From Candidatus Wallbacteria bacterium GWC2_49_35 (GTDB lineage: Bacteria > Muiribacteriota > UBA9980): 50,326 bases of DNA. Positions 1 to 50,326 of this stretch are shown here, one piece after another; position 1 is the stretch's first letter, and each line of letters starts with the position of its first letter. The translations under genes were made by a program, and so were the position numbers. The notes under the pieces are model-generated. The model searched no databases and was not told the DNA's origin. It saw only the letters and a program-made list of their open reading frames with translations. The DNA lies in the NCBI GenBank assembly GCA_001791795.1, contig MGFH01000206.1, positions 1 to 50,326 of the forward strand, written 5' to 3'.

Positions 1-1
1 A

Positions 2-559
2 ACGCTGCGCGGTCCGCGCGGCGGCATGATCCTCAGCCGCGAAAAATACGCCAAAGAGATCGACAAATGGGTGTTCCCTGGCTGCCAGGGCGGCCCTCTG
101 ATGCACGTGATCGCGGCTAAAGCGGTAGCGTTCGGCGAGGCGCTGAAGCCCGAATTCAAGCAATATTCGCAGCAGGTCGTTAAAAACGCCGCGGCATTGG
201 CAGACGCTCTTAAAAATGAAGGCTTCAAACTCGTCTCCGACGGCACCGACAATCATCTGATGCTGATAGATCTTTCACCCAGAAACCTCACCGGCAAGGC
301 AGTAGAAAAAGCGCTCGATGCTGCCGGCGTCACCGTCAACAAGAACACTATTCCTTTCGATCCGCAAAAGCCGATGGTAACATCGGGCATAAGGATAGGC
401 ACGCCAGCGGTAACGACGCGCGGCGCGAAGGAAGAGCACATGAAAGCGATCGCGGCGTTCATTAAAAAGGCCGTCGATAATATCGAAAAGCCTGAAGTGC
501 TCGGCGGTATCAAAAACGACGTAATGCAGTTTTGCGAAAAACTGCATGAAATGGCGTAA
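2..559 (+). CDS. glyA: Serine hydroxymethyltransferase, C-terminal part (5'-truncated by window edge)
   Basis: Frame is open from base 2 ([11 protein letters not shown]), followed by [32 protein letters not shown] and [14 protein letters not shown], all hallmark GlyA motifs. Confidence 0.97.
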
Positions 560-614
560 CCCGTTTACGGAAGCAAAAATCAAGCGTCCGATTGAAATAT
601 AAACAACTTATAAC

Positions 615-655
615 AAGCGAAGGGAAAGGGCTTATCGGGCTCTTTCCCTTCGCTT
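615..655. terminator. Inverted repeat / probable terminator after glyA
   Basis: AAGCGAAGGGAAAG (615-628) pairs with CTTTCCCTTCGCTT (642-655); U-tract is weak. Confidence 0.6.
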
Positions 656-715
656 ATAACCGATATTCTCCAAGGATATCCTTTGCATAACGAAATTGAA
701 ATGAATTAAAATATT

Positions 716-1561
716 ATGATATACTTATATTTGACCATAACCGTTCTCGGCTGGGGTATCGGCCAGACGCTTCTCAAACTGGGGTTCGCGCGCTCCACGC
801 CTATCAGTTCGTACCTGCTCGGCGGCATTCTGGGTTTCATCGTCTGGCTGCCGTATGTGATAATGAACCCTCCGATCTTTGCAGGCATCGAATTGTATCT
901 GCCGCTGTGTCTTGCGGTTTCATTGTGTTATCTGACTTTTTACTATTCGCTGAACGCCGGCGAGCTGTCGATCGCAAGCGCAATACTCGGCACATATCCT
1001 ATGTACACGGTGCTCTTTGCCGTTTTCGTTCTTGGCGAAACCCTTGTTTTAAGGCAGTGGCTGGGACTCGTAACGATATTGACCGGGATCGGGCTTTTAT
1101 CTTACGTTTCAAACCCGGCGCCGGCGGACGAGAGTGCTGCGGCGTCTCGTGACGTGCGTATTTGGCTTTTTTTGTCGATCATTTCGGCCGTGCTGATAGG
1201 GATATCCGACGCCATGTGCAAGGTCATAATCAACAAGATCGACGTTTCAGCGTTCAGCCTGTATCTGAACACGGCCCAGATAGCGGCCGGTATCATATTG
1301 AAATTGCTGTTCGAAGGACGTGATTTTTCTTTCGCCGGGCTTAAGTCGAGATATTCGTTGATAGGCCTTTTAGTAATGAACATAGGCGGCCTGACGTTCA
1401 CGATCGCTCTGTCGATGGGGCAGGCGAGCATCATAGTGCCGCTTTCTTCGACGTATCTTGCGCTCGTGACCATTTTTTCGTGGCTGTTTTTAAAAGAGAA
1501 GATGGGCCCGCTCAAGGTGAGCGCCATAGTGCTGGTTATAGCCGGAATTATGATGCTGTAA
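716..1561 (+). CDS. EamA/DMT family transporter
   Basis: 281 aa with about 10 hydrophobic helices in two repeats; motifs FYYSLNAGELSIASAILGTYP..VFVLGE and ALSMGQASIIVPLSS..WLFLKEK. Confidence 0.88.
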   Translation: MIYLYLTITVLGWGIGQTLLKLGFARSTPISSYLLGGILGFIVWLPYVIMNPPIFAGIELYLPLCLAVSLCYLTFYYSLNAGELSIASAILGTYPMYTVLFAVFVLGETLVLRQWLGLVTILTGIGLLSYVSNPAPADESAAASRDVRIWLFLSIISAVLIGISDAMCKVIINKIDVSAFSLYLNTAQIAAGIILKLLFEGRDFSFAGLKSRYSLIGLLVMNIGGLTFTIALSMGQASIIVPLSSTYLALVTIFSWLFLKEKMGPLKVSAIVLVIAGIMML

Positions 1562-1594
1562 TAAAGTTAAAGTGAATAAAATCGCCGCGAATTT

Positions 1595-2743
1595 TCATCC
1601 GCATTTCGTTTTTATGCATTTTCCGCACTTATCGTAAAGCGTTCCGCCGAGTTCCTCGTCGGAGGCAGGCGCGTCCGGCAGAAGGGCGTTCCACATTTCC
1701 GGACTTTCCATGCAAAAATACAATTCTATCTTTTTGTCGGGATCATAGCGCCTGATAAGGCCGATAACCGTTCTGAAAAGTTTTTCACGTTTGAAACGGA
1801 AGTATCGCGATTTTTTGTCGTATCCTTTTATGAATTCATCATATATTATTCGGCTTTTGGGAAACCGCGCAGCTATAATATCCGCCAGGGCCGGAATGAA
1901 GCGGAACGCGCCCAGGCTGATATAGACGATGTCGGAAGGCTCGAGATATTTGAATATGAGCTCTATGGTGGCGGCCATTTCGGTATCGAAGTTTTCGTAG
2001 TCGATTATCGGGTCGAAGTGCAGCGTTATTTTATAGCCGGCTTTTACGCATTCGGCCGCCGCTGTAAGCCTTTCTTCGATAGTGGCGGTTTTGAGCTCCT
2101 CGCGGAGGTTGACGTTGCGCGCGTTCATCGAATAGGAGATCAGGATATTTCCGGCGGGCGGAGCTCCGTAGCGGGTGAAAGTATCTATGTAATCGGTTTT
2201 GGACTTGAACTCCACAATGAGGTTCGGCTTGTCCGCGAAATAATCCATCAGTATTTTCGAATATTGCGTGAGGTGCTCCAGCGCGAGCGAGTCGGTGAAT
2301 TCACCGGTGCCTATCCTGTATTTTTTTTCGGCGACGCCGGAAAGCCGCGATTCAAGTTCGGCGAAAAGATCGTCCGTATTTGCGTAAACCACCATGAACG
2401 GGTTATTCAGGTAGGCCTGCAGTATGCAGTAAGTGCATTCCATGGGGCAGTTCTGGGCGAAATCGATGATGTAATAATCGCAGCAGATATACTCGTTGGT
2501 GCCGGGGCATTTCTTCAAAAACTCGCCCCTGTTGACCGTTATTAGAAGAGTTTTCTTGCCTTCAAAGTATGCGGTTTCGTTCTTTTTAGTTTCCGCGATA
2601 AGGCCATCGATGGCTTCTTCGCTCATATACGAAACCGGTACCGCGCGGCCTTCGACGCTTTTGAGGATATTGGCCGTCACTATCGAATTTGTGACTTTTT
2701 CTTCGTTCAATATTACTATCTTTTCCGGATAATATCTAATCAT
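1595..2743 (-). CDS. Spore photoproduct lyase (SplB)-like radical SAM protein
   Basis: CPMECTYC (CxxxCxxC) followed by LQAY, EFTDSLALEHLT, FKSKT, RLTAAAECVKAGY and FDPII; aligns by eye with the SplB family; overlaps the upstream ParB-like gene by 8 nt. Confidence 0.85.
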   Translation of the reverse strand: MIRYYPEKIVILNEEKVTNSIVTANILKSVEGRAVPVSYMSEEAIDGLIAETKKNETAYFEGKKTLLITVNRGEFLKKCPGTNEYICCDYYIIDFAQNCPMECTYCILQAYLNNPFMVVYANTDDLFAELESRLSGVAEKKYRIGTGEFTDSLALEHLTQYSKILMDYFADKPNLIVEFKSKTDYIDTFTRYGAPPAGNILISYSMNARNVNLREELKTATIEERLTAAAECVKAGYKITLHFDPIIDYENFDTEMAATIELIFKYLEPSDIVYISLGAFRFIPALADIIAARFPKSRIIYDEFIKGYDKKSRYFRFKREKLFRTVIGLIRRYDPDKKIELYFCMESPEMWNALLPDAPASDEELGGTLYDKCGKCIKTKCG

Positions 2744-3758
2744 TCGAAGTTTTTCCCTTCCGTCCGGTGGTTTTTCCGCCTTGTCTGCCGCTCAGGAATT
2801 CCTCTGCGAGCCGGGATTTTTTGAGGCGCTCGAGGGCGTCTATTCGGGCGGAAAGGTCTTCGGCCGAGGTTATGCTGAATTTCACCGACAGCTCGTCTTT
2901 TTCAAAATAGGCGAAAGGGTTCACAGATATCCTGCGCGCCTCGAACTCGCCGGCAAGTTCCCTGAACCTGGCCATGGCGGTTTCATACATGGGACGCTTC
3001 AGAGCGTGGAGTTTTACGCGGATCGTCTCGGTTTTCTGGTTGGAGGTCATCTTAGCGTCTTCGATTATAGATGCGATACTGGCCATGGCCATTATTTCGC
3101 CGGCCGTTTTGCCGTACTGCATGGCGGTCTCGAATAAAAGCCGCGCCGTCTCGTTCAGCAGATTGGCTCCCATGCCCGTCGCCGCGGCCATATCCATGAA
3201 AGCGCGCTGCTCGTCGGAACTGAATTTGACGAGTTCGGCAGCGGCCTGAAGAGGGAGCTTGCCGTTGACCAGAGATGTTTTTGCGTCACCGATAAGCGCG
3301 CACAGTGAAGCGGACCTGTTGTAAACATATTCTGATTTCTGCATGCTCATCGCCGGCATATATTTTTCGATGACCACGGTCTTATCGTAAAAGGCCGACA
3401 GTTTTTTCAACGCCTCGCCTTCCTCGACCGGATTAAGTCCGCGTGAAGCGGCGTTTTCGGATATATTGAGCCAGAGCCGGTCCGCCGGCGCGAGGTCTTT
3501 GACGACAAGACATTTTATTTTGACGGAGCCGTCCGTCTGCGCTTGAGTGTTTTTTGCGATAATATCGAAGCGTTTGAAGCCGCTTATAATTTCAAAGCGT
3601 CCGCCGCTACGGCATACTATAAGCGGCGTGATAAGCCCGTTCGCCTCGATGGAAGCCCCGAGCGCGGGGTAAGCGCATTTGTGTGAGATCCTGCCGTTGC
3701 CGGCGTTTATTTCGCTGACGGGGATGAGTTCATATTCGTAGTCGGGATTTTTATACAT
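2736..3758 (-). CDS. ParB/Spo0J N-terminal (CTPase-fold) domain protein
   Basis: LGASIEANGLITPLIV...FEIISGFKRF and NISENAASRGLNPVEEGEAL match the ParB N-terminal boxes; helical C-terminal part; no parA adjacent. Confidence 0.8.
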   Translation of the reverse strand: MYKNPDYEYELIPVSEINAGNGRISHKCAYPALGASIEANGLITPLIVCRSGGRFEIISGFKRFDIIAKNTQAQTDGSVKIKCLVVKDLAPADRLWLNISENAASRGLNPVEEGEALKKLSAFYDKTVVIEKYMPAMSMQKSEYVYNRSASLCALIGDAKTSLVNGKLPLQAAAELVKFSSDEQRAFMDMAAATGMGANLLNETARLLFETAMQYGKTAGEIMAMASIASIIEDAKMTSNQKTETIRVKLHALKRPMYETAMARFRELAGEFEARRISVNPFAYFEKDELSVKFSITSAEDLSARIDALERLKKSRLAEEFLSGRQGGKTTGRKGKTSND

Positions 3759-3800
3759 CTGCAGAGGCCTTTCCGTTTCAAGTTAATTTTGAATCAGTAT

Positions 3801-3829
3801 ATTTTAAATCAATAACTTCAAAATATCAA
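3801..3829 (-). promoter_or_regulatory. Putative sigma70 promoter of the parB-like/splB-like operon
   Basis: Minus strand TTGATA (3829-3824), 17 nt, TAAAAT (3806-3801). Confidence 0.5.
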
Positions 3830-3857
3830 TATTTTTATCGCCGCGTTAAAATTTTCA

Positions 3858-3886
3858 TTGATTTGTCGCCGCCGCGAGCTTATAAT
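3858..3886 (+). promoter_or_regulatory. Putative sigma70 promoter of the TIGR01777 gene
   Basis: TTGATT (3858-3863), 17 nt, TATAAT (3881-3886). Confidence 0.6.
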
Positions 3887-3918
3887 AGTGTATAGTGTAT
3901 AGTTTATAGTGCATAGTG
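3884..3918 (+). repeat. 5 x 7-bp tandem repeat (NATAGTK)
   Basis: AATAGTG TATAGTG TATAGTT TATAGTG CATAGTG read directly from the sequence. Confidence 0.9.
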
Positions 3919-4006
3919 GTAAAGTACTTAGCAGCAGTTAACAGCGCGGGTAAAAGTCGGGCGGGCGGAACCGAGTTAACGATCGTAGAAAATAAAAGAG
4001 GTTTTT

Positions 4007-4876
4007 ATGGATATTCTTATAAGCGGCGCCTCGGGATTTATAGGATCTAATCTCGCGAAATTTCTTTGCATGCACGGCGATTCCGTAAAGGCCCTTTCTA
4101 CGAGGGATTACGAGCTTCCGGACGCCGGGTTCGCCGCTAAAACCGCGGGCGCCGAAGTTATAATAAACCTCAGCGGCGCGGCCGTTAACGCCCGCTGGAG
4201 CGAAAGTTATAAAAAACTAATATATTCGAGCCGCGTCGATACTACCGCGAAACTCGTACGCGTGCTCAAAGCGTCCGCGCGCCGTCCGAAACTTTTCATA
4301 AACGCTTCGGCGGTCGGGATCTATACTTCCGGCGGAAGCCATGACGAGTATAAATTCGAATACGGCGGCGGTTTTCTCGCGTCGGTGTGCCGCGACTGGG
4401 AGGCAGAAGCCATGAAGGCTTGCGACGCCGGCGTGAGGACCGTTATTTTTCGCTTCGGTCTGGTCCTTGATAAAAAGGGCGGCGTCCTCAATAAAATGTT
4501 GATACCGTTTTCAATGGGTCTCGGCGGTAAAATTGGCGGAGGCGAGCAGTATATGAGCTGGATCGCGCTCGGCGATCTTTTGCGCGCCTTCCGCTTCGTC
4601 ATAAGCGACGAAAAACTCGAAGGCGTTTTCAACCTCACATCGCCCGCTCCCGTCACTAACGCCGAGTTCACAGCCGAACTGGCCGCTGCATTAAACCGCC
4701 CCGCTTTTTTCAGAGTTCCCGAGTTCCTGCTAAAATTAATATTTGCCGGCGGCGCTGAAATAATGTGCGAGGGTTCGGCGGTATATCCCAAAAGACTTTT
4801 AGACGCCGGATTCCAATTCGAGTATCCGCGGCTGAAAGACGCCCTGCTCCATATTATAAATGGCCCGGTCTCATAA
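4007..4876 (+). CDS. TIGR01777 family NAD-dependent epimerase/oxidoreductase (YfcH-like)
   Basis: ISGASGFIGS Rossmann motif, INLSGA, SRVDTT, FINASAVGIY, WEAEA, GEQYMSWIALGDL, NLTSPAPVTNAEF. Confidence 0.9.
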   Translation: MDILISGASGFIGSNLAKFLCMHGDSVKALSTRDYELPDAGFAAKTAGAEVIINLSGAAVNARWSESYKKLIYSSRVDTTAKLVRVLKASARRPKLFINASAVGIYTSGGSHDEYKFEYGGGFLASVCRDWEAEAMKACDAGVRTVIFRFGLVLDKKGGVLNKMLIPFSMGLGGKIGGGEQYMSWIALGDLLRAFRFVISDEKLEGVFNLTSPAPVTNAEFTAELAAALNRPAFFRVPEFLLKLIFAGGAEIMCEGSAVYPKRLLDAGFQFEYPRLKDALLHIINGPVS

Positions 4877-4928
4877 AGTTTTTCCTTTTCAGCCCGGCCC
4901 ATTAATTATTGAAAATATTGAAAATATC

Positions 4929-4957
4929 TTGAAATTCGGCTTGAAATATTATATAAT
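4929..4957 (+). promoter_or_regulatory. Putative sigma70 promoter of the ABC operon
   Basis: TTGAAA (4929-4934), 17 nt, TATAAT (4952-4957). Confidence 0.6.
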
Positions 4958-5014
4958 TCATTAGCACGCAAGTTATTCGGATCGGTCTCGCGCCGATTTT
5001 ATAAGGAATGTCAG

Positions 5015-6073
5015 ATGCCGCCTGGATCGAACCATAATCAGAACAACCAGACAGCCATAGAGGCTAAAAATCTTTTCAAGAGCTTCGGCGAGCCCTTCAC
5101 TTTGAAGCGGATCTTGAAACTTCCGTGGGAGATATTCTTAAGGCTTACCGGCGGTTACAGAAAAAAAAGCGTTTTAAAAGACCTGAGCTTCAGGGTGGAC
5201 GCAGGCTCCGTGGTGGGCTTTCTCGGGCCTAACGGCGCCGGCAAGTCGACGAGCCTCAAGGTCATGCTCAACCTTATCAGAAAAGACTCCGGCGAAAGTT
5301 ACATAGACGGTTATAACACCGAATACGATTACGACGCCGCGCTCAGGGCGGCTGGTGCCCTGGTAGAGCTTCCCGTTTTTTACGAATTCATGAGCGGCCT
5401 GGAGAACCTCGCCATAACCGCTAAAATCTATAAGCACATCACTCCGCGCGATATTGACGAAAGCCTTAAAAAGGTAGGGCTTTTCGAGCATCGTTTTAAA
5501 AAGGTCAGCCAGTATTCGACCGGAATGCGTCAGAAACTTTACGTGGCGAAGATCCTTCTCACCAATTGCTCCATAATAATACTCGACGAGCCGACATCGG
5601 GCATGGACCCGAAGGGGCAGGCCGAGATGCGCGAACTTATAAAGACCCTCGCGGCCGAAAAGAAAGCGACGGTCCTTGTTTCTTCGCACCTTTTGCACGA
5701 GATAGAACAGATTTGCGATTTTGTGGTCATCATCAAGGACGGCAGCGTCGTCACATACGGAAAGGTCAGCGATCTTCTGAGCACTGAACAGGAAATTTAC
5801 GAGGTAGAGGTGGAGCAGTCGCAGACCGAAACCTGCCTGAAGCACATTCTAAATCTCGAATATATAACCGGCGCTTCGCTCAAAATCAGGGCCAACGCCA
5901 ATTTCATAGAGATCAGGCTGGGGAAGGAAAGCGTGCCGCGCGCGCTGAAAGAACTTGTCGATAAAAATTTCGAAATATTCAATTTCGTAAAAACCAAACG
6001 CAGCCTGGAGAATTTTTTCCTGGAAGTCACAGGCGACGGTTCCGAAAACTCCGCAAAACAGCAAACTCAATAG
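5015..6073 (+). CDS. ABC-2 type exporter ATP-binding subunit
   Basis: Walker A GPNGAGKS, signature YSTGMRQK, Walker B IILDEPTSGMD, H-loop SSHLLHE. Confidence 0.93.
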   Translation: MPPGSNHNQNNQTAIEAKNLFKSFGEPFTLKRILKLPWEIFLRLTGGYRKKSVLKDLSFRVDAGSVVGFLGPNGAGKSTSLKVMLNLIRKDSGESYIDGYNTEYDYDAALRAAGALVELPVFYEFMSGLENLAITAKIYKHITPRDIDESLKKVGLFEHRFKKVSQYSTGMRQKLYVAKILLTNCSIIILDEPTSGMDPKGQAEMRELIKTLAAEKKATVLVSSHLLHEIEQICDFVVIIKDGSVVTYGKVSDLLSTEQEIYEVEVEQSQTETCLKHILNLEYITGASLKIRANANFIEIRLGKESVPRALKELVDKNFEIFNFVKTKRSLENFFLEVTGDGSENSAKQQTQ

Positions 6074-6127
6074 CGCGGCCGGCAAACGCCGCGCCGATAT
6101 TAAAAATTAAGGATTCAAGGCCCGATT

Positions 6128-6991
6128 ATGTTCGACATTCTAAGATACGAGTTATATAAGATGCAGAGGCTCAAAAAAGTTTATTTTTGCGCCTTCGCCA
6201 TAAATTTCCTTCCGATTATGATACTGTTCGTGCTGACGGTGCTTTTTTTCAAAGGCATCATTTACAGGGATTTCGGCATGATGCAGCAGATGTTCGTCAA
6301 GGAATTCGGCAGCGGCATCATGGGCGTCCTCGTCGTTCTGCTGAGTTTCTTTTCATGGTCGAGCTGGTTCTTCCAGACTATAATCGCTGGCGAACTCATA
6401 TCGAAGGAATTCGAGAATAAATCGATCAAGCTGATGCTGCTTATGCCGTTCAAGCGCCTTACGATCTATCTCGGAAAACTTTTAAGCACGATAGTTTTTT
6501 TCGTGGTCAACCTCGCCATCTATCTCAGCTTGTGTGCGCTCATCGGCGTCGCGCTCGACAGGGTCTTCGGGTTCAAGGTTTTCGCGCTTATCGATTATCA
6601 GCTTCTTATAAAGATCTGTAACGCATACTTCGTGATAAATTTTTCTTACATCGCGCTCGTTTTTCTGGTGTCCATTTTCGCGCGTTCGGCTGAATCCACG
6701 ATGGCTTTCACTATATTCGCGACATTCGCGCTTAAGCTGATCGACAACGTCATTCTGCTGTTCGGCAAGCTCGATATCATCCCTTATTATATAGCCGATA
6801 AGATCGTCAACTATTCATACCTGAAATCCTGCGAGGTCATTAAATATGAAAAACTAGTAAAAATGGCGGAAACCGGCGATTACGCGAATATGCCTCTGGC
6901 GTTCGACATGCTCGGAATAAATATACTTTATTCGCTGGCGTTTTTATATATCGGCTATCAGGTTTTTAAGAGAAAAGAAGAAAAAGGATAA
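6128..6991 (+). CDS. ABC-2 type exporter permease
   Basis: About six TM helices; ISKEFENKSIKLMLLMPFKRLTIYLGKLL is the typical ABC-2 permease loop. Confidence 0.85.
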   Translation: MFDILRYELYKMQRLKKVYFCAFAINFLPIMILFVLTVLFFKGIIYRDFGMMQQMFVKEFGSGIMGVLVVLLSFFSWSSWFFQTIIAGELISKEFENKSIKLMLLMPFKRLTIYLGKLLSTIVFFVVNLAIYLSLCALIGVALDRVFGFKVFALIDYQLLIKICNAYFVINFSYIALVFLVSIFARSAESTMAFTIFATFALKLIDNVILLFGKLDIIPYYIADKIVNYSYLKSCEVIKYEKLVKMAETGDYANMPLAFDMLGINILYSLAFLYIGYQVFKRKEEKG

Positions 6992-6996
6992 TTAAT

Positions 6997-7464
6997 ATGT
7001 TGAAAATGCTTGACGGATTGAAGTTCTGGGGTATAAACCCCGACCTTCTATTCGTGTTTCCGTATAACGCGATAGCCGGAGCGCTGGCGGCGTATTTACT
7101 TTATTACCTTTTCAGGCATGCCATTTTCATCATGAAGCGCAATGAACTGGAAAGGAATTTAATTAAATTTCCAGGGCTCGCTGAAGTGCGCGCGCAGCTG
7201 GGCGATTTGAATTTCGATAAAAAATATTACCGCGCCGCCCGAATTTATTACGCTCAGGCGATAGATATGCATCCGGGACTTCATTACGCCCGGCTGAGGC
7301 TCGCTGAAATTCATTTCATGTCGGGCGAAACCCAAAAGGCGCTCGAACAGATGAGCGAGCTTTTAAAACGCACCTCCGAAGAAAAATATAAATACGGCGT
7401 TAAAATGCTCATGAGCAAATGGGCCGTCCCGCCTGAAGTTATTTCCGGAATAATGAATTCATAA
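6997..7464 (+). CDS. Membrane-anchored TPR protein
   Basis: N-terminal hydrophobic helix, then TPR-like helices (LGDLNFDKKYYRAARIYYAQAI, LAEIHFMSGETQKALEQM); starts 5 nt after the permease stop. Confidence 0.7.
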   Translation: MLKMLDGLKFWGINPDLLFVFPYNAIAGALAAYLLYYLFRHAIFIMKRNELERNLIKFPGLAEVRAQLGDLNFDKKYYRAARIYYAQAIDMHPGLHYARLRLAEIHFMSGETQKALEQMSELLKRTSEEKYKYGVKMLMSKWAVPPEVISGIMNS

Positions 7465-7489
7465 AAAACGTTTTTATCGAGTCTAAATA

Positions 7490-7530
7490 TAAAAAAGAAC
7501 CTTGGTTTCATGCTTCAAGGTTCTTTTTTT
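7490..7530 (+). terminator. Rho-independent terminator (bidirectional type)
   Basis: AAAAAAGAACCTTG / CAAGGTTCTTTTTTT stem with A- and T-tracts. Confidence 0.85.
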
Positions 7531-7678
7531 ATATCGCGCGTCCGTTAAACTTTTTCTTCTTTATGACGATATGTTAATAAAATATATTATAACGGCCTGA
7601 ATACGGCGGCCGTATATTTTATTTGCTTTGATGTGGTTAATATTATTTATTAAATAAAAAGAAGGTAGATGAGAGATT

Positions 7679-8455
7679 ATGAACGCGACTAAAAAATTCG
7701 GGAACCTTATCCGGCCTGCGGTTGTTATTGGAATTTTACTTGCGGCGTTTTTTCTGACGGCCGGCACCGCCGCAGCGGACCCTTCGCTAGCCGGACCCAC
7801 GGGACTTTTTCTGAGCCCTTCTCCGGCGGTCTGCAAGCCCGGCAAATTCAGCGGCGGGCTTTATCTGCAGAACTATTCGATACAGCGCGCCGCCTCAACC
7901 AACGAGCGGAGTTTGATTGTGAACGGCCTTTACGGCATCTCGCGCGTCGTCGAAGTCGGCTTCAGCAAATCGCTCGATTCAATGCAGAGTTCCTTCGACC
8001 CTGGTCTCTCGCTCAACCTCAAGTATCTGTTTCCGGACAGCAAGGCGCTTAAAGTCGCCGCGGGCCTCGTTATCGAAACCGACAACAACTCATACAGCTC
8101 GGCTTATCTGGTCGCCGGCCAGGAGATCGCGTACTTCGGCATGGGCGTTAACTTCGGAGGGCACAGGGCCTATCCGATGAATAAATCCCACTACGGCGGA
8201 TACGACTTTTCCGAGATGGCGCCGAACAATTTCTTTTTCATCGCCGGCGCGAATTTCGACCTTAAAGTAGCGAATCTGACCGTCGAATATAACAGCGACG
8301 CTTTCAGTTTCGGCTTCAGAGTGCCTACCGTCGACGGTTACAGCGTTAATCTGGCGTATATCAGCGATTCTGATTACGATCTGGTTCACCGCAATGTTTA
8401 CGGCGACAGTTATAAGCGTCAGAAAGTCACGCTGGGCGTGACCGGCACGTTTTAA
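7679..8455 (+). CDS. Exported outer-membrane beta-barrel protein, YjbH-like
   Basis: Signal peptide (LLAAFFLTAGTAAA-D), GPTGLFLSPS motif typical of YjbH-type N-termini, alternating beta-strands, C-terminal aromatic residue (VTGTF). Confidence 0.6.
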   Translation: MNATKKFGNLIRPAVVIGILLAAFFLTAGTAAADPSLAGPTGLFLSPSPAVCKPGKFSGGLYLQNYSIQRAASTNERSLIVNGLYGISRVVEVGFSKSLDSMQSSFDPGLSLNLKYLFPDSKALKVAAGLVIETDNNSYSSAYLVAGQEIAYFGMGVNFGGHRAYPMNKSHYGGYDFSEMAPNNFFFIAGANFDLKVANLTVEYNSDAFSFGFRVPTVDGYSVNLAYISDSDYDLVHRNVYGDSYKRQKVTLGVTGTF

Positions 8456-10926
8456 CCTTGATTATCCTTATTTATAAGTTTTTGAAGAGTCCTTACAAGT
8501 TCGTTGATTTTGAAAGGCTTGGTTATATATTCCTTGAAACCGGCCTTTTCAAAATCTTCTATTTTAGACTGGTCGCTGAAATAGCCGCTGGCGGCTATGG
8601 CCTTTACTTCCGGGTCGAACCGGATTATATTCTGAAGCATTTCTACGCCGCCCATTCCGCCCGGCACCGTCAGATCGGTTATCACGGCGTCGAACGGCGC
8701 GCCCGAATCGAGAGCGGCCTTATAAATTTCGAGCGCCTCTGCGCCGTCGGCTGCGGTCATAGTTTCAAACCCCAGATGGTTCAATAACTGAGAAGTTATA
8801 TTTCTGATGAGTTCCTCGTCGTCCATTATCAATATTTTCCCATTCATTACCGCTTTTTTTTCTTTAGCCGTCGAAGGCCTAGCTTCGGTTTTCAATTCCG
8901 CCGCTGTGCCGTCAGCGGCCGGCAGGTAAATCGCGAAAGTCGCGCCAGTGCCCGGTTTTGAATCGACAGTGATGAGGCCGCCGTGGCTTTTTATTATGGA
9001 GTAGACCGACGACAGGCCGAGCCCGTTGCCCCTGGCCTTGGTCGTAAAATAAGGGTCGAATATCTTGGCGAGGTTTTTTTCTTCGATCCCGCTTCCGTTA
9101 TCGCTGAAAGTCACTCTGACGTAACGGCCTTTGGTTAAAGGCAGCTTTTCGCCGTCTATACTTACGTTTTTGGCGACGACCTTTATCGTTCCGCCGCCCG
9201 GCATGGCCTGGATGGAATTTATGACGAGGTTCGATACCACCTGGTTTATCTGGCTGACGTCGATCTCGGCCGACGCGAGTTTATCGCTGATATCGAATTC
9301 GCATTTTACGTTCGAGCCGCGCGCCATGAAACTGATCGAGTTTTTAAGCAGCTCGCCGATGTCGGCGAGTTTTTTATTCGCGGTGCTTCCCTTCGCGAAA
9401 GTCAATAGCTGCACGGTCAGTCCCTTGGCCTGAAAAGATATGTCTTCGGCGCTCGTAAGTATCTTGTGTATTTCGTCCTCAGGGGAAGCCAGCATTTTAG
9501 CCAGCGATATGTTTCCGACTATGCCGGTGAGAAAATTATTGAAATCGTGCGCTATGCCGCTGGCCAGAAGGCTCAGAGATTCGAGTTTGCTTATCTTCAG
9601 CAGTTCCTCTTCTATTTTTTTCTGTTCGCTCATATCGCGGAAGGCGAGTATCGCGCCTATGATCTTTTCTCCCCTGTCGCGGATCGGCGCGCAGGTGATC
9701 GAAGCGAAAATTTCGTGCCCGGTATTCGAAATAATTTTCGTGTGGTGGCCGAAAACGACGATCTCGCCGTTTTTTATCGATACGCTCGCCGGGTTTTCTA
9801 TCCTGCTTCCGGTGCTTGAATTGAACAGGCGGAACGCTTCGTCCAGGTCCATTCCGGCGGCGATTTCAGAGGTCAGCCCGACGATCGACTCCGCCATGGA
9901 GTTGATGAGGGTAATTTTTCCGAGGTTGTCGACCGCGATCACGCCTTCGCCAATGCTGCGAAGCGTTACAGCGAGCCTTTCCTTTTCGGACGCGAGGGAT
10001 TCTTCGGCGTTCTTACGCTGGACTATCTCTTTTTCGAGTTTGTAATTGGCGTTCGCCAGTTCGAAAGTGCGGTCCCTGATGATCGTTTCGAGATTATCGT
10101 TTATGGCCTGCAGTTCTTCCTCCGCGCGCTTGCGCTCGGTGACGTCGAGGCCTACCGCCTGATATTCTTCTATGAGTGAATTTTCGCCGAAAACGGCGAG
10201 AAATGTCCATTCCAGCCATCTTTTTTCTCCGGTGGCGGAATTCATGATCAGGTGTTCGAATGCGGCGATGCGGTTGTCTTTTCCAAGAGATGCCAGGCGG
10301 CAGCGGATCGGCTCGCGGCATTCGGCGGGCGCCTGCGATTCGAATTTTTTTCCGGTGAATTTTTCGGAGTCGCCGTTGAAATAACGGCAATAGGCGCCGT
10401 TTACGAAAGTGATGCCGCCGTCGGCGCCGAAGCGGCAGATTAGCTCGGTCTGGCCTTCGACTATCGCGCGGTAGCGTTCTTCGCTGATCCTCAGCTCTTT
10501 TCTGCGTTCGCGCTCGAGTTCCATTAAAAGCCGCTGGCGCTCGAAAGCATAGCGGATCGAGCGTATGAGGACCTTGCCGTCCACGCCTTCCTTGACGAGA
10601 TAGTCCTGTGCGCCTTCCGAGATCGCGCGCGCGCCGGTATGATAATCGTTGGTGCCCGTCAGGACTATGATAGGAATTTCACCGGAATATTTTTTGACGC
10701 TTATGAGAGTGTCAATGCCGGTGCTGTCGGGAAGAAGAAGGTCCAGCAAAATGATGTCGTAATTGCAGGTTGAAAGGCTTTCGGCGGCTTCCTTTAAAGC
10801 GGCGCAGGAGAACATCTCAAAGTTAATATCTTCGCGTTTGAGCATTTCCCGCAGAAGCATGACGTCTCCGGGATTATCTTCGACAAGAAGAATTTTAACG
10901 GGCCCCTCAAACATCGCGTCTCCCAA
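8452..10926 (-). CDS. Hybrid sensor histidine kinase/response regulator (REC-PAS-PAS-HisKA-HATPase-REC)
   Basis: LLVEDNPGD...LLDLLLPD REC; two PAS-like regions; H-box IAHDFNNFL; NLVINSIQAM, DNGSGI, FDPYFTTK, GNGLGLS; C-terminal REC IMDDE...VITDLTVPG. Confidence 0.93.
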   Translation of the reverse strand: MGDAMFEGPVKILLVEDNPGDVMLLREMLKREDINFEMFSCAALKEAAESLSTCNYDIILLDLLLPDSTGIDTLISVKKYSGEIPIIVLTGTNDYHTGARAISEGAQDYLVKEGVDGKVLIRSIRYAFERQRLLMELERERRKELRISEERYRAIVEGQTELICRFGADGGITFVNGAYCRYFNGDSEKFTGKKFESQAPAECREPIRCRLASLGKDNRIAAFEHLIMNSATGEKRWLEWTFLAVFGENSLIEEYQAVGLDVTERKRAEEELQAINDNLETIIRDRTFELANANYKLEKEIVQRKNAEESLASEKERLAVTLRSIGEGVIAVDNLGKITLINSMAESIVGLTSEIAAGMDLDEAFRLFNSSTGSRIENPASVSIKNGEIVVFGHHTKIISNTGHEIFASITCAPIRDRGEKIIGAILAFRDMSEQKKIEEELLKISKLESLSLLASGIAHDFNNFLTGIVGNISLAKMLASPEDEIHKILTSAEDISFQAKGLTVQLLTFAKGSTANKKLADIGELLKNSISFMARGSNVKCEFDISDKLASAEIDVSQINQVVSNLVINSIQAMPGGGTIKVVAKNVSIDGEKLPLTKGRYVRVTFSDNGSGIEEKNLAKIFDPYFTTKARGNGLGLSSVYSIIKSHGGLITVDSKPGTGATFAIYLPAADGTAAELKTEARPSTAKEKKAVMNGKILIMDDEELIRNITSQLLNHLGFETMTAADGAEALEIYKAALDSGAPFDAVITDLTVPGGMGGVEMLQNIIRFDPEVKAIAASGYFSDQSKIEDFEKAGFKEYITKPFKINELVRTLQKLINKDNQG

Positions 10927-11020
10927 TTTAAGAAATTACGCCGCCGGTAAAATTAAAATCGCGAATTTTTCTTGATTTAAAATTTCTAATAAGTGTAACG
11001 ATTCGAATATTTTTTACGAT

Positions 11021-11050
11021 ATTATAATATAACGAATCGTGTATAGTCAA
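11021..11050 (-). promoter_or_regulatory. Putative sigma70 promoter of the hybrid kinase
   Basis: Minus strand TTGACT (11050-11045), 18 nt, TATAAT (11026-11021). Confidence 0.45.
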
Positions 11051-11088
11051 TATATTTTATTATCATGTTGAAACGGCGGGGATATTAA

Positions 11089-13926
11089 TTGAAGATTTTC
11101 AGTTCTTCCATAAAAATCATTCTAGCAGCGGCGGCGCTGCAGGTTATTTTATTTTCTTTTACGCGCCCCTGTGCGTTCGCCGTCTCCGCGGAAACCGGAA
11201 ACCAATCTCTGGCTCAGCTGGATGCTTCATCGTCCTCGAAAAAGATACTCGACTTTTATAAAGGCTTTAAACAAGATCTTAAGGATCGCACTCGCGACGA
11301 GATCGAATTATTATTTAAAGAGGCGCGCGAAGAAATTTCTGCAAAGAATTACGGCAAAGCCGCCGAACTATATTCGCGCATCATTTCAAAAAGTCCCCGC
11401 AATACCGATGCCATGTTTTCGATTGGCCAGATCTGCTTGTGGCAGAAGAAATACGCCGACGCCCGCTCGTGGTTTCAAAAAGTTTTAAGCATATCGCCCC
11501 GGCATACCGATGCGAAGCTCGCGCTCGCTAAAACCAGTTTTTTCGCCGGAGATAAAAGATCGGCGGCGAAGGAATACGAAGAAATTTACGCCGGCCACTC
11601 CTCCAATTCCTACGCCATGAACCAGTACGCGCAATATCTCGCGTGGAGTTCCAAACTCGATAAAGCCGCCGGAATATACGAGGGCGTCATCGCATCCGGA
11701 AAAGACACGGCGGAAGCGTCGCTCGGCCTCGCGAAAGTTTTAGGAAGGCAGAAAAAATATGGCGCAGCGATCGATCTGCTAAAAAAGGTTCTTGCCGGAG
11801 GCGGTTGCGACAGTTTCGAAGTGAGGCTGGAACTCGCCCGGACGTATATGTTCGCGGAGCGGCTCAGGGACTCTGTTAAATTATGCTACGAACTCGCATC
11901 CGAAAACAGGGACGACGAGCGCGTGAGGTCCTTGATGAAAGACCTTTCCGCGGCGTTTCTTTCGAAGGGCGTCAATTTATACGGCGAAAAAAAATACGTC
12001 GAGGCTGTCCGCGCGCTTAAATATACCATCGCCAAATTTCCGTCCTGCAGGGACGCTTATAAATATCTCGGCCTGAGCTACCTGGCTCAATCGGAATATG
12101 CCGCGGCGGTCCGCCGCTTTTCACAATATTTAAGATACGAGAGAAACGACGCCGAAACCGCCGTGAAAGCGGCGCAATGCTGCGTAAGGCTGGGTTTGAC
12201 CAAAGAGGCCGTCGCTTATTATCGGATGGCATCGAATGCGTCGAAAGGCGTCGCGAATTTCGATTACGACATAGCTAAATTAATGCGGGCGGGCGGGATG
12301 ACCGACGAGGTGCGTCTGGCGATCGGCGATATGCTCAAAAAAGAGGGCGCCACTTACAAACTTAGTCTGCTGCGGGCGCAGATAAATTACTCGCTATTGC
12401 TCATGGACGAATTCGAAAACGACGCCGAAACTATTATCGAGTATAAAAGCAGGGACGAAGAAGCCGCGGGGCTGTTCAAAAAATTGGCCGACCTTTACGT
12501 TAAAAAGGGTAAAAAGATCGCCGGATCCAAAGATTACGCAGGCGCTGAGGAATATTACTCCAAAACTCTTTCGAAAACTGGCCCGGAATATAATCTTTTA
12601 ATGGCCCGGGCCGAAGCCAGGTCACGTTCCGGCGACCACGCGGGCGCAGTGGCGAGCTACCGCGCTGCGCTCGAACTCAAGCCGGCCGATTACGACGCCC
12701 GGATGTATTCGGCGCTCAATCTCGCCTGGAGCAAAAAATACGAAGAAGCCATAGAAGAATATAACAAAGTTCTAATAGATCATCCCAAAGATTCGGAGGC
12801 GCTCGGCGGCATTGCCAGAACTTATTTCTGGACGGGCAAATATTACCCGAGCCTCAATTATTACCGCAAAGCTTATTCGGCGGTCAAAAAGAGCCTGGAA
12901 ACGATAACCGGCTACGGCAACGCCATGCACATCTTTTCTTATGATAAGCAGGCCGTGAAAAAGATCAACGAAGCCCTGTCGAAAGACAAGAATTATTCAT
13001 ACGCGATAAAACTGAAAGATATCATCATGAACATTCACAGGAGCGAATTCACGCCGTTCCGCTCGCGCTCGAAGGACTCTGACCGCATAAATTTCAACGG
13101 CGCCGGCGGAAATGTCGAAACCGATATCGACCTGGACACCAGGCTCAGTGCGTCATACAGGAGCTACGATATTTATATGGACAACTCCTCCCTTAAATAC
13201 AAGGCCGACACGGCCAATCTGAGATTAAGAAGGAAGATATCGCCGCTTTATAAAATTTCCGGCGGCGTCACGCTGTACGACCTTTCAGACCCGCGCGGCG
13301 CGGCGTCTTCGAATAACGCAGGCTACGCGCTGGGCATCAGCTACGACATGCCCAGGCGTTTAAATATGGCCCTTTACTTCGACAGGAGCGTCATGTTCGA
13401 GAACCCTTCGGCGTTCCGCAATAAAATAGCGGCTTACGGGCCGTCTTTCGACCTGAGGCGCCTCATAGACGCTAAATACGAAATTAATTTCGGCGCGGGA
13501 TATCATAAATTTTCGGATTCGAACACCAAGAAAAATTTAGCTTTGAAATTAAAGCGGATAAAGAAATTCGGTGATTTCAAGATAGTGGCGGGTCCGGTAT
13601 ATAAGCACGTCAGATTCGCGCAGAAAAAATACACCGGCTATTATTCGCCTGAACGCTATGACAGCGGCGGGCTTGAATATGATCTTAGTTACACGGGTAA
13701 CGGGCACGTTTTGAAGCTGAACGAGGAATACGGCCGTTCGAGGGAACTGAATAAAGGATGGAAAAATTACCACAAATACGAGCTGGAAGCCTTTTGGGAT
13801 ATCTGGAAAGATTTCATTCTGAACGCGGCCTATCTTAAAACCAATTCCGGTCTCGACAGCACGTCGGAAGATACCAGCGGATACTGGTACAAAAGGTTCA
13901 ATATCAATCTGAATTACGCGTGGTAG
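11089..13926 (+). CDS. Large TPR-repeat protein with C-terminal outer-membrane beta-barrel (PgaA/BcsC/YaiO-like architecture)
   Basis: TTG start, signal peptide, more than 10 TPR-like repeats (e.g. ALNLAWSKKYEEAIEEYNKVL), about 270 aa of alternating beta-strands ending FNINLNYAW. Confidence 0.75.
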   Translation: MKIFSSSIKIILAAAALQVILFSFTRPCAFAVSAETGNQSLAQLDASSSSKKILDFYKGFKQDLKDRTRDEIELLFKEAREEISAKNYGKAAELYSRIISKSPRNTDAMFSIGQICLWQKKYADARSWFQKVLSISPRHTDAKLALAKTSFFAGDKRSAAKEYEEIYAGHSSNSYAMNQYAQYLAWSSKLDKAAGIYEGVIASGKDTAEASLGLAKVLGRQKKYGAAIDLLKKVLAGGGCDSFEVRLELARTYMFAERLRDSVKLCYELASENRDDERVRSLMKDLSAAFLSKGVNLYGEKKYVEAVRALKYTIAKFPSCRDAYKYLGLSYLAQSEYAAAVRRFSQYLRYERNDAETAVKAAQCCVRLGLTKEAVAYYRMASNASKGVANFDYDIAKLMRAGGMTDEVRLAIGDMLKKEGATYKLSLLRAQINYSLLLMDEFENDAETIIEYKSRDEEAAGLFKKLADLYVKKGKKIAGSKDYAGAEEYYSKTLSKTGPEYNLLMARAEARSRSGDHAGAVASYRAALELKPADYDARMYSALNLAWSKKYEEAIEEYNKVLIDHPKDSEALGGIARTYFWTGKYYPSLNYYRKAYSAVKKSLETITGYGNAMHIFSYDKQAVKKINEALSKDKNYSYAIKLKDIIMNIHRSEFTPFRSRSKDSDRINFNGAGGNVETDIDLDTRLSASYRSYDIYMDNSSLKYKADTANLRLRRKISPLYKISGGVTLYDLSDPRGAASSNNAGYALGISYDMPRRLNMALYFDRSVMFENPSAFRNKIAAYGPSFDLRRLIDAKYEINFGAGYHKFSDSNTKKNLALKLKRIKKFGDFKIVAGPVYKHVRFAQKKYTGYYSPERYDSGGLEYDLSYTGNGHVLKLNEEYGRSRELNKGWKNYHKYELEAFWDIWKDFILNAAYLKTNSGLDSTSEDTSGYWYKRFNINLNYAW

Positions 13927-13938
13927 GAAACTGCGCGC

Positions 13939-14172
13939 CTATTTTTGAATGGCTATGATGTAATAGCCGTCTTTTTTTTCGAGCCTGAGAAGCTTTAATT
14001 TACGCGATTTGCAGAACATAGGAAAGTCGTCGGCCACGCCGTCGTCAGTCGCGGTTATTTCAAGGATCTGCCCGCCCGGCATATTTTCGAGCTCGCTCTG
14101 GGCGTTTATGACGGGCATCGGGCAGTAAAGTCCGCTGCAGTCTATTTTAACGTTGGGAGTATATCCGTCCAT
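13939..14172 (-). CDS. tusA: TusA/SirA family sulfurtransferase
   Basis: IDCSGLYCPMP (CPxP motif) and LEITATD..DDFPMFC; 77 aa. Confidence 0.85.
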   Translation of the reverse strand: MDGYTPNVKIDCSGLYCPMPVINAQSELENMPGGQILEITATDDGVADDFPMFCKSRKLKLLRLEKKDGYYIIAIQK

Positions 14173-14201
14173 GGCCGCGTTTCTCTTCCGGCGACACGCG
14201 T

Positions 14202-15038
14202 TCAGTCTTTGACCGCGAAATCGTAAATTTTATTTAAATATTCATCGCCTCGCAGCGCCATGACGTCGTTATGCGAGGCCTCGTCGACGATATAAAGCGA
14301 TCGTTTAGCGGGCGCGTCGAGCGCGTATAGCGCGTGCGCGTTCTTAACGCTTATGACGCCGTCCCTTCCGCCGTGAATTATAAGCCAGGGCGCTTTTACG
14401 TCCTTCGCTTTCGCCGCGGTAGGAAGATAATCGCTCACGAAAGGGTAAAAGACGAAAAGTACGGGATTGAACCATATATGCAGCGGAACGGAAACGAATG
14501 TGGATTCGGTAATAAGCCTGTGGCAAGGATATTTCGACGCCAGATGAACTGCCGCGGCGCCGCCGAGTGAACGGCCGTAAATTATGAATTTGCCGCCTTT
14601 AAGTTCGGGCCTCGAAGATATGTAATTATAAACGCGGTCGCAGTCGCCGTAGAAAGTTTTGGTCGAAGGCGCGCCTTCGCTTTTCGCGTAACCCCTGTAG
14701 TCGTAAATGAACAGGTTGGCCGAAAGTTTTGCGGCGATGGCGCGCGCGTGCCTCAGCGCTTTGGAAATGTTTTCGGCGTTGCCGTGGCTGTAAATCAGGG
14801 TCGTTTCGCTGCTCGTTTCGTGCGGGACATACCAGCAGCAAAGTTTTTTTCCGTCATCCGTTTCGACCGTGACCTCCTCGTATTTAAGGTTGAGGTCTTT
14901 CGGCGTCACGGAAATATCGGTCGCTCTGAATCTGGGAAAAACGATCGTATCGACGCTCGAAAGAAGCCCGGCCAGAAGAAGAAAATATGTAACGACAAGA
15001 ATTAATATAAATTTCATGATCCTTTTTTTTACGCTCAT
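14202..15038 (-). CDS. Alpha/beta hydrolase (YfhR/ABHD13-like) with N-terminal anchor
   Basis: HGNAEN, DYRGYAKSEG, nucleophile elbow GRSLG, IIHGGRDGVI, SHND. Confidence 0.88.
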   Translation of the reverse strand: MSVKKRIMKFILILVVTYFLLLAGLLSSVDTIVFPRFRATDISVTPKDLNLKYEEVTVETDDGKKLCCWYVPHETSSETTLIYSHGNAENISKALRHARAIAAKLSANLFIYDYRGYAKSEGAPSTKTFYGDCDRVYNYISSRPELKGGKFIIYGRSLGGAAAVHLASKYPCHRLITESTFVSVPLHIWFNPVLFVFYPFVSDYLPTAAKAKDVKAPWLIIHGGRDGVISVKNAHALYALDAPAKRSLYIVDEASHNDVMALRGDEYLNKIYDFAVKD

Positions 15039-15062
15039 TTAAATTTTACCGCCATTTCCGCT

Positions 15063-16331
15063 TCAGTCCGCGATTATTTCCTTTACGAAGTCCTGTATAT
15101 CCACCGGCAGTATCGATGGTATCGGTTTCGTCTTATAGTAATAGCTCTTGAAGTTGTAAAGATATTTCTCGATGTCCCGGTCGTAAACGAAGTCCTTCGG
15201 GCTGAAATTAAGCGCGGCGGACAATATCAAAAGGGCGTTGCCGGGATAGCGCTCGTACATTTTTTTGAACACGAGCGGAGAGATGGATTCGTCGTTGAGG
15301 TAATCGAAGAAAATTTTATTTTTAAGTTCCGCGACGCCTGCGGGCGCGCCGTTTTCAGAAGGAATAAAATCGACGTCCGCGGTGTAATCGCCGGAAAACA
15401 ACTTCTGGAATTTCTCGAAATCGGGATAAAAATTAATGCCCTCGATGTCGTCGTAGATCATCGCCACCGTTTCGAAGTCGCGGTATTTTTTGAAAATTTC
15501 GTCGAAGCCGTGCGGCACTTCGATATCGCCGTCTTCTTCGGCGGCGGCGGGGGCGCCGGTGCTCTGCTTCAGAAGAAGTCTCATTTCTTTTATGGCCGGA
15601 TAGGCTTTTTTATAGAACTGCTCGTAATTCTTTTTAAGGTTGTAGCCCTCGCAGACGATGATATCGTCGCCGAAATACTGTCTGAATATTTCGCATTCTT
15701 TTTTCTGGAGCCTGAAACCGGCCTCTACGCCGGCGTTGTTGTCCTGAAAGTACAGCGCGGGCTGTTCCGACATTATTTCTACGATGTAATCGATCGTGTC
15801 GTTCATGGTTTCGAATCCCAGCTGGAGGATCGCGCCCGAGAATATGTGGTAATTTTTATAAGGCACGATACGGGCGTTGACGTAAGAATTTTTTTCTATG
15901 GTCTTTAACTCTTCGATGGATACTGTTGGTTTGATGATATATTCTTTCAGGTTGAAAAGATTGAGCGCGTGGAATCCGTCTTCGAGAACGCTTTTGATCT
16001 TGAACGTGCTTTCGAAAACGTCCCGCCAGCGGTTCAGATCGTTTACGTCGTCCGCGCTGAGGCTGTCCTTGAATTCGTCTATAAAGTAATCCAGTATGCT
16101 CCGGCCGTCGGTGTGTTTCAATTCCAGCGCGAACCAGTCGAGAAAGTTGAAATATTCTTCGGGCGAAAGCTGGTCGACCTTTACCGTTTCGATCTTTCCG
16201 CTTTCATAATTTTTCATGTCGGCGAAGACGGTGTTCAGCACTTTGTCGTGCAGTTCCTTGAACCTCTGCGAATAGGCGAACTCTATCAGCTGCGATTTGA
16301 GCTCGGAGGCTCTGATCATTTCAAAATTCAT
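15063..16331 (-). CDS. Conserved hypothetical protein resembling the body of actinobacterial SEC-C-domain proteins, without the SEC-C motif
   Basis: 422 aa; segments DWFAL..DGRSILDYF, RWRDVFESTF, LNLFNLKEY, VAMIYDDIEGINFY, YLNDESISPL and YYYKTKPIPS recall that family (from memory); no CxCxxxxxxxxCC tail. Confidence 0.5.
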   Translation of the reverse strand: MNFEMIRASELKSQLIEFAYSQRFKELHDKVLNTVFADMKNYESGKIETVKVDQLSPEEYFNFLDWFALELKHTDGRSILDYFIDEFKDSLSADDVNDLNRWRDVFESTFKIKSVLEDGFHALNLFNLKEYIIKPTVSIEELKTIEKNSYVNARIVPYKNYHIFSGAILQLGFETMNDTIDYIVEIMSEQPALYFQDNNAGVEAGFRLQKKECEIFRQYFGDDIIVCEGYNLKKNYEQFYKKAYPAIKEMRLLLKQSTGAPAAAEEDGDIEVPHGFDEIFKKYRDFETVAMIYDDIEGINFYPDFEKFQKLFSGDYTADVDFIPSENGAPAGVAELKNKIFFDYLNDESISPLVFKKMYERYPGNALLILSAALNFSPKDFVYDRDIEKYLYNFKSYYYKTKPIPSILPVDIQDFVKEIIAD

Positions 16332-16366
16332 AAACTCATCCTTATTTTCGACTGATTTTTTTCGAT

Positions 16367-16395
16367 ATTATAATTACATTTCGGCCTTTTGTCAA
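16367..16395 (-). promoter_or_regulatory. Perfect consensus sigma70 promoter (minus-strand operon)
   Basis: TTGACA (16395-16390), 17 nt, TATAAT (16372-16367). Confidence 0.85.
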
Positions 16396-16435
16396 TTATA
16401 ATTTTTATTATCTAATTATCAGGGCATAAAAAACC

Positions 16436-16464
16436 TTGACATTTTCACCCTCTTAAATTATAAT
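16436..16464 (+). promoter_or_regulatory. Perfect consensus sigma70 promoter (HEAT protein gene)
   Basis: TTGACA (16436-16441), 17 nt, TATAAT (16459-16464). Confidence 0.85.
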
Positions 16465-16475
16465 TTTTAACTTAT

Positions 16476-19400
16476 ATGACGGATAAAAATATCGATATAA
16501 ACTTACTGATAAAAAATCTTGGCTCGCCTAACGACGATACACGCGAGGAAGCGGCGGCGGCGCTTATCGGGGTCACCGATAAGCGCATAGTGCCGGCGCT
16601 TTTGAACTCGCTCGAAACCGACGATAATCCGGGCGTTAAGCACTTCGTGAAAAAGGCTCTTCTAATCATCCAGAAAGAGCACGGCGATATCAAAACAATT
16701 GTTGCGGAGCTTGCCGCCGAAAAAAGCAAAGCGCAGGAGCCGGCCCCGCCTCAATCGCAAGGAGAGATTCCGCAGGCCAAACCTGAAGACATGCCAGACG
16801 ACACGCGTCAGGCGGTGGATACCATCTTAAGGCGGCTGAAGGAAAAGGACGCCGCGCTCATAGAAGAGGCCCGCGAACAGCTTCCGTATGAAGAAGACCC
16901 ATACATCAGGGCAACTTATGTAAGCGCCATAGGGCGGCTGGGCGACGAATCCAACATGGGCGACATCATTTCATTTTTAAGCGACCCTGATTTCAGGGTT
17001 CTCGCTAACGCCGTCGAGGCGCTCGAACGGCTCGGCAATCCGCAGTGCGTCGAGGCTCTCGTCAAACTCATTTCCCATAAGGACAACCGCGTCAGGGCGA
17101 ATGTAATAAAGGCGTTGTGGAAATTCACGGACTCGAACGTGAGCATCAACAGGCACGTAATCGACAAACTCAAGCAGATGCTCGAATCGGACAACGCGGA
17201 TATGTGCGAATCGGCGCTTTACGTTTTGAGCGAAATAGCCGACGAGGAATCCATAGACATTCTCGATAAGGCGGCCTACTCCGACAATCTCGAACTGAGC
17301 GCGAAAGCCTCCGTGATGCTCGATAAGGCAAAGCTCACATACTCCGAGCGCAAAGCTAAAACCGACGACGACGTGTATATCAACGGCGTCATAGAAAAAC
17401 TGTCGCGTGGATCGGCCGACTCGTCAAAAGGCATAGACGAAGCGACGCGCGTCCGCATAGATGAAATACAATCGTACATCGATACTTCTGATGTTTCTAA
17501 ACTGCCGCAGGTCCTTAAAGCCCTGGCGGCCGAACAAAATACCTTCATAAGGGCGACGCTCATCAGCGCCGTTGGAAAGCTCGGCGGGCGAAACAATATG
17601 GATGCCCTGCTTCCATTCGTTAAAGATGCCGACGCTCGCGTGGTGGCGAACGTCGTGCAGGCGCTGGAAAGCATAGGCAACCCGAAGTGCGTCGAGCACA
17701 TAGTAAAACTCGTGGCGCACGCGGATAATCGCGTACGCGCCAACACCGTCAAGGCGATCTGGAAATTTGCTCACACCAACGTAACCGCCAACAGGATAGT
17801 TTTCGAACGCCTCAAAGAAATGATGTTTTCGACCAAGAATCAGATGCGTGAATCGGCGATCTACGTTCTGGGCGAGATCGGCGACGACGAATCCATCGAT
17901 CTGCTCAGTATAGCCGCGAACGATAAAAGCCCCGACATCAAAGCCAAAGCAGAAGAGGCGCTTAAAAACGCCCTTAAAATAAAAGCCGAAAGGGAGCTGG
18001 AAACTTCCACGCCTCCCGTCAGCGAAGAGGAGATCAGCAGAATTCCCTCCCTCGATGCCCGCCCGCCCAGAATCGAACCGAAAGCCGAACCGAAAATTGA
18101 AGCGCCGGCGCAGCCGAAGGTGACAATTAATTTGGAAAAGCCGTCGTCAAAAGATGTCGAGCCCGAGCCGAAGCGGCAGCAGTCTGAAAAAGTCGCGCCC
18201 GCGGCGGAACCTGAAAAAAAACAGCCCGCCGCCCAGCCCGCCCTGAAGGAAGAGGCCCGCGACACGGCGCCGCTCGGCGACCCGATCGAAACCAGCGCCG
18301 CGCTCGAACCGGCCAAGGTCATCGACGACGCTACGCGCAAAGAGATCGATAAGATACAGAAATTAATAGACGCCGGCGATTCTTCTTCGCTCGAAGATCT
18401 TGTGAAAAGGCTTGCAGCCGAGAAGAACACTTTTATAAAAGCGACGCTGGTCAGCGCCGTGGGAAAACTGGGCGGCCGCGACAATATGGAAGCCGTGATA
18501 GGCTTTTTGAACGACGAAGACACCCGCGTGGTGGCAAATACCGCCGAAGCGCTGGAAAACCTCGGCAATTCAAAATGCGTCGAGGAACTTATAAAGCATA
18601 TCAATCACAACGATAACCGCGTCAGGGCTAACGTGGTAAAGGCCATCTGGAAATATGCCCAGAGCAACATGTCGGCCAACCGCGTTATACTCGCGCGCCT
18701 TAAAACGATGATGTTTTCTTCGAAGGCCCAGATGCGCGAATCGGCGCTTTACGTTCTTGGCGAGATAGCCAGCGACGAGGCGTTAGAGCTCATCACCATC
18801 GCCGTGAGCGACAAGGTTGAATCGGTACAGCAGAAAGCGAAGGAAGCCCTCGAGCGCGCCGAGGCGAGGCGGAAGGAAACCCCCGCTCCCGCGGCTGCAA
18901 AAACTCAGTCATTTTCAGAAGCGAAGAAAAAAACGCCGCAGTCCCCGGGCGCGTCGAAAACTCAGGGCCGGCAGAAGGGCGTTTCGGCGGCCCCGCTTCC
19001 TCAGGCGTCTAAAACGGCAGGCGCGCCGGTACGCCGCATGTCTTTTTTCAAACTGCTTTTTATACTCATGTTTTTTTTCACGTTAAGTCTTGGGGGAGGT
19101 TTTTCGGTTTACTGGTTCGTTATGGAAGGAAAAGATTATCAGCAGCTAGAAACCGCCGTAAAGGCTTTACTAGAGCAGTTCAAAAATCCCGAAGGCGGCG
19201 GCGATACGGCCTCCGCGCCGGCGTCTTCACAGCAGACCCCGCCGGCAGGACAGCCCGGCGGCGAAAACGCTCCGAAGCCTCCCGAAGAGATCAAAAAGCA
19301 GGCTTTCACAATAAACGACCAGGTCGATATGGCAAAGCAGTATCTCAACGAAGGGCATTTCAGCGAGGTCATCACTTCGCTGGCTAAATCGGCGGCCAAA

Positions 19401-19595
19401 TATCCGCAGAACGCCGACCTGAAAAAAATCCTGCTCGACGCGTACTACAGACGCGGCCAGTCGCTGTTCAATCTCGAGATCTACGACGCCGCCAAACTCG
19501 ACTTCACTAAGATAACCGAGCTTGACGCGGGCGGCGGCTATTCGCAGAAAGCCCAGAGTTATATCGATAAAATATCAAAATTCATAAAAAAATAA
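16476..19595 (+). CDS. HEAT-repeat protein with a triplicated ~180-aa module, one TM helix and a C-terminal TPR
   Basis: Three copies of (I/L)RAT..SA(I/V)G(R/K)LG...RV.AN..EALE..GN..CVE...DNRVRAN..KA.WK...RESA.YVL.EI; TM segment FFKLLFILMFFFTLSLGGGFSVYWFVM; TPR AYYRRGQSLFNLEIYDAAKLDF. Confidence 0.85.
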   Translation: MTDKNIDINLLIKNLGSPNDDTREEAAAALIGVTDKRIVPALLNSLETDDNPGVKHFVKKALLIIQKEHGDIKTIVAELAAEKSKAQEPAPPQSQGEIPQAKPEDMPDDTRQAVDTILRRLKEKDAALIEEAREQLPYEEDPYIRATYVSAIGRLGDESNMGDIISFLSDPDFRVLANAVEALERLGNPQCVEALVKLISHKDNRVRANVIKALWKFTDSNVSINRHVIDKLKQMLESDNADMCESALYVLSEIADEESIDILDKAAYSDNLELSAKASVMLDKAKLTYSERKAKTDDDVYINGVIEKLSRGSADSSKGIDEATRVRIDEIQSYIDTSDVSKLPQVLKALAAEQNTFIRATLISAVGKLGGRNNMDALLPFVKDADARVVANVVQALESIGNPKCVEHIVKLVAHADNRVRANTVKAIWKFAHTNVTANRIVFERLKEMMFSTKNQMRESAIYVLGEIGDDESIDLLSIAANDKSPDIKAKAEEALKNALKIKAERELETSTPPVSEEEISRIPSLDARPPRIEPKAEPKIEAPAQPKVTINLEKPSSKDVEPEPKRQQSEKVAPAAEPEKKQPAAQPALKEEARDTAPLGDPIETSAALEPAKVIDDATRKEIDKIQKLIDAGDSSSLEDLVKRLAAEKNTFIKATLVSAVGKLGGRDNMEAVIGFLNDEDTRVVANTAEALENLGNSKCVEELIKHINHNDNRVRANVVKAIWKYAQSNMSANRVILARLKTMMFSSKAQMRESALYVLGEIASDEALELITIAVSDKVESVQQKAKEALERAEARRKETPAPAAAKTQSFSEAKKKTPQSPGASKTQGRQKGVSAAPLPQASKTAGAPVRRMSFFKLLFILMFFFTLSLGGGFSVYWFVMEGKDYQQLETAVKALLEQFKNPEGGGDTASAPASSQQTPPAGQPGGENAPKPPEEIKKQAFTINDQVDMAKQYLNEGHFSEVITSLAKSAAKYPQNADLKKILLDAYYRRGQSLFNLEIYDAAKLDFTKITELDAGGGYSQKAQSYIDKISKFIKK

Positions 19596-19596
19596 A

Positions 19597-19614
19597 GTTC
19601 CGGATATCCGGAAC
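19597..19614. repeat. Perfect 18-bp palindrome
   Basis: GTTCCGGATATCCGGAAC equals its own reverse complement. Confidence 0.85.
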
Positions 19615-19652
19615 GAAAAATATTCCAATTTTATTATATATGGCGGTGCCTC

Positions 19653-20147
19653 ATGAATATATCGAATGAATACAAAAAACTTTTAAAGTGCGCGGCGCGC
19701 GGATTCCTCTTTATGGCGGCGGCCGCGGCCCTCGTCTACCCGGCGGGGTCGTTCGCCGCGCGGGGCCCGGAATCCGAACATTCCGTCAGGCGCATGGAAG
19801 CACGCTCCGCATCTCACGCTGAAGGCGCGCATAAATCAAGTTTCATAACTAAGATCGATAAGTTCGTCAAAAGCGGGGCTCCGATTACGGCGAAGCGTTT
19901 TGAAAGGCTGAAAACCGAGATATTCAAACTTCGCGAAAGAATGAACAAGAGGGCCGAACAGATAGATAAAAAGATCGACGAGCTTACGAAGGAACGCGCC
20001 CGCATAAAGGAACTGCTCATAGATCTTGCCACCAGCGAGGTCGAATTCTATAAAATAAAGATATATTCAGGAAATGAAAAAAGCGCGGAGACCGAGGCGG
20101 CCGGAGGGAAAATCAAGCCTGTTCAAAATTCCGGGTCTCACAAATAA
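19653..20147 (+). CDS. Hypothetical exported coiled-coil protein
   Basis: Signal-peptide-like N-terminus (FLFMAAAAALVYPAGSFA) and heptad-rich segment FERLKTEIFKLRERMNKRAEQIDKKIDELTKERARIKELL. Confidence 0.6.
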   Translation: MNISNEYKKLLKCAARGFLFMAAAAALVYPAGSFAARGPESEHSVRRMEARSASHAEGAHKSSFITKIDKFVKSGAPITAKRFERLKTEIFKLRERMNKRAEQIDKKIDELTKERARIKELLIDLATSEVEFYKIKIYSGNEKSAETEAAGGKIKPVQNSGSHK

Positions 20148-21376
20148 TTTTCGCAGCCCGGCATGGCGATGTAATATATGTAATTGTTTTTCACTATGTC
20201 GGAGTTGCTCGCGCTTTTAATTATCATGGTATGCTTCAGTTCGCAGCCGCCTGAAAAAGTGAATCTGCGCTTTGTTTTGGCGTCTTTTCTTTTCATCTCG
20301 TTCAGGACGGTTTTAAGATTTTCAGTTTCGTCCGCGTTCAATATCAATTCTAAATTTATTGCGCCGTTATCGTCCGCCTGTCTCAGGTTGCTCGCGCAGC
20401 TTTTGAACAGCATGTCGAATTCGAAATTTTGCCTGAGGCAGTTGAGCTTTTCATCGATAATGGCGAGCGCGAGCGGCGCGTTGATGAAATAATCGCTGTA
20501 ATCGGCTGAAAAATCGCGGCCGAATTCGTCGCCGCCGGCGGAATCGGAGGTCTGACCGGCCGAACCGCGCGGCAGCCCTTCCACGGCGTTTTTTATGGCG
20601 TTGATCAAATTTCTTATATTAATAGGCTTGTTGATGAAATTGTCGGCGCCTTCCTTTATGAAATCGTCGATCATGCGCTCGTTCGTTATCGCCGTCATCA
20701 TAATAACTTTAGTGTTCTGATCGAGGCTTTTAACGGTTTTCAGAACGTCTATCCCGTCGCCGTCGGGAAGGTTATAGTCTATAATGCATATCTGCGGCCT
20801 GTGTTCATCGAAGATCCTATTGAATTCCGCGATGGTTTCGGCCGTGAACATTTCGTATTTAAGGTCTTTAAGAGCGTGAAGGAGAAACCGTGAACTGAAT
20901 TTGTCGTCTTCGAGTATCACGAGTTTTATATTTTCGGTTTCGCTTCCTTCCGCCGCTTTTTTTGGGGGGACGTGCAGCCTTCTAGTCAGGGCTTTTTCTA
21001 CGGCGGCCAGAAAATCTTTCGCGTCGAAAGGGATTGTGAAAAAGGCCTCCGCGCCGAGTTCATTGGCGAGCCTTCGAGTTTCGAAATCGTTGAATGTCGC
21101 CGAGCAAAGGATAACCGGCGTCGAGCTGACCGCCGCGTCATCGTTCGATTTGAACTCCCGCAAAAGCTGGAAGCCGTCTACCTGCGGCATGCAGACGTCG
21201 GAGATGACAATGTCGGGCTTTTGCCTGTCGAGGTGCAATAAAAGTTCATTGCCGTTGGAAAAAGTTTCGATGGATCCGTAGCCGGCGTCGCAGAGAAGAG
21301 TTTTTATGAGGGTGAGATTGTTATAATTATCGCCGGCAAGGAAAATATTGGCGCCGTTGAGTAAAGCGGATTGCAT
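20138..21376 (-). CDS. Dual receiver-domain response regulator with PAS-like C-terminus
   Basis: REC1 (VISDVCMPQVDG), REC2 (ILEDD, IIDYNLPDGDG, INKP), C-terminal FINAPLALAIIDE PAS-like region; GAGG RBS. Confidence 0.8.
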   Translation of the reverse strand: MQSALLNGANIFLAGDNYNNLTLIKTLLCDAGYGSIETFSNGNELLLHLDRQKPDIVISDVCMPQVDGFQLLREFKSNDDAAVSSTPVILCSATFNDFETRRLANELGAEAFFTIPFDAKDFLAAVEKALTRRLHVPPKKAAEGSETENIKLVILEDDKFSSRFLLHALKDLKYEMFTAETIAEFNRIFDEHRPQICIIDYNLPDGDGIDVLKTVKSLDQNTKVIMMTAITNERMIDDFIKEGADNFINKPINIRNLINAIKNAVEGLPRGSAGQTSDSAGGDEFGRDFSADYSDYFINAPLALAIIDEKLNCLRQNFEFDMLFKSCASNLRQADDNGAINLELILNADETENLKTVLNEMKRKDAKTKRRFTFSGGCELKHTMIIKSASNSDIVKNNYIYYIAMPGCENYL

Positions 21377-21520
21377 TTTGACCTCTCGATGAATTGATGA
21401 TAGCGCGCTCTCACGCTGAAATTTTATCTTATTTTAGCATTTTTTTGCCGGCAGCGCAACAAAAATTTATAATAAATATAAATTTATCATAATATTATTT
21501 CCTCTATTTTACTCGATTAC

Positions 21521-21549
21521 TTGAAAAATGATAGTTACTGTGGTAAAAT
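21521..21549 (+). promoter_or_regulatory. Putative sigma70 promoter of korAB
   Basis: TTGAAA (21521-21526), 17 nt, extended -10 TGgTAAAAT (21541-21549). Confidence 0.6.
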
Positions 21550-21613
21550 ACTAGCATCGGTTGTAAGTAGTATTTAGTTGAAGTATCAATATTAAAAAAA
21601 CCGGGGGTAGGGT

Positions 21614-23380
21614 ATGGTAGATGAATTGGTAATAGGCATGATAGGCCGCGGCGGCGACGGCGTGGTTTCAGCCGGAGAAATTCTGGCTTCGTCCGCGTCG
21701 ATGCTCGGTCTTTATTCGATGATGGTCAAAAATTACGGCGCGCAGATACGCGGCGGCGAATCGCTTTCTAAAACCAGGATATCGATGAAAAGGGTTTTAA
21801 CGCAGGGCGATAAGGTCGACATACTGATCGCGTTCAACTGGAAAGATTACGTGGCGTATCATTCCGAACTCGAAGTGCACGAAAACACTATTATAGTATA
21901 TCCGGAAAACGATCCTACTACGGCAGAAAACATTCCTTTGAGCCCGGAATGCAAAAAGTTCGTTTTCAAGGTCCCGTTCAATGAGATCGCCATGGAGACC
22001 GCGAAGACCGAGCTCGCTAAAAATATAGTCATTATAGGCGTTCTGACGAGTTTGACGGGCCTGCCTTATGAAAAGATCGAAAAATCGATCGAAAAGAAAT
22101 TCAAAAAGAAAACGGCTGAGGTCGTCTCGGGAAATTTGAAAGCCCTTCGCGCGGGATTCGAATTCGCCGAAAAAAACATGAAGGGCCGCGTTCCCATAAA
22201 AGGTTTGAAATACAGCATTTCCGCTCCCAAACTGATGATGACCGGAAACGAAATGGTCGCAATGGCTTCTCTATATGCCGGATGCAGGTTCTACGCCGGC
22301 TACCCCATAACCCCGTCTTCAGAGGTCATGGAAATATTGAGCCGCGAATATCCTAAAGTGGGCGGCAGAATGATCCAGACCGAAGACGAGATATCGGCCC
22401 TCGGAATGGTCATCGGCGCCTCCTACGCCGGCCAGAAGGCTTTCACGGCCACTTCCGGCCCCGGCGTTTCGCTCATGGTCGAAATGATAGGCCTTTCGTC
22501 CATAGCTGAAATTCCCGCGGTCATTTTAAACGTAATGCGCGGCGGGCCGTCGACGGGACTTCCTACCAAGACCGAGCAGGCAGACCTTCAACAGGCGCTT
22601 TTCGCCACGCACGGCGACGCTCCTAAAGTGGTCGTCGCTCCTTATTCCGTCAGAAGCTGCTTCGAAATGACCATGAAGGCGTTCTACCTCGCCGAAAAAT
22701 ATCAGATGCCCGCTATCATTTTAGCGGACCAGTTCATAGGTCAGCGCAAGGTCGCCATCGACGCCGACGAGATCGAAAAAAACAAATGGCATGGTAAAGT
22801 TTACGAACGCCCGCTGCCCGACGAAAAGATCCTCGACGAAGGCTACAAGCGCTATAAACTCGGATCCAATCCGGTCGTGCCCATGACGTGGCCCGGCGTC
22901 AAAAAAGGCATGTATCTGGCAGCCGGCATCGAGCACGACGAAAAAGGTTCGCCCACTTCGGTGCCTGAAATGCACGAAAAAATGAATGATAAACGCTATA
23001 AAAAAATGGAGATGATACTCGAAGAATTCAAGGACGAGCTCGTCGAGCATATCGGTCCTGATGAAGCCACCTGCGGAATTATCTGCTGGGGCTCTACCCG
23101 CGGCGTCGTTAAAGACGTCATTGAAACCCTCAACCAGAACGGCTATAATATCAAAGTACTCGTGCCTAAAGTGCTGAGCCCCGTTCCTGAAGCGCAGATC
23201 AAAAGCTTCCTGTCCTCCCTTAAAAAGACGCTTGTCATTGAAATGTCCTACTCGAAACAGTTTTACTATTATCTGAAATCGTTCGTGGGCCTTCCCGAAG
23301 ACGTTAAATTATACAAACGTTCCGGCGGCGCGCCCTTCACTGTGGAAGAAATCAGAAACGTTATTAAGGAGGCATTTTAA
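21614..23380 (+). CDS. korA: 2-oxoacid:ferredoxin oxidoreductase alpha subunit (fused gamma-alpha)
   Basis: GRGGDGV, YGAQIRGGES, GNEMVA, YAGYPITPSSE, QTEDEISA, TSGPGVSLM, RGGPSTGLPT, GIICWGST. Confidence 0.92.
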   Translation: MVDELVIGMIGRGGDGVVSAGEILASSASMLGLYSMMVKNYGAQIRGGESLSKTRISMKRVLTQGDKVDILIAFNWKDYVAYHSELEVHENTIIVYPENDPTTAENIPLSPECKKFVFKVPFNEIAMETAKTELAKNIVIIGVLTSLTGLPYEKIEKSIEKKFKKKTAEVVSGNLKALRAGFEFAEKNMKGRVPIKGLKYSISAPKLMMTGNEMVAMASLYAGCRFYAGYPITPSSEVMEILSREYPKVGGRMIQTEDEISALGMVIGASYAGQKAFTATSGPGVSLMVEMIGLSSIAEIPAVILNVMRGGPSTGLPTKTEQADLQQALFATHGDAPKVVVAPYSVRSCFEMTMKAFYLAEKYQMPAIILADQFIGQRKVAIDADEIEKNKWHGKVYERPLPDEKILDEGYKRYKLGSNPVVPMTWPGVKKGMYLAAGIEHDEKGSPTSVPEMHEKMNDKRYKKMEMILEEFKDELVEHIGPDEATCGIICWGSTRGVVKDVIETLNQNGYNIKVLVPKVLSPVPEAQIKSFLSSLKKTLVIEMSYSKQFYYYLKSFVGLPEDVKLYKRSGGAPFTVEEIRNVIKEAF

Positions 23381-24303
23381 TGTCACAGGCCACTCAAATG
23401 TCAGCTGCTCCAAGCATAAATACGAACGCTCAGGCCGGCGCCTGCGAAAAAAAATACAGCGTAACAGATTACAAATCAGGTTTAAAACCCATATGGTGCG
23501 CCGGCTGCGGCGATTACGGCGTCGTTAACGCCCTATACCGCGCTCTGGACGAACTTCAGCTCGAACCCGAAAAGGTCGCGCTGATATCGGGCATAGGCTG
23601 CTCTTCCAGAATACCCGGCTATGTTTCGACTTACGGTTTCAACACGGTTCACGGCCGCGCTATCCCCATCGCTTCCGGCGTTAAAATGGCTTCGCCCGAA
23701 ACCACCGTTATAATAGCGGGCGGCGACGGTGACGGATTCGCCATCGGCGGCGGACACATGCCTCACGTAGCGCGCCGCAATACCAATATGACCTATATCG
23801 TTATGGACAACCAGATATACGGCCTCACTAAAGGCCAGCTTTCGCCCACATCCGAAATGGAACTTAAAACGACGACGACGCCTTACGGCTCGATCGACAC
23901 GCCGCTTAATATCGTAAGCCTCGCGCTTTCATATCACGTCAGTTTTATCGCGCGCGGTTTCGCGGGCGATATCACTCAGCTGGCCCGTCTTATCAAACTC
24001 GGCGTCGAACATAACGGTTTTTCGCTCATCCACGTGGTTTCGCCCTGCGTGACTTACCGCGGCATGGAATATTTCAGAATGATGAAGGAAAAATGCGTTC
24101 CGCTCCCCGATACGTTTTATGATCCGACCGATAAGGTCGAGGCGTTCAAGGTCGCCGAAAACACCAAAACTTTCTACACAGGCGTAATATTCAAAGAAAC
24201 AAGGGCGACGTTCAACGACAACGTAGGAAATATCAGCGGCAAGGTATGCGGCGATAAAAAATACAGCGTCGACGACATCCTCAATCAGTATCTCGCACAG
24301 TAA
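23380..24303 (+). CDS. korB: 2-oxoacid:ferredoxin oxidoreductase beta subunit
   Basis: WCAGCGDY, SGIGCSS, HGRAIP, TPP motif GGDGDGFAIGGGH..MDNQIYGLTKGQ.SPT, SPCVTY. Confidence 0.93.
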   Translation: MSQATQMSAAPSINTNAQAGACEKKYSVTDYKSGLKPIWCAGCGDYGVVNALYRALDELQLEPEKVALISGIGCSSRIPGYVSTYGFNTVHGRAIPIASGVKMASPETTVIIAGGDGDGFAIGGGHMPHVARRNTNMTYIVMDNQIYGLTKGQLSPTSEMELKTTTTPYGSIDTPLNIVSLALSYHVSFIARGFAGDITQLARLIKLGVEHNGFSLIHVVSPCVTYRGMEYFRMMKEKCVPLPDTFYDPTDKVEAFKVAENTKTFYTGVIFKETRATFNDNVGNISGKVCGDKKYSVDDILNQYLAQ

Positions 24304-24322
24304 ATAGATCCCTGTATCGGGC

Positions 24323-24366
24323 ATAAAAAACACGGCGCCGTCAAAACCGGAGCCGTGTTTTTTTAT
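24323..24366. terminator. Bidirectional rho-independent terminator
   Basis: ATAAAAAACACGGC / GCCGTGTTTTTTTAT between convergent genes. Confidence 0.85.
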
Positions 24367-24399
24367 ATGGAATGCAATTAATATACGATAAAAAATTTA

Positions 24400-25158
24400 T
24401 TATTGCGCGTCGGCTTTCCTGGTAAGTTCATTTATCAATATATTCAATTTCGAATATATTTCTTTGATCTCTTCGCAGGTTAGCACCGTATTACTTTTTT
24501 TGAGGTTGATGATGTCGTTGATCGAATCGTAGGAAACGCCGAACTGTTCCTTCAGATAAAGCATGACTTCGGATATTTTGGAAAGTTTGCGGCCGGATTT
24601 ATATTCAATGAAAAGCCTGATGGTAGAAAGAAGTTCAGGAATATATTTTATGAGCGCGTTATACATGTTGAACTCGTCGGGAAACATGGTTATGAAATCG
24701 TTCCTGAGTTTAAGCGAGAAATTCCTGAGTTCCTGCTCGCAGTGAAGGCGGATGTTTTCATCGGGAATGACGAGGTCGGCGAGAAGGTCTTCGCCGGCAA
24801 GGACTATATAATTGTTTTTTATTTCCAGAAATTTAACCGGGAAAACGTCCGCCGATAAAAGGATTTCTTCGAACGTCATTATCAGCGGGACCATTTTCAG
24901 TTCGGCGGCCGCCGTCTGAAGGGGAACGTGTAGTTTTTCAAGAAGGCCTATTCCGGCTTCAGAGGGTATGATCAGCAGCTCGGCCGTTGAAACGCCTTCG
25001 CGAAATCCATCGTTTAAAATATTGCCGTACAGCACCAGACATCTGAAATCGTCCTCTTTCATGATCGCGTCTACGGCGCCGATGAAATTGACGAGTTTTT
25101 CAGTGAATTCGCCGCTCCGTTTGAGCGATTTGATCTTTTCGATATAATTTGCGTTCAT
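24400..25158 (-). CDS. Nucleotidyltransferase-fold protein with degenerate active site
   Basis: ATG at 25158 with GGAG RBS (ORF track extends to a TTG at 25209); LVLYGN...VSTAELLII, LLSADVFPVKFLEIKNNYIVLAGEDLL, IRLHCEQELR. Confidence 0.65.
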   Translation of the reverse strand: MNANYIEKIKSLKRSGEFTEKLVNFIGAVDAIMKEDDFRCLVLYGNILNDGFREGVSTAELLIIPSEAGIGLLEKLHVPLQTAAAELKMVPLIMTFEEILLSADVFPVKFLEIKNNYIVLAGEDLLADLVIPDENIRLHCEQELRNFSLKLRNDFITMFPDEFNMYNALIKYIPELLSTIRLFIEYKSGRKLSKISEVMLYLKEQFGVSYDSINDIINLKKSNTVLTCEEIKEIYSKLNILINELTRKADAQ

Positions 25159-25210
25159 TTGTCTCCATCCGTATATTTTTATAAATAAGTTACTGTGATA
25201 TTGGCCCAAA

Positions 25211-25245
25211 AACTATGCACTATGCACTGTTCACTATGCACTGTA
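25211..25245 (-). repeat. 5 x 7-bp tandem repeat (NAYAGTK)
   Basis: Minus strand reads TACAGTG CATAGTG AACAGTG CATAGTG CATAGTT. Confidence 0.85.
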
Positions 25246-25247
25246 TA

Positions 25248-27962
25248 TTATTCGCTGATCCGTCCGCTTCTGTTGTTCTGCATTATGATCATCGCCTCGT
25301 CGGGTGTCACGATAGTGTTCTGTATGGCGTTGACGGGCACTCCGAGGGTGTTGTTGAAGCCGGAATACGCCGTATCCATGAGGCGTGACGAGCCTTCTTC
25401 GATGACGACCTTCTTGAACAGGGTCGAAAGCGAAGTGTTTATGAAAAGCGATCCAAGGTCGTCGCCTGCGAGAACGGTCGAATCCGGCATCAGCTGTTCT
25501 TCGATCGTCGAGTTGACCTCGTTTTTGTAATGCGAATAAATTTCGGTTTGGGCTTTTTTAGGGGCTTCTCCGAACAGTTTTTTGAGCTGCTCTTTGAATT
25601 CGAGTTTGCCCTCGTCGTTATAGCGCATCTGGCTGAGCTGTTTGGAGGCGAATTCCGAGTACATAACACTCGTCCAGCTGTTGCCGTATTTGGAGAGCAT
25701 CTGCTTTTCGGCTTCGGCGTATATCCGGTCGGAGGCTTTTATAATTTGAGCGTCGGAAGCGCCGGTGGAGCGCATTTCGTTAATTTTAACGTTTACGACC
25801 TTTGCCTTGTAAACTGAAGGAGAGATACGCGCCGCCTGGAATTCAATTGCGCGCAGTTCCTGAGGTGTAAGCTCGCGGCCGTTCTGGGCGAATTCTTTGA
25901 GGGATTCCATGCTGTCGATATTTTTGCCGTCCGCGCCTTTTACCATGCGCCCCTTGTCTATTTTGTCGTCTATGGCGGCGAGTTCCAGGCGGGCCTTTTC
26001 GTAGGCGATTTTGTTCTGGTTGGCGATCTCGGTTTGGGCTATATTCGTAAGCTCGGCATCGTTCATGTTCTTATAAGTATCGCTTGATTCGCGCATTTTT
26101 ACCTTGAAGGCCTTCAGATAATTTTCCTGGCCCATGATGCGGGCGTATTCGAGGTTGCGGTCGAGCTGCTGCTCTTTTATATAGTTCTGCTTTACGTTTT
26201 CCATCAGTTTGAGGTTATCGGGAAGTTTCTGCGCCTCGACGGCCCGTATTTCGAGTTTGGCGGCGTCGCGCTCGAGTTTACCGATCTGGCTGTTGAAAGC
26301 GTTCTTATCGCGGGCATATTTGGCTACGTCGGTATATTTTGACGGATCGGGCTTTTGCGTTTCTTTCATGGTTTCGATCTGCTGGCGCATTTCTCCCGCT
26401 TCGCGCCATTCCTTCGACTGCGAGCGGTAGCGTTCCTGCAGCGCCAGTTTATCGCGCTGTGGCTGGTCTATGAGTTTTTCTTTGCCGAGCGACACGCCGA
26501 GCGATACGCTCTGAACGGCGAAGTTGGTGACACCGGCTTCGAGCCCTTTTTTCCAGGGATTAATCGAGTCGTTCTGCGTCTGGAGCCTCTTTACCTCGTT
26601 ATCGTAATAATAATACGGGACGCTTCCCGGTTTGTATTTATCGCGCTCGGCGGCGACATCTTTCGCTTTGTCCTGTATGTAATGCTTTTCAAGCGTGGCG
26701 CGCGCGCTGCCGTTTAGAAATGCCGTGGGATTGGACGTGACCCAGTTGGCTATGGCGCCGGCCTTGCCGGTGTTGCCGAAGAGTTTAAGAGATGCGAGGT
26801 TCGCCGCTTTCGAATTGGCCGCGACGCCGGACATGGAAGCTCCCAGCGCACCGGTTATGAAAGATGAAAGCGCCGCGCGCTGAAGGTCTTTTTTGAAATC
26901 GGCCGTCGAATAATCCTGCGACTTCATTTCGTCGATTTCGATGGAGATCTGGTTGAGGCGGGCTTTTTCGGCGTCGGTGAGCGGGACTGAGCCCGGTTCG
27001 GCGTGCCTGTCGAATATCTGCTGCGCCTCTTTCTGAAGCGCGCTTATCTTTTCGTCGTAATGAAAGTAATTATCGGCCCAGGCTTTTTTAACCAGGCCGC
27101 CTGCGCCTGCCGATATTCCCTGACCCAGAAATTGCACGGCCGCGCCGCGAATGGCGTTTTGTATAATGACCTTCGACGAAGCCTTGCCGAACGTAGAAGC
27201 CAGGCCGCCGGTTGCCATGGTGAATGGCGCGAGTATGCCGTCGGTAACCGCCGCGACCGACACGTCGCGAAGAATTTCCATTGACGTTTTTTTCTTGTCT
27301 CTGAATTTATTAGAGCGTTTTTCGAACAGATAAGTTATCGAGCCTGAAGTTACCGCGCCGATCACTATCGCGCCGATTATGAGACCGGCCATCGGAAGCG
27401 CGGCGATAGAAGCGAACGCGAGAACGGCCGCCGTCGGGATTATCGATTTGGCGAGGCCCCAGGCGATCTTTTCGAGAAGCGACATATTCTTGCCGCCGGG
27501 AATTATATCGTCTTTTACTTTTTCAACGACGCTGCCGGCTAACTGACCGCCTTTTTCGAGAACCGTTTCGGCGATGCCGTCGATGGATGGCGCCGCGCCC
27601 GATGCAGATTTCGCGTTTTCGGCGCTTATCTGATCGTATTCAGCCTTCAATCTGGCGTACTGGTCGAACGCCTCGCCGCCTTCGGGCGAGTTTTCGCGTC
27701 CTTCCTGCAGAAGCGAAATATACCTTTGATAAGCCGCATTCATTTTTGTGTAGGTTTCAGTAGCCGCGGCGTTTGATTGCGGGGCGGGCGATGAAGCGGC
27801 CGAAGTCGCGGCCGCGGAAGCGTTCTGAGCGTTAGCGGCGCTCTGGGCCATCAAAGCGTCGACGCCGCAGGCGGTCAGAAATGTCGTGACGATGGTGATA
27901 ACGGTTAAAAACCTGAACAGGCCTCTTAATTTTTTGCTGCTGTAAAATTCTGACATTTTCAT
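25248..27962 (-). CDS. Large hypothetical lipoprotein with Gly/Ala-rich hydrophobic hairpins and coiled coils
   Basis: 904-aa ORF; lipobox LTAC at residue 32; hydrophobic segments at about residues 165-215, 235-295, 360-385 and 475-495; helical C-terminal half. Confidence 0.8.
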   Translation of the reverse strand: MKMSEFYSSKKLRGLFRFLTVITIVTTFLTACGVDALMAQSAANAQNASAAATSAASSPAPQSNAAATETYTKMNAAYQRYISLLQEGRENSPEGGEAFDQYARLKAEYDQISAENAKSASGAAPSIDGIAETVLEKGGQLAGSVVEKVKDDIIPGGKNMSLLEKIAWGLAKSIIPTAAVLAFASIAALPMAGLIIGAIVIGAVTSGSITYLFEKRSNKFRDKKKTSMEILRDVSVAAVTDGILAPFTMATGGLASTFGKASSKVIIQNAIRGAAVQFLGQGISAGAGGLVKKAWADNYFHYDEKISALQKEAQQIFDRHAEPGSVPLTDAEKARLNQISIEIDEMKSQDYSTADFKKDLQRAALSSFITGALGASMSGVAANSKAANLASLKLFGNTGKAGAIANWVTSNPTAFLNGSARATLEKHYIQDKAKDVAAERDKYKPGSVPYYYYDNEVKRLQTQNDSINPWKKGLEAGVTNFAVQSVSLGVSLGKEKLIDQPQRDKLALQERYRSQSKEWREAGEMRQQIETMKETQKPDPSKYTDVAKYARDKNAFNSQIGKLERDAAKLEIRAVEAQKLPDNLKLMENVKQNYIKEQQLDRNLEYARIMGQENYLKAFKVKMRESSDTYKNMNDAELTNIAQTEIANQNKIAYEKARLELAAIDDKIDKGRMVKGADGKNIDSMESLKEFAQNGRELTPQELRAIEFQAARISPSVYKAKVVNVKINEMRSTGASDAQIIKASDRIYAEAEKQMLSKYGNSWTSVMYSEFASKQLSQMRYNDEGKLEFKEQLKKLFGEAPKKAQTEIYSHYKNEVNSTIEEQLMPDSTVLAGDDLGSLFINTSLSTLFKKVVIEEGSSRLMDTAYSGFNNTLGVPVNAIQNTIVTPDEAMIIMQNNRSGRISE

Positions 27963-28168
27963 AATTTTACACCCTTTCTATATTTAATAAATAACAAAAT
28001 TACTCTGGCCGTAAAAACCACGGCCGGATAGGTTATACTAAAAAAAATAAAATTTGTTCCAAATATTTATGAATTAAAAATAACTTGAAGATCAAACGGA
28101 TATATATAAATTGTTTTACGCACTGTAATGACCTGAATGTGTCTTACTAAAGTTTTTTATTTTCATGT

Positions 28169-28197
28169 ATTATATAATATGTTTTGATAATAGTCAA
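28169..28197 (-). promoter_or_regulatory. Putative sigma70 promoter of the 904-aa gene
   Basis: TTGACT (28197-28192), 17 nt, TATAAT (28174-28169). Confidence 0.65.
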
Positions 28198-28257
28198 TAG
28201 CGATCGGCGGTAATTGCGATCCGCGGTGGTCCGAATCAATCGCGCGGCTAATTATTA

Positions 28258-28287
28258 TTGACAAAACGCCGTATGTTATGATAAAAT
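28258..28287 (+). promoter_or_regulatory. Putative sigma70 promoter upstream of the glyQ leader
   Basis: TTGACA (28258-28263), 18 nt, extended -10 TGaTAAAAT (28279-28287). Confidence 0.6.
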
Positions 28288-28372
28288 GTTAAAAATTCGA
28301 ACACGTTCGGCCGGACGCGGTTGAACGGATAAACCTGCGGTTTCAGATCAATTTAAGACAAATGCCGGCTCG

Positions 28373-28404
28373 AGGGTTGCCCGTTTTTTTAGGGGCAACC
28401 TTTT
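28373..28404 (+). terminator. Terminator-like hairpin in the glyQ leader
   Basis: GGTTGCCC (28375-28382) / GGGCAACC (28393-28400) followed by TTTT. Confidence 0.6.
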
Positions 28405-28475
28405 GTGATTAATACAAAGCAGCATTAATAACAGGCGAATTATTCAAAGATATAAATTTTAAGATGAGGTGCAAG

Positions 28476-29351
28476 ATGAATTTCCAGCAGATAATACTCG
28501 CTCTGCAAAACTACTGGTCGCGGCAGAAATGCGCGATAGTCCAGCCTTATGACATCGAAAAAGGCGCCGGCACATTCAATCCCGCGACTTTTTTGCGCGC
28601 GCTCGGCCCGGAGCCGTGGAACGCCGCATATGTCGAACCCTGCCGCAGGCCGACCGACGGCCGTTACGGTGAGAACCCCAACCGCGTCCAGCATTATTTC
28701 CAGTTCCAGGCCGTCATGAAACCCGCGCCTGAAAATATCCAGGAATTATATCTTACCAGCCTCGAGGAACTCGGCATAAACCGCAACGATCACGACATCC
28801 GCTTCGTCGAAGACGACTGGGAATCGCCGACTCTCGGCGCCTGGGGACTCGGCTGGGAAGTGTGGCTCAACGGAATGGAAGTAACCCAGTTCACTTATTT
28901 CCAGCAGATCGGAGGCATCGACCTCAATCCAATTACAGTCGAAATTACTTACGGCATCGAGCGCCTCGCCATGTACATCCAGAAAAAAGACTCCATCTTC
29001 GATATCGAATGGGTCGACGGCATCACATACGGCGAAATATATCATCAGAACGAGGTCGAGCAGTCGAGGCACAACTTCGAGATGGCCGACACCGCCATGC
29101 TGTTCACGCTTTTCAATACGTATGAAAAAGAAGCTAAAAGGCTTATCGAAAACAATCTCGTGCTGCCCGGCTACGATTATATTATGAAATGCTCCCATTC
29201 GTTCAACCTGCTCGACGCGCGCGGCGCGATATCGGTCACGGAGCGGGTCAAATACATAGGCCGGATAAGAGAAATGGCGAAAAGCGTCGCGCACGGATAC
29301 CTGGCGAAACGCGAAGAACTGAATTTCCCTTTACTGAAGGAGAGAAACTAA
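28476..29351 (+). CDS. glyQ: Glycine--tRNA ligase alpha subunit
   Basis: MNFQ start with GAGGT RBS; [51 protein letters not shown]. Confidence 0.97.
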
Positions 29352-29354
29352 AAG

Positions 29355-31469
29355 ATGAGAAGAGACTTTATAGTTGAAATCGGCGTTGAAGAAATTCCCG
29401 CGGGGTTTATCGAACAGGCGATCGACAGCTTTCACATGCTACTTACCGAAAAACTTCGTTCCGCCAATATAGGTTATGAAAAATCCTATTTTTACTCGAC
29501 TCCGCGCCGCCTGACGGTATATGTGACCGGCGTCGACGAGACGCAGAAAGACCAGTTCGAAGAAGTTAAAGGGCCTCCCAAAAAAATAGCTTTTTCCGAT
29601 ATAGGCCGTCCCACTCAGGCCGCACTTGGCTTTATCGAAAGCAACAACGCGAAACTAGAAGATGTGACCTTCAAGGCCACACCGAAGGGCGAATATCTTT
29701 ATCTCAATAAGGTCATAAAAGGCGTTAAAAGCTTTGAATTGCTCCCTTCGATACTCACTTCCGCTCTCGCATCGCTTAACTTCCCCAAATCGATGAAATG
29801 GGATGTCAGCCAGCTTAAATTCGCCCGCCCCGTCAGATGGATACTCTGCCTTTTCGGCGGCGATATTGTCAAACTGAACTTCGCCGGAGTCGAGTCTTCG
29901 AATAAGACGCACAGCATCAGGCGCATGAATATTTCAGCCGACGTCGCCTCCGCCGGCGCTTATTTCGACGTCGTAAAAAAACTCGGCGTTACGCTCGATA
30001 TGAGCGAACGCTGCAATATGATCATTTCCGGCCTCAATTCGATCGCCGAAAAAAACGGGCTGAAGACGATAAAAGACGAGGAACTCGTCCGCGAAGTAGC
30101 CAATCTGACCGAAACTCCATATGCGATATTATGCGATTTTAACGCGGAATTTTTGAAACTTCCCGAAAAACTTCTCACTTCGACCATGATAAAAAAGCAG
30201 CGGTACTTTCCGCTGTACGACCAGCAGTCCAAACTTACAAATAAATTCGTCGTGTTCTCCAACGGCACACCGGCTCAGCCGGATGAAGTGAAGTACGGCA
30301 ACCAGAAGGTCATAGCCGCCCGTTTCTCCGACGCCGAATTCTATTATAAGGAAGACGCTAAAACCACGCTGGAGCAGAAATCCGAAAAACTGAAAACCGT
30401 CCTTTTCCAGCAAAAACTTGGAACGGTTCATCAGAAAGCCTCCCGTATAGCGGATCTCGCGAAATACCTTTATTCGTCGCTCATCCTCAAGGCGCCGCCT
30501 TCGGACGAGCACAAAAAAAATAAACTCGATACGATCGGCCGCTGCGCGATGCTCTGCAAGGCCGACCTTACTTCCGAGGTCGTCAAGGAGTTCACCGAAC
30601 TCCAGGGTTACGCCGGAATGGTTTACTCTCAGAACGAAGGCCTGCCCCAGGAAATATCTACGGGCATCTACGAGCATTATAAGCCGTGCTTCAAGGGCGA
30701 TACGCTTCCTTCAAACATCGAAGGCCAGGCTGTCGCCGTTGCCGATAAAATGGATACGATCGCCGGCTGTTTCGCGATCAAAATGATACCGACCGGATCG
30801 GGCGACCCTTACGCCCTGCGCCGCGCCGCGCTCGGCATCGCCGAGATCTCGATAAACTCTTCTTTTTCGTTCGACTTTACCGCTTTCGCGAAATACGCGC
30901 TGGGATTGTATCCCAAAACGCTTTTAGAGGCCGAGCAGTGCGATCTCGATAAAACCGCTGCTGAAATTTCGAATTTCGTCAAGCAGCGTTTCGAGACCAA
31001 GCTGAAGGAACTCAACGTACGCTACGACGTTATCAACGCGGTCCTGTGGAACGGCGTTTCGAATATTTATGAAGATTACAGAAAAACCATGAGCCTTTCG
31101 AAGGCCCGAAGCGAAAAAGAGTTCATGGCGCTCGCGCTCCCTTTCAAGCGCGCGGTCAATATAACCAAGGGCGTCGCTTCGGCCCCCGCGGTTAAGCCCG
31201 AGCTTTTCGCCGTGGACGCTGAAAAGGCGCTCTACGCGAAATACCAGAAAGTGAACGCCGACGCCGGCGCCGCTATCGACTCCAACGATTATTCTCTCGC
31301 GTTCAGGCATCTGAGCGAACTTAACGAGCCCATCGATAAATTTTTCGCCGGTGTAATGGTCATGGACAAGAACGAAGATCTGAAAAACAACAGGATAGCG
31401 CTTTTATGCGCCATCAAAGCTTTGTTTTTAAGGCTGGCTGACATTTCGCAGCTGGTCATAGAAGAGTAG
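29355..31469 (+). CDS. glyS: Glycine--tRNA ligase beta subunit
   Basis: EIGVEEIP, TPRRL, MKW..FARPVRWI, KADLTSEVVKEFTELQG, SGDPYALRR, NNRIALL. Confidence 0.95.
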   Translation: MRRDFIVEIGVEEIPAGFIEQAIDSFHMLLTEKLRSANIGYEKSYFYSTPRRLTVYVTGVDETQKDQFEEVKGPPKKIAFSDIGRPTQAALGFIESNNAKLEDVTFKATPKGEYLYLNKVIKGVKSFELLPSILTSALASLNFPKSMKWDVSQLKFARPVRWILCLFGGDIVKLNFAGVESSNKTHSIRRMNISADVASAGAYFDVVKKLGVTLDMSERCNMIISGLNSIAEKNGLKTIKDEELVREVANLTETPYAILCDFNAEFLKLPEKLLTSTMIKKQRYFPLYDQQSKLTNKFVVFSNGTPAQPDEVKYGNQKVIAARFSDAEFYYKEDAKTTLEQKSEKLKTVLFQQKLGTVHQKASRIADLAKYLYSSLILKAPPSDEHKKNKLDTIGRCAMLCKADLTSEVVKEFTELQGYAGMVYSQNEGLPQEISTGIYEHYKPCFKGDTLPSNIEGQAVAVADKMDTIAGCFAIKMIPTGSGDPYALRRAALGIAEISINSSFSFDFTAFAKYALGLYPKTLLEAEQCDLDKTAAEISNFVKQRFETKLKELNVRYDVINAVLWNGVSNIYEDYRKTMSLSKARSEKEFMALALPFKRAVNITKGVASAPAVKPELFAVDAEKALYAKYQKVNADAGAAIDSNDYSLAFRHLSELNEPIDKFFAGVMVMDKNEDLKNNRIALLCAIKALFLRLADISQLVIEE

Positions 31470-31482
31470 CGGGCGTGATTAA

Positions 31483-33936
31483 ATGAGCAACGACGACATC
31501 TTAAAGGCTTTAAGCCGCAAGCTGAACGAACTTAAGCAGGAACTCTCCGACACGCTGACCACTTCCGAAGACGGCGACGCTCTGCTGAAGGCGGCGCAGG
31601 AAGACGAAGAAAAAAAATATCAGATACCAAAATCGCTGCCGGTCCTGCCGATACGCGAAATACTTGTTTTCCCCTATATGGTCGTGCCCCTTCTTATCGG
31701 CCGCGAGCTTTCGATCAAGTCGGTAGAAGAAGCCATGGCGGCCGGCCGCAAGATACTTCTGGCCACGCAGAAAGACGCCAGGAACGAAAATCCGGGCGAG
31801 GCCGATATCTGTGAATACGGAATAGCGGCCGAGATCCTGCAGCTTTTAAAACTTCCCGACGGCACGGTTAAAGTGCTGGTCGAAGGTTTGAAAAGGGTTA
31901 AAATAACGAAGGTCATAATCGAGAATTCGCGCATAAAAGGTGCGGATATCGAACCGGTCGCCGAGATACTCAGCGACGCGCCCGAGTTCGAAGCGCTGAA
32001 ACGCTCCGTCATCGAGCAGTTCGAAAAATACGTAAAACTCAACCGTAAAATCCCCGTCGAAATAATGATGGTCATATCCAACACCGACGACGCATCCAGG
32101 CTTGCCGACGTTATAACGGCTCATCTCACCATCAACATAAATACCAAGCAGAGCATCATCGAAGCCATTGACGTGCACAAGCGTTTTTCGATACTGCTGA
32201 AGATCATCAGCAAGGAAGTCGAGATCCTGACGCTCGAAAAGAAGATCAGGAGCCGCGTCCATGAGCAGCTCGAAAAGACGCAGAAAGAATATTACCTGCG
32301 CGAGCAGATAAAGGTTCTGCAGAAGGAACTTGGCGAAGACGAAAGCCTTTCCGGTGAAGCCGAGGAATACCGCAAAAAACTCAAAAAAATAAAGATGCCC
32401 GAAGAGTGCGTCGAAAAGATCGACAAGGAGATCGCCCGCCTTGCGAAGATGCATCCGATGTCCGCGGAGACTTCCGTCATGCGGACCTATCTCGACTGGG
32501 TCATAGAGCTTCCCTGGAACAGCGAGACGAAGGACAACGCCGATCTGAAAAAATCGGAAAATATACTCGAAGAAGATCACTACGGGCTTGAAAAAGTTAA
32601 AGAGCGCATCATCGAATTTCTCGCGGTCAAAAAGTTGGCGGGCGATAAGATGAAATGCCCGATATTATGTCTTGTGGGGCCTCCCGGCGTCGGAAAAACG
32701 TCGCTCGGCCGCTCGATCGCGCGCTCGCTCGAACGCAAATTTGTCAGGATATCGCTGGGCGGTATGCGCGACGAGGCCGAGATACGCGGCCACAGGCGCA
32801 CCTACGTAGGCGCGCTTCCCGGAAAGATCATGCAGCACATACACCAGTCGAAGACCAAAAATCCCGTCTTCCTGCTTGATGAGATCGATAAGCTCGCGAG
32901 CGATTTCAGGGGCGACCCCGCGTCGGCCCTGCTCGAAACTCTCGACCCGGAGCAGAATTCCTCGTTCACCGATCATTACATAAACCTTCCGTTCGATCTC
33001 AGCAAGGTGTTTTTCATTACCACGGCGAATCTCGCGTACAACATACCTGCGCCGCTTCTCGACCGTATGGAGGTCATCAGGATCTCAGGTTATACCGAGG
33101 ACGAAAAACTCAACATCGCCCAAAAATACCTTGCGCCCAAGCAGATCGGGGAAACCGGCCTTTCCGAATTCGCGCCTCGCTTTTCGGATGACGCGGTCCG
33201 CCATATAATCCGCCACTACACGCGCGAAGCCGGAGTGCGCAACCTCGAACGCGAGATCGGCTCGATATTGAGAAAATATGCCCGCGTCATAGCGGCCGGT
33301 AAAAAGCCGAAATCGGCCCTCATAGATATCGCCGAGGTCGAAAAACATCTGGGCGCGAAAAAATTCAAATACGGCGAAAAAGACCTTTCGGACGGCATAG
33401 GCATTGTCAACGGCCTTGCGTGGAGCGAGGCGGGCGGCTCGGTGCTGAAGATAGAATCGGCCATGATGGAAGGTAAGGGCGCACTCAACCTTACGGGGCA
33501 GCTCGGAAACGTAATGCAGGAAAGCGCCAAGGCGGCGTTTGCCTATATAAAATCCAACGCTAAATCGCTCGGCATAAATTCTTCGGTCTTCAAGTCCCAC
33601 GATTTCCATGTACACGTTCCCGAGGGAGCGACCCCAAAGGACGGGCCTTCGGCGGGTATCGCGCTCTGCTCTTCGCTGGTTTCGCTGATCACTAAAAAGC
33701 CCGCGCGCGGCGATATCGCCATGACAGGCGAGATCACGCTCACCGGAATAGTGCTTCCGATAGGCGGCGTCAAGGAAAAGGTCCTGGCCGCTTCCGCCTC
33801 CGGGATCACCACGGTCATCCTTCCGGACGACAACCGCAAAGACCTCGAGGAGATACCCGGTAACGTGCTGAAAAAACTGAAGATCAAATTCGTAAAAAAT
33901 ATCAGCGAAGTGATTAAAGTTCTGATCAGGAAGTAA
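31483..33936 (+). CDS. lon: ATP-dependent protease La
   Basis: Lon N-domain, Walker A GPPGVGKT, EIRGHRRTYVGA, catalytic PKDGPSAG (Ser) and PIGGVKEK (Lys). Confidence 0.97.
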   Translation: MSNDDILKALSRKLNELKQELSDTLTTSEDGDALLKAAQEDEEKKYQIPKSLPVLPIREILVFPYMVVPLLIGRELSIKSVEEAMAAGRKILLATQKDARNENPGEADICEYGIAAEILQLLKLPDGTVKVLVEGLKRVKITKVIIENSRIKGADIEPVAEILSDAPEFEALKRSVIEQFEKYVKLNRKIPVEIMMVISNTDDASRLADVITAHLTININTKQSIIEAIDVHKRFSILLKIISKEVEILTLEKKIRSRVHEQLEKTQKEYYLREQIKVLQKELGEDESLSGEAEEYRKKLKKIKMPEECVEKIDKEIARLAKMHPMSAETSVMRTYLDWVIELPWNSETKDNADLKKSENILEEDHYGLEKVKERIIEFLAVKKLAGDKMKCPILCLVGPPGVGKTSLGRSIARSLERKFVRISLGGMRDEAEIRGHRRTYVGALPGKIMQHIHQSKTKNPVFLLDEIDKLASDFRGDPASALLETLDPEQNSSFTDHYINLPFDLSKVFFITTANLAYNIPAPLLDRMEVIRISGYTEDEKLNIAQKYLAPKQIGETGLSEFAPRFSDDAVRHIIRHYTREAGVRNLEREIGSILRKYARVIAAGKKPKSALIDIAEVEKHLGAKKFKYGEKDLSDGIGIVNGLAWSEAGGSVLKIESAMMEGKGALNLTGQLGNVMQESAKAAFAYIKSNAKSLGINSSVFKSHDFHVHVPEGATPKDGPSAGIALCSSLVSLITKKPARGDIAMTGEITLTGIVLPIGGVKEKVLAASASGITTVILPDDNRKDLEEIPGNVLKKLKIKFVKNISEVIKVLIRK

Positions 33937-33957
33937 AATATAGATAATAAAGAAGGT

Positions 33958-35211
33958 ATGAAAATGATCCAGAAGATACAACATTTAAAGTGCGTATTGT
34001 GCGGCCGCCGTTTCGGGCAGGACGAAGTTATGTATACATGTCCTGACTGCGGGCCGTTCGGGCTTCTGAACGTTATTTACAACTATAGTGACATCAAAAA
34101 GAATTTCGAGAAGAAACTGTCGAAACCGCCGGCGGTCAATGAAAATAATATCTGGCGCTATATCGACATTCTTCCCGTGGCGGAAGATTCCCCGCGCACC
34201 AATCTGCGCGTCGGAATGACCCCTTATTACAAGCCGGAGAGGCTGGCGAAGTTTTTAGGCCATGAAAAATTATTCGTCAAAGACGACGGGCAGAACCCGA
34301 CGGCGTCGTTTAAAGACCGCGCCTCGGCCGTCGGCGTCGCGAAGGCGTTCGAACTTAAAAAAGAAATAATCACATGCGCCTCGACCGGAAACGCCGCGTC
34401 TTCGCTCGCCGGGATATGCGCCTCCATGGGCCTCAAATCATACATATTCGTGCCGAAGACCGCACCCATAGCCAAGATCGCGCAATTACTGCTTTTCGGC
34501 GCGAACGTGTTCATGGTCGACGGAAATTACGACCAGGCGTTCGACCTGTGCATGCAGGCGTCGGAAGAATTCGGCTGGTACAACAGAAACACCGGCTATA
34601 ATCCTTACCTTCTCGAAGGCAAAAAGACATGCGCGCTCGAAATATACGAGCAGTCGAAAGGAGACATGCCCGATTACGTTTTCGTATCGGTCGGCGACGG
34701 CTGCATCATAGGTGGCATCTATAAAGGTTTTTACGACCTGATGAATCTCGGGCTTATCGAAAAGGCCCCTAAACTCATAGGCGTTCAGGCCGAAGGCTCC
34801 AACCCGTTCGTGCGCGCGTTCCGCGATAACCGCAGCCGCAAACTCGTCGATATGACGCCCCAGACCGTCGCCGATTCGATATCGGTCGGCATTCCACGCG
34901 CGTCGCATCAGGGCCTCAACGCGGTTTACGCGACCGAAGGCGAGTTCATCGACGTAACCGACGCCGAGATCCTCGAAGCGTTAAAGACCCTGCCTCGCTA
35001 CGCCGGCGTATTCGGTGAACCGGCCGGCGTTACCTCGCTCGCGGGATTCATCAAAATGAAAAAAGAAGGGCGCGTTCCCGAAAACGCTTCCTGCGCGGTC
35101 GTGATCACCGGCAACGGCCTGAAAGACATCAGCACCGCCATTTCGTGCGTGAAGCAGGCGCCGGTTATAGAGCCCACGCTCAAAGCCGTAAAAGCCGCGC
35201 TTAAAATTTAA
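33958..35211 (+). CDS. thrC: Threonine synthase / PLP fold-type II enzyme
   Basis: N-terminal CxxC..CPxC, NPTASFKDR (PLP lysine), ASTGNAASS, EGKKT, SVGDG, EPAG, TGNGLKD. Confidence 0.8.
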   Translation: MKMIQKIQHLKCVLCGRRFGQDEVMYTCPDCGPFGLLNVIYNYSDIKKNFEKKLSKPPAVNENNIWRYIDILPVAEDSPRTNLRVGMTPYYKPERLAKFLGHEKLFVKDDGQNPTASFKDRASAVGVAKAFELKKEIITCASTGNAASSLAGICASMGLKSYIFVPKTAPIAKIAQLLLFGANVFMVDGNYDQAFDLCMQASEEFGWYNRNTGYNPYLLEGKKTCALEIYEQSKGDMPDYVFVSVGDGCIIGGIYKGFYDLMNLGLIEKAPKLIGVQAEGSNPFVRAFRDNRSRKLVDMTPQTVADSISVGIPRASHQGLNAVYATEGEFIDVTDAEILEALKTLPRYAGVFGEPAGVTSLAGFIKMKKEGRVPENASCAVVITGNGLKDISTAISCVKQAPVIEPTLKAVKAALKI

Positions 35212-35228
35212 ATAGAGACTTAAAGATC

Positions 35229-35729
35229 ATGAAAATAAAACAGATCGCCCTCGCGGGCATGTTCACGGCTCTCGTCGCCGTGGTGACGAAGATCGCCCAG
35301 ATACCGACGCCGCTTACTCAGGGCTATATCAATTTAGGCGACATATTCATAATATTCGCCGGATTTTATCTCGGCCGCGGTCCCGGTTTTTTCATCGGCG
35401 GCGCCGGATCGGCCATAGCAGATGTTATCAGCGGCTATCCCTTCTATTACGTCACCTTCGTCGTTAAGGGCATAGAAGGCTACGCCGCGGGCCTGCCGCC
35501 GTTCGCCTATAAGCCGGACCTTCCGAAGGCCGCCAACGGGCTCAGGCTTCTGTACGGGGGATTTATAGCGGCCGCGCTGATGGTCGCCGGCTACTTTTCG
35601 CTTCAATTAATAGTTTTCAACAAGGTAAAGGCGTTTACGGCGCTCGGCCCGAATATCATTCAGGGCGCGGCGGGGCTGGCCGGCGCGCTTATCATTTTCA
35701 ATAAGACCGTCAACAAAAAAATATATTAA
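35229..35729 (+). CDS. ECF transporter substrate-binding S component (HmpT/PdxU-like)
   Basis: AxxxA first helix, IPTPLTQGYINLGD, GSAIADVISGY, VKGIEG; about six TM helices. Confidence 0.8.
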   Translation: MKIKQIALAGMFTALVAVVTKIAQIPTPLTQGYINLGDIFIIFAGFYLGRGPGFFIGGAGSAIADVISGYPFYYVTFVVKGIEGYAAGLPPFAYKPDLPKAANGLRLLYGGFIAAALMVAGYFSLQLIVFNKVKAFTALGPNIIQGAAGLAGALIIFNKTVNKKIY

Positions 35730-35738
35730 GGCCTTCCA

Positions 35739-36434
35739 ATGAGCTTTTCAGAAAAAGACGATATGGAAATAAAAGCGCCGGGCAAAGATAAAATATTCGC
35801 GTTCGTTCTGGCGGCCGGCGAAAGCAGCCGCATGGGCGAGCCGAAGCAGTTTTTAACTTACGGCGGCGCGAGTTTTTTAACGCGCGCGATAGAAGGCTTC
35901 ATCAGGGCCGGCGTCGACGATATCGTCGTTGTGTGCGGCTTTAGATTCGAAGCGATGAAAGAGCATATCCTGGGCTCGCGTTATTCGATAGCGGTCGAAG
36001 AATTTTTAAAGCGCCTGACGATTGTCGAAAACCCAGATTACAGTAAGGGCCAGCTATCGTCGATAAAGGCCGGTCTCGAAGCGTTCCGGCGAAAAAAAGC
36101 AATTGATTTTTATAAGGGATTTATGATACAATTAATCGACCGTCCGTTGGTCCGCTATGATACTTTCAAGAAACTAAAAGAGCGGTTCGCAGCCGATGAC
36201 GGCGGCGCCATACTTCTTCCGTCGTATAAAATGAAAAGAGGCCATCCGGCGTGCTTTTCGTCAGGATTTATTGGCCGCATACTCGGGCTCGGCGGCGGCG
36301 AGTCGCTGAAAACCATACTGGCCGAAAATGAAAAAGAAATAAAATACCTGGAAGTGGAAGACGCGGGAATCATTACAAATGTTGACACGCCTTTGGAATA
36401 TGAAAAGATAAAAGGAGTCGCGAATGTTGACTAA
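35739..36434 (+). CDS. mocA: Molybdenum cofactor cytidylyltransferase (MocA/YgfJ family)
   Basis: VLAAGESSRMGEPK, NPDYSKGQLSSI, DRPLV, GHPA, NVDTPLEY; adjacent to an XDH-family operon. Confidence 0.8.
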   Translation: MSFSEKDDMEIKAPGKDKIFAFVLAAGESSRMGEPKQFLTYGGASFLTRAIEGFIRAGVDDIVVVCGFRFEAMKEHILGSRYSIAVEEFLKRLTIVENPDYSKGQLSSIKAGLEAFRRKKAIDFYKGFMIQLIDRPLVRYDTFKKLKERFAADDGGAILLPSYKMKRGHPACFSSGFIGRILGLGGGESLKTILAENEKEIKYLEVEDAGIITNVDTPLEYEKIKGVANVD

Positions 36435-38757
36435 AAAACAGAACCTTTATTCGGTGGTAGGAAAGAAGGTAACCAGGGTTGACGCACACGAGAAGATCGA
36501 CGGCAGCGCTAAATATGTCGACGATCTGGCTTTCGACGAAATGCTTTTCGCGAAGATGGTATGCTCGACGATACCGTCGGGCAGAATAAAAAAGATAGAT
36601 AAAAGCCGCGCGCTTAAATTAAAGGGCGTGGCCGCGGTGCTGACGGCCGAAGACATAACCGGCCTTAACAAGATAGGCTGCGTTGTCGACGACCAGCCGC
36701 TTCTGGCTGCGGACATCGTGAGATTTACCGGCGAGCCGCTGGCGATAGTCGCCGCCGAAACGCGCGCGATCGCCGAAGAGGCCGCAGGCCTTGTCGATAT
36801 CGAATACGAGCCGCTCGAACCGGTTTTGAACGTTGACGAATCGTTTTCCGAAAAAATCAAGGTGCATCCGAAAGGCAATACCGTCTGCCATTACAAGATC
36901 AGAAAAGGCGGGGACATAGACGACGCATTCTCGAAATCCCACGCAGTGTTCGAGAAAACCTTCACGATCAACTATCAGGAACATTTATATTTAGAGACCC
37001 AGGGCTGCATCGCCCTGCCTGAAAACGGCGGCATCACCGTATACGCCAGCATCCAGTGCCCGTTCTACGTCCAGGGCGCGGTCGCGACGGCGCTAGGCCT
37101 GCCGTTTTCGAAGGTGCGCATTATCCAGTGCGTCGTCGGCGGCGGTTTCGGCGGCAAAGAGGACGTTCCGTCCGAATATGCCGCGAAAGCAGCTCTTCTG
37201 GCTTATATTTTGAAAAAACCGGTAAAACTGATACTCGACAGGGCGCAGGACCTGATGGTCTCTTCCAAGCGCCATCCGATGAAGATGGAATATAAGGTCG
37301 GCGTAACAAGGAAAGGCAAGATCAACGCGCTCAAGGTAAGGGCTCTTGCCGATTCGGGCGCCTACACGACGCTTTCGACCGTCGTTCTCTTCAGGACCTC
37401 GGTTCACTTCGGCGGACCTTATGTGATACCCAACGTGCAGGGCGATATCATCGGCCTTTACACCAACCGCGTTCCGTGCGGCGCCTACAGGGGCTTCGGC
37501 ACTCCGCAGGTCATATACGCCATGGAATCGATGATCAACATCATCTGTAACGAAATGGGCTTCGATCCGTTCGAATTCCGCAGGAACAACGCGCTGAAAA
37601 AAGGCGCGCTTTCCATCACGTCGCATAAGATCAAAGAATCCTGCGGCCTGATCGAAACTATCGATAAAGCCCGTAAGGAAAGTGATTATGACAAGCGTAA
37701 AAAAGAATTCGACAAATGGAACGCCGACCCCTCGAAGCGCACGCTTAAAGGCCTCGGAGTTTCGTCGATATTTTACGGAATGAACCTCGGCGCAAAAGGC
37801 TGGTCGTTCGACAAGGCCGGCTCGCACATCCAGATATCCCGCGACGGTTCCATTACGCTCTGCGTCGGAAACGTCGAAATGGGCCAGGGCGCGAAAACCG
37901 TTCTCGCCCAGATAGCGGCAGAAGCGCTCGGCTGCGAGGTTTCCACGATAAATTTCACCAACGCCGATACGAACGTGATCCCCGATTCGGGCCCGACTGT
38001 AGCTTCTCGCACGACCGTGATGAGCGGAAACGCCCTGCTCGACGCGGCGAACAAGCTTCGTAAAAAACTTATAGACGCCGCCGCCGAAGTTCTCAAGATC
38101 AGGGCGAACCAGGTAATGGCGAAGCACGGCAGATTTTATAACATAAAAGATTCGCATCAATTCATAACATTCAGCGACCTGGCTCAAAAATGCTATTTCG
38201 ACAACATAGGCCTTTCCGAAATGGGCTTCTACGTGTCGCCGAAGATCGAATACGACATGCAGTACGGCCAGGGCGAGCCTTATTACGTTTACTCATACGC
38301 GACGGCCGTATCGGAGGTCGAAGTCGATAAAAAAACGGGCGATATCCGCGTCAATAAAATGACCTGCGCTCACGACGTGGGCTGTGTGATAAACCCTATG
38401 CTCGCCTCCGCCCAGGTGGAAGGCGGATGTGCTCAGGGCGTCGGATACGCCATAATGGAAAACATGGTTTCTGAAAAAGGCCACATAAAGACCCTCGGCC
38501 TTTCGACCTATGTGATACCGACCACCAGGGACTTTCCGGAAGTAAAATCTATTTTCGTCGAAGATAAATCAAAGGACGGCCCCTATGGCGCCAAAGGCCT
38601 CGGCGAACCTTCGCTGATGCCCGTCGTAGCATCCGTAGTGAACGCGGTCTCCAACGCCGCCGGCTATCAGTTCGACCATGTGCCTGTTCTACCAGAGCGC
38701 GTGTGGGAAGCGCTCAACGAAAAGAGATCACGCGACGGCGAAAGCGAGGTTAAATAA
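36424..38757 (+). CDS. Xanthine dehydrogenase family molybdopterin-binding subunit
   Basis: SIQCP, GGGFGGKE, AYRGFGTPQ, EMGQG, ASRTT, GAKGLGEP; no CODH VAYRCSFR loop. Confidence 0.92.
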   Translation: MLTKKQNLYSVVGKKVTRVDAHEKIDGSAKYVDDLAFDEMLFAKMVCSTIPSGRIKKIDKSRALKLKGVAAVLTAEDITGLNKIGCVVDDQPLLAADIVRFTGEPLAIVAAETRAIAEEAAGLVDIEYEPLEPVLNVDESFSEKIKVHPKGNTVCHYKIRKGGDIDDAFSKSHAVFEKTFTINYQEHLYLETQGCIALPENGGITVYASIQCPFYVQGAVATALGLPFSKVRIIQCVVGGGFGGKEDVPSEYAAKAALLAYILKKPVKLILDRAQDLMVSSKRHPMKMEYKVGVTRKGKINALKVRALADSGAYTTLSTVVLFRTSVHFGGPYVIPNVQGDIIGLYTNRVPCGAYRGFGTPQVIYAMESMINIICNEMGFDPFEFRRNNALKKGALSITSHKIKESCGLIETIDKARKESDYDKRKKEFDKWNADPSKRTLKGLGVSSIFYGMNLGAKGWSFDKAGSHIQISRDGSITLCVGNVEMGQGAKTVLAQIAAEALGCEVSTINFTNADTNVIPDSGPTVASRTTVMSGNALLDAANKLRKKLIDAAAEVLKIRANQVMAKHGRFYNIKDSHQFITFSDLAQKCYFDNIGLSEMGFYVSPKIEYDMQYGQGEPYYVYSYATAVSEVEVDKKTGDIRVNKMTCAHDVGCVINPMLASAQVEGGCAQGVGYAIMENMVSEKGHIKTLGLSTYVIPTTRDFPEVKSIFVEDKSKDGPYGAKGLGEPSLMPVVASVVNAVSNAAGYQFDHVPVLPERVWEALNEKRSRDGESEVK

Positions 38758-38759
38758 CA

Positions 38760-39296
38760 ATGCCCAACAAAAATTTCAACTCTGAAAATTTAGAATTAAA
38801 AGATACCCTCGAAATAAACTTTACGCTCAATTCTGTAAAGCGCAGCGTTAAGGTTCCCTGCACTTACACGCTGCTCGATATTTTAAGGTACGAGCTTAAA
38901 TTCACAGGAACTAAAGAAGGCTGTGGCATGGGCGAATGCGGCGCCTGCACCGTCATAATGGACGGCGGCGTCACGCCGGCGTGCCTGGTGCTCGCCACGA
39001 CGCTCGAAGGCCGCGACATATGGACGATCGAAGGCATAAGCGCGAAAGATGACGCAAAACCCATAATAGACGCGTTTGTAGCCAGGACAGCCACTCAGTG
39101 CGGATTCTGCACTCCCGGCATGGTCGTGGCAAGCTACCATCTGCTTAGTAAATACGTATCGCCGACCGACGATCAGATATTAGAGGCCCTTTCAGGCAAT
39201 CTCTGCCGCTGCACCGGCTATGTTAAAATAATAGAAGCGGTTAAGGCCGCCGCCAGAGATCTTAATACGGTTAAGAAGGAGGGCCGCGATGCTTAG
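38760..39296 (+). CDS. Xanthine dehydrogenase family 2x[2Fe-2S] subunit
   Basis: GTKEGCGMGECGAC, QCGFCTPG, GNLCRCTGY. Confidence 0.93.
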   Translation: MPNKNFNSENLELKDTLEINFTLNSVKRSVKVPCTYTLLDILRYELKFTGTKEGCGMGECGACTVIMDGGVTPACLVLATTLEGRDIWTIEGISAKDDAKPIIDAFVARTATQCGFCTPGMVVASYHLLSKYVSPTDDQILEALSGNLCRCTGYVKIIEAVKAAARDLNTVKKEGRDA

Positions 39297-40164
39297 AAAT
39301 TTTAAAGTATTGACCCCGTCGTCGTTGAACGAAGTTTTATACGTAATAAGTCATATAGACCAGCCCTACCGTTTTTTATGCGGCGGCACCGACGTTCTGG
39401 TGAGGATGAAAGATAATCCCGCGTACGCTAAAGTGCTGGTTGATATATCTAAAATAAGAGAACTGGCTAAAATCGAAGAGCACAAAAGCACATACGTCAT
39501 CGGCTCGGGCGCGAAACATGACGCCGTGCTAGCCTACGCGCCGTTCGTTGAAAAATACAACGGCCTGGTAGAAGCGGTGGCGGCGATAGGCTCGCCCCAG
39601 ATCCGTTCGATCGGAACCCTCGGCGGCAATATCGGAAACGCATCGCCGGCCGGTGACAGCATAGCGCCGCTGATGGCATTCGACGCCGAGGTCGAACTGC
39701 GCTCGCACGAGTCGAACCGTATCGTCAAACTCGAGGATTTTTTCATCGGTCCCGGAAAATCGGTAATGAAATCCAATGAAATAATAACCAAGATAATACT
39801 GCCTAAATTCGACGGGCTTAGATCCGGCTGGAAGCGCCTGGGCCAGAGGCGCGCCGTTACGATATCGAAAGTTTCGGCGGCGCTGGCGATAAACTGCGTA
39901 AAACATCCCAACGGCTCGATACGCGTGGCCGACGTTAAAATAGCGCTCGGCGCGGTCGCCCCGACCGTCATTCGCGCGCGCAAAACCGAAAAATTTCTGC
40001 TCGAAACGCCGAACCTTAACGCCGCGGCCGTTAAGCAGGCGTGCGAAATAGCATGCCGCGAGTCGCGCCCCATAACCGACATAAGGTCGAATACCGAGTA
40101 CCGCAGCGAGATGTGCGGCGTGCTGCTCGGCGATCTTATCGACCGGCTGGTTTTCGGCCGGTAA
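39289..40164 (+). CDS. Xanthine dehydrogenase family FAD-binding subunit
   Basis: GGTDV, IGSPQIRSIGTLGGNIGNASPAGD, IALGAVAPT, PITDIR. Confidence 0.92.
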   Translation: MLRNFKVLTPSSLNEVLYVISHIDQPYRFLCGGTDVLVRMKDNPAYAKVLVDISKIRELAKIEEHKSTYVIGSGAKHDAVLAYAPFVEKYNGLVEAVAAIGSPQIRSIGTLGGNIGNASPAGDSIAPLMAFDAEVELRSHESNRIVKLEDFFIGPGKSVMKSNEIITKIILPKFDGLRSGWKRLGQRRAVTISKVSAALAINCVKHPNGSIRVADVKIALGAVAPTVIRARKTEKFLLETPNLNAAAVKQACEIACRESRPITDIRSNTEYRSEMCGVLLGDLIDRLVFGR

Positions 40165-40223
40165 GCCGCGGCGCGAAAACTATATAGTTTTACTTTATAC
40201 GAACAGAAAGCGGGTTTATAAAA

Positions 40224-41048
40224 ATGGATATCGTATATGAGCGCGCGCTCGCGCTGAGCGGCACCGGAAAGCCTTTCGTGATAGTCACTATTACCGAAAG
40301 CGACGGTTCGACTCCGCGCAAGATAGGCGCCAAAATGATAGTCGTGGAAGACGGCTCGATAATCGGCACCATCGGCGGCGGTCCGCTCGAGCACAATTCG
40401 GCCAAAATCGCCCTCGAGGCCATGGCCGAAGGAAAATGCCGAAAGGTCAGGTTCGAGCTCAGCGATCTGATGCTTACCTGCGGCGGAAACGTCGAGGTTT
40501 TCTTCGAGCCGCACGCCGCGCGCGACAGGGCCGTTATATTCGGCGGCGGCCATATTGCCTACCAGCTTTCGCCGCTTTTGAATTCGATCGATTTCCGGAC
40601 GGCTGTCGTGGAGGATCGCGAAGAGTATCTTACCCGCGATCGATTCGACGGCTGCGAAAAGATCAAAGTGCCGGGCTACGGGTTCGACGAGCTCGAAAAA
40701 CACTGCGCCGGACTCAACCTGAAAGAAAACGACTATATCGTCATAATCACCCGCGGGCACGAATATTCCGACGGCAGGGTGCTCGATTATCTTATGAGCA
40801 TGCCGTTCGACTTTAAATACGTCGGCATGATCGGTTCTAAAAATAAAGTATTCGAGTGCATGAAGGGCCTTATCGAAAAAGGGTACCCGAAAGAAAAACT
40901 GGCGCGCGTTTTCGCGCCGGTCGGCATCGATATCGGCGGAGAGACGCCTGCCGAGATCGCGGTTTCGATAACCGCCCAGATGCTCAGCGTTAAATATTCG
41001 AAAGATGGTAAGCATGTCAGAGACAAAAAGGGTTATTTTAATAGTTAA
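40224..41048 (+). CDS. xdhC: XdhC/CoxI family Moco-insertion chaperone
   Basis: GSTPRKIGAKM, GTIGGG, LTCGG, FGGGHIA, ITRGH, YVGMIGS, APVGIDIGGETPAEIAVSI. Confidence 0.9.
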   Translation: MDIVYERALALSGTGKPFVIVTITESDGSTPRKIGAKMIVVEDGSIIGTIGGGPLEHNSAKIALEAMAEGKCRKVRFELSDLMLTCGGNVEVFFEPHAARDRAVIFGGGHIAYQLSPLLNSIDFRTAVVEDREEYLTRDRFDGCEKIKVPGYGFDELEKHCAGLNLKENDYIVIITRGHEYSDGRVLDYLMSMPFDFKYVGMIGSKNKVFECMKGLIEKGYPKEKLARVFAPVGIDIGGETPAEIAVSITAQMLSVKYSKDGKHVRDKKGYFNS

Positions 41049-41913
41049 TCCGGTCAAAATAGATAAATTCTCCTATTTCGGCGAAGTGATATCGCTTTTG
41101 ACCGCTAACGGCTGCGAGGTTTACACTACCGCCGATACTTATAAAGTGCTCGACGCCCGTAAAAAAGTTAATCTGTCAGGTATCGGAATCGTTTCCTCGG
41201 ATGAGGTGAAAAAATCTCAATTCGACCTTGTTATATGCCTCGGAGGCGACGGCACGATATTATCCACCGCCAGATTTTTCGCCGGGCACAAAGTGCCGAT
41301 CCTCGGCATTAATCTTGGAAATCTCGGTTTTCTCGCCGAGGTCATGCCGTCGGATTATGAAAAATCCATCGGCAGGATATTCGGCGGAAAAGATTATCAG
41401 ATTGAAAAGCGTATCATGCTTAAATGCACCGTCGAACGCGGCCGCAAAAAAGCCCACACATTATATGCGCTCAACGATATCGTCGCCCACCGCCGTTCTT
41501 CATCGAAGATGGCGGTCCTTGAAGCCTATATCGACAACAAATTCGTCGACGAATATCACGGCGACGGCCTTATCGTATCGACGCCGACCGGCTCTACCGC
41601 TTATTCGCTTTCGTGCGGCGGGCCGATCGTGGCACCCGAGCTCATGGCGATAATCATCAATCCCATATGCGCGTTTACGCTTTCATCGCGGCCGCTGATC
41701 GTGTCGGACCGCGTCCGGATAAAGATCGTCAACCGCACCGAAGGCCAGGCGATCCTTGCCGCTGACAACCAGGAATTTTTTAAACTGCAGAAAGACGATA
41801 ATATCATAATAACCAGGTCCGAATTCTGCGCGCGCATGATCAAGTTTTCCGAAAACAACTTTTTTGATATTCTCAGAACTAAACTATGCTGGGGCAATTT
41901 TAAAAAGCGCTGA
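41014..41913 (+). CDS. nadK: NAD kinase
   Basis: GGDGT, NLGNLGFL, ALND, DGLIVSTPTGSTAYSLSCGGP; alternative ATG at 41005. Confidence 0.93.
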   Translation: MSETKRVILIVNPVKIDKFSYFGEVISLLTANGCEVYTTADTYKVLDARKKVNLSGIGIVSSDEVKKSQFDLVICLGGDGTILSTARFFAGHKVPILGINLGNLGFLAEVMPSDYEKSIGRIFGGKDYQIEKRIMLKCTVERGRKKAHTLYALNDIVAHRRSSSKMAVLEAYIDNKFVDEYHGDGLIVSTPTGSTAYSLSCGGPIVAPELMAIIINPICAFTLSSRPLIVSDRVRIKIVNRTEGQAILAADNQEFFKLQKDDNIIITRSEFCARMIKFSENNFFDILRTKLCWGNFKKR

Positions 41914-42004
41914 TATGCCCTTGTGAACGGCCGTTCGCGATCTGGCGTTGTCCTCCCCCGTCCCCTTAGCCCCGTAAATATATTATATATATGATAAAAA
42001 TTAA

Positions 42005-42033
42005 TTGACATTTAAGCGAAAAATAATTATACT
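42005..42033 (+). promoter_or_regulatory. Putative sigma70 promoter of the GAF pseudo-kinase operon
   Basis: TTGACA (42005-42010), 17 nt, TATACT (42028-42033). Confidence 0.7.
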
Positions 42034-42064
42034 ATTTTTAAATTTAATTATTTGGATGGTTTAG

Positions 42065-43636
42065 TTGAACGACAACTCTAACGCTCCGGGTATCGTCGAT
42101 ATTCCGGCCGGCGAACAATTGCAGAAACTCCGAAGGGAACTCGAGGCGGCCCGAAAGGAATCCGGCGCTCTGATGAACGCCTGCGCCCTTTTGAACACCA
42201 CCCTCGATCTTCAGAAACTGCTCGAAATAATCCTTCAACAGTCAGCCGTCCTCACTTCGGCCGAAGCTTCCTCGCTCGCGCTGATCGACCAGAAAACCGA
42301 CGAGCTCTGCTTCGAGGTCGTCGTCGGCGAAAAGAAAGATATTTTAAAGGAAATAAGGCTCCCCAGGGGCACCGGCATTGTCGGCTGGGTCGCCCTCAAG
42401 GGAGAGCCGCTTCTTATAGAAGACGTTTCCAAGGACAGCCGCTTCTACCAGAAGGTCGACGAAAAATCTCAGTTCAAAACGACATCGATACTCTGCGTTC
42501 CGCTTAAAACAAAAGACGGCACCATAGGCGCACTCGAAGTTTTAAACAAGGTCGAGGGCGAAAAGTTCGACTCTAACGATCAGAGCCTTCTTATGGCGCT
42601 GGCGAGCCAGGCCGCCATGGCGATCGAAAACGCGCGACTTTATAAGAGCGTGCTCGAAGAAAAAAACAAGATCGTATCCATAGTAAATTCCATGGGCGAT
42701 GGCATAATCGTCACGAACGAAAACTTCGATATCGTACTTACCAACCCGGCCGCGGAATCGGTTTTCAGCGATAAAACGTCAAGTTTCGACGACGTTTTCA
42801 AACTCAAAGTAATTATGTTGGAACTTTCCCAACTGAAATCCGACACCACTTTCGACCTGGTGCTGATGAAACCCGAAAACACCATATTATCTAATAGAAT
42901 GACCATGCTGCGCGGCGCAGAGAATGAGATTACCGGTTCCATCGTTTCGATGAGAAATATTACCGATATAAAGCACCGCGAGAATATCCGCGCCCAGTTC
43001 ACCAGCATGATGAACTACAAGATAGCCGACCAGATCCAGCGCCTGCGCGAAAGCCTTAAAAACAACGAAATACAATGCGACGGCGTTAAATGTATCGCGG
43101 AATCGATAGAAGAAAAAGTCATTAAACTCATACAGTTCTCGGAAATGGAATCGGGCCCCCTTCGCCTCGACCGCTCGCTAGGCCCTGTCGGGCCTGTTAT
43201 CGAAACGGCCATGGAAGAGGTTCGCGAAAAATACATTTTCAAGCATATCGAACTTAAATTTTCCTGCGAGTCCGACGTTTTCAACATGGAAGTCGAGGTC
43301 GACCACGACCGCATCAAAACGATACTCTGCCTGCTTTTGAATAACTGCATCAGATTCGTTTCAGCCGACGGCTGCGTCGAGGTCATTGTCCGCAACGTTT
43401 CCGAAATGCTCGAAATAACGGTCAAGGACAACGGCATAGGCATAAAGGAAGAGCTGCTGCCGAAGCTGCTCGATAAGCAGTATCACCTCGAAAACGTTTT
43501 AAATTCGAGCGACGCGTCGCTCAGCCTGGCTTACATAAAGCACGTGGTCGAGGCGCACGGCGGCTCCATGAAGATCAACTCCGTCATAGGAAAAGGAACC
43601 GAAATTATTATAACGATGCCCAAGTTTATACATTGA
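42065..43636 (+). CDS. GAF-PAS-DHp-HATPase protein, histidine-kinase-like with degenerate H-box and G2 box
   Basis: GAF (GIVGWV, ILCVPL, LEVLNK, ASQAAMAIENARLY), PAS (SMGDGIIVTN), N-box LLNNCIRF, G1 DNGIG; H-box reads SMMNYK. Confidence 0.8.
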   Translation: MNDNSNAPGIVDIPAGEQLQKLRRELEAARKESGALMNACALLNTTLDLQKLLEIILQQSAVLTSAEASSLALIDQKTDELCFEVVVGEKKDILKEIRLPRGTGIVGWVALKGEPLLIEDVSKDSRFYQKVDEKSQFKTTSILCVPLKTKDGTIGALEVLNKVEGEKFDSNDQSLLMALASQAAMAIENARLYKSVLEEKNKIVSIVNSMGDGIIVTNENFDIVLTNPAAESVFSDKTSSFDDVFKLKVIMLELSQLKSDTTFDLVLMKPENTILSNRMTMLRGAENEITGSIVSMRNITDIKHRENIRAQFTSMMNYKIADQIQRLRESLKNNEIQCDGVKCIAESIEEKVIKLIQFSEMESGPLRLDRSLGPVGPVIETAMEEVREKYIFKHIELKFSCESDVFNMEVEVDHDRIKTILCLLLNNCIRFVSADGCVEVIVRNVSEMLEITVKDNGIGIKEELLPKLLDKQYHLENVLNSSDASLSLAYIKHVVEAHGGSMKINSVIGKGTEIIITMPKFIH

Positions 43637-43686
43637 TACAGCGATAGTTTATTATTTTAGTGTTCGAGTTAAGAGGTCGTTAGCAT

Positions 43687-44202
43687 TTGGAACAGAGTTC
43701 AGTTAAAAGACAGATACACGAATTAAAGGTCCCCGCCACTTTGAAGCATATCGAGCAGGTCAAGCGGTTTGTCGTGGAAATAGCCTCGCAGATAAGCTTT
43801 TCGCCTATCGAAATGTTCCAGATAGAGCTGGTCGTCGACGAGGCGTATGCCAACGCGGCCGATCACGGCTCCGAATGCAGCCGCTCGAAGGAAGTGCACG
43901 TCAAATGCATCGTCGAGGGCGAAAAACTGATAATCATAATAAAAGATTTCGGCGGCAAACCTTTCAATCCCGATTTCTTCGAGCGCATCGCGGACAAAAA
44001 GACCTGGGGCGTCGGCGGCCGCGGAATAAAAATAATCAAAGAAATAATGGACGAGGTCATGTATTTTTTCGTCACAGGCCAGAGCACGACGCTTTATATG
44101 GTCAAACAGAAGGGCACGCAGGACTGGGAAAACGGGGAAACTTCCTCACCGGTTATCAAACTTCCATTCGCGCTCGACGATATACCGCCGATACCGACCT
44201 AA
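43687..44202 (+). CDS. Anti-sigma factor / RsbW-SpoIIAB-like Ser/Thr kinase
   Basis: TTG start with GAGGT RBS; ELVVDEAYANAADHG, IKDFGG, GGRGIKIIKEIMDEV. Confidence 0.85.
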   Translation: MEQSSVKRQIHELKVPATLKHIEQVKRFVVEIASQISFSPIEMFQIELVVDEAYANAADHGSECSRSKEVHVKCIVEGEKLIIIIKDFGGKPFNPDFFERIADKKTWGVGGRGIKIIKEIMDEVMYFFVTGQSTTLYMVKQKGTQDWENGETSSPVIKLPFALDDIPPIPT

Positions 44203-44242
44203 TATTCATAACGGGCTCTTAATTTATAATATATAAATTTAT

Positions 44243-44282
44243 AAAAAAAAGCGGCAGGCCTTTTACGGTTACTGCCGCTTTT
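44243..44282. terminator. Bidirectional rho-independent terminator
   Basis: AAAAGCGGCAG / CTGCCGCTTTT between convergent genes. Confidence 0.85.
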
Positions 44283-44307
44283 GGATTTTTAATGAAAATG
44301 AACCGGT

Positions 44308-46227
44308 TTAATTTTTAACGGCCGGCATTTTGGGAAGCGTAATTACGATGCCTTTTCTGGCTTCATCGTAAGATTTGGTGCCCGTCGTGTCCTTGCCGTA
44401 GAAGTCGTCGTAGGCGAATCCATAAACCCTGTTGCCGATAGCTTTTTCGTGGAGGATTTGCGCGTAAACGTTGAACTGTCCGGCGTTTATTGTATTGGTC
44501 TTATAAAAATCCCTGCTCATATCGGCCTGGCCGAAAACGCCTCTGTTCAAAGCCGCGCATATGAAAGCGTGAAGTTTGTTGACCGCGGGCGTTTTGTTGT
44601 TTGGCAGCGGTTCGCCGTCGCACTTGAATACCATTTTGGAACCGGGTTTAGAAGAGATGGTTCTCGTTTCAAGTATGGTCTCTGAGTTCGGCTTTCTTAT
44701 GTCGATTTTAAAGGAGCCGTCGGTCTGCACTTTTCCCCTGAAGTTCCAGTCGTAAGTGACATTCAGCTCGTTCGTGCCGTAATGGGCCCATGAATTGGCG
44801 ATGGAGCTCGACAGATAATCATCAAATTTCGTCAGGTTATAAGGGGCGCTGACACGCATGATATTGCCTTTGGCGTCTTTTATCACGCAGTCTTTCCAAT
44901 TGTCAGTGCGTTTTAAGAATTCGTTCGCTACATCGTCGTTGCTCGCGACTTCGAATCCTCTGTCCGCGACGTCGCTATTGAATTTCAACTTGAACGCTAT
45001 GCCTAAAAAATCCACCACGGTTGTATTGAGCGTTACCTGGCCGTCGCAGGTCAGCTCGTATTTATCGAATATCGTATTTCTATCCAGATCAGGGTTGTCC
45101 GCCGAAGGCTCCTGGAGGGAGTTGGCTATTTTGTCAACTCCGATATGGCCCTTTTTTCCGAGAAAAATATAGGATTTGCCGGAGATCATGCATTTGAACG
45201 GCTGAGTGTATTTATATTTGGTTACGCCGTTTTCGATCGTAGCTATGCTCGAGAGGCTGAAGCAGAAATTGGCGGCCGCATTCGTGTCGAGTATATTGAC
45301 CATGTCTTTTTTGTTGATATCGAAATAATAGAATTTACCATGGTCGTCTTTGCCGGTAACGGCTAAATAAATGTTTTCGGCTTTATAAACCTGCGTGTTG
45401 TTTTCGATCGAAACGGAAAAACCGTCGACAGCGGCGTTTCCGGCTAATATTTGCGTCGTTATGACGCCGGGTGCCGCCGACACGCCGGATGCGGATGCGA
45501 ATTCATGGCCCTGCTTGCCCGCGCTTATTGAATGGTCCTGTTCCGGGGCCACGCCGTAAAAAAACGTTACGCCGCTATCGTAAGTGGCGGGCGCGTTCCA
45601 GTCGATTGTTGCGGAGGCCGTCTGATGGCCTCTGGCTTCGTAGGCGGGAGAAGCCGTTCCGACGCCGGTTTTACTGAGCGAAACTTCCACGCTCGCATCC
45701 TCCGGGCCTGCCAAAAGCGGAAAAACGTCGGTGATCACGCTGATATAGGCCTTGGCGGGATCGAACGGATGGCCCGGGCCGAAATAAAGCGTCCATTCTT
45801 TCTGTGAGATCTGCGTGATCGAATGCCGTTCATTGGAATCGACGGTGAATATGGTGACGGCTGGAATATAGCCTTCGGCCGAGCTTGCTATTTTATATCT
45901 GCCCGGCCCGACGCCGCCGAACGAATAGCTTCCATCGGCTCCGGTGACGGCGGTTTTATAAACGCCTGCGCCTGATATGCCGCCTTCGGGATCGGAGGTC
46001 AGAATGCAGTTGATACCGCTTAGAGCCAGCCGGCTTACCGGGCTTTTTATCGTGCCTTTTACTTCGTATAATGAGTCGGCGCCGTTTCCAACGCCGAAAA
46101 TTTCGTCGCTTTCGTCGAAAGCGCAGCCGGAATGGAAGAACAAGGCTGAAGCCAGTAAAAAAATCGCCAATAAACTGATACCGTTTTTTAAAAATTTTAA
46201 TAATTGATTTTTCCGCATCATGATCAT
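44308..46227 (-). CDS. Putative lipoprotein: carboxypeptidase-regulatory-like beta domains plus GH64 beta-1,3-glucanase
   Basis: Signal peptide ending SGC; TGADGSYSFGGVGPGRYKI; GH64 motifs FDKYELT, NTTVVDF, CAALNRG, NVYAQILH...VYGFAYDD. Confidence 0.75.
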   Translation of the reverse strand: MIMMRKNQLLKFLKNGISLLAIFLLASALFFHSGCAFDESDEIFGVGNGADSLYEVKGTIKSPVSRLALSGINCILTSDPEGGISGAGVYKTAVTGADGSYSFGGVGPGRYKIASSAEGYIPAVTIFTVDSNERHSITQISQKEWTLYFGPGHPFDPAKAYISVITDVFPLLAGPEDASVEVSLSKTGVGTASPAYEARGHQTASATIDWNAPATYDSGVTFFYGVAPEQDHSISAGKQGHEFASASGVSAAPGVITTQILAGNAAVDGFSVSIENNTQVYKAENIYLAVTGKDDHGKFYYFDINKKDMVNILDTNAAANFCFSLSSIATIENGVTKYKYTQPFKCMISGKSYIFLGKKGHIGVDKIANSLQEPSADNPDLDRNTIFDKYELTCDGQVTLNTTVVDFLGIAFKLKFNSDVADRGFEVASNDDVANEFLKRTDNWKDCVIKDAKGNIMRVSAPYNLTKFDDYLSSSIANSWAHYGTNELNVTYDWNFRGKVQTDGSFKIDIRKPNSETILETRTISSKPGSKMVFKCDGEPLPNNKTPAVNKLHAFICAALNRGVFGQADMSRDFYKTNTINAGQFNVYAQILHEKAIGNRVYGFAYDDFYGKDTTGTKSYDEARKGIVITLPKMPAVKN

Positions 46228-46266
46228 GACATCTCCATATTAATTATTAGCACCTATAAAAATAAC

Positions 46267-47502
46267 TTAAACGACTTTTCTGTAAATCTCGATAATATCC
46301 GAATATCTTAATTTTCTGGCGTTGGGTATATGCAACTGGCCGTGGCCGTAAAGGCGGATCACGTCGGAAGCGAGTTTGTCGATCGTTTCTTCCGTAAGTC
46401 CGTAGCTGCTTAATTTTTTGAAAGATCCGAGCTTCGTGAATAATTCCGTAAAACAATCTACGGCGTTAGCCGCGCGTTCCACGCAGCCTGTTTCTTCCTT
46501 ATATGCGTCAATAAGCCGTAATCCTTCGCCGGCGAGCCTTTTGAATATATTCAGATATAATTTTTCATAGCGGTCGGAGGCGTGTTCGAATGAAAACTGC
46601 ATTAAGTGCGGAAAAAGAGCGCCCAGGCCGAGGCCGTGAGGTACTCCGAAATAAGCCGACAGCGGGTGCTCGAGGTCGTGCAGCGGGAAATCTCCGCCGC
46701 GGCCGACGTGAGTGATGCCAGTGAGCGCGAGAAGCGATATGTAAAATATATTTTCGTGCTCGTTGACGGAGGCCTCACCTCGAATTATCTTAAAAGCGTT
46801 TTTAATCAGATCGCATGCGAGCGTTTCCGTCAGCGAATCGGCTACCGGTGAAGTATCGCCGCCCGAAATATAAGTTTCAATAAGATGCGCCATAATATCG
46901 GTCACGGCATATCCGGCCTGTTCAAGCGGAAGGTCGAGGCAGAATTCGGGATCGACGATCGCGAGCGCCGGCATGATAAGCGGCGTGGTCAGAACCGCTT
47001 TCTCCTTCGTTTCGGAATTCGATATAACTGAAAATATCGAGATTTCGGCTCCGGAGCCGTATCGGGTCGGGATCGTAATGACCGGCAGCGCGCCTTTTAC
47101 TTCCGCGGTCTCACAATCATCCCAGCGGCGGATATAATCCCATATTTCGCCGCCGGAAATAGCTAGCGCCGCTGCGGCTTTAGCAGCGTCCATAGCCGAG
47201 CCGCCGCCGAAGCCTATGACGAAATCGCATCCGGTTTCATTTATTATCCGGGCCGCTTCGTTTACTTCGTCCGCGCGCGGATTGGGCGATATTTTCGAAT
47301 ATGTTTCGCTCATGATCCCGAATGAGGCCAGCATGCCGGCTAAACGCTCGATGTTACCCGTTCTTTTGAGATAGTTCGCGCCGGTGACTATCAGCGCTTT
47401 GCATCCGGCGGCGCCGCAGTTTTTGATAAGTTCGCCGGCTTCCTCGAATACGCCCGAACCGAAGGCGACCGCCGGCATTCCGTCTAAATTGAAACTTTCC
47501 AT
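46267..47502 (-). CDS. Iron-containing alcohol dehydrogenase (BdhA/YqhD-like)
   Basis: GFGGGSAMDAAK, IPTRYGSGAE, DIMAHLIE, LHDLEH, HGLGL. Confidence 0.9.
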   Translation of the reverse strand: MESFNLDGMPAVAFGSGVFEEAGELIKNCGAAGCKALIVTGANYLKRTGNIERLAGMLASFGIMSETYSKISPNPRADEVNEAARIINETGCDFVIGFGGGSAMDAAKAAAALAISGGEIWDYIRRWDDCETAEVKGALPVITIPTRYGSGAEISIFSVISNSETKEKAVLTTPLIMPALAIVDPEFCLDLPLEQAGYAVTDIMAHLIETYISGGDTSPVADSLTETLACDLIKNAFKIIRGEASVNEHENIFYISLLALTGITHVGRGGDFPLHDLEHPLSAYFGVPHGLGLGALFPHLMQFSFEHASDRYEKLYLNIFKRLAGEGLRLIDAYKEETGCVERAANAVDCFTELFTKLGSFKKLSSYGLTEETIDKLASDVIRLYGHGQLHIPNARKLRYSDIIEIYRKVV

Positions 47503-47560
47503 AATTATCCTCTTTTTTATAATTTATGACATTGAACGACTTTCCGTTATTTTTTTAAAA

Positions 47561-47589
47561 AGTATATATTTTTTCATCTATTATGTCAA
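47561..47589 (-). promoter_or_regulatory. Putative sigma70 promoter of Fe-ADH
   Basis: TTGACA (47589-47584), 17 nt, TATACT (47566-47561). Confidence 0.65.
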
Positions 47590-47628
47590 TTAATTTATAT
47601 TATACAAAAAAAGTAATTGACTGAAAAA

Positions 47629-47657
47629 TTGATTTTATCGCTAATATTTAGTATAAT
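47629..47657 (+). promoter_or_regulatory. Putative sigma70 promoter of the phosphodiesterase gene
   Basis: TTGATT (47629-47634), 17 nt, TATAAT (47652-47657). Confidence 0.6.
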
Positions 47658-47685
47658 TGATATGTTAAATTAAAATTTAAGAGCG

Positions 47686-49980
47686 ATGGTGATAGATATG
47701 ATAATAAAATCCAAAATTAAACTTACCTTTATAGCATGCGTTTTCACTGCTATGTTTTATTTAATTTTATCACTGCCGGGCGCCGCTTTCGGGGCTGATG
47801 ACGCCGCAGGCGCTTATCAGCGTTATCAATACGACTATGAACAGCTGAAAAAAGCCGTGGAATCAGGCGTCGGCTCTGACGTGGTTGAAAAACTGGCCCG
47901 TAAATACTCCGATTCGCTGAACGCATATAAAAAAGCCGCGGGCGGCGCTGAAACGCCCCCGAATGAATCATCCGCTCCCGCCGCCGCCGCTGGAGCGGCG
48001 GCCGACGCTTCCGGCGAAAGCGCCTCTCAGGCGGCTGCCTCGCAGGATCCCGATTCACTTATAGCCGGCTTGCGCTGGAAGGCGCAAACCGCTCTGCTGC
48101 CCGCCGGAAAAGCCGAGGCGCGTATCGAACTTGCCATGGCTCTTCTACTACATAAAAACGACGCCGCCGGGGCCTCTAAACTTCTTAACGAAGCCATATC
48201 GCTTCTGCGTACAGCCGCCGTGGCCGATGGCGCAGCTAAACTGCTCGAAAAGATCTCGAAACTTCAAAAGGCCATAAAACTTCGCACCGAATTATCCGTG
48301 AAATACGCCGCCATGCAGCAGAAGAAAAAAGCGGCCGACGCGGTTTCATGGCTCGCGCTCCCGCTCAAAGCGGCCCGAAAAGCACAATATTACGCCGCCT
48401 CGATCTCTTACCGCAAAACCCTCGCCGAATACTGCGCCGCGCTCGAAGGTAAAAACATCATATCGGCCTTCCTTTCGCCGGGCGAAAACCCCGAACGACT
48501 CGCCGCTCCCGCCAAGATCGTATTCATCCTTCTTGACGGCGTGCGCCAGGACGTTTTTCAAAAGCTGCTCGACGAAGGAAAATTGCCTAACATCAAAAAG
48601 ATCGCCGATAATGGCGTATATATCCGTAACGGCGTGTCCGTTCTCCCTTCGACCACCGGCCCCGCATACGCGCCGTTTGTCATGGGCCTCGGCCCCGCTA
48701 AATCCAAACTTTCGGGTATCAGGCTTTTTGACCGCGTTACCGGCACCTACCGCGTTTATTGCGGCACCGATAACGCTAAGATCAACGACGACGCAGCTAA
48801 AGAATTTCCAACCATATACGAGCTGCTCTCCGATAAAAGCACGCTTACTGTCTTCGGCATGGTTGACCGCGGCGTCGCTAAAAGCGGCGTGCCCTGGATC
48901 CAGGTCGCATACAATAAACTCACCAAAGATTATAATAAAATGGATTCATCCCTCGTCGATCGCTTCCTTAAGGAAATGAGCAACGGCATACCCGTGTTCT
49001 CGTTCATATCGCTTCACTCGCCCGACTCCAACGGCCATAGCTACGGCGCTAATTGCGAATATTGCCAGGCGATAATATTCGAAGACTCCCTCGTCGGCCG
49101 CATCGTCGATCATATCGAGGCTTCAGGCGAACGCGGCCGCGTCAGCTTCGTCATTTCATCCGACCACGGCCTGGCCTCCACTACCAGAAGTTTCGACGTC
49201 GACGCCGCCCTCGCCGAAGACCTTAAAATGAACGCATACCACTCGATCCCTCGAAACACCATCGATTTCAACCTGTTCAAATCGCGCTTTAAAAACGACA
49301 TAATTACCGCCGTGTCAGGCAATGCGTGCGTGCTTGTTTATGTTAAAAAGCCCGGCGCGTCAACTTTCGCCGACCGCCCCTCCGAAGCCGAACTTCGCTC
49401 ATACCCCGATCGCCTCCGTAAAAACCGCGTCGATCTTATCGCTTATTTCGCTTCGCAGCCCGGAATACGCCACGTGCTTTACCGCGGCAACGCCGGCCAA
49501 TATTTCGCCGAAACCTCAAACGGCAAAGCACTTATCAAAAGAAACGCCGGCGGCTTTTCATACAGCGTCGTAAGCGGCGCCGACCCGTTCGGCTACGCTT
49601 CGTCACCTAACGCCGCGGCGCTTACTGACGGCGCATTCCATACCGCCGATGAATGGCTCGCCGCCACAGGCCCGCTCGATTACCCCGACGCGCCCAACCT
49701 CATTGCCGACCTGCTCGATTCAAACTGCGGCGGCGATATAGTGCTTCTCGCCGCGCCCGATTACGAGCCGTGGAACGAAGGCCAGAAAGGCGTTCACGGA
49801 AACCTTTCTTACGACCAGATCAAAGTACCCATAATATTCTCCGGCCCCGCATTCAAAACAGGCGCCGTTATTGAATCCGCCCGCACCGTCGACGTATTCC
49901 CGACCATGCTTCGCGCGCTCGGCCGCGAAATCCCCGCCGCTATCGACGGTAAGATCATTCCAGGCGCGCTTAAATATTAA
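47686..49980 (+). CDS. Secreted alkaline-phosphatase-superfamily (NPP-type) phosphodiesterase with helical N-terminal extension
   Basis: Signal peptide; ILLDGVR, SVLPSTT (Thr nucleophile), SPDSNGH, SSDHG, GVHG, RTVDVFPTML. Confidence 0.85.
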   Translation: MVIDMIIKSKIKLTFIACVFTAMFYLILSLPGAAFGADDAAGAYQRYQYDYEQLKKAVESGVGSDVVEKLARKYSDSLNAYKKAAGGAETPPNESSAPAAAAGAAADASGESASQAAASQDPDSLIAGLRWKAQTALLPAGKAEARIELAMALLLHKNDAAGASKLLNEAISLLRTAAVADGAAKLLEKISKLQKAIKLRTELSVKYAAMQQKKKAADAVSWLALPLKAARKAQYYAASISYRKTLAEYCAALEGKNIISAFLSPGENPERLAAPAKIVFILLDGVRQDVFQKLLDEGKLPNIKKIADNGVYIRNGVSVLPSTTGPAYAPFVMGLGPAKSKLSGIRLFDRVTGTYRVYCGTDNAKINDDAAKEFPTIYELLSDKSTLTVFGMVDRGVAKSGVPWIQVAYNKLTKDYNKMDSSLVDRFLKEMSNGIPVFSFISLHSPDSNGHSYGANCEYCQAIIFEDSLVGRIVDHIEASGERGRVSFVISSDHGLASTTRSFDVDAALAEDLKMNAYHSIPRNTIDFNLFKSRFKNDIITAVSGNACVLVYVKKPGASTFADRPSEAELRSYPDRLRKNRVDLIAYFASQPGIRHVLYRGNAGQYFAETSNGKALIKRNAGGFSYSVVSGADPFGYASSPNAAALTDGAFHTADEWLAATGPLDYPDAPNLIADLLDSNCGGDIVLLAAPDYEPWNEGQKGVHGNLSYDQIKVPIIFSGPAFKTGAVIESARTVDVFPTMLRALGREIPAAIDGKIIPGALKY

Positions 49981-50000
49981 ATTAAACAGGACGTTGATGG

Positions 50001-50043
50001 ATGGAGGGAAAGAAAGGGGCAATGCCCCTCTCTTTCCCTCCAT
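50001..50043. terminator. 20-bp stem hairpin after the phosphodiesterase gene
   Basis: ATGGAGGGAAAGAAAGGGGC / GCCCCTCTCTTTCCCTCCAT with one mismatch and a 3-nt loop; no U-tract. Confidence 0.55.
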
Positions 50044-50212
50044 AGCCTCCCAATCTCTCCCGAAATTGCCTGACGCTTTATTTTTATGTCGCGACCGCTT
50101 TTCTTTTCTGCCTTTAAGCCTGTCTGTTGCATCTTATCTTACCGTATCGTATATTACTTTAATCTCTAATCTCTTTCCTGTCTTGAATTTCTGTCTTGCC
50201 TGCTGTTTTTTT

Positions 50213-50238
50213 GCAGTTGCGCGCATGCGCGCAACTGC
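50213..50238. repeat. Perfect 26-bp palindrome immediately upstream of the intron insertion site
   Basis: GCAGTTGCGCGCATGCGCGCAACTGC equals its own reverse complement. Confidence 0.9.
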
Positions 50239-50245
50239 GAAGCAT

Positions 50246-50326
50246 GTGCGCCCGGCATGGGCGATAACTTGGCGGTGAAAGTCCACTATGGGGTTGATAA
50301 CAGCGACCATTAGCCAAAGGCAAGGG
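50246..50326 (+). mobile_element. 5' end of a group II (class IIC) intron, truncated by window end
   Basis: Begins GTGCGCCCGGCATGGGCG...GGTGAAAGTCC...TTAGCCAAAGGCAAGGG, matching the recalled 5' domain-I sequence of IIC introns (B.h.I1/GsI-IIC type); starts 7 nt after a stem-loop, as IIC introns do. Confidence 0.85.

Follow-up and report, generated by a model that had tools for sequence, protein, structure and literature searches.

A Tyr-rich alpha-helical hairpin on exported proteins of bacteria and archaea belongs to an uncatalogued domain family and may be a protein-docking piece

Dockerins (PF00404), the partners of cohesins, are small domains (about 60 aa) that occur terminally, on flexible linkers and in multiple copies on varied secreted enzymes, and the Tyr-rich alpha-hairpin module described here shares these features with them. 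Dockerin-like tethering by protein-protein docking is proposed here as a functional analogy for the module. In sequence and fold the two are unrelated: a dockerin is a duplicated Ca-binding loop-helix, recognizable by its duplicated F-hand motif (DxDxDG...), that binds a beta-sandwich cohesin, whereas the module is a Tyr/Ala alpha-hairpin that lacks a Ca-binding motif. The dockerin model PF00404 had no match on the hairpin in 78 carrier proteins or in the 78 isolated segments. A few carriers possess true cohesin or dockerin domains elsewhere in the protein, and in two carriers Dockerin_1 matches are located off the hairpin (e.g. the C-terminal DADGDGKLSVLDAL in L114/L118). SLH (PF00395), LysM and SH3b domains resemble the module in size (about 50 aa), in their N- or C-terminal location on secreted enzymes and surface proteins and in being sometimes repeated; however, SLH domains work as a triplet on a pyruvylated secondary cell-wall polymer, whereas the module is mostly single and is found in organisms, archaea included, that lack such polymers. 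The SLH model matched none of the 78 carriers at full length and none of the 78 isolated segments, and LysM and SH3b models gave no match on the module.

TPR and Sel1-like repeats (Pfam clan CL0020) also consist of two antiparallel helices with Ala and Tyr in a 3-4 pattern, but the TPR hairpin comprises 34 aa and the module about 48 aa, a conserved G-x-G-D-T-P-E turn belongs to the module, and TPRs form contiguous arrays (usually at least three) of 34-36-aa repeats stacked into a solenoid whereas copies of the module are single or separated by linkers. When the 78 segments were scanned with TPR-clan HMMs (hmmscan), TPR_6 matched 8 of them (best E=0.028) and TPR_2 and TPR_14 two each, all far below the gathering score. 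Rop-type four-helix-bundle dimers, designed hairpin homo-oligomers (PDB 5J0K, 8D06) and the hairpin of the adaptors MexA/MacA, which docks on OprM/TolC, have the same gross geometry as the module (rmsd 1.3-2.1 Å over about 50 residues in Foldseek, for a two-helix geometry that is generic), but the Foldseek matches are not significant (E at least 0.14) and there is no relation in sequence. Like LPXTG, PEP-CTERM and GlyGly-CTERM signals and the T9SS CTD, the module is located at the extreme C-terminus in many carriers, on diverse cargos and in many copies. The first three are composed of a motif, a TM segment and a basic tail, which are absent from the module, and the module is also placed N-terminally or internally and occurs in archaea too; C-terminal modules are hydrophilic and end 0-12 residues before the stop (e.g. 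with ...YEQIAKSLK), too close to it for a TM segment to fit in between. The T9SS CTD is a 70-100-aa beta-sandwich of Bacteroidota-type hosts, whereas the module has two helices, no strands and hosts that include archaea. Neither the NCBIfam sorting-domain models nor, in the case of the T9SS CTD, NCBIfam or Pfam gave a match on the module.

The two starting segments are located in a window of 50,326 nucleotides, that is, the whole stretch of DNA that was analysed (contig MGFH01000206.1, assembly GCA_001791795.1, Candidatus Wallbacteria bacterium GWC2_49_35). A first-pass annotation of this window had proposed that an N-terminal Tyr-patterned module is shared by two proteins, and both segments were found with the coordinates and sequences it had given, as TYTKMNAAYQRYISLLQEGRENSPEGGEAFDQYARLKAEY in residues 70-109 of protein A (27755-27636, minus strand) and AYQRYQYDYEQLKKAVESGVGSDVVEKLARKYSDSLNAY in residues 43-81 of protein B (Table 1). 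The Ala/Ser/Pro linkers it had described are there as well, as both modules are flanked by low-complexity linkers rich in these residues. The translation of protein A places its export signal, a lipobox (LTAC, Cys32), upstream of the module, and in protein B the first residue of the module is the predicted mature N-terminus. Protein A matched no Pfam or NCBIfam family, and orthologues of 902-927 aa with a module match were present in 8/8 genomes of the same family. Weak NCBIfam PafA-like matches of protein B reach residue 759, and its orthologue in another MAG (L013), 59% identical, retains the module. The second helical region of protein B contains the motif SW[LF]..P.K......YY.....YRKT.AE, which is also found in a PLD-type paralogue; when residues 95-275 were compared with the genome (phmmer), residues 135-288 of the PLD protein C88 were matched with E=7e-9. 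No secretion genes lie beside the gene for protein A or the gene for protein B.

Table 1. Positions in the window of the two module-carrying genes and of the parts of their products.
Feature	Positions	Strand	Basis
Protein A, 904-aa lipoprotein-type membrane protein, module near N-terminus	25248..27962	-	ORF
Lipoprotein signal peptide, protein A residues 1-32, lipobox L-T-A-C	27867..27962	-	read off translation
Ala/Ser/Pro/Gln-rich tether from lipobox Cys to module, protein A residues 33-64	27771..27866	-	composition
Tyr-rich alpha-hairpin module subtype A, protein A residues 65-117	27612..27770	-	genome profile match E=1.4e-15
Segment of the first-pass annotation, inside the protein A module 27612..27770	27636..27755	-	
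Protein B, 764-aa secreted type I phosphodiesterase / nucleotide pyrophosphatase-like enzyme	47686..49980	+	ORF; Pfam Phosphodiest 2.1e-26
Sec-type signal peptide, protein B residues 1-36, ...LPGAAFG / ADD	47686..47793	+	read off translation
Tyr-rich alpha-hairpin module subtype B, protein B residues 37-89	47794..47952	+	genome profile match E=1.1e-14
Ala/Ser/Pro/Gly-rich flexible linker after module, protein B residues 90-125	47953..48060	+	composition
Second shared helical region, protein B about residues 126-252	48061..48441	+	phmmer match to PLD-type paralogue
Catalytic phosphodiesterase / alkaline-phosphatase-superfamily core, protein B residues 279-519	48520..49242	+	Pfam PF01663

Compared directly with each other, the two segments gave BLASTP E=22 for the relevant alignment and a Smith-Waterman score of 35 against 24.8 +/- 5.1 in 5000 shuffles (p=0.05), figures that would suit a chance likeness of two amphipathic Tyr-containing helical stretches without homology. 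As these pairwise tests, a check that the first-pass annotation had itself named, were not significant, the comparison was moved to profiles. Each segment alone retrieved more copies within the same genome, and the profiles of the resulting subtypes A and B aligned over 50 columns in hhalign with a probability of 93.4% and E=2.4e-7, in exactly the register that the first-pass annotation had given (Y2, Y9, G19, Y-x6-Y) and that MAFFT recovered independently. The real pair scored 34.3; with a reversed profile the score fell to 12.9, and the highest value among 200 column-shuffled profiles was 16.7 (mean 8.8, sd 2.0). A family HMM of 78 sequences, mostly from proteins of other organisms, was run against the ORF set of the genome and matched protein A (residues 62-119, E=8e-13) and protein B (E=1.4e-9); the module of protein B matched the subtype B HMM with E=5.2e-19, and that of protein A is close to the widespread consensus AYxxYIAAYNKLTxLMxxGKGDTPEAxxAYxEYKxAKxxY. 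With the controls clean, the profile-profile match, the family HMM and the independent MAFFT register refute a chance resemblance at the family level, and such a resemblance is hardly credible. By these profile comparisons both segments belong to a single family of homologous domains; the proposed shared module stands as common family membership, while the pairwise similarity of the two segments is itself within chance. Four orthologue pairs align without gaps in the module and are more identical there than in the adjoining linker (38/25, 82/58, 52/36 and 98/73%); between protein B and its orthologue the linker is the least conserved part (25% identity against 38% in the module). The module is in turn less conserved than the catalytic domains of its carriers. 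We are highly confident that it represents a genuine domain family.

The module had no match in Pfam (2025 copy), NCBIfam (June 2026) or the PDB, and Pfam and NCBIfam scans of whole carriers and of isolated segments gave nothing consistent on it. The single weak NCBIfam match was to MXAN_5187_C_dom (NF041621), which this genome lacks. Apart from designed helical proteins, a profile search of PDB sequences retrieved just a vinculin loop (GKGDSPEA), matched by chance, and Foldseek returned generic hairpins and bundles only, with E at least 0.14. A word-index protein search with the module region gave 7 matches, all of them named 'hypothetical protein' and without a Pfam family on the module, and the motif strings GKGDTPEA, AAYNKLT, YIAAYN and GDTPEAQ had no match in the full-text literature. 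Judged by these searches, the module is a new domain family, uncatalogued in Pfam and NCBIfam.

The fold of the module was modelled with AlphaFold2. For a single hairpin, the segment of protein B together with the 78-sequence alignment, a helix-turn-helix without strands was obtained, with helices at 4-27 and 31-51 (pLDDT 87.5, core 94-97, pTM 0.69). The model agrees with the helical hairpin foreseen by the first-pass annotation, and the domain is described as an autonomous alpha-hairpin with two antiparallel helices and a length of about 45-50 residues, in the core of which Tyr (or Phe/Leu) zips against Ala. The consensus of the family is A-Y-x-x-Y-x-A-A-Y-N-x-L-x-x-L-M-x-x-G-x-G-D-T-P-E-A-x-x-A-Y-x-x-Y-K-x-A-K-x-x-Y. 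Its strongly conserved positions are an a/d-type stripe of Tyr and Ala, a Gly as helix C-cap and S/T-P-E as helix N-cap; fold stability alone could account for all of them, and no conserved binding surface is evident. A Cys at column 48, at the end of helix 2, is always paired with a Cys just before helix 1 (8/8 segments), which fits a disulfide staple over the open end of the hairpin in an oxidising compartment. The best Foldseek matches of the single hairpin were designed homo-oligomerising hairpins and the docking hairpin of MexA (TMq 0.71-0.78, non-significant at E of at least 0.14). A tandem pair (residues 28-158 of carrier C203) was modelled as two hairpins with moderate confidence (pTM 0.57) and a disordered linker between them (pLDDT below 50); its best matches were four-helix bundles over the full length (TMq 0.55-0.63, likewise non-significant at E of at least 0.14). 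AlphaFold2 is prone to compacting tethered helices.

In a search of 1.84 billion representative proteins, 83 were retrieved at E of 1e-3 or lower and 78 of them contained a clean module. In 69/78 representatives it is terminal, either directly behind the signal peptide or no more than 12 residues from the C-terminus, against about 31 expected under uniform placement: it lies within 12 residues of the C-terminus in 45/78 and at the predicted mature N-terminus in 32/78, and is only internal in 9/78. Most carriers have a single copy; many others have tandem copies with 5-37-residue Gly/Ser/Thr/Pro linkers between them. A hydrophobic N-terminal segment was present in 57 of the 70 Met-starting representatives by a crude Kyte-Doolittle test, and by their predicted signals the carriers are Sec- or lipoprotein-exported proteins. 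The partner domains (Phosphodiest, PLDc, C39, M23+SH3, CBM96, cohesin, dockerin, PA14, LamG, polysaccharide deacetylase and Gly-zipper) are diverse and extracytoplasmic, which bears out the idea of a portable module fused through flexible linkers to unrelated cargos. When an alignment of the conserved subfamily was used as query, hosts were found among DPANN archaea, Methanosarcinales, Methanotrichaceae, Planctomycetota, Victivallales, Dehalococcoidia, Bipolaricaulota and others. With the conserved subfamily thus spanning archaea and many bacterial phyla, the module is not lineage-specific, contrary to what had been supposed.

The source genome contains 17 copies of the module in the two subtypes, identified by segment searches and HMMs, among them further copies directly behind signal peptides. 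Subtype B is N-terminal on secreted hydrolases (the phosphodiesterase protein B, a PLD, a C39 peptidase, an M23 peptidase and an HExxH protein) and is located at the predicted mature N-terminus in 7/7 carriers of this genome, whereas subtype A is C-terminal on glycine-zipper membrane proteins and follows the lipobox in the lipoprotein protein A. Across the bacterial family, 12-24 copies are found per genome. The gene for the PLD with subtype B adjoins that for a membrane protein with subtype A, with a gap of 24 nt here and of 3 nt in a congener. Subtype B is absent from three genomes of the phylum that have 5-8 modules, and since genomes with subtype A only exist, an obligate partnership of A and B is ruled out. 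In the glycine-zipper carriers the module comes after a basic cluster (RKK/KKK) past the last hydrophobic segment, and because of this cluster and the positive-inside rule these copies could be cytoplasmic and thereby separated by the membrane from the secreted copies of subtype B. In the relative L095, the genes between the module genes encode GalU-like, phosphoglucomutase-like and MBL-fold proteins and membrane proteins without assignment, and no secretion system was found in this region.

The reading preferred here, to which we assign a probability of roughly 35-40%, is that the module is a tethered protein-protein association device, as suggested by sequence and models. Situated at the end of a flexible low-complexity linker on exported proteins, hairpins of the same or of different proteins would pack together into four-helix-bundle-like units, and this packing would join the carriers into oligomers or tie secreted enzymes to other proteins with the module that are bound to the membrane or the surface; the module would not be a signal that the secretion machinery reads. 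This is suggested by the likeness of the modelled tandem pair to a four-helix bundle, by the self-associating and docking hairpins among the best matches of the single hairpin (E at least 0.14), by the adjoining genes for the subtype B PLD and the subtype A membrane protein, and by the high copy number throughout the family. Counting against it are the conserved positions that fold stability alone would explain, the non-significant Foldseek matches, the moderate tandem model together with the tendency of AlphaFold2 to compact tethered helices, the lack of obligate A-B pairing and the copies of the glycine-zipper carriers that could be cytoplasmic, opposite to secreted subtype B.

The first-pass annotation had favoured a sorting signal at the N-terminus, recognised by a lineage-specific route of export or display that is so far undescribed. 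The position at the predicted mature N-terminus in all subtype B carriers of this genome and in 32/78 representatives, and the expansion of the family in this bacterial family, would agree with such a signal. However, a module that is found at either terminus, in tandem copies and in archaea as well as bacteria speaks against a dedicated secretion signal: 45/78 representatives carry it C-terminally, without a hydrophobic or basic tail after it, and 9/78 only internally, the envelopes of the archaeal and bacterial hosts are unrelated, and no linked machinery is found near the window genes or in the relative L095. A sorting signal is very improbable, and a protein-docking piece is more likely than a secretion signal. 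Alternatively, the hairpin might retain secreted enzymes at the cell surface, as SLH or LysM domains do, by binding a surface component that is not homologous to it (S-layer protein, sheath, glycan or lipid head-group). An envelope anchor of this kind would suit a module placed terminally on flexible linkers of secreted hydrolases and carbohydrate-binding proteins, in many host lineages (DPANN, methanogens, Planctomycetota, Dehalococcoidia) that have proteinaceous surface layers. Yet the host lineages have no envelope polymer in common, no conserved exposed patch is visible, the module has no similarity to SLH, LysM or any CBM, and no receptor candidate co-occurs with it, the genes between the modules of the relative being of sugar-nucleotide and unrelated kinds. 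The module may play a surface-anchoring or display role; an anchor bound to such a component is rather unlikely.

That every conserved residue is of the kind that the fold itself needs, and that the catalytic domains are better conserved than the module, would also be expected of a passive structural element, such as a helical cap, a spacer, a folding or solubility aid or a pro-segment of hydrolases, without a specific partner; among the N-terminal carriers there are several peptidases, enzymes in which pro-segments are frequent. Such an element is hard to square with the strict terminal placement on long flexible linkers, with the tandem beads-on-a-string arrays, with the presence on non-enzymes and membrane proteins and with the retention of 12-24 copies per genome, and is considered unlikely. 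Tyr is a favoured residue at the interfaces of membranes, and the amphipathic 3-4 pattern with its many Tyr might instead indicate that the two helices open on the bilayer and lie in its plane, holding lipid-directed enzymes (PLD, phosphodiesterase) or membrane proteins there, and two carriers are indeed phosphodiester hydrolases and many are membrane proteins. In-plane membrane binding is quite improbable, however, as a closed hairpin with a conserved turn is confidently predicted, the Cys pairs would lock this hairpin closed, and many carriers (CBM96, cohesin, PA14, LamG) have no link to lipids. The tethered association device could in principle be extended to an undescribed, cohesin/dockerin-independent display system of uncultured bacteria and archaea, with the hairpin as its connector: hairpins of identical fold, carried by secreted enzymes and by membrane-embedded anchors of the glycine-zipper or single-TM type, would zip into four-helix bundles, oligomerising the anchors and hanging exchangeable hydrolases and binding proteins on the surface, with A-B pairs giving specificity in the lineage of the window. 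This extension is doubtful.

In this uncultured candidate-phylum lineage, 12-24 genes of each genome are given over to the module, and the end pieces of the carriers are all unannotated. A domain definition would give a name and boundaries to a recurrent part of many 'hypothetical' exported proteins, both of bacteria from groundwater and sediment and of DPANN and methanogenic archaea, and would allow their catalytic parts to be parsed better. If the module were a passive helical cap, it would be merely another DUF-type family; if the hairpins pair specifically, it would be a very small, disulfide-stapleable and genetically encodable docking tag. Defining the domain would also point to a candidate principle of surface assembly across very different envelopes.

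Both Tyr-patterned segments quoted in the first-pass annotation are present in the window, TYTKMNAAYQRYISLLQEGRENSPEGGEAFDQYARLKAEY as residues 70-109 of protein A (904 aa), where it follows a lipoprotein-type signal (…FLTAC, Cys32) and an Ala/Ser/Pro/Gln-rich tether, and AYQRYQYDYEQLKKAVESGVGSDVVEKLARKYSDSLNAY as residues 43-81 of protein B (764 aa), which has a Sec-type signal peptide (…LPGAAFG/ADD), an Ala/Ser/Pro/Gly linker after the segment and a Pfam Phosphodiest domain at residues 279-519. Compared directly, as had been proposed as a check, the two segments do not reach pairwise significance (BLASTP E=22 for the relevant alignment; local alignment score equalled by 4.9% of shuffles). 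When every six-frame ORF in the genome (3.67 Mb in 253 contigs) was searched with each 48-residue segment, each found further copies, and 17 copies of the module are present in the assembly, which is 77% complete. Subtype B always starts a few residues past the signal-peptide cleavage site in this genome, and its carriers are the window phosphodiesterase, a phospholipase-D-like protein with two HKD motifs (PLD), a C39 cysteine peptidase with two tandem copies, an SH3b-SH3b-M23 peptidase, an HExxH protein, a 536-aa protein of unknown type and a 154-aa protein comprising little beyond the module itself. Subtype A is found at the extreme C-terminus of proteins with glycine-zipper-type hydrophobic domains (contigs C44, C23, C49 (twice), C101, C88 and C145), and protein A has a subtype A copy placed near the N-terminus instead. 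Comparison of the two subtype profiles with hhalign (probability 93.4%, E=2.4e-7, 50 columns) reproduced the register in which the annotation had aligned the segments, and the same register was obtained independently from a MAFFT alignment of all 16 segments. In controls for helical and compositional bias, the real A/B pair scored 34.3, the reversed profile 12.9 and 200 column-shuffled profiles at most 16.7 (mean 8.8, sd 2.0); in addition, a small protein on contig C76 is matched by both subtype HMMs. Judged by these profiles, subtypes A and B form one family and are no coincidence, and chance resemblance of the two window segments, the reading that their pairwise scores would allow, appears extremely improbable.

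The module represents a genuine family of domains, absent from Pfam-A (2025) and NCBIfam (June 2026), no model of which covers it in searches with whole carriers or with isolated segments at E<=1; the isolated segments matched generic helical families here and there, always below threshold. Nothing meaningful came from searching all PDB sequences with a profile of the module, Foldseek with a single hairpin returned generic hairpins alone (E>=0.33), no paper turned up in a full-text literature search for the motif strings, and the carriers are listed as 'hypothetical protein' in public sources. Several known elements were ruled out: a tripartite C-terminal sorting signal, as no transmembrane segment plus basic tail follows C-terminal modules; the T9SS CTD, as the module model is all-helical; SLH and dockerin domains, as no HMM match falls on the module; and a TPR array, as matches are below threshold and copies are not stacked.

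The helical hairpin proposed earlier is borne out by an AlphaFold2 model of the protein B segment (78-sequence alignment), which has helices at 4-27 and 31-51 joined by a three-residue turn, with mean pLDDT 87.5 (core 94-97) and pTM 0.69. Near-invariant positions are spaced by 3-4 residues in helix 1 (Y11, Y14, Y18, L/Y21, L24/M25) and helix 2 (A38/Y39, Y42, A45, Y49), with Ala on the flanks of the Tyr stripe, and from this spacing we infer that a Tyr-against-Ala zipper may hold the two helices together. Given general knowledge of helix capping, the conserved turn G28-x-G-D-T-P-E34 would combine a Gly C-cap with an S/T-P-E N-capping box after it. Eight segments have Cys at column 48, at the end of helix 2, and in 8/8 another Cys stands just before helix 1 ('YECP…KACYE' or 'GCTYEQY…KACYE'); in zero segments does the column-48 Cys occur alone. 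Because they come from a few related archaeal and Dehalococcoidia proteins, the eight count as about two independent cases. The pairing lends independent support to the hairpin and to an oxidising location, and the two-Cys variants are likely disulfide-stapled hairpins. Hairpins with exactly two Cys occur in tandem copies at loci L111, L112, L114, L118 and L120 (Methanotrichaceae, Dehalococcoidia), in carriers with CBM96/disaggregatase-type regions or C-terminal type I dockerins.

Searching 1.84 billion representative proteins with a profile yielded 83 matches at E<=1e-3, with a clean module in 78. Many of these belong to a better-conserved 'mainstream' subfamily (AYQxYIAAYNKLTxLMxxGKGDTPEAQxAYxEYKxAKxxYE), to which protein A is plainly close (…AAYQRYISLLQEGRENSPEGGEAFDQYARLKAEY). 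Scanning 185,579 species genomes for this subfamily yielded 26 loci with organism names, in archaea (Micrarchaeota, Iainarchaeum and Woesearchaeota of the DPANN, Methanosarcinales, Methanotrichaceae) and bacteria (Planctomycetaceae/Phycisphaerae, Victivallales, Dehalococcoidia, Bipolaricaulota, Desulfobacterium, a few Proteobacteria), and because the loci span DPANN and methanogenic archaea and many bacterial lineages, the module is not lineage-specific as had been supposed. It is strongly expanded in the window's own lineage: each of the other eight genomes in its family has 12-24 copies, a second family of the phylum 5-11 and the remaining families 0-4. Counted alone (E<=1e-5), subtype B reaches 2-9 copies in genomes of the first family and 0-3 in those of the second, and three genomes with 5-8 modules have zero.

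Among the 78 representatives the module is terminal in 69, against about 31 expected under uniform placement: the first copy starts by residue 75 in 32 (typically at 27-52, just after the signal peptide) and the last ends <=12 residues from the C-terminus in 45, a position that dominates among the named loci. Here, as in the window's genome, further copies were retrieved directly after signal peptides. The other nine have internal copies, usually in tandem; linkers between tandem modules are of Gly/Ser/Thr/Pro and 5-37 residues long. Among 70 representatives with an initial Met, 57 have a hydrophobic N-terminal segment, and the rest are mostly fragment-like. Elsewhere the carriers have CBM96, disaggregatase repeat, PLD, cohesin, dockerin, FecR, polysaccharide deacetylase, LamG, PA14, SH3b, M23, C39, Phosphodiest and Gly-zipper domains. 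At L098, L099 and L102, loci of DPANN archaeal MAGs, proteins of 130-140 aa are reduced to a single hydrophobic helix at the N-terminus, a short polar stretch as linker and the hairpin at the C-terminus, and so show the module in its minimal membrane-tethered form. Orthologue alignments have no gaps in the module and always a higher identity there than in the linker beside it (38/25, 82/58, 52/36 and 98/73%), and catalytic domains are better conserved still (71% and 93%).

Carrier genes and neighbouring features (C-numbers, contigs of the window's genome; L-numbers, loci in other genomes)
Feature	Location	Position	Strand	Remark
Protein A	window	25248-27962	-	904-aa ORF
Module, protein A	window	27612-27770	-	whole-genome search E=1.4e-15
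Protein B	window	47686-49980	+	764-aa ORF
Module, protein B	window	47794-47952	+	whole-genome search E=1.1e-14
Protein B residues 99-252	window	47980-48441		similar to PLD residues 135-288
269-aa ORF	window	24400-25209	-	TTG start
GH64 beta-1,3-glucanase	window	44308-46227	-	CarboxypepD_reg-like domain
PLD	C88	7690-10023	-	subtype B, N-terminal
504-aa glycine-zipper protein	C88	6151-7665	-	subtype A, C-terminal
PLD / glycine-zipper pair, congener	L096	2418-4778, 4782-6356		gap 3 nt
Tandem gene pair	C49	6625-7440, 7690-8619	-	270-310-aa products
Tandem gene pair	L095	1770-2591, 2825-3754		
Tandem gene pair	L008			

On contig C88 the PLD gene is followed directly by a co-oriented gene for a glycine-zipper membrane protein; with a gap of 24 nt in this genome and of 3 nt in the congener, the pair looks conserved and is probably co-translated. 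A tandem gene pair is kept across the family, and single genes of this type occur in a second family of the phylum; the products consist of a signal peptide, a stretch of about 120 uncharged residues rich in Gly, Ala and Val, a single clear TM helix, KKK, a linker of Ser/Thr/Pro and the hairpin at the C-terminus. Beyond the module, protein B and its PLD paralogue align further (phmmer E=7e-9), with the motif SW[LF]xxPxK…YYxxxxxYRKTxAE, also seen by eye in module-bearing proteins of contigs C179 and C145; the two proteins thus have in common some 250 N-terminal residues, made up of hairpin, linker and helical region, ahead of different phosphodiester-hydrolase cores. Around the window carriers lie genes for pyruvate:ferredoxin oxidoreductase, GlyQS, Fe-ADH and the glucanase, the last near protein B and another secreted hydrolase but one without the hairpin module. 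The 269-aa ORF shares the strand of protein A, lies 38 nt downstream of it, has no Pfam match at E<=1e-5 and is possibly co-transcribed with protein A.

Any account of the module has to explain a hairpin that is small and folds independently, is strictly placed at a free end of the chain and hangs on a flexible tether, occasionally as tandem beads, on unrelated exported carriers, in many copies per genome and in hosts with unrelated envelopes that share only Sec/Tat. The first-pass reading of a portable helical hairpin on diverse exported cargos stands, and its proposal of a sorting signal for a dedicated secretion machine is very unlikely, since the module occurs at both termini, internally and in archaea as well as bacteria, and no secretion genes were found among the inspected neighbours of proteins A and B or between module genes of a relative. 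Anchoring to the envelope, also proposed there, is the least improbable alternative but still unlikely, as the spread of hosts is at odds with binding to one particular envelope polymer; a passive structural cap or pro-segment seems somewhat less probable again, and binding in the plane of a membrane is doubtful.

The preferred reading, to which we assign a tentative probability of about 0.35-0.4, is that the module serves in protein-protein association, in which hairpins would pair with other hairpins and bury their partly exposed aromatic/Ala stripes. Indirect support would come from the AlphaFold2 model of the C39 tandem pair (two hairpins, disordered linker, pTM 0.57), whose best full-length structural matches are four-helix bundles (TMq 0.55-0.63, not significant); from the likeness of the single hairpin to designed homo-oligomerising hairpins and the MexA docking hairpin, again in non-significant matches; and from the adjacent PLD (subtype B) and glycine-zipper (subtype A) genes. 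AlphaFold2 tends to compact helices. The presence of the module on membrane-embedded proteins as well as secreted enzymes of this genome was also counted toward association. The picture of an enzyme docking on an anchor is cut against by genomes with subtype A and without subtype B, and by a basic cluster (RKK/KKK) after the last hydrophobic segment of the glycine-zipper carriers, which might place their hairpin tails in the cytoplasm. The figure for association is no higher because of these two points and the non-significance of the structural matches. Were the hairpins to turn out to be a specific docking system, the family would be of higher interest.
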